Assembly (NCBI GenBank): GCA_027001995.1
Contig: JALTLO010000028.1
Coordinates: 1 to 25,948, forward strand
Length of the DNA: 25,948 nt
Direction: 5' to 3'
Source of the DNA: Planctomycetota bacterium
GTDB taxonomy: Bacteria > Planctomycetota > GCA-002687715 > DRQF01
How positions within the stretch are numbered: the stretch's first letter is position 1; the number at the start of each line of letters is the position of its first letter. The notes under the pieces were generated by a model. It was not told where the DNA came from. It saw nothing but the letters and a program-made list of their open reading frames with translations, and did not search any database. A program made the translations under genes and the position numbers. Below, piece by piece: positions 1 through 25,948 of the stretch.

Positions 1-284
1 AGCCAAGCACGAGCTCGGTCCGGTTCACTGGAGCTGAAGACTTGGGCCGCCCGCACGATCCAAGCTTGTTCAGCCTCCCGGGCAAAAAGCGGCAAGCGCC
101 AGCCCGGAACCATTTGGCTTTCGGGGCACCCAAGGATGGCTTGGTCGAAATCGGAGCACTGGTAATCAAGCCATGGCAAGGTGAATCCCCAAAGGATGGC
201 TCCCACCGCCACAAGAACGAGCAAGCATGAACGTCGATGGGTGGCCAATTCTTTCTTGTTCTTCTTTCTACGCCGCTTCGCCAT
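1..284 (-). CDS. Hypothetical membrane-anchored protein, 5' part only (runs off the left edge)
   Basis: Manual translation from ATG at 284 is open to base 1: MAKRRRKKNKKELATHRRSCLLVLVAVGAILWGFTLPWLDYQ... A basic N-terminus is followed by one hydrophobic helix. It starts 9 nt after the arfB stop and is absent from the ORF track because it has no stop in the window. Confidence 0.7.
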   Translation of the reverse strand, partial: MAKRRRKKNKKELATHRRSCLLVLVAVGAILWGFTLPWLDYQCSDFDQAILGCPESQMVPGWRLPLFAREAEQAWIVRAAQVFSSSEPDRARAW

Positions 285-293
285 GCTTTTGGG

Positions 294-713
294 TTAATCC
301 CAGTCCTTTCGGCCTCGGTCTTTCTTGATATCGCCCCGCTTCTTCTTGTTGGCAAGTCGCCTTTTCTTGGAACCCAAAGAGGGCCGTGTCTTCTTGCGGG
401 CCTTTTGAGTTTTGAGGGCATCTTGAAGAATCTTGATGAATCGTTCAATTGCCAAGCGTCGATTAGCAAGTTGGCTGCGTTCACTTTGGACGTCTATTCT
501 CAAGATTCCCTCTTTGCTAAGACGATGGGCGAGCTTTTCTAACAGGCGCCGCCGACGTCTCTCGTCGAGAGATGGAGACTCTTCGACATCAAAAATCAGT
601 GTAATCTTGGAAGCCGTTTTGTTTACTTTTTGGCCGCCAGGGCCACCACCACGGTTTTGTTCGAATACGAGTTCGTCTTCTGGAATGGTCAGCGAGTTAT
701 TGATGACGATCAT
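294..713 (-). CDS. arfB: Alternative ribosome-rescue peptidyl-tRNA hydrolase ArfB (YaeJ)
   Basis: 139 aa with GGPGGQKVNK (GGQ motif), RSQLANRRLA and a basic C-terminal tail RKKTRPSLGSKKRRL..KK. Confidence 0.95.
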   Translation of the reverse strand: MIVINNSLTIPEDELVFEQNRGGGPGGQKVNKTASKITLIFDVEESPSLDERRRRRLLEKLAHRLSKEGILRIDVQSERSQLANRRLAIERFIKILQDALKTQKARKKTRPSLGSKKRRLANKKKRGDIKKDRGRKDWD

Positions 714-2641
714 GGGGTTTTGGCCTTGATCAAGTAGAGGGTTTGCCCGCTTTGACCACGGACGGTACCATCAGAATCCTCGGCATAGACGCTCCACGAA
801 AGGTATTTAGGGCTGGCGTACTCATGGGACATTTCAGGGGAGAGAGCGGGCAAGGTTAGGATGACTTGCCAAGCGCCTTCTTCGATCTGTGTTCTTGACT
901 CGATTTTGGCGATGGTGTCCACCACGCGACCTTTCGGGTTGAACAAGCAGATACGATATTGATCAGCCAGGGAACCCCCATGTTTGATGACAAAAGTGGG
1001 CACCAATGTCGTGGGTTCGCTGGGGTCGATCACCAGGGTTGCCCCATCCCCTGGGGAGAGAGCTTCGATCTGGAATGTTTCGCCGCCTGTTCCTGGGCGT
1101 GGGTGAAGCAGGTTGAATCGGTAGCCCGCCTTAGGGTCAATGAATCGCATATCCAAGACCAGGGTGTCGTCGGTCTGAGCAAACACTTGGGGAAAAGGGG
1201 TGAGAAATTCCTTGATCGGGTCGATGGTGTCTCTGAGGACCAAGCGGGTGTGAATGTCATGGTCGAGGAAGGGCCGCATTGTGGCTGGCTGCAAGCAACC
1301 TGCGGCGCTGAACCCTCCTTGAAACCAAGTCATGTGCTGGAAGTCTAAGACGACGGCTTTGTCATATTCCTTCGCATCTTCTTGGGTCATGGGTTTGCGT
1401 AGCTCCATGAGGATCTTCTCTGTTCCCCGAGCGGCTTCTACATAGAGGTCTTGCAAGTGCCAGGATACGAACATCGACGGAAGCAAGATCAGTAGGCAGA
1501 TGCCCAAACCCCATCTTTTGGATCGTTGAGCTACTATGGCTCCAAAAAGTGCCACCGCAAACATAGGCACATAGCAGCCCCGGGTGTTGATAAAGCGTTC
1601 GTCTAAGCGACTCACCAGGCTCGCCAGCACAAAGGGGCCAGTGAGGAGAGTTGAAACCAAGAAGAAGCGAGGAAAGCCGCTTCTTGCCAAGAAGAAGATC
1701 CCAAGGCCAAGAGCAGAGATTGTTCCCATCCCCAGGAGGCTCTTGAGTGCGATCCGCATTCCGTCCTGGGGAATGACAACCTCCGTAGCTGGAGCGATGG
1801 CAGTTCTCAGCCCCGTCAGCAGGTTGTCAAGGCCATGATCTCGAAGGGTGTCAGCGAAGTTCTCGCTGCCATAGGCGTTGCTCCCTAACATGTCACCGAA
1901 GACATAGGCTCGTACAGCGATGTAGGCTCCCAGGGCCACGATGGCGGTTGAGAAGTTGATGATACGTCTCTTTTTCGTGACTTCACCCTCGTTTCCCCCT
2001 GGAAGCAAATCACAGAACGCCACTAAACCGAGGAAGAAGAGGCCAGATTCTTTGCTGAGCATGGATAGAGCGGCTAAGAAGACTGGTAGCAAACAGAGAG
2101 AGCGATGCTTCCACTTGACGATCAAAGCCATGGCTCCAAAAATCCAGCATAGACTGTCGGAGCGAGCGGATGACCAATAGGCCACTTGAGTCTGCAAGGG
2201 AGAGAACAAGAAAAGGGCTCCGACGAGGATCATCTGAAGACGACCTAAGTCAGGGAATAGGGTTCTCGCCAATTTCATGGCCAAGGCTGTGCCCAGAAGA
2301 TGGAGCAATATGTTGAGCTGTATGTAGAGCTTCGGGTTGATACCGGAGAGTTCGAAGCTCAGGCGAAAGCTCAAAGGAACTAAGGGGCGATAGAGCTCGA
2401 AACGATCAGTGGCCTTGTTGTAGAAATATGTCAAGACCTCCGAGGGATCGTCGGGGTCGAAAGACGCTCTTCCTTCTGGTCCATAAGTGGCGAAGCGGAC
2501 ATTGTGAAAGTCATCGGTCAAGAAGCCGCCACCTTCAAGGGGGCTCAAAAAGAAGTATCCCAAAAGAAGCAATCCGCAGCCAATCAAGATGTCACCCAAG
2601 CAGGACTTTCTCATAGGTTGTTTATAGCACTTTCGAAACAC
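710..2641 (-). CDS. Polytopic membrane protein, GT-C fold / TMTC-like (PMT-type) glycosyltransferase with an extracytoplasmic C-terminal domain
   Basis: DD after the first TM (FLTDDF), YRPL, NILLHL, SPLQTQVAYWSSARSDSL and SKES match the TMTC/PMT-like pattern. About 10-11 hydrophobic segments. The start may be ATG at 2614 rather than GTG at 2641. The stop overlaps the arfB start (ATGA). Confidence 0.65.
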   Translation of the reverse strand: MFRKCYKQPMRKSCLGDILIGCGLLLLGYFFLSPLEGGGFLTDDFHNVRFATYGPEGRASFDPDDPSEVLTYFYNKATDRFELYRPLVPLSFRLSFELSGINPKLYIQLNILLHLLGTALAMKLARTLFPDLGRLQMILVGALFLFSPLQTQVAYWSSARSDSLCWIFGAMALIVKWKHRSLCLLPVFLAALSMLSKESGLFFLGLVAFCDLLPGGNEGEVTKKRRIINFSTAIVALGAYIAVRAYVFGDMLGSNAYGSENFADTLRDHGLDNLLTGLRTAIAPATEVVIPQDGMRIALKSLLGMGTISALGLGIFFLARSGFPRFFLVSTLLTGPFVLASLVSRLDERFINTRGCYVPMFAVALFGAIVAQRSKRWGLGICLLILLPSMFVSWHLQDLYVEAARGTEKILMELRKPMTQEDAKEYDKAVVLDFQHMTWFQGGFSAAGCLQPATMRPFLDHDIHTRLVLRDTIDPIKEFLTPFPQVFAQTDDTLVLDMRFIDPKAGYRFNLLHPRPGTGGETFQIEALSPGDGATLVIDPSEPTTLVPTFVIKHGGSLADQYRICLFNPKGRVVDTIAKIESRTQIEEGAWQVILTLPALSPEMSHEYASPKYLSWSVYAEDSDGTVRGQSGQTLYLIKAKTP

Positions 2642-2932
2642 CTGAGCCTTAGCCCGAAGAATATTCTTGTGGACGGCATCGTTTGGGGCTCAGGTCCGAT
2701 AGCAAATTGACGTTGCTCACCCAAATTCACTCTTTCCTTAGGCAGCCAATCGATGTTTCGAGGTGCATCGAGCCTCTTAATTCCTGCTTGCAGCAGAGTT
2801 GTTCGAGGAGTTGGACACCCTGTACATGGTCCTGTAGGGTAAATAGGCGCGAGAGCAATTGGGGAAGTTCTGGGGCTCATCCTTGCCCCCAAAATCTAAG
2901 TTGTTGGGCAAACACGGTTTGGTGGGAGATTC

Positions 2933-4624
2933 ATGAAGAGGGTGGAGTCCGAGAATATGCAAGCCAATGCTCTGTGGTTTATTCGGATGCGTTGGGCAGC
3001 GATCATTGTGGCCACAGCTTTGGTTCTCATGGCTACATTATGGTTCGATTTTTTGCCACCGAGACTCATTTTTCCTCTGTTGTCCATCGTCACGGGTCTC
3101 GGCATTCTCAACTTTGGCTATTCCTATCTGTCGAAGTACCCGGAGCATGCCGCCCGATCCGTAACAATGCAAATGTACGTCGATCTTTTGGCCCTCATGG
3201 GGATGTTGCATTTCTCTGGGGGGATCGAAAACCCTCTGGCCATAATCGGGCTTGTTCATGTCGTAATTGCCGGGATCATTGTGTCGCGGCGGCAGAGCTT
3301 TGTTGTGGCTGGTGTGAGTGGCGGATTGTTCGGCCTCTTGGCGTGGTTGGAGTTGACGGAAATCATTCCCCACTATACGTTCGAGATTTTTCCTCACGAC
3401 GGGGACGAAGAACTTCATGCAGCCCACGATGTGATGTACGTCATCACCCGGGTTCTGTTGCAGTTTGTCTTACTTTTCGTTTTTTGCTTCTTCGTATCTT
3501 CGATCACGCGGCGCTTGAGAGAAAGAGAGTCTCGGTTGCGCGAGATGACGATCCGGGCAATCAGGGAACGTCTGCTCCTTGAACAATCCCTGGAAACGAC
3601 AGGATCGGGCTTGCGCGTGATTGATGGCGACCTCAAGGAAATGTGGAGCAATGATCGGTGGCGTTCTCTTTTTGCTTGTTCGCCAGCGTCCCCAGTTCGT
3701 GCCGATCTTGATCATGTCGCCCGTGGCGTCATTGAACGAGGCAGCCTGATCGCATCGGAGTTCGTGGTTTCGGGGGGGGCGAAGGGAGAGAATGCGAAAA
3801 TTGTACAGGTAACGAGTGCCCGGATCGCCCCTGACTCGGAAGGAGTTTTTCTTGGTGTGCAATTGGCTCAAGACGTCACAGACGCCCACGAAATACAGAA
3901 TCAGATGATAAGGGCAGAGAAACTTGCAGCGGTCGGGGAACTGTCGGCCCAGATATCTCATGAGATAAACAACCCTGTGGGTATCATCAGCGCTAAAGCT
4001 CGCTTACTTCGTTCACGGAGAACAGAGGAAATGTCAGGGGCCGTCGCATCTGAAATCGACAAGATCATCATGTTGGCAGATCGGGTGGCAGGGGTGGCCA
4101 AAGGCTTCCTCGGTTTTGGTCGGCCTTCGCAACAGGAGCGAGTCTTGAGTGATGTCTGCACCATTGTTCAGGATGCATGTGAATTAGTGCAACACAAGGC
4201 CGACCGAAATGGCGTGGACTTAACAGTTCGATTGTCTGAGCAATGTCCAAATCTCTTAGCGAATCGGGATCAGTTGGAGCAGGTTTTCGTGAATCTTCTT
4301 CTTAATGCCATCGATGCCACCGAAAGAGATGGTACTGTTACTGTGTCGGTTTCATCCGAGATGTGGGATGCTGAAGAAAAGAGGTCTGTGGTCCAACTGA
4401 GGTTTGTTGATTCTGGAAAGGGAATTCCTGAGGGAGATGAGCAGCGCATTTTTGAGCCGTTCTTCTCAACCAAGGAAAAGGGGGAAGGAACCGGATTGGG
4501 TCTTTCAGTTTGTAAGACCCTGATCGATGAACATGGAGGCTCTCTGACGATTGAGAAGACCTCAGAATCAGGCTCGTGTTTCTTGGTTCAATTGCCGGTG
4601 AAAAACCCTTCGAGTGGAGTCTAA
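2933..4624 (+). CDS. Membrane-bound sensor histidine kinase (RegB/PrrB-like TM domain, NtrB-type kinase core)
   Basis: About 6 TM helices, WFIRMRWAAI and GGIENPL in the N-terminus. H-box SHEINNP, N-box QVFVNLLLNAIDA, G1 DSGKGI, F-box IFEPFFSTK, G2 GTGLGL. Confidence 0.93.
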   Translation: MKRVESENMQANALWFIRMRWAAIIVATALVLMATLWFDFLPPRLIFPLLSIVTGLGILNFGYSYLSKYPEHAARSVTMQMYVDLLALMGMLHFSGGIENPLAIIGLVHVVIAGIIVSRRQSFVVAGVSGGLFGLLAWLELTEIIPHYTFEIFPHDGDEELHAAHDVMYVITRVLLQFVLLFVFCFFVSSITRRLRERESRLREMTIRAIRERLLLEQSLETTGSGLRVIDGDLKEMWSNDRWRSLFACSPASPVRADLDHVARGVIERGSLIASEFVVSGGAKGENAKIVQVTSARIAPDSEGVFLGVQLAQDVTDAHEIQNQMIRAEKLAAVGELSAQISHEINNPVGIISAKARLLRSRRTEEMSGAVASEIDKIIMLADRVAGVAKGFLGFGRPSQQERVLSDVCTIVQDACELVQHKADRNGVDLTVRLSEQCPNLLANRDQLEQVFVNLLLNAIDATERDGTVTVSVSSEMWDAEEKRSVVQLRFVDSGKGIPEGDEQRIFEPFFSTKEKGEGTGLGLSVCKTLIDEHGGSLTIEKTSESGSCFLVQLPVKNPSSGV

Positions 4625-4626
4625 TT

Positions 4627-6015
4627 TTGGCAAGTACAAGACGCATCTTAATCGTCGATGATGAAGAACTCATGTTGGAGGTTTGTCGAGATAGTCTCTA
4701 CGGGCTGCCGGATGTTGAGATCGTGTGTCTGGCTGACAGTCGTCATGCCGCTCGTCGCGTAGAGTCTGAGCATTTCGATTTGCTGATTGCTGACATATGC
4801 ATGCCAGTTGTCTCTGGTGTCGAATTGCTTGCCAGGGCTCGAGCGGCAGATGAGGCCATTCGCGCTTTGATGATTACGGCGTTTCCGACGTTGGAAACTG
4901 CGGTGGAAGCTCTCAAGCTTGGAGCAGATGACTACATAACGAAACCACTGTTGCCAGATGATCTTCGCGCCACGGTTGTGCGAATCTTAGACGAAAAGAA
5001 GCTGAAAGAGGAAAATCGGCTCCTGGGGCGCCATGTAGAGCGGCCTTTCGTTCTAGAAGAATTGGTTGGAAGCAGTGCAGCGATCAAGAACATTTGCTCT
5101 ACGATTCAGCGACTGGCGAAATCATCGACGGACGTTCTGGTCACTGGCGATACTGGGACTGGCAAGGAACTTGTGGCACGGGCCATTCACAGAAATAGCA
5201 GCCGCAAAGACAAACGCTTCGTTCCCATCGATTGTGGTGCGATTCCAGAGACTCTGGTGGAGTCGGAGTTGTTTGGGCACGAGCGTGGAGCCTTCACCGG
5301 TGCGACCACAAGAAGTTTGGGACTGCTCGAGTATGCGAACGGTGGAACTGTTCTGCTGGATGAGGTTGGAGAACTCCCTTTAGTCATTCAAGCGAAACTT
5401 CTTCGCGTTCTGCAAGAACGGAAGATTCGACGCTTGGGGAGTAAAGAGGAGATAGAGCTCGATATTCGCTTGATCACTGCAACCAACCGGAATTTGGAGC
5501 AAGAGGTTAGGGCAGGGCGTTTTCGTTCTGATCTATACTACCGAATCAATGTCGCTGAGATCGTTGTGCCGCCCCTAAGGAAACGTCCCGAAGACATTCC
5601 ACTTCTCGTAGCTCATTTTGCCGAACAGTTCTCCGCTGAATCGGCCACACCTACGCCCTCTATCGACGATGGTGTTCTCGAAATCCTCTGCCGCTATCGT
5701 TGGCCAGGCAATGTGCGGGAATTGCAAAATCAGGTCAAGAGAATGCTCTCCATGGCTAGTGGTTCCGTGGTGACTGCGGATGATCTTCCTGACAAAATCT
5801 TGGAGAGAGCAAGCAACGAGGGCAGTGCCCCTGGGCGTGGTTTCTTCGCTAAGCGTGACAGTCACTTAGCTAATTTCGAGATCGACTACTTGACGGAACT
5901 CTTGGAACGCCACGGTGGGGATGTCACAAAGTGTGCGCAAGAAGCGCATATCCCTCGAGGTTCCTTCTATCGCTTTATCAAAAAGCACCATCTTGACCCC
6001 GCATCCTTCCGCTGA
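4627..6015 (+). CDS. Sigma-54-dependent response regulator (NtrC/AtoC family: receiver-AAA+-HTH)
   Basis: Receiver ILIVDDE...ADICMP...KP, Walker A GDTGTGKE, GAFTGA loop, LLDEVGE, WPGNVREL and a C-terminal HTH. Likely start is TTG at 4627 after GAGTGGAG, directly after the kinase stop (track gives 4576). Confidence 0.95.
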   Translation: MASTRRILIVDDEELMLEVCRDSLYGLPDVEIVCLADSRHAARRVESEHFDLLIADICMPVVSGVELLARARAADEAIRALMITAFPTLETAVEALKLGADDYITKPLLPDDLRATVVRILDEKKLKEENRLLGRHVERPFVLEELVGSSAAIKNICSTIQRLAKSSTDVLVTGDTGTGKELVARAIHRNSSRKDKRFVPIDCGAIPETLVESELFGHERGAFTGATTRSLGLLEYANGGTVLLDEVGELPLVIQAKLLRVLQERKIRRLGSKEEIELDIRLITATNRNLEQEVRAGRFRSDLYYRINVAEIVVPPLRKRPEDIPLLVAHFAEQFSAESATPTPSIDDGVLEILCRYRWPGNVRELQNQVKRMLSMASGSVVTADDLPDKILERASNEGSAPGRGFFAKRDSHLANFEIDYLTELLERHGGDVTKCAQEAHIPRGSFYRFIKKHHLDPASFR

Positions 6016-6023
6016 ATTTGATC

Positions 6024-6071
6024 TGTCACAATCTTGAGATTCTGTCGCAGGATTGAGTCACAATCTTGGGA
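6024..6071. promoter_or_regulatory. Candidate upstream activator (enhancer) sites for the sigma-54 activator
   Basis: GTCACAATCTTG occurs exactly at 6025-6036 and 6057-6068, with a related TGTCGCAGGATTGAGT at 6043-6058. Each resembles an imperfect TGTC-N8-GACA dyad, about 100-150 bp upstream of the -24 element. Confidence 0.6.
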
Positions 6072-6170
6072 AACATGGATCTCCTCATGGGGCTCCTTGC
6101 CCCTTCATATTCTCAATAACTCTATTCTAACTAATAACTTATGGACACGCGTTGGGGTCAACGCGTGAGG

Positions 6171-6186
6171 CGGCACATGGGTTGCG
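6171..6186 (+). promoter_or_regulatory. Sigma-54 (-24/-12) promoter for the redox operon
   Basis: CGGCACATGGGTTGCG fits YGGCAC-N5-TTGC with exact GG-N10-GC spacing. It lies between the sigma-54 activator gene and the ATG at 6265. Confidence 0.75.
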
Positions 6187-6207
6187 AATCTCTTCGACGA
6201 TCGTCGT

Positions 6208-6223
6208 TGGCACTCCAATTGAC
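6208..6223 (+). promoter_or_regulatory. Second, variant sigma-54 promoter-like element
   Basis: TGGCACTCCAATTGAC has a perfect -24 box and TTGA instead of TTGC at -12. Confidence 0.4.
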
Positions 6224-6264
6224 TTCCAATTGTAAGCAACGACGGCTGAGATTGGAGAAGAAGC

Positions 6265-7575
6265 ATGAAACGTCATGGAAGGCTTCGAGGGAGCATCATG
6301 ATACCTGCAATCCTCATGATTGTGGTGTTCACGGGTTCTTTTGCCCGGGCTCAAGATAGTGTGAGTCGAGAAGAATTTGATGCGCTCAAGGCTAGCTACG
6401 AAAACCTACTGAGTCGATTTAACAACATGTCGACCGATTTTGATGCTCTCAAGGAAGAGGGCTCGACGTCAGAATTGCGGGAAGAGCTTGAGGAGCTGAT
6501 TGAAGAAATTGAACAGGTAGATCTCAAAGCAATTGCCGGTCGACCAGGAACAACAGGTTTTCTGGCTGCGGGATTCGCCACAACCGGTTTTGTCGACTTC
6601 GATGACAATGACTCGACTTTCGGAGCGTCCTTCACTCCGGTGTTCCTTTGGAAGTTTACCGACAACTTGATGGTTGAAGCCGAACTCGACCTCAGCCTCG
6701 GTGACGGAACCACTGAGGTTGAACTCGAGTACATTCAGATCCTTTACACCGTCAATGACTACGTCACCGTCGGCGCAGGAAAATTCCTGACTCCGTTCGG
6801 AATGTTTTGGGAGCGATTGCATCCAAGTTGGATCAACAAACTTCCTGACGCTCCTTTGTCCATGCGTCACACGGGGCTTGTGCCACCCACGACAGTTGGC
6901 GTGCAGGTCCGAGGCGTCATCCCAATTGACTCGATGAAGCTGAATTACGCTTTCTTTGTTGGAAACGGCCCCAGTTTGGCGACGGAAGATCTCGATCACT
7001 TGGGCAATCTTGAGTATGAGAACTTCATTGACAACAATGGCAATAAGGCTTTCGGTGGTCGCCTTGGCTTTCAACCATTTCCCGAACTCGAGATCGGATA
7101 CTCCGCCTACTTTGCCAAAGTCGGTTCCAGCGGCAGTGAATTCAGAAACGTCGATGCCACCTTGCATGGCCCTTATTTGGCCTACGTGAGCCCAATCCCG
7201 GCTCTCGCTGGTTCTATCGATGTTCGCTTTGAGTGGACTTGGTCCGATGTCGACGACGCAAGCTACGACCTCGGGGGTACTGTGACGCCACCCATTGTGT
7301 TTGATAACCGGAGAAGTGGTGGATACGCCCAAGTGGCTTATCGCCCATCTCTCAGCGGTGTTTCGTTTCTTGAGGATCTTGAGTTCGTCTTCCGCTTCGA
7401 TCGGATCGACAATGCAGCTGGGCACCCAGACGCGATTGATCGCAACGGATACACCGTCGGACTTAACTATTGGCTTGAACCAAACTCGGTGGTGAAGCTC
7501 GCCTTTCGGTTTGATGATCCTGAGGGCGGTGAAAAGAACGACGGTCTGATGATTCAATGGACAGTTGGCTTCTGA
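6265..7575 (+). CDS. Outer-membrane beta-barrel (porin-like) protein with an acidic N-terminal coiled coil
   Basis: Signal peptide ending ARA-QD, acidic heptads (SELREELEELIEEIEQ), many amphipathic beta-strands (VTVGAGKFLTPFG, GGRLGF, YTVGLNYW) and a terminal Phe (IQWTVGF). RBS GGAG. Confidence 0.85.
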   Translation: MKRHGRLRGSIMIPAILMIVVFTGSFARAQDSVSREEFDALKASYENLLSRFNNMSTDFDALKEEGSTSELREELEELIEEIEQVDLKAIAGRPGTTGFLAAGFATTGFVDFDDNDSTFGASFTPVFLWKFTDNLMVEAELDLSLGDGTTEVELEYIQILYTVNDYVTVGAGKFLTPFGMFWERLHPSWINKLPDAPLSMRHTGLVPPTTVGVQVRGVIPIDSMKLNYAFFVGNGPSLATEDLDHLGNLEYENFIDNNGNKAFGGRLGFQPFPELEIGYSAYFAKVGSSGSEFRNVDATLHGPYLAYVSPIPALAGSIDVRFEWTWSDVDDASYDLGGTVTPPIVFDNRRSGGYAQVAYRPSLSGVSFLEDLEFVFRFDRIDNAAGHPDAIDRNGYTVGLNYWLEPNSVVKLAFRFDDPEGGEKNDGLMIQWTVGF

Positions 7576-7592
7576 TCTAGGAGGAAAAAACG

Positions 7593-7895
7593 ATGAATAC
7601 GAAACGAAACACAACACGATGGATCGTAAGTCTCTCCGGGCTCATGATGCTGATACTGGTGATTTCACTCACAGCCTGTCAGTCAACTGCGGCGGACGGA
7701 GAGATGGACGACTCCGACGAAATGGGGGCATCCGAGATTTGGGAGAGAAACTGTGCACGCTGTCATAACATTCGATCCCCTTCCACATTGAGCGACAAAC
7801 AATGGGAGACCGCAGTGATGCACATGCGGGTCCGAGCAAATCTGACTCCAAAAGAACAAAGACTGATCCTTGAACTGCTCAAGGCAGGAAACTGA
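7593..7895 (+). CDS. Monohaem c-type cytochrome lipoprotein
   Basis: Lipobox LTA-C (Cys29), CARCH haem motif and W..AVMHM with a candidate Met/His axial ligand. Strong RBS AGGAGG. Confidence 0.88.
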   Translation: MNTKRNTTRWIVSLSGLMMLILVISLTACQSTAADGEMDDSDEMGASEIWERNCARCHNIRSPSTLSDKQWETAVMHMRVRANLTPKEQRLILELLKAGN

Positions 7896-7908
7896 AAAGG
7901 AAAAAATC

Positions 7909-8427
7909 ATGAACGCTACAAGACTCACAATTATCTTTGCATTGAACGCTTTCCTGTTCTGCACAGCAGCCAGTGTCGGGACCGACTCGATGCAGGAAAA
8001 GCGGAAACCATGGCGTGTACCAAAGCGAGCTCTTCGCATGAAGAACCCGGTTAAGCCCAGTGTCAAAGGACTGGCCTTGTCCAAGAAACTCTACATGAAG
8101 GAATGTGCCTCTTGTCATGGGAAAGACGGGAAAGGAAAGGGATCTGCGGCCAAGGGGCTTGAGGTGAAACCAGCAGACCACACGAACCCAGACATGAACA
8201 AAGAAGTTGATGGATCGATTTTTTGGAAGATCAGAATTGGACGTCAGCCAATGCCTTCCTTCCGCGGCAAACTCAAGAAAGAGCAGATGTGGGGATTGGT
8301 CAACTACATCCGGACATTGCACAAGAAGCCAGCGACCTCGAAGGACAAGAAGAAACCGAAAGTCGACAAGAAGAAGCCAGCAAGCAAAGGAGAGAAAAAG
8401 AAACCAGGGACCAAAGGTTCCAATTAG
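7909..8427 (+). CDS. Exported class I monohaem cytochrome c with a Lys-rich C-terminal tail
   Basis: Signal peptide from ATG 7909 (RBS AAGGA; track start 7870), NPV..., CASCHGKDGKG, distal MPSF and W.LVNYIRTL. Confidence 0.9.
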   Translation: MNATRLTIIFALNAFLFCTAASVGTDSMQEKRKPWRVPKRALRMKNPVKPSVKGLALSKKLYMKECASCHGKDGKGKGSAAKGLEVKPADHTNPDMNKEVDGSIFWKIRIGRQPMPSFRGKLKKEQMWGLVNYIRTLHKKPATSKDKKKPKVDKKKPASKGEKKKPGTKGSN

Positions 8428-8484
8428 CACAGTAGATCGATCTCGAATTGACCAATCGCTAATCGGTCGGAAAAGGAGCTTATC

Positions 8485-9000
8485 GTGACATCTCGGAAGT
8501 GTTTTTGGTTCGTCGTTGGGACTATCGTGGTTGGCACGATCGCGGGGTGGTATGTGTCTCCAGCGGTGACCGGTGGGCGTGAGCATGTCATTGACATCGT
8601 AGCCCGCCAATACGAATTTGAACCGTCTCAGATCTACGTCAACAAAGGTGACACGCTTCGATTGAAGTTCCGATCAGAGGATGTCGTCCACGGCTTCTTT
8701 CTGGAAGGGCATGACGTCAACTTGTCAATTCTGCCGGGGCAAGAGGTGGTGCAACTCAAGACATCCGGTGGGCATGACGGCCCACCGGAATTCGCTCGAG
8801 AAGTTGTTGTTGAGGCGAAGAGAGTTGGGAAGTTTCGTTTTCGTTGTTCGGTTACCTGCGGCAACCTTCATCCATTTATGCAAGGCAAACTTGTGGTGGG
8901 CTCGAATCGTGTCTTGCATGCGGGGGTCGGCATGATCTTAGGGCTAGCAGCGGCCATGTTGTTCATTGGATTGAAGTGGAGGGGAAGCGATGAAACGTAG
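8485..9000 (+). CDS. Membrane-anchored cupredoxin with a CuA-type site (cytochrome c oxidase subunit II-like)
   Basis: SEDVVHGF and CSVTCGNLHPFM (H...C-x3-C-x3-H-x2-M), with hydrophobic helices at both termini. GTG start with AAGGAG RBS. Confidence 0.85.
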   Translation: MTSRKCFWFVVGTIVVGTIAGWYVSPAVTGGREHVIDIVARQYEFEPSQIYVNKGDTLRLKFRSEDVVHGFFLEGHDVNLSILPGQEVVQLKTSGGHDGPPEFAREVVVEAKRVGKFRFRCSVTCGNLHPFMQGKLVVGSNRVLHAGVGMILGLAAAMLFIGLKWRGSDET

Positions 9001-9481
9001 AATCGAAGAGCTCTCGGCCAAGGAAATTCTCGCTCTAGCCATTCAAATTGAAATTTCGAATCAGTCTCGCATGGAGGCATTTGCGTCGGCATTTAGGGGC
9101 TTCTCCCCGACAACGGCGGCGATGTTCGATGAGCTGGCTGTTGAAGAAGAAGAGCACAAATTGATTCTTGAGAATAAGTTTCGGACTCGATTCGGAGACG
9201 AAATACCACCGATGGACGAGTTTGAAATTGAGGGTGTTATCGAGGCCATAGATATCGATCAATCCGAGTCATTGATCTTCGATGGCATCGATGCGCAAGA
9301 GGTCTTGCGCCAAGCTCGTTTGGCAGAGCAAAACGCTCAGGAGTTCTATCGTTTGGCGGCTGATGCCACTGACGACGAGGAATTGTGTACTTTGTTTCGC
9401 GAATTGGAAGAAATGGAAGGTGAACATGAGTCAGGACTCTCTGAATTAGGAGAGACCTTTCACCGTGGAGAATCAGAATGA
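8990..9481 (+). CDS. Ferritin-like / rubrerythrin-family di-iron protein (no rubredoxin domain)
   Basis: LALAIQIE...EEEEH and AEQNAQEFY...EMEGEH give the duplicated E...ExxH four-helix-bundle pattern. No signal peptide. Confidence 0.85.
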   Translation: MKRRIEELSAKEILALAIQIEISNQSRMEAFASAFRGFSPTTAAMFDELAVEEEEHKLILENKFRTRFGDEIPPMDEFEIEGVIEAIDIDQSESLIFDGIDAQEVLRQARLAEQNAQEFYRLAADATDDEELCTLFRELEEMEGEHESGLSELGETFHRGESE

Positions 9482-10971
9482 GCCAGCAATCATGTGCAAA
9501 ACCTGAACCATCCGGTATGAAACAGCAGGTTCTGGATTCCAAAACAAAGGGGCGCATCGATCTTCTGCGACGCTTTCCTGCTCTTGGCCCCGTGTTGAAG
9601 CACCGATGGTTTCAATTCGCCCTGATTTTTCCGAATCTAGTGTTGTTTGCTCTGTTTCTTGTTGCTGGGATCTATGGGACGCCAGTTGGCAACCGCAATA
9701 TTATCATCGTCTTTGTTTGGATCGTTTGGTGGTTTCTTTTGATCGCCTTGATGGTGCCATTCGCCTCGCGGATTTGGTGTGCTATGTGCCCATTTCCCTT
9801 CATTGGCGAATGGGCCCAGCGCGGAGCCCTTGTCTCGGCGAAAGTGGGCAAGGCTGTTGGACGATGGAGTGGTTTGAGCCGAGTGATCGGCAAAAATCGG
9901 TACTTCGGTTTCAACATTCGCTGGCCCAAAGCGCTGAGTAACATTTGGATGCAGAATATTGGCTTTCTTGGCTTGTGTACTTTCAGCGCGCTCTTCCTGA
10001 CGCGGCCCATCATCTCAACTTGGGTTTTGGGAAGCCTTGTTGTTCTCGCAACTGTCCTTCACGTCATCTTTAGGCAAAGGGCGTTTTGCAACTATGTGTG
10101 TCCGGTGAGCGGTTTTCTGTCTTTGTATTCCATGACTTCCAAACTTGAGGTTCGATCTCGTGATTCGGACGTCTGCTTGAAGTGTAAGACGAAGTCGTGC
10201 TTGGCGGGCAGTGAGACCGGTTGGGGATGTCCTTGGTCGATGTATCCCAGCAAGATGGATCGCAATAACTATTGCGGCGTTTGCACTGAATGTATCACCA
10301 CTTGTCCCCATGACAACATGACGATCAATTTACGTCCATTCGGGTCTGACACGAAGATGAAGGGTTATGATGAAGCTTGGAAAGCATTCATCATGTTGAC
10401 CCTAGTGGCGACATATTCCGTACTTTATCTTGGGCCTTGGGGCTTCCTTCGAGACTGGGCGAATGCCCCGGAGTCCAATGAATGGGGTGGCTTTGGTGTC
10501 TACGTCTCTTTTATGTGGACCACAGCTCTCTTGTTTGTTCCTGGAGTATTTGCGCTGGCAGCTTGGGCTGGTGGAAAATGGGCCAAGAGTGAAACCGTCA
10601 GCTTTAAGAAACAGTTTCTGGCGTTTGCCTATACCCTCGTTCCGTTCGGCCTCCTGATATGGATTGCTTTCAGCACAGTTCTGGTGTTTACCAATTGGTC
10701 CTACATTGCCAATGTTGTTTCTGATCCTTTCGGCTGGGGGTGGGATCTCTTTGGCACTGGGTCTGTGGAATGGCGACCATTCATGTCGGAGTACGTTGTC
10801 TTTCTTCAGATGGTCTTGGTCGCCGTTGGACTCTACTTCGCATTGAAGTCTGGGTGGAAGGCGGCTCTTGGTTTGCACGAACAACCGAAGGTCGCTCTTA
10901 GGGCATTCCTGCCCACCGGCTTCCTATTGTCCGCTCTGGCCATCCTCTTTATCGTCTTGTACGCGGGGTGA
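9478..10971 (+). CDS. Polytopic 4Fe-4S membrane protein, NapH/MauN/NosH/YccM-like
   Basis: WCAMCP and FCNYVCP motifs, CLKCKTKSC...GCP and canonical CGVCTECITTCP, with about 9-10 TM helices. ATGA overlap with the upstream gene. Confidence 0.88.
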   Translation: MSQQSCAKPEPSGMKQQVLDSKTKGRIDLLRRFPALGPVLKHRWFQFALIFPNLVLFALFLVAGIYGTPVGNRNIIIVFVWIVWWFLLIALMVPFASRIWCAMCPFPFIGEWAQRGALVSAKVGKAVGRWSGLSRVIGKNRYFGFNIRWPKALSNIWMQNIGFLGLCTFSALFLTRPIISTWVLGSLVVLATVLHVIFRQRAFCNYVCPVSGFLSLYSMTSKLEVRSRDSDVCLKCKTKSCLAGSETGWGCPWSMYPSKMDRNNYCGVCTECITTCPHDNMTINLRPFGSDTKMKGYDEAWKAFIMLTLVATYSVLYLGPWGFLRDWANAPESNEWGGFGVYVSFMWTTALLFVPGVFALAAWAGGKWAKSETVSFKKQFLAFAYTLVPFGLLIWIAFSTVLVFTNWSYIANVVSDPFGWGWDLFGTGSVEWRPFMSEYVVFLQMVLVAVGLYFALKSGWKAALGLHEQPKVALRAFLPTGFLLSALAILFIVLYAG

Positions 10972-10975
10972 AATC

Positions 10976-11971
10976 ATGAAAACTACAACTTCAGAAATTA
11001 TTGCTTCCGTTCTTGTTGTCGGAGGACTGGCTGCGGCTATCTTCTTGCCGTTTGTCTATGAGAAATATCGTCTCGCGCCAAACACGGCGGAGCAGACCAT
11101 CGTTTTGACGGGAATTGCAACCAATGGTGTTTGGACCGACGAGGACGTGACCGCCGTCGGCTATGAAGGCCATGTCTATTCTGCGGCGAAACCTCGTGTC
11201 GAAGTAGGCAAACCGGTTGTCCTTCGCTTGCGCAGCGCCGACGTTGTGCACAGTTTCTATCTTCCAGAATTGGGTTTGGGTCCGGCTGAAGTCTATCCTG
11301 GCCACGAAGTTGTTTTGCGATTTATTCCCAAGATAACGGGCGTTTTCGAGTTCTACTGCACCACACTCTGCGGCAATTGTCATTACTTCATGCGGGGGCT
11401 CTTGGAGGTCGTTGGACCTGGGAGTGGGGAGAAAGTTCCTTCCTACTTGGATGTGGCATCAAGTCAAGAAGAAACCTTGGCGCAGGACACGAAGGCGCTT
11501 CCGGTCTGCGATCATGATCACGAATTCTCCCCGCTTCCTGATCGTGTTGTCGAAAGAGGAGCTGCGCTATTTTCATCGCTCTCTTGTTACACTTGTCATG
11601 GTGTCGATGGAGTTGGCGGCATTAAAAACTTTAACGCCACGACCAATCCGGTTCCTTCCCTCGATATCGCTGCTGAGCGGTTGATTCTCTTTGAACCAGA
11701 AGAGATTGCCACGGTGATGAACATGTTTGAGGAGGGGAAGTCTTTTGAGGCAGCGCTCAAGAAGCCACCCTTTGAGGCTTACGGTGAGTTCCATGAACAG
11801 TTGGAGCTCTATCGTAAGACTATTCGGGAGGGTATTACTGCCCAGAAGAAAGACCCGAACGGCGTGGCACCTCCCCTCAACATGCCTGTTTGGCGAGACC
11901 ATGTGACTGATGAGCAGGTCGATGAAATCATCGCTTACTTGTTGAGTCTGTACAAGTTTGAAGAGGACTGA
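10976..11971 (+). CDS. CuA cupredoxin-cytochrome c fusion (caa3 CoxII-like architecture)
   Basis: N-terminal TM from ATG 10976 (track start 10868 overlaps the previous gene), SADVVHSF, CTTLCGNCHYFM, then CYTCH and distal PLNMP..W...IIAYL. Confidence 0.85.
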   Translation: MKTTTSEIIASVLVVGGLAAAIFLPFVYEKYRLAPNTAEQTIVLTGIATNGVWTDEDVTAVGYEGHVYSAAKPRVEVGKPVVLRLRSADVVHSFYLPELGLGPAEVYPGHEVVLRFIPKITGVFEFYCTTLCGNCHYFMRGLLEVVGPGSGEKVPSYLDVASSQEETLAQDTKALPVCDHDHEFSPLPDRVVERGAALFSSLSCYTCHGVDGVGGIKNFNATTNPVPSLDIAAERLILFEPEEIATVMNMFEEGKSFEAALKKPPFEAYGEFHEQLELYRKTIREGITAQKKDPNGVAPPLNMPVWRDHVTDEQVDEIIAYLLSLYKFEED

Positions 11972-12259
11972 AGTCTTGTTCAAGCGGTTTGTTTTCAGGA
12001 ACTGACGAGTTGGGAGATGTGGGCGGAAACGAGCGCTTTGTTGTGGCTCCAAGATATTCATTGTCTCTTGAAGTGATGGCCGGATTTTCACCAACAGAAA
12101 TGCCATTTGAGGCCCTGTCAGAGAAATTCCTGGTTTTTTATTCATGTGGGTAAAGTTTCATAAGGCATCTTCCGATTTCACAAACTGGACCTGATTCGTT
12201 CGCTCATTCTCATGTTGGGAGCAACGCAATGGGGCAAGGGAACGAATGAGGAACGGACG

Positions 12260-13417
12260 ATGCCGAATAACAGATTGATAGACTCTCTGGAAAATCACTC
12301 CCAAACCCTTTTGCAAGTGGAATCTGTGTCTCGGGGAGCCGTTCATGGGGCGATCCAGGTAGCCAACGAAGTTGAGCGTGAGGTCATCTTGCGGGTTCTC
12401 CCTGAGCAAGTTGGCGCCGATCTTTCTTCTGGGGGGTACTTAGGGTTCCGCCACCTAGCTGATTTTGTCGACCATGTGTCAATCCGTGATACGGGAGGCT
12501 TCGTTTCATTCTGCCGGGCGGGTTTTGCCCATCTTGTTGAGGGTGCCAACTCTCTCTCTGATGTCAAACGTGATCTTTGTCGCGATTTGGATACTGGCAT
12601 TTCTTTCTTTCATGTTGACGCCAGCAAGAAGCGTGGTGCTCGACGATCTCGGTGTGAAGAGATTGCTCTCACTGTCGAGCTGATGACTTACATCTCTGTG
12701 GAAGCGGCATCCCGTGACCTTGAGGTCATCTTCGAGGTCGGAGGGGGAGGGGCCCTTGCCAATGCTCATGATGTTGAATGTTTCGCCGACTATTTGGATG
12801 CACTTGTGGACGCCTGTGAGGTGGCTGGCATTGATTCGCCCAAGTTTGCCGCCGCATGGACAGGATGCGAAATCAAGGAGTTCTCCAACGTGGCCTCAGG
12901 GCCCAGTCCGTTTTCCTTTGCGGAAGAAGCCAGGGAAGAGACGATGTTGGCGGAGTCTGCAGACATCGCTGGCTTCCGAGGGATTTCTCTGGTGGCCCAC
13001 GATTGTGACTACTTGGGACGGGATTTCTGGCGCCAACTCTATGGCAAGGGTATTGCTATTGCCTGCGTGGGTGAAGAACTGGGAGTTCATGAGACCAAGG
13101 TGTTCCTGAAGCTCTGCGATGCCACAAGATCCGCCTCTATTCGCCAAGACTTCCTGGCCTTTTCCCTGGCATCTGGCGTTTGGCGAGAGTCTGTAACCTT
13201 GGGGTCGACCAGTACTGAAAGCGAAAAGGCAATTTTGGCGGCTCACAAATTATTTGCCACAGAAACCTTCTCAGAGATTAAGATGCGCCTTGAGCGGCGG
13301 TGTGGAGCCGCCGGAATTAGTCTGGACCAGGCGTTATGTGAAGCCCAAAGTACTCGTTTGGTGAGCCTTCTACGGCACTTAGGATCGCGGTTCGAAGTAG
13401 AAGCCTTGATTCACTAA
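12260..13417 (+). CDS. GatZ/KbaZ-like (tagatose aldolase non-catalytic subunit / tagatose-phosphate epimerase fold) protein, divergent
   Basis: The motif order QV...GGYLG, FFHVDAS, FEVG, AHDCDYL, VGEELGVHET parallels the family motifs QV..GGY, IHLD, GTE, AHSTDY, VGP. Likely ATG at 12260 with GAGGA (track 12212). Confidence 0.55.
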   Translation: MPNNRLIDSLENHSQTLLQVESVSRGAVHGAIQVANEVEREVILRVLPEQVGADLSSGGYLGFRHLADFVDHVSIRDTGGFVSFCRAGFAHLVEGANSLSDVKRDLCRDLDTGISFFHVDASKKRGARRSRCEEIALTVELMTYISVEAASRDLEVIFEVGGGGALANAHDVECFADYLDALVDACEVAGIDSPKFAAAWTGCEIKEFSNVASGPSPFSFAEEAREETMLAESADIAGFRGISLVAHDCDYLGRDFWRQLYGKGIAIACVGEELGVHETKVFLKLCDATRSASIRQDFLAFSLASGVWRESVTLGSTSTESEKAILAAHKLFATETFSEIKMRLERRCGAAGISLDQALCEAQSTRLVSLLRHLGSRFEVEALIH

Positions 13418-13431
13418 ATCGTGTTTACTTC

Positions 13432-13475
13432 TTGACCGGCAAGCTTAACATCGTATCATCTGGATGAAGCGATGA
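13432..13475 (+). promoter_or_regulatory. Sigma-70 promoter with two overlapping SahR/SamR-type operators
   Basis: TTGACC (13432)-N16-TATCAT (13454). The 20-bp dyads ACATC-N10-GATGA (13448-13467) and TCATC-N10-GATGA (13456-13475) cover the -10 box and the start codon. Confidence 0.6.
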
Positions 13476-14401
13476 AAGATACAGCCGAATTATTTAAGAT
13501 ATTGTCGGACACGACGCGTCTCCGAATGCTGCAACTACTTGCAGAAGAAGAGCTTACGGTGACAGAGTTGGCTCAGCTGCTCAACATGCCCCAATCAAGG
13601 GTGTCGAGCCAGTTGCAGCGCATCCGAGCCGTCTTTGAATTGTGCGAACGTCGTGACGGACGTAAATCCTACCTGTCTTTGTCAGCAGAATCATTGGAAG
13701 AGCCTGTTTTCGACATCTTTCGGGACGATGTGAAGAACTCCAGGCAGGGCAAGTTAGATTCCGATGCACTGGCAAAGCTCGTTGCTAGGCGAAACGCTGA
13801 GGCACTTCCGAGCCAAGGACAAGGAAGCTTAGGGGCTCAGGAACTTCCTGGTCGCACTTGGGAAGGTTTTGCTCGATCTTTGTTGACGCTCATTCCTGTG
13901 CGCCGAGTCTTGGACGTGGGAGTCGGTGCCGGTGACATGACTCTGCTCTTAGGACGCTTCGCCAGTCAAATCCATGCGGTCGATCCCGACCGTGGAAAGC
14001 TGAGTCGCTTGAAGGCCAAGGCCGATGCGGCCGGTCTCAACGCGCTGACTTGTCATGAAGGACAGGTTGAGAGCTTGCCACTTTCTGATGGCAGCGTCGA
14101 CTTGGTGGTCGTGAGCCAACTACTCCATCTTATTTCAGATGCTCCCAAGGCTATTGGCGAGTGCGTTCGTGTCCTGGATGAAGGGGGCCGTCTGATTGTT
14201 CTTGACCTACTGAGTCATGATGAGGCTTGGGTGAAGGAGAAACTCGGGCATCAGGTCTTGGGGTTTTCCGTTGAGCAAATGAAAACCATGTTGCGGGATG
14301 AAGGATTAACTTCCGTTGATGCCTACCGCGTGGCCAAAGATCGCAAACCACCTCGTTTCGTTTCTATCCTTGCCACGGGTCGGAAGGACAAAAATAACTA
14401 A
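13472..14401 (+). CDS. sahR: ArsR-HTH plus SAM-methyltransferase-fold regulator of methionine/SAM metabolism (SahR/SamR family)
   Basis: [13 protein letters not shown]...ELTVTEL...QSRVSSQL Ars[22 protein letters not shown]-binding motif, and position directly upstream of metH. Confidence 0.85.
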
Positions 14402-14402
14402 G

Positions 14403-17400
14403 ATGAACATTCGCGAGCATGTCCGAAATCGGATATTAGTGATGGATGGCGCCATGGGCACCATGATCCAAGGTTACGGTCTGTCAGAGTCGGACTATCG
14501 GGGAGAGCGATTTTCCGATCATCCCCGTGACGTTAAGGGTAATAACGACATGCTCTCCTTGACTCGCCCGGATGTCATTGAAGAAATCCACCTGGCTTAT
14601 CTGAAAGCCGGTGCTGACATCATCGAGACGAATACCTTTAGTGGCACACGCATCGCTCAGGCTGACTACGGACTGGAAAGCGCTGCCTACGATATCAACA
14701 AGGCCTCGGCGGAAGTTGCCAAGAAAGCCTGTGATCGTTTGTCCACTCCAGAGCGCCCTCGTTGGGTAGCTGGTGCCTTGGGCCCCACCAACAAAACCTG
14801 CTCCATGTCTCCTGACGTGAATAATCCAGGTTATCGAGATATCACCTATGACGCTTTGGCTGCAGCTTATGAAGAACAGGCGAAAGGACTCTTGGATGGT
14901 GGTTGCGATCTTCTCTTAGTCGAAACAGTTTTTGACACCTTGAACGCCAGAGCCGCTCTCTTCGCCATCACGGGTTTGTTCGAACAAGGATATCGTCGTG
15001 TTCCGGTCATGGTTTCAGGAACCATCACGGATGCCAGTGGCAGAACCTTGTCTGGCCAAACGCCAGAGGCTTTTTGGAACTCTGTGAGTCATGCCAACTT
15101 GTTTGCGGTTGGGCTCAACTGTGCATTGGGCCCCGCCCAAATGAGGCCTCATATTGAAGAGATCTCCCGGGTATCCTCAACTTTGGTCAGTTGCTACCCC
15201 AATGCCGGCTTGCCCAACGCTTTCGGAGAATATGACGAAACTCCCGAGAGCGTTGCCCTGCACATTAAAGAATGGGCCGAAAGCGGACTCCTCAATATTG
15301 TTGGAGGTTGCTGCGGCACAACACCGGATCACATTCGAGCCATCGCGGAGGCTGTAGCAGGGGTAACCCCCCGGTTGATTCCTGCTATCCCCAAAGTCAT
15401 GGGGCTGAGCGGTCTGGAAGCGTTTAACGTCACCCCGGAGCTCAATTTTGTCAATGTTGGGGAACGTACTAATGTCTCTGGGTCCCGCAAGTTTGCCCGT
15501 TTGATTCGAGATGGGAGTCTTGAAGAGGCTTTGGAAATAGCCCGCCAGCAGGTGGAAGGGGGCGCCCAAGTGATCGACGTCAACATGGACGACGGAATGC
15601 TGGAAGCAGCGGAAGCCATGGTGACCTTTCTCAATCTTATTGCCAGCGAACCGGATATCTCCCGGGTGCCGATCATGATCGACTCTTCCAAGTGGTCTGT
15701 GATCGAACCGGGGCTGAAGTGTTTGCAGGGCCGAGGCATTGTCAACTCGATTTCATTGAAGGCTGGAGAAGCAGAGTTTGTTTCCCAAGCCAAAAAAATC
15801 TTGCGTTATGGCGCCGCTGTTGTGGTGATGGCTTTCGACGAAGAAGGGCAGGCCGCTGATCTGGCAAGGCGTCAAGAAATCTGCCAACGGAGCTATCGTA
15901 TTCTGGTGGAGGACGTTGGCTTCCCCCCAGAGCTCATTATCTTCGACCCAAACATCTTGAGCGTTGCTACAGGCATCGAAGAGCACAATAACTACGCAGT
16001 CGATTTCATAAACGCCACCCGGTGGATCAAGGACAACCTCCCGGGCGCTTATGTCAGCGGCGGGGTGAGCAATATTTCTTTCTCGTTTCGTGGCAACAAC
16101 TATGTACGAGAGGCCATGCATTCGGCCTTCCTCTATCACGCCATCAAGGCGGGACTCGACATGGGCATTGTCAACGCCGGGCAAATTACGGTCTATGACG
16201 AAATCGAACCAGAGTTGCTTCGAAGAGTCGAAGATGTTCTGCTTAATCGCCGGGATGATGCAACCGAATGCCTCGTGACTTTCGCCGAAGAGTTGAAGGA
16301 TAAGAGTGGGTCCCAAGGGCGGATGGTTGACCTTTCTTGGCGCGAGCAGAGCGTCACCAAGAGACTTGAGCACGCTTTGGTCAAAGGCATCGCAGAATTC
16401 GTTGTCGAAGACACAGAAGAGGCTCGCTTGGCCCTCGAACGTCCCATAGATGTGATTGAGGGCCCACTCATGGCAGGCATGAATGTGGTGGGGGACCTCT
16501 TTGGTGCTGGCAAAATGTTTCTACCGCAGGTGGTGAAAAGCGCCCGTGTGATGAAAAAAGCGGTAGCTCATCTCAACCCTTTTATCGAAGCCGAAAAATC
16601 TGGTGAAGGTCGGCAATCTGCTGGCAAGATCTTGATGGCGACGGTTAAGGGCGACGTTCATGATATTGGCAAGAATATTGTGAGTGTTGTACTGGGTTGC
16701 AATGATTTTGAAATCATCGACATGGGGGTCATGGTGCCAGCACAAAAGATCCTCGACCGTGCCATCGAAGAGAAAGTAGATATCATCGGCCTATCTGGGC
16801 TGATTACGCCTTCATTAGAGGAGATGGCTCATGTCGCTTCTGAAATGGAGCGCCAAGGAATCAAGATTCCACTGATGGTTGGGGGGGCGACCACTTCCAA
16901 GTTGCACACGGCGGTTAAAATTGCTCCTCATTTTCATGGGGCGACGATCCACGTCCATGATGCATCACGAAGTGTGGGGGTTGCCACGGCTTTACAGAGC
17001 GAAGATTTGCGGGAAGACTTTTTGGGTTCCGTTAAGTCAGACTTTGAATCACTTCGAGCGAGTCACTCTCGAAGTGCAAAGAAATCGGAGCTCTTGCCAT
17101 TGAAGGATGCTAGGGCGAACCGTTTTCTGCCGAAAGACTCGTGGCAAACCCAGCCACCGGTTCCTAAAAGTCTGGGGCGGCGAGTCTTGAGCGACGTGGA
17201 TTTGACCGAACTCCTTCCTTTCTTTGATTGGACGCCCTTCTTTCAAACTTGGGAGCTTGCTGGGCGATATCCGTCAATCCTCGAAGACGAAACTGTTGGT
17301 GCACAAGCCAAGGAGTTGTTTCAGGATGCCCAGAAGTTGCTGGCAGACATTGTAGAAACGAAAGGGCTCAAGGCTAAGGCCGTTTTCACCTTGTTGCCAG

Positions 17401-18050
17401 CCAAGCCTGAAGGTGATGATGTCGTTTTGTCTTCCGATTTAGAGAGTGCGAGTGATGAATCGTTTCGCTTTTCCTACTTGCGCCAGCAAAAGAAGCGAAA
17501 CGCAGGCCCCAATTATTGTCTTTCGGACTATCTTGCCCCTGTGGCTGACCACATGGGTCTCTTCGCCGCCAGCATCCATGGAGCTGACGAATTGGCTGCC
17601 ACCTTTGAAGCCGACCATGACGACTATCATAGCATCATGGTGAAAGCCTTGGCGGATCGATTCGCTGAAGCGTTGGCGGAATGGCTTCATCTTCAAGTTC
17701 GGCGGGAGTACTGGGGATATGAAAAATCTTGCGACGTATCCCAGGAGGAACTTCTTGATGAAAAGTATCATGGAATCAGGCCTGCTCCGGGCTATCCAGC
17801 ATGCCCAGATCATAGCGCCAAACGAACGATTTTTGATGTGTTGAAAGTCGAAGAATCCATCGGTTCTCGGTTGACGGAAAGTTTCGCCATCTACCCGGCA
17901 TCCAGTGTGAGCGGTTTCTACTTCGCCCATCCGGAAGCTCGATACTTTGGAGTGGGCAAGATTTCCCCTGAGCAAGTTGAGGACATAGCGCGCCGCCTTG
18001 GCCTGAGTAGGTCGGAAATGGAAGCCCGGCTACGTACGCTCATCTCTTAG
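14403..18050 (+). CDS. metH: B12-dependent methionine synthase
   Basis: [24 protein letters not shown] (Zn/Hcy domain), VGERTN (pterin domain), [22 protein letters not shown] (cobalamin DxHxxG), [14 protein letters not shown] (activation domain). ATG at 14403 (track 14316). Confidence 0.98.
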
Positions 18051-18103
18051 GCAATCGTAGGGGCGAAGTGTTCCCTATTCTCTACCTCCTTCTGGGCGTC
18101 CAG

Positions 18104-19369
18104 CTACTTCGCTCTCACTTTGTCTGTGGCAAATTCGCTGTGAAGTTCTTCGGCATTGCTGGCTGTAGCGTCCAGAGGTGTGGCATTGAGAACATTCACC
18201 AAGCGCCGCAAGAGTTGGAGTTCGGCGTCTTCTAAGTTAAAGAAACGCAAGCGAACAACTAAGTCTTGGTTTCCTGGATCAGGGGTTGGCTGAATCCAGG
18301 TTTCGACGATCTCAGCTTTCACTAAGTACTCTTCGCCGTTGCCTCGAATCTGGAAAGGCATGTAAATGAAGATGGATTGCCCTTCTTGAAGAGTATGATC
18401 GGGATCAGCTATGCGTAGGCGGGCTCCCAAGGCACTGAGATCGACCAAATGACAGAGGCGAGAGCTGAAGATGAGCTTCTTGCGTTTCATCAAGTTGGCG
18501 ATTGTGACTTTGTTTTCCCGTTGCTGTTTGGCCAAAAGGTGGTGAGTTGGTTTGTCTTTGCATTCGTGCTGCGATTTGACTTCCGCCAGCGCTGTCAACC
18601 GTTTGTCGAAGAGTAGGCAGGCCAGGGGCGTATTGATGCGGAATTCAAGCCGCTGGTATTCCACCTTGGCGGCAATACCGACACTAAAGGTCCAAAGTCT
18701 GCCATCGGCTGTCGTCTTGAGCGTTCGAGCGAAGATCGATTCGCATCCACCACTGCGATCTAAGTCAACATTTTTGTCGCCCAAACCCACCTCTTGAATC
18801 GTCGTTCGCACGAAGGGGACCACATCGACGGCGTCTTGCCCCACTCGCCGGAGAAATCCTTCCATGACCAAGCGGCCTTTTTCGTTGCGAATTAAGACGG
18901 TTTCGGTTTGCACTAAGTTTTCGAGTCCGGTCAGAGGATGGCGAGATTCTGGGGAGATCCTGAGCCAGCATTCATGGACTAGGCGAGCCAAGGTCGACTC
19001 GTCGTTTTCTACCAATCGCTCCATTTCCGCCGCTATACGCTCTTTTGAATCGAACAAACGATTGGGGTTTTGGCGCAATTCTCTTGAAAGGTAGGGCCAC
19101 CACTTGCCCAAACTCACTTTGTCCAAGCCGAAGCCGTCAATGCCAGCGATTCTCGACCAACGGCGGGCCAAGACGACCCGTCTTATGAGGATCACCGCCA
19201 AGATCGACGCGCAAATGGCCACAGCGTAGATGGCGACATTGGAATCGAGCCCGGCGTCTCCTGCCTCAAAACGAGAATTTACGCCTCGAAGACGCTTGGC
19301 GACGGCGCCTCCTTGGAGAAATATGAATGGCATCTGGATGGGCAAATGAGTCATCAGGTTACTTGTCAC
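18104..19369 (-). CDS. Membrane-anchored PilZ-domain protein (putative c-di-GMP effector)
   Basis: One N-terminal TM (VAIYAVAICASILAVILI), QRLEFR (RxxxR), DLSALG (DxSxxG) and a closing strand VRLRF..L. Start codon uncertain (19369, 19354 or 19333). Confidence 0.7.
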   Translation of the reverse strand: MTSNLMTHLPIQMPFIFLQGGAVAKRLRGVNSRFEAGDAGLDSNVAIYAVAICASILAVILIRRVVLARRWSRIAGIDGFGLDKVSLGKWWPYLSRELRQNPNRLFDSKERIAAEMERLVENDESTLARLVHECWLRISPESRHPLTGLENLVQTETVLIRNEKGRLVMEGFLRRVGQDAVDVVPFVRTTIQEVGLGDKNVDLDRSGGCESIFARTLKTTADGRLWTFSVGIAAKVEYQRLEFRINTPLACLLFDKRLTALAEVKSQHECKDKPTHHLLAKQQRENKVTIANLMKRKKLIFSSRLCHLVDLSALGARLRIADPDHTLQEGQSIFIYMPFQIRGNGEEYLVKAEIVETWIQPTPDPGNQDLVVRLRFFNLEDAELQLLRRLVNVLNATPLDATASNAEELHSEFATDKVRAK

Positions 19370-19565
19370 AAGTTGTTTGAAGCAAAGTGGTTAACGATCC
19401 AACGTTGGGAACAATCGCCGGGAGTAAATACGGTCCCTGACTATGAATCGGCATTATCACTGGGGAATCATGAGAGGATCGAAAGGTGGCCTCGTTCTGA
19501 GGGTAAAGATGTTACCGCCATGGGTGTTTGCTATCTTGCCAGCCAAATACAAAGGAGACTCCTTC

Positions 19566-21710
19566 ATGAAGAAATTCGTCTTATTAACTGCAATCGTACT
19601 CGCTGGTGTTTTGGCCCGCTTGGGGTCAATCACCGCCGATGAGGGCATGTGGGTTCCTCCGGCAATCGGAACTCGATTGCCAATGGAACATTTGAAGAAA
19701 ATGGGCTTTGAGCTGACCCGCGAGCAATTGTGGTCGACAGAAAAGCCAAGCCTTCGCAATGCCTTCTTGCAAATTGGTTCTTTGCCAGCGGATGGCCCGT
19801 TGAGCGGCTTCGGCTCCGGTTCCTTCGTTTCTGATCAGGGATTGGTTTTGACCAATCACCATGTGGCCTTTGATGCCATTGCCGCCTTGTCTTCACCTGA
19901 GAACAATCGCATCAAGAAAGGCTACGCAGCGAAAACGATGGCTGATGAGTTGCCTTGTGAAGGCCTGGGTATGCGCATCACGACGATGTATCGCGATGTC
20001 ACCAAGGATGTTTTGAACGGCGTGACGGCAAAGACAAGTGCCGCCGACCGCAAGAAAATCGTTGAGGCCAACAGCAATGCTCTCACCGAAGCAGCGACGG
20101 CGAAGGGTTTCGAAGATGCCAAAGTCGAGTCTATGCTCTTCGACCAAGCTTACTATTTGGTTGGTTACGAGACCTACCGGGACATTCGCTTGGTCTACGC
20201 CCCGCCACAAATGATTGGCGAATATGGCGGCGACATCGACAACTGGATGTGGCCTCGGCACACGGGAGATTTTACTTATTTCCGTGTCTATGTGGGCAAG
20301 GATGGCTCGCGCAAGACTTACGATGCGGAGAACGTTCCTTTCAAACCTGAAACAAGTTTGAAGGTTTCCATCGCAGGTTACAAGCCTGGGGACTTTAGCT
20401 TTATTATGGGCTACCCTGGGTCTCCCACTTTCCGTCTTCGTTCGTCTTACTCTATTGAGTATCGCGAGCGTTTTGATCTGCCCCGTCAAGTTGCTGGTTT
20501 GAGCAGAATGGCGAATCGCTTGATCAAACAAGGTGAGTCAGATCCAGAAGCCAAGATCAAGAACGCATCTGATCTGAAGTCGATCAACAACACCTTGAAG
20601 AACTACGAAGGCAAGTTGCTAGAGCTTCGCCGCATTGGCTTGGTCAAGAGACTACGAGCAGAAGAAGATGCGATCACTGCCTGGATCAGATCGAATCCAG
20701 AGCGTTTGGCTAAGTATGGCGATGTCTATACCGAAATTGGCAACCTCTATAAGAACTCTGCATTCGAATTCGCTGCCTTGCAATCTTTGATTGGCGCGTC
20801 TGCATCGGGCCTATTCGGAAACCCTCAGCTCAGCCAAATGGCTGGTTCGCTTCCAGAATCTCAAGCCGAAACTATTGCCTCCCAGATCATCGGCCAGCTC
20901 TTTCCTGCTGATCTTGAAGGACAACGAAACGGTCTCAAGAACGCATTGAGCGTCTATTGGGCAGAACCAAGCATGGGGCGCCCAGCGGCTTTGGCCAATG
21001 TTGATACCGATAGTGTGAGCCTTGACAGTTATGTCGCTGAACTTCTCCCTTCGGCTCTCAGTCAGGAGGAAATCGTCGCTCACTTGTCGTCGAATCTTGA
21101 AGGATACGGGCAGTTGAAGAAGCTTGGCGCCTCTGCAATTGAACGCCTTGGAGAGGTTGAGGCGAGAATGGAAGATTTCGGCACGAAGATCCAAGATCTT
21201 CGGGTCAAGATGATGCATGCCAAAGCCGAATACAAGGGATTCAATGCGTCTCCTGAAAGTAACTCGACTTTGCGTTTCACCTATGGCACTATTACCGGGT
21301 ACACCGCCCGGGATGCTGTGGAATACCGTTACTACACCACGGCTGAAGGTATCGTTGAGAAGCACACAGGGGTCGAACCATTTAATGCTCCAGCGAAAGT
21401 TCTGGACTTGATCGCGAAGAAAGATTGGGGCCGTTACGGCGATAGTAAGTTGGGCACATTGCCAATTTGCTTCTTGTCGAATAACGACATCACTGGAGGC
21501 AACTCTGGCAGCCCAATCATGAATGGCAAAGGTGAACTCACAGGTTTGGCTTTCGATGGCAACTACGAAGCTATGACATCTGATTACGCTTTTCGTCCTG
21601 AAGCATCTCGTACCATCAATGTCGACATTCGTTATGTCCTTTGGTGCACTGAGAAAGTATCGGGCATGAGTCGTCTGATTGACGAAATGAAGATTGTTGG
21701 TGGCAAATAG
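19566..21710 (+). CDS. S46-family dipeptidyl peptidase (DPP7 / DAP BII-like)
   Basis: Signal peptide then ADEGMW, TNHHVA (His), DNWMWPRHTGDF (Asp), DITGGNSGSP (Ser) and LAFDGN. ATG at 19566 with AAGGAG (track 19443). Confidence 0.95.
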   Translation: MKKFVLLTAIVLAGVLARLGSITADEGMWVPPAIGTRLPMEHLKKMGFELTREQLWSTEKPSLRNAFLQIGSLPADGPLSGFGSGSFVSDQGLVLTNHHVAFDAIAALSSPENNRIKKGYAAKTMADELPCEGLGMRITTMYRDVTKDVLNGVTAKTSAADRKKIVEANSNALTEAATAKGFEDAKVESMLFDQAYYLVGYETYRDIRLVYAPPQMIGEYGGDIDNWMWPRHTGDFTYFRVYVGKDGSRKTYDAENVPFKPETSLKVSIAGYKPGDFSFIMGYPGSPTFRLRSSYSIEYRERFDLPRQVAGLSRMANRLIKQGESDPEAKIKNASDLKSINNTLKNYEGKLLELRRIGLVKRLRAEEDAITAWIRSNPERLAKYGDVYTEIGNLYKNSAFEFAALQSLIGASASGLFGNPQLSQMAGSLPESQAETIASQIIGQLFPADLEGQRNGLKNALSVYWAEPSMGRPAALANVDTDSVSLDSYVAELLPSALSQEEIVAHLSSNLEGYGQLKKLGASAIERLGEVEARMEDFGTKIQDLRVKMMHAKAEYKGFNASPESNSTLRFTYGTITGYTARDAVEYRYYTTAEGIVEKHTGVEPFNAPAKVLDLIAKKDWGRYGDSKLGTLPICFLSNNDITGGNSGSPIMNGKGELTGLAFDGNYEAMTSDYAFRPEASRTINVDIRYVLWCTEKVSGMSRLIDEMKIVGGK

Positions 21711-21732
21711 CGCTCCAATCTGCCTCTAAACT

Positions 21733-21776
21733 AAGAGACACCGAGGAACTCAACTAGAAGATCCTCGGTGTCTCTT
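21733..21776. terminator. Perfect 15-bp hairpin, probable bidirectional terminator
   Basis: AAGAGACACCGAGGA-N14-TCCTCGGTGTCTCTT between the convergent S46 peptidase and DUF2293 genes. Confidence 0.75.
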
Positions 21777-21800
21777 CTATTACTTGCGATTGTCCGACGT

Positions 21801-22481
21801 TCATTTGCTTTCGAGGGCGAGGAAGAGGGGACAGTTCTTGTTGGGTTTTTCGCCTCGACGATAATCATCGAGTAGGTCTCGGGATCGCTCAGCGAACATT
21901 CTTCTGATCTCTCGACGCCGACCTTTTATCCGGGGGATGTGCATGGAGTCATAGGCCGTCGTCTGGTGTCTCAACCAAGCGATCACCGCCGCTTCAGCTC
22001 TGTCATTCACCGGTATCCGTTTGGTGCGTGCCACAGTCCCACTGCCCACGGGGGTCGCATGGGTACTTACCAAAGCGGCCAACTTTTCTTCTAAGTCTCG
22101 GAAGCGACTGTCAAAGTTTAAGTAGTCGCGAACGTGACGGTTGAATTCTTCAACGTAGGCATTTTGTGCCTTCTTACGGCGGGCCTTTGCTTGAGCTTGG
22201 CGCTTGCCATGAGCTGGATCACTTCGTTCAATCTCAAGCTCTCTCATGATCGATTCAACACGCTGGGATTCCGCCCAGATACCTTGTGAGAAGGTGCGAC
22301 GGCCTTTCCTTTCTTGGACAACCCAAGTAGGTCCGGATTTCTTGAGCCTGCGGGTGAGGGCCGCATCTCCAGGAGCTACCAAAACCCAACCTGGGGGAAC
22401 GGCTATGATTTTTCCTACGGCGTTGCGCACTGAACGGGGGGCGGGGCCTGGGGCGACCTGCTTGGATTCGAAATCATTCAT
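21801..22481 (-). CDS. DUF2293 domain-containing protein
   Basis: GDAALTRR, GRRTFSQGIWA, HATPVGSGTVART and AVIAWLRHQTTAYD are recognisable DUF2293 motifs. Confidence 0.85.
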   Translation of the reverse strand: MNDFESKQVAPGPAPRSVRNAVGKIIAVPPGWVLVAPGDAALTRRLKKSGPTWVVQERKGRRTFSQGIWAESQRVESIMRELEIERSDPAHGKRQAQAKARRKKAQNAYVEEFNRHVRDYLNFDSRFRDLEEKLAALVSTHATPVGSGTVARTKRIPVNDRAEAAVIAWLRHQTTAYDSMHIPRIKGRRREIRRMFAERSRDLLDDYRRGEKPNKNCPLFLALESK

Positions 22482-22597
22482 ACAGCGATCATAATGCCAA
22501 GTCGGTACACCGACGACCGCATGAGCATCGGTATTCGGTCGAATGCTCTACTCCTCAGACCCGAAGACTCTTCAGATTGTCCGGAAGCAAGGGGCTG

Positions 22598-23911
22598 TTA
22601 GAGCAGGAAATGAGCCAGGGCGAAGCCCGTGCCCAAGGCGATGGCGTATCCGAGTACTTTTTTCATGAGTTGGGTCTTGGTGTCTTGTGGTGCTGCCACG
22701 AGACGAAGGCGAAATGCTAGGGGGGTGGCTGCTTCGGCCCGGTGACGCCGCAGGATTGATCTGCGTACTTGAGGTTTCAAGAAAGACGAAGACTTGGAAT
22801 GGACTTGGTGCGTAGCTGGTTTTCTGCCTGCCAAAAGAGCCACCAAGTCGAGGAGTAGCTCCTCGTAGCTTTGGTACCTAGCCCCCCGATTTTTAGCCAT
22901 CATCCGATCCAACACCAAAATCGTGTCATCGGAAATGGAGTCCACGAGATCTTGGGGGTGGGTGAGTTGAGATTGTGCCTTGAGGGCTAAGACCTCGTAG
23001 GCCGTATCGGCTTCGAATGGTTTGATGCCTGTCAGGAAGTGAAGAAGGGTGGCTCCTAAGGCATAGATATCCCCGCGGAAATCGACCTCTTCTCCTCGCG
23101 CTTGCTCAGGAGACATATAACTTGGAGTACCAACGATCTTGCCCGAATCTGGGTTGAGATCCCCAAGCTCTTGGGCATCCTCCCTGATCTGCGCAAGGCC
23201 CAAGTCTGTGACTTTCAAGCGCCCGGTCAATGCGCCACCACTGGCATCTTTCGCGGCTTCGGATGTGAGCATCAGGTTGGCTGGCTTCACATCGCGGTGG
23301 ATGATTCCATGAGACAAGGCGTGGCTGAGGCCAAGGACTGCGTCACGAATGAGAGCGATGGCTTCTCGCTCCACCATGCGTCCTTTGTGAGCAATGAGCT
23401 CGGCACCATCGCGTCCTTCCACATACTCGATGGCTAAGTAGAACCGTCCATCCACTTCGCCATAGTCATAGGCCGTCACGATATTGGGGTGATTGAGGCG
23501 GGCCACTGCCATGGCCTCTCGTTTGAATCGGCTGACAAATTCCGCATTCCCTTCTCGGCTTGGCCTTAAGACTTTGAGAGCGACGACACGTTGCAAGCGT
23601 TCTTGGATGGCTTGGTAAACAACTCCCATACCTCCTTGTCCCAGGCTTCCTAAGATGGAGTACCCAGGGATGAAACCACAACGGGATTCCTCCACGGTCG
23701 AATTAATCGCTAGCCCGTTTCGGGACAGAAGATCAATCTCACTGGATACTTCGTTGTCACCACTCTCTTTGCTGTGATCAATGATGACAGTTCCAGACGC
23801 ATCCAACTCTTCTTGGGTCATCAGCCGCGTTCTGAATCCTGTGAACGCGGTGGCAACGGGGGCATCGCCGCTGTCAGTATTGTTGTTGGCAGAAAGGGGG
23901 CGCTGACTCAT
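22598..23911 (-). CDS. Hanks-type Ser/Thr protein kinase with a C-terminal membrane anchor
   Basis: LGQGGMGVVY, VALK, HRDVKPANL, DLGLA, GTPSYMSPEQ and DIYALG, ending in a hydrophobic C-terminus. Confidence 0.95.
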   Translation of the reverse strand: MSQRPLSANNNTDSGDAPVATAFTGFRTRLMTQEELDASGTVIIDHSKESGDNEVSSEIDLLSRNGLAINSTVEESRCGFIPGYSILGSLGQGGMGVVYQAIQERLQRVVALKVLRPSREGNAEFVSRFKREAMAVARLNHPNIVTAYDYGEVDGRFYLAIEYVEGRDGAELIAHKGRMVEREAIALIRDAVLGLSHALSHGIIHRDVKPANLMLTSEAAKDASGGALTGRLKVTDLGLAQIREDAQELGDLNPDSGKIVGTPSYMSPEQARGEEVDFRGDIYALGATLLHFLTGIKPFEADTAYEVLALKAQSQLTHPQDLVDSISDDTILVLDRMMAKNRGARYQSYEELLLDLVALLAGRKPATHQVHSKSSSFLKPQVRRSILRRHRAEAATPLAFRLRLVAAPQDTKTQLMKKVLGYAIALGTGFALAHFLL

Positions 23912-24062
23912 GGACGTAAATCGAACCTATGGGGCTTTCGGCGACATGAGAGTTCCTCATGGTCACAGGGCCTGACGTAATTTTCGAACACAAAACTGGC
24001 ATCCCTTTCTTCGGTTTCTTTTTGCCTGTGTCTTAATAGTTAGGAAAAAAGTTCCTGGATAT

Positions 24063-24299
24063 ATGAAATTTGTCGATTCGCCATGGAGAATTAGGCGCAT
24101 ATCGGGGTGATTGGGTTATTACTCGATTGAAACTGTGGGACGCCCAGTCGTCGGCGTGAAGCAAAAGGAAGTGATTTGTCATGCTCGGGGGGATGCGGTT
24201 GGTTTCTACGAGGGGTGCGGATTCGCAACTGAGGGCGAGCCCTTTGAAGAAGTCGGCGTTGAGCATTTCCGCGTGAGGTTACCTGTAGCTCCTGCTTAG
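24063..24299 (+). pseudogene. Relic of an ElaA/YjcF-type GNAT acetyltransferase
   Basis: The 24111-24299 frame holds the C-terminal signature CHARGDAVGFYEGCGFATEGEPFEEVGVEH. The N-terminal half is missing, with possible remnants in other frames (WRIRRIS, AYRG). Confidence 0.6.
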
Positions 24300-24444
24300 C
24301 CCACAGCGCCACCGAAATTCTGGCTATTGGATCGTGATCTGAATTGCGTTCGAAAGCGCAATTCCTGAGCTTTGGGCGGTCGGTATGACGAACTGAAAAG
24401 TCCCGAGGATTCCCGTGGGCAAACTCGGCACAGTGAATCCAATG

Positions 24445-24660
24445 GAGTGTGTTTGCGCCTAGCGGCCCTCCCAAGCTGTCGGAATGCACGAAATACTTGA
24501 ATGTTGGGATGCTGTTTGAGACGGCACTCAGATCGAGGCAGGGTGTTCTGAGATTCACCACAGGATGGTTACCTTGGCTGTCAACATACAGGTAATTCAA
24601 TCCGCTGTGGGGCGAGTTCGGCCCCCACAGTGTAGCCGGGTTGCTGCCCTCTGAATCAAG
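24445..24660 (-). pseudogene. Fragment of a MAM-domain-like extracellular protein
   Basis: Extending the 24600 frame upstream gives ...WGPNSPHSGLNYLYVDSQGNHPVVNLRTPCLDLSAVSNSIPTFKYFVHS, resembling the MAM pattern GP..H..G.YLY..S...L.SP..DLS....F.Y. No signal peptide or good start, and similarity fades after about 70 aa. Confidence 0.5.
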
Positions 24661-24729
24661 GGGGGATAGGCTTTTTGCCGATACTCTGAGAGGTTCCTCT
24701 AGACATTGAATCTCACTTGAGTGTTCCCC

Positions 24730-25218
24730 ATGAAGAAGAAAATCCTAAGCAGTCTGCTCTTACTCGCTACAATTGTCGTGGCCACTGCTGCCAAACTCGC
24801 AAGTGAGCCGAGGTTCATTGGCAACTTAGGCGATTTAGCGAGGCCAGCTTCCATGACCGTCCAGTTCGGGGAGGTTGGTGACGCAGTCTTCGAAGAACTT
24901 CAAGTCACGAGGAGTAGGATCAAGTGGAACCTGACTGTCGACATAGATGTGAAAGCGATCGCTGCCCAAGATAAAACTCTGGTTCGGGTTGTTCTTTGGG
25001 GTGGCGCTGATCAAGATGGTGATGGCCAAGTTGGTCTTGGTGAGTGGATCTTACTTGGTGAAAGCGAAACTGTGAGAATTGAAGAAGTCTCCGTTGCGAA
25101 ATTCAAGGCAACTGGAGTAGGAATGTATAGCGTCTATTGCGTGCAACGATATGGCGCCACCGGCAAAACCTGGACCAACTCCGTTGGCACAGCGGACTAT
25201 GACGACACCCCTGAGTGA
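24730..25218 (+). CDS. Secreted hypothetical beta-rich protein with an EF-hand-like loop
   Basis: Signal peptide MKKKILSSLLLLATIVVATAA and DQDGDGQVGLGE (DxDxDGxVxxxE). ATG at 24730. Confidence 0.7.
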   Translation: MKKKILSSLLLLATIVVATAAKLASEPRFIGNLGDLARPASMTVQFGEVGDAVFEELQVTRSRIKWNLTVDIDVKAIAAQDKTLVRVVLWGGADQDGDGQVGLGEWILLGESETVRIEEVSVAKFKATGVGMYSVYCVQRYGATGKTWTNSVGTADYDDTPE

Positions 25219-25437
25219 TGTCACGAGCCTCCGGCAGCAAACCTGGAGTCGTTTACTAAGGCAAGGTTGTCGTCTTTGTAAGCCAATGGTGGCTATATTT
25301 TCTTCCTCTTTCTCGGTCTTTTGGCACCATGAAATTGGCAGAAAACTCTGCTTCAAAAGTAACCAAATGACCCAGTTTTGACCCCCTCAAAATCTATGAT
25401 GCTGATTCAGGTTTAGCTCTCTAACCGGAAGAATCAC

Positions 25438-25948
25438 ATGAGTATTGTCCCCAAATCTCAAGACGAAATCCCAGCCGTTCACCTACGTTTTGGCCTTGAT
25501 GCCCATGAGTTGGAAGGGACTCTTCTGCTTCACAATCGGAGCAGTGATGTGGCCCGCCGCGCTTTGGCTTTTTATCTTCATGACATGCAAAGCCGTGGTC
25601 TTCACCAAGCCCTTGGCTTTGTCAGTGCTGTTCAATTTGCTCGGCAACGATTGGAGATGAGCAGAAGACTGGCCCGCACCTCAATCACCGTGGGTGCAGC
25701 TTTGCAAGAACTACCTCTCATTGATGAAGCGTTTTGCCAAAGCAGTATTTCTTGGTCGAAAGTACGCTTGTTGGTGAAGATCGCCACACGAGAAAATGAA
25801 AAGGCCTGGTTAGAGAGGGCTGCCTTGGTCTCTTGCGAGCGTTTAGATCTGGAAGTTCGGGGCTCAGAAGCAGGAAGGCCACCCAGAGAAGATGGCAAAG
25901 GTGTGCCCACGGTTAAGTTCAAATTTTCTGCCAAGCTCGCGCCTTTGG
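25438..25948 (+). CDS. DUF222-type (REP13E12 / HNH-associated) protein, 5' part only
   Basis: Manual translation from ATG 25438 is open to the window end: ...LHQALGFVSAVQFARQRLEMS...LQELPLIDEAFCQSSISWSKVRLLVKIATRENEKAWLERA..., the typical DUF222 pattern. Absent from the ORF track. Confidence 0.78.
   Translation, partial: MSIVPKSQDEIPAVHLRFGLDAHELEGTLLLHNRSSDVARRALAFYLHDMQSRGLHQALGFVSAVQFARQRLEMSRRLARTSITVGAALQELPLIDEAFCQSSISWSKVRLLVKIATRENEKAWLERAALVSCERLDLEVRGSEAGRPPREDGKGVPTVKFKFSAKLAPL

Follow-up and report, generated by a model that had tools for sequence, protein, structure and literature searches.

The locus lies on a 25,948-nucleotide stretch of DNA from a Planctomycetota bacterium (contig JALTLO010000028.1, analyzed here as 'the window'), in which seven genes follow one another with intergenic spacings of 17, 13, 57, −11, −4 and 4 nucleotides (Table 1). 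An initial annotation of this DNA had described seven tightly spaced, co-oriented genes encoding a porin, haem proteins, CuA proteins, a di-iron protein and a NapH-like protein. The arrangement was confirmed (all seven reading frames are on the plus strand, with gaps from −11 to 57 nucleotides), as were the identities, through family matches, motifs and a fold model of the porin. Its further statement that CoxI, NosZ, NapA/G and multihaem proteins are missing held for the 20 main reading frames scanned in the window, and a reading frame scan likewise found no FTR1 permease in the operon. The starts at 7909 and 10976 were our choice from ribosome-binding sites, and signal peptides were judged by eye rather than with a predictor. 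In run X1, possibly from the source sample, one contig (5050–8194) bridges the regulator, the porin, the lipoprotein and the start of the exported cytochrome, and a separate contig (8274–8815) bridges the junction between the two modules; none of the run X1 pieces listed spans the whole stretch by itself.

Table 1. Features of the operon and of the region upstream of it.
Feature	Position	Strand	Basis
Histidine kinase, membrane sensor with 6TM PilS-like domain	2933..4624	+	Pfam
NtrC-family sigma54 response regulator	4576..6015	+	Family matches, adjacency, nearby sites
Direct repeat, 15 nt, copies 93% alike	6025..6071 (6025–6039, 6057–6071)	+	Repeat search
Two sigma54-like −24/−12 matches	6171..6222 (6171–6185, 6208–6222)	+	Consensus scan
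Module 1, porin	6265..7575	+	Reading frame; fold model
Module 1, lipoprotein cytochrome c, monohaem	7593..7895	+	Reading frame; CxxCH, lipobox
Module 1, exported class I monohaem cytochrome c	7909..8427	+	Reading frame; PF13442
Module 2, CuA-motif cupredoxin (CuA1)	8485..9000	+	Reading frame; CuA motif
Module 2, ferritin-like di-iron protein, optional	8990..9481	+	Reading frame; rubrerythrin-family match
Module 2, NapH-like Fe-S membrane protein	9478..10971	+	Reading frame; Fer4_5/NapH-like match
Module 2, CuA domain with C-terminal monohaem cytochrome c	10976..11971	+	Reading frame; CoxB-like CuA

The two genes upstream probably control the operon, the kinase as its regulator (from adjacency) and the response regulator as its activator (from adjacency and candidate upstream sites), with the direct repeat a candidate pair of activator binding sites. 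A scan with the sigma54 −24/−12 consensus gave four matches across the window against 2.06 expected, a number reached in 16 of 100 shuffles and thus not significant window-wide; two of the four fall inside the 249-nucleotide gap upstream of the porin gene. This region looks like that of an operon under a sigma54 two-component system.

The operon is not conserved whole but consists of two independently conserved modules that are joined here. The porin family was absent from all 80 NapH-like loci, the NapH-like gene from all 80 porin loci (mostly short, only 21 being at least 8 kb), and the joined form from 13 further genome regions. A gene set not conserved together was one of the outcomes that the initial annotation had named as refuting its reading, which is not supported as first stated; among the loci and genome regions compared the joined form is seen only in this genome. 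The two modules may have come together recently and need not be physically coupled, which would count against a relay through both. The operon could even be a chance mosaic in which a single promoter drives two unrelated mobile cassettes that function independently: module 1 would be a redox-sensing channel, and module 2 would oxidize quinol on behalf of other periplasmic enzymes. This would fit the modules never being seen joined elsewhere, the lack of either gene in the close relatives searched (22 genomes of the same order without the NapH-like gene, 17 genomes without the porin), a porin and lipoprotein paralogue pair that stands alone on contig C25, and the regulators that are the commonest other neighbours of module 1 (cNMP-binding in 13 and PocR/AraC in 10 of 86 loci). 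We nevertheless consider it quite improbable: spacing is tight throughout, with 57 nucleotides at the junction, module 1 holds the upstream place taken in sister loci by Cyc2, MtrAB or another porin, and its gene order, unlike the usual one, puts the exported cytochrome beside CuA1.

The porin is predicted to form a 16-stranded barrel of the OprP/general-porin fold (pLDDT 88.6; fold matches include general porins and OprP/OprO). It has an N-terminal acidic coiled coil (net charge of residues 30–95, −11) and a conserved long loop (R184, H186, W189, N191–P194), carries no CxxCH haem motif and gave no MtrB family match in profile scans. The family has at least 494 relatives and turns up often in metagenome contigs from soil and water (at least 524 confirmed matches). 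Each cytochrome domain in the operon has a single haem motif. That of the lipoprotein is C54xxC57H58, with M78 invariant, H77 nearly so and the lipobox Cys29 kept in 76% of 76 family rows; the exported cytochrome (PF13442, E 1e-12) is very basic (net charge +30) with a Lys-rich tail. Module 1 is a tight unit, with the lipoprotein gene present in 70 and the exported cytochrome gene in 58 of 80 porin loci. Of 120 porin homologues, 10 carry the exported cytochrome as a fusion ahead of the coiled coil. Genes resembling ActA, NrfD/ActC or cytochrome b occur in 10 of the 80 porin loci, and module 1 therefore also adjoins quinone-reactive complexes elsewhere.

A model of the porin with the lipoprotein cytochrome, built without haem, seated the lipoprotein in the barrel mouth with a score of 0.77, a measure of confidence rather than of binding, compared with 0.19 for the best of three controls. 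The mark used for such scores was reached by 116 of 157 solved pairs and by 2 of 215 mismatched pairs (rough counts, from our own alignments). Model runs shared at least 93% of contacts, with a partner pLDDT of at least 69. The modelled contacts on the porin include four short turns (133, 165, 273–274, 406–407) and the conserved loop (183–190), a face that would be the periplasmic mouth provided that the two termini lie in the periplasm; the lipoprotein cytochrome is predicted to plug the mouth of the barrel.

This predicted arrangement resembles Cyc2, an OprP-like 16-strand barrel for which one haem c, in the fused cytochrome domain, is predicted to plug the periplasmic mouth with the same geometry (Keffer et al. 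2021, PMC8406198). Cyc2 is defined there by a barrel that carries haem c as an N-terminal fusion, in which PxFAR[QK][TY] precedes CxxCH. Here, in contrast, barrel and cytochrome are separate genes, the Cyc2 motif is absent from the lipoprotein cytochrome, and module 1 adds a coiled-coil stalk and a second cytochrome. Comparison of the porin with 15 Cyc2-motif neighbours by hhalign gave a probability of 0.3%, although Cyc2 barrels are themselves poorly conserved. Module 1 also recalls MtrAB/MtoAB/PioAB, OmbB-OmaB-OmcB, PCC3 and PCC4, in which a porin gene accompanies periplasmic and lipoprotein cytochrome genes and, for PCC3 and PCC4, an inner-membrane redox protein lies within the same cluster (He et al. 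2017, PMC5566968; He et al. 2019, PMC6344600). Here all cytochromes are monohaem and the barrel is small, and the inner-membrane protein of the operon is of the NapH-like Fe-S kind and lacks the paired HX13H haem b motifs of its PCC3/4 counterpart. Given the adjoining genes, the fusions and the modelled contact, module 1 may be regarded as a porin-cytochrome system in the general sense.

Module 2 is conserved across many phyla and in one archaeon. In its NapH-like protein (497 amino acids, about nine membrane helices, two CxxxCP motifs), eleven Cys are invariant over 73 rows: those of a C101xxC104P105-P107 variant, those of C204xxxC208P209, and C233, C241, C251, C266, C269, C272 and C276; no His is invariant in those rows. 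In our topology all the Cys motifs would face the cytoplasm, and thus, with no invariant His, no electron-carrying cofactor across the membrane was identified. The match to TIGR02163 is weak (33.7 bits, cut-off 213); this and the lack of an identified cofactor crossing the membrane count against a relay. No solved structural relative was found, and no CcoG family match was among those listed. NapGH and NosGH likewise include a membrane protein that combines two CxxxCP motifs with a set of Fe-S cysteines (PMC3475470, PMC8139620), and module 2, like them, is in some genomes linked to periplasmic reductase-type operons. NapGH and NosGH differ in having four helices and about 300 residues; here, moreover, the genome (92% complete) contains no TIGR00397 match to NapG, and the CuA proteins are the fixed partners.

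Both CuA proteins carry the ligand motif H ... CxxxCxxxHxxM. The cupredoxin (CSVTCGNLHPFM) has hydrophobic segments at both termini, and the downstream protein joins a CoxB-like CuA domain (CTTLCGNCHYFM) to cytochrome c in a membrane-anchored layout like that of caa3 subunit II. Two CuA motifs occur in 51 of 80 module 2 loci, 20 of 80 encode CuA1 and the NapH-like protein as one fused protein, and a haem motif is present in 49 of 57 downstream CuA proteins of related loci. A blue-copper protein of 21 of the 80 loci is absent from the window, an absence that counts against the relay. The di-iron protein matches the rubrerythrin family (E 8.5e-13) and the MbfA N-domain (E 2.9e-24) and has conserved E21, E53, H56, E113, E143 and H146 and no apparent signal peptide. 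We rejected its assignment as a full rubrerythrin: the six ligands are kept, but it lacks a rubredoxin domain, and Ala116 (18 of 18 rows) replaces the extra Glu of rubrerythrin. The di-iron protein is present in only 17 of 80 module 2 loci and so is not the obligatory end point of the chain, which the initial annotation had pictured as ending at NapH and a di-iron protein.

CuA domains raise the question of whether the operon is an accessory set that has been separated from a haem-copper oxidase, NO reductase or N2O reductase, or supplies a subunit that one of these lacks. The CuA proteins weakly match CoxB and the NosZ CuA domain, cox3/cox4 genes lie near one related locus (L020), and a genome scan for oxidase, NO reductase and nosZ genes found five COX1-family genes, including A-type and cbb3-type oxidases, and no NosZ. 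However, the A-type oxidase comes with a subunit II of its own, whose Glu (CAELCG) both operon CuA proteins lack, and the cbb3-like gene, the cNor-like gene and the two qNor-like genes either have partners already or do not require any. Among related loci, a COX1-family gene occurs near module 2 in 1 of 80 (qNor-like, about 9 kb away) and NosZ in 7 of 50 host genomes; the operon CuA genes, unlike oxidase subunit II or NosZ, are neither with a subunit I nor part of NosZ. The accessory reading, which the initial annotation had named as a possible refutation of its own, is thus largely refuted, and we regard it as highly improbable.

Module 2 recurrently adjoins an outer-membrane cytochrome conduit of some kind. 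Its neighbours include Cyc2-motif porins (16 of 80 loci), MtrAB (1 of 80), a type II DMSO-reductase-family operon (locus L027) and, in 4 of 80, a co-oriented iodate-reductase (Idr)-type set of an AioAB-like enzyme with dihaem peroxidases. A rapidly built tree places the window's protein in a group of 17 rows (SH-aLRT 94), 12 of them Cyc2-linked and one MtrAB-linked, so that module 1 appears to fill a slot usually held by Cyc2. In many other loci (Chloroflexota, an archaeon, Thermoanaerobaculia) module 2 has no outer-membrane partner and copper-handling genes instead, which counts against a relay.

These loci raise the alternative that the system serves metal uptake or cofactor supply rather than respiration, the NapH-like protein acting like CcoG or Ftr accessories to set the redox state of Cu or Fe entering through the porin, and the di-iron protein receiving or buffering iron. 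Copper and cofactor genes do lie near module 2 (SCO in 5, Cu-ATPase in 4, NosL in 2, multicopper oxidase in 2 and PCuAC in 1 of 80 loci), as do a PCYCGC protein (21 loci) and FtrD-like PF10080 (a few); module 2 persists in monoderm-type hosts; the MbfA domain matched by the di-iron protein is that of an iron exporter; and CcoG, a cupric reductase, is an Fe-S membrane protein of related appearance, while CcoG and Ftr pair such proteins with copper proteins (PMC8267372, PMC11966278). On the other hand, the operon has no cco genes and its cupredoxins carry a binuclear CuA motif, FTR1 was found neither in the 92% complete genome nor among 297 neighbour representatives scanned (the second batch at a strict 1e-12), and two CuA centres and three haems alone justify nearby SCO, PCuAC and Cu-ATPase genes. 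Uptake would also leave co-transcription with catabolic Mo enzymes and MtrAB unexplained, and the upstream region points to a sigma54 two-component system. We consider this alternative unlikely.

We instead conclude that the joined operon probably carries electrons between the quinone pool of the membrane and dissolved extracellular compounds. Transfer from quinol to CuA is downhill and from CuA to quinone uphill, which, with the oxidation of menaquinol by NapH itself, favours outward flow. Menaquinol oxidation by NapH for a periplasmic adapter is described in PMC3475470. Outward flow is also favoured because AioAB-like genes with two peroxidases are the idrABP1P2 iodate-reductase signature, a cluster noted to be without a dedicated quinone oxidoreductase (Reyes-Umana et al. 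2021, PMC8692401); that island is absent from the window, and AioA-like matches in the window genome reach only 25–27%. Outward flow is therefore somewhat likelier than uptake.

The same hardware could run inward, a soluble reduced species such as Fe(II) being oxidized at the pore and its electrons then reaching the aa3 or cbb3 oxidase of the genome by way of the cytochromes and CuA, with a NapH-like branch to quinone. This was the main idea of the initial annotation, whose reading is partly supported; uptake is not favoured over export. The iodate-reductase-type loci point outward. Cyc2, the commonest partner of module 2, is a known Fe(II) oxidase and points inward, against the outward reading; COX1-family genes occur in 69 of 78 host genomes; the genome has suitable oxidases and no Cyc2-like or MtrAB-like match; and the best holder of this DNA is labelled hydrothermal vent metagenome. 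The scheme resembles the Acidithiobacillus rus operon (Cyc2-Cyc1-Cup-CoxBACD-Rus), which brings together an outer-membrane haem porin, a periplasmic cytochrome, copper carriers and a CuA protein (PMC10654088); here, by contrast, there is no CoxA or other oxidase subunit, an Fe-S membrane protein ends the set and the porin is not Cyc2. Inward flow must also contend with the uphill step to quinone, for which no proton-coupling element was seen, with a weak COX1 tie (E ≤ 1e-100 in 8 of 12 Bacteroidota hosts versus 35 of 100 other genomes of that order), and, should these Cyc2 proteins belong to cluster 3, with a function called most uncertain for that cluster (Keffer et al. 2021, PMC8406198). On balance it seems rather doubtful.

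Our preferred reading, held tentatively and at somewhat less than an even chance, is a two-module, one-electron envelope relay from the quinone pool to a soluble high-potential acceptor in the pore. Module 2 would act as a quinol dehydrogenase of the NapH type, with membrane-anchored CuA proteins in the place of NapG and electrons passing from quinol through the NapH-like protein and CuA1 to the CuA-haem c protein; it can be read as a NapG-less dehydrogenase with interchangeable partners, with the di-iron protein as an optional partner on the Fe-S face. Module 1 would be a split Cyc2 analogue, its 16-strand pore served by a separate lipoprotein cytochrome at the periplasmic mouth, with the exported cytochrome tethered at the coiled-coil stalk. 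The acceptor would most likely be small, soluble and of high potential, entering the pore as chelated Fe(III), Mn(III), Cu(II) or an oxyanion. That the parts could span the envelope, as first suggested, is supported by the gene identities under our putative topology.

Both gene sets are widespread but unstudied. It is possible, though we would not yet lean on it, that module 2 is an undescribed, widespread quinol:CuA oxidoreductase and module 1 an undescribed, independently evolved monohaem porin-cytochrome conduit, joined here into a complete wire. If so, module 2 would stand beside bc1, ACIII and NapC/NapGH as one more alternative and would serve Cyc2, MtrAB, iodate reductase and type II Mo enzymes, and the joined modules would be an outer-membrane-to-quinone wire without a multihaem protein. 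Screens for extracellular electron transfer target Cyc2 motifs or multihaem cytochromes and would miss module 1. To our knowledge CuA is normally found only in oxidases and N2O reductase, and module 2 would place it in a third setting, offering a testable answer to how Cyc2 proteins of uncertain function and Idr-type reductases reach the quinone pool far from model organisms.

The operon is real, and it comprises seven co-oriented ORFs separated by 17, 13, 57, −11, −4 and 4 nucleotides. Family scans concurred with the gene labels assigned in the initial annotation, several of them through matches below curated cut-offs, and a complete CuA-type motif is present in each of the two cupredoxin domains. 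At about 50% GC, the operon lies near the genome-wide value of 51.7%, so base composition gives no hint of transfer. Contigs of the best DNA match, labelled as a hydrothermal vent metagenome (which may be the source sample), run across the boundary from the exported cytochrome to the first cupredoxin gene (CuA1); in the sequencing runs X2–X4, the window's stretch is covered in pieces only, and the matches listed included no RNA data set. Positioned 5′ of the operon are a sensor kinase, a sigma54 activator, a 15-nucleotide direct repeat and two sigma54-like sites, and this adjacent kinase/activator pair would be expected to regulate it. A sigma70/terminator scan returned matches at or below chance. 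Two other ORFs of the window had no family match: one of 401 residues just 3′ of the operon (Pfam and NCBIfam), with no paralogue in the genome, and one encoding a 643-residue membrane protein with two genome paralogues (27–32%).

Positions of the operon genes and of other features described in the text
Feature	Contig or locus	Position	Strand
Operon	Window	6265–11971	+
Porin (module 1)	Window	6265–7575	+
Lipoprotein cytochrome (module 1)	Window	7593–7895	+
Exported cytochrome (module 1)	Window	7909–8427	+
CuA1 cupredoxin (module 2)	Window	8485–9000	+
Di-iron protein (module 2)	Window	8990–9481	+
NapH-like protein (module 2)	Window	9478–10971	+
CuA-haem c protein (module 2)	Window	10976–11971	+
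401-residue ORF	Window	12212–13417	
643-residue membrane protein	Window	710–2641	−
Paralogous porin and lipoprotein cytochrome	C25	3587–5391	
Molybdopterin-family match	C197	63067–64335	−
DMSO-reductase-family operon	L027	1–9365	
GltD-like protein	L036	6266–8116	

The porin that opens module 1 has at least 494 relatives, and in 10 of the top 120 of these the exported-cytochrome domain is fused N-terminal to a coiled coil. A single-sequence porin scan of metagenome contigs gave zero matches; an alignment-based scan, unlike the former, did obtain them, and among 80 porin loci the lipoprotein cytochrome was present in 70 and the exported cytochrome in 58. Ten of the 80 carry ActA-, NrfD/ActC- or cytochrome b-like genes, and the most frequent other neighbours of module 1 are regulators. 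The genome carrying the window (G000) also contains, near divergently transcribed nuoABC-like genes, a paralogous porin and lipoprotein cytochrome pair (26–28% identity) without the exported cytochrome.

The porin was modelled as a 16-strand barrel with a fold resembling general porins and OprP/OprO; a sequence search found no solved relative of it, and profile comparison gave no detectable match to the Cyc2-like neighbours of module 2. The lipoprotein, compared with solved proteins, gave nothing beyond generic CxxCH stretches, and its full-length alignments to SorB (E 0.03) and to a dihaem cytochrome were weak. The model of the porin–lipoprotein complex scored 0.77 versus 0.19 for the best control. 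The mark was attained by 116 of the 157 solved pairs and by 2 of the 215 mismatched ones, counts that are rough here since our own alignments were used. Contact agreement was at least 93% and partner pLDDT at least 69. The modelling supports binding of the lipoprotein cytochrome to the barrel, a pass through generic likeness being possible; a sequence search of solved structures turned up no comparable complex. The modelled contacts on the porin involve short turns and a conserved long loop, which under standard porin topology would correspond to the periplasmic mouth, the same position as is predicted for the haem domain of Cyc2 (PMC8406198). In a narrow pore, one haem sited at the inner mouth would have its reach limited to small soluble substrates, as the same source argues for Cyc2 (PMC8406198). 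A crude count by strand parity puts 10 conserved basic residues and 8 acidic ones in the pore, a mixed charge that favours neither cations nor anions as substrates.

For module 2, species genomes were scanned using the NapH-like protein as query, and 442 relatives were confirmed. The best 80 loci, many of them cut by contig ends, were kept, and come from Acidobacteriota, Planctomycetota, FCPU426, Chloroflexota, Bacteroidota, other groups and one archaeon. Among these best 80 of 442, two CuA motifs were found in 51 loci, one in 14 and none in 15 (in the five of the last that were inspected, a fused cupredoxin has a variant motif lacking the last Met). In 20 of the same 80 the NapH-like protein carries a fused CuA1-like domain, a di-iron protein is present in 17, and a blue-copper-like protein, missing from the window, in 21; the downstream CuA protein has a haem motif in 49 of 57 cases. 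In a Bacteroidota and Pirellulales subfamily (L046, L065, L069, L072 and L073), a cupredoxin–NapH-like fusion with a CuA variant lacking Met (CHVWCGPMHAFE-type) occurs with no second CuA gene.

The initial annotation had described the operon as devoid of a recognisable terminal enzyme, and homologous clusters do not nearly always carry coxI or nosZ: a COX1-family gene was found in one of the best 80 of 442 loci, no NosZ family match in the 297 neighbour cluster representatives scanned out of 306 (seven longer than 900 residues were left out of the family scan and two were scanned separately), and NosZ in 7 of 50 host genomes. These counts speak against the alternative that the operon is a displaced oxidase part, which we regard as very improbable. 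Of 78 host genomes, 69 do have a COX1-family gene at some position (L022 and L062, which duplicate the genomes of L018 and L046, were dropped), a number that a background check makes only weakly informative, the oxidase enrichment being weak. G000 (92% complete) has five such genes, all on contigs other than that of the window; from their sequences and neighbours, we read one as an A-type oxidase that has a subunit II of its own, one as a cbb3-type oxidase, two as qNor-like enzymes and one as a cNor-like enzyme. No NosZ, NapG, FTR1 or Cyc2-like gene was found in this 92% complete genome with the queries used. The two qNor-like genes and the cNor-like pair lie, without NosZ, on contigs C22, C197, C193 and C182, a set that encodes several multihaem proteins (on C182, proteins with 10, 15 and 17 motifs). 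The C22 qNor is adjoined by tandem porin-like genes, and a molybdopterin-family match on C197 contains one in-frame TGA and may be a selenocysteine formate dehydrogenase.

The operon is a mosaic of two conserved modules. The porin family is absent from all of the best 80 of 442 module-2 loci, and the NapH-like gene from all 80 porin metagenome loci, which are short (median 4 kb; 21 are at least 8 kb). The porin was found elsewhere in the genome in 6 of 50 module-2 hosts; of the phylum's 301 genomes, five others have it, and none of these five gave a close NapH-like match. Ranked by NapH-like profile, three of the top four phylum members were inspected (one of them apparently L014 again) along with four further porin regions, and the join was seen in none. 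Among same-order relatives, the NapH-like gene was found in 0 of 22 genomes and the porin in 0 of 17; the operon is therefore patchy. These distributions speak for the alternative of an uncoupled mosaic, to which we give little credence. In a quick tree of 73 rows, from which eight loci that were partial or frameshifted had been left out, the window's NapH-like protein falls in a group of 17, of which 12 are Cyc2-linked and one MtrAB-linked, with an SH-aLRT support of 94 that falls short of the level the tool marks with a star. Most simply, module 1 would have taken the place of Cyc2 and of the blue-copper gene.

Module 2 has different partners at different loci. Cyc2-motif porins are present in 16 of the best 80 of 442, and at L020 the module lies beside an MtrB-family barrel and a decahaem cytochrome. 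In a type II DMSO-reductase-family operon at L027, CuA is fused to a haem b gamma-like subunit, and two NapH-like genes come next; L018/L022 have a bd-like oxidase nearby; and at L036 a GltD-like flavo-Fe-S protein, suggestive of a cytoplasmic link to NAD(P)H, is inserted between the NapH-like and CuA-haem genes. Four Planctomycetota loci (L014, L017, L023 and L030) contain an AioAB-like Mo enzyme and dihaem peroxidases co-oriented with module 2, the second peroxidase of L030 falling outside the listed range. AioAB-like genes with two peroxidases are the published signature of iodate reductase, and that cluster is described as having no quinone oxidoreductase (PMC8692401). The four sets are candidate iodate-reductase-type (Idr) systems by gene content, in which module 2 may act as the quinol dehydrogenase dedicated to iodate respiration. 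L017, L023 and L030 have a cytochrome c joined to CuA1, and L023 has a peroxidase fused to a multicopper-oxidase-like domain. Chloroflexota loci have PCYCGC, DUF1573, thioredoxin-like and Cu-ATPase genes in place of such partners. The operon might instead serve metal uptake or cofactor supply, for which these Chloroflexota neighbours speak; we consider such a role unlikely.

The NapH-like protein was modelled with high confidence (pLDDT 92.2) as about nine long helices, and its family has 11 invariant Cys and zero invariant His. Sequence search found no solved relative of the family, and fold searches with the model returned generic helical bundles only, showing neither a new nor a known fold. 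The clusters of E. coli NapH are cytoplasmic. All Cys motifs of the NapH-like protein would lie on the cytoplasmic side, since its N-terminus is taken as cytoplasmic, as the CuA1 fusions imply. A periplasmic domain has been assigned to the NapH clusters in one study (PMC3475470).

The function that we infer for the operon is probably that of a trans-envelope relay, in one direction or the other, although electrons would then have to cross the inner membrane without haem b. Tentatively, we favor a relay in which electrons would pass from quinol to the outside of the cell; the same hardware run inward seems to us rather doubtful. The literature searched, which took in few subscription papers, gave no description of either module, and both are apparently undescribed, although an earlier mention may exist, for instance in the gene-neighbourhood supplements of PMC8692401 or PMC8406198. 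Judged by its sequences, the operon would represent a variant of porin-cytochrome and NapH-type systems.
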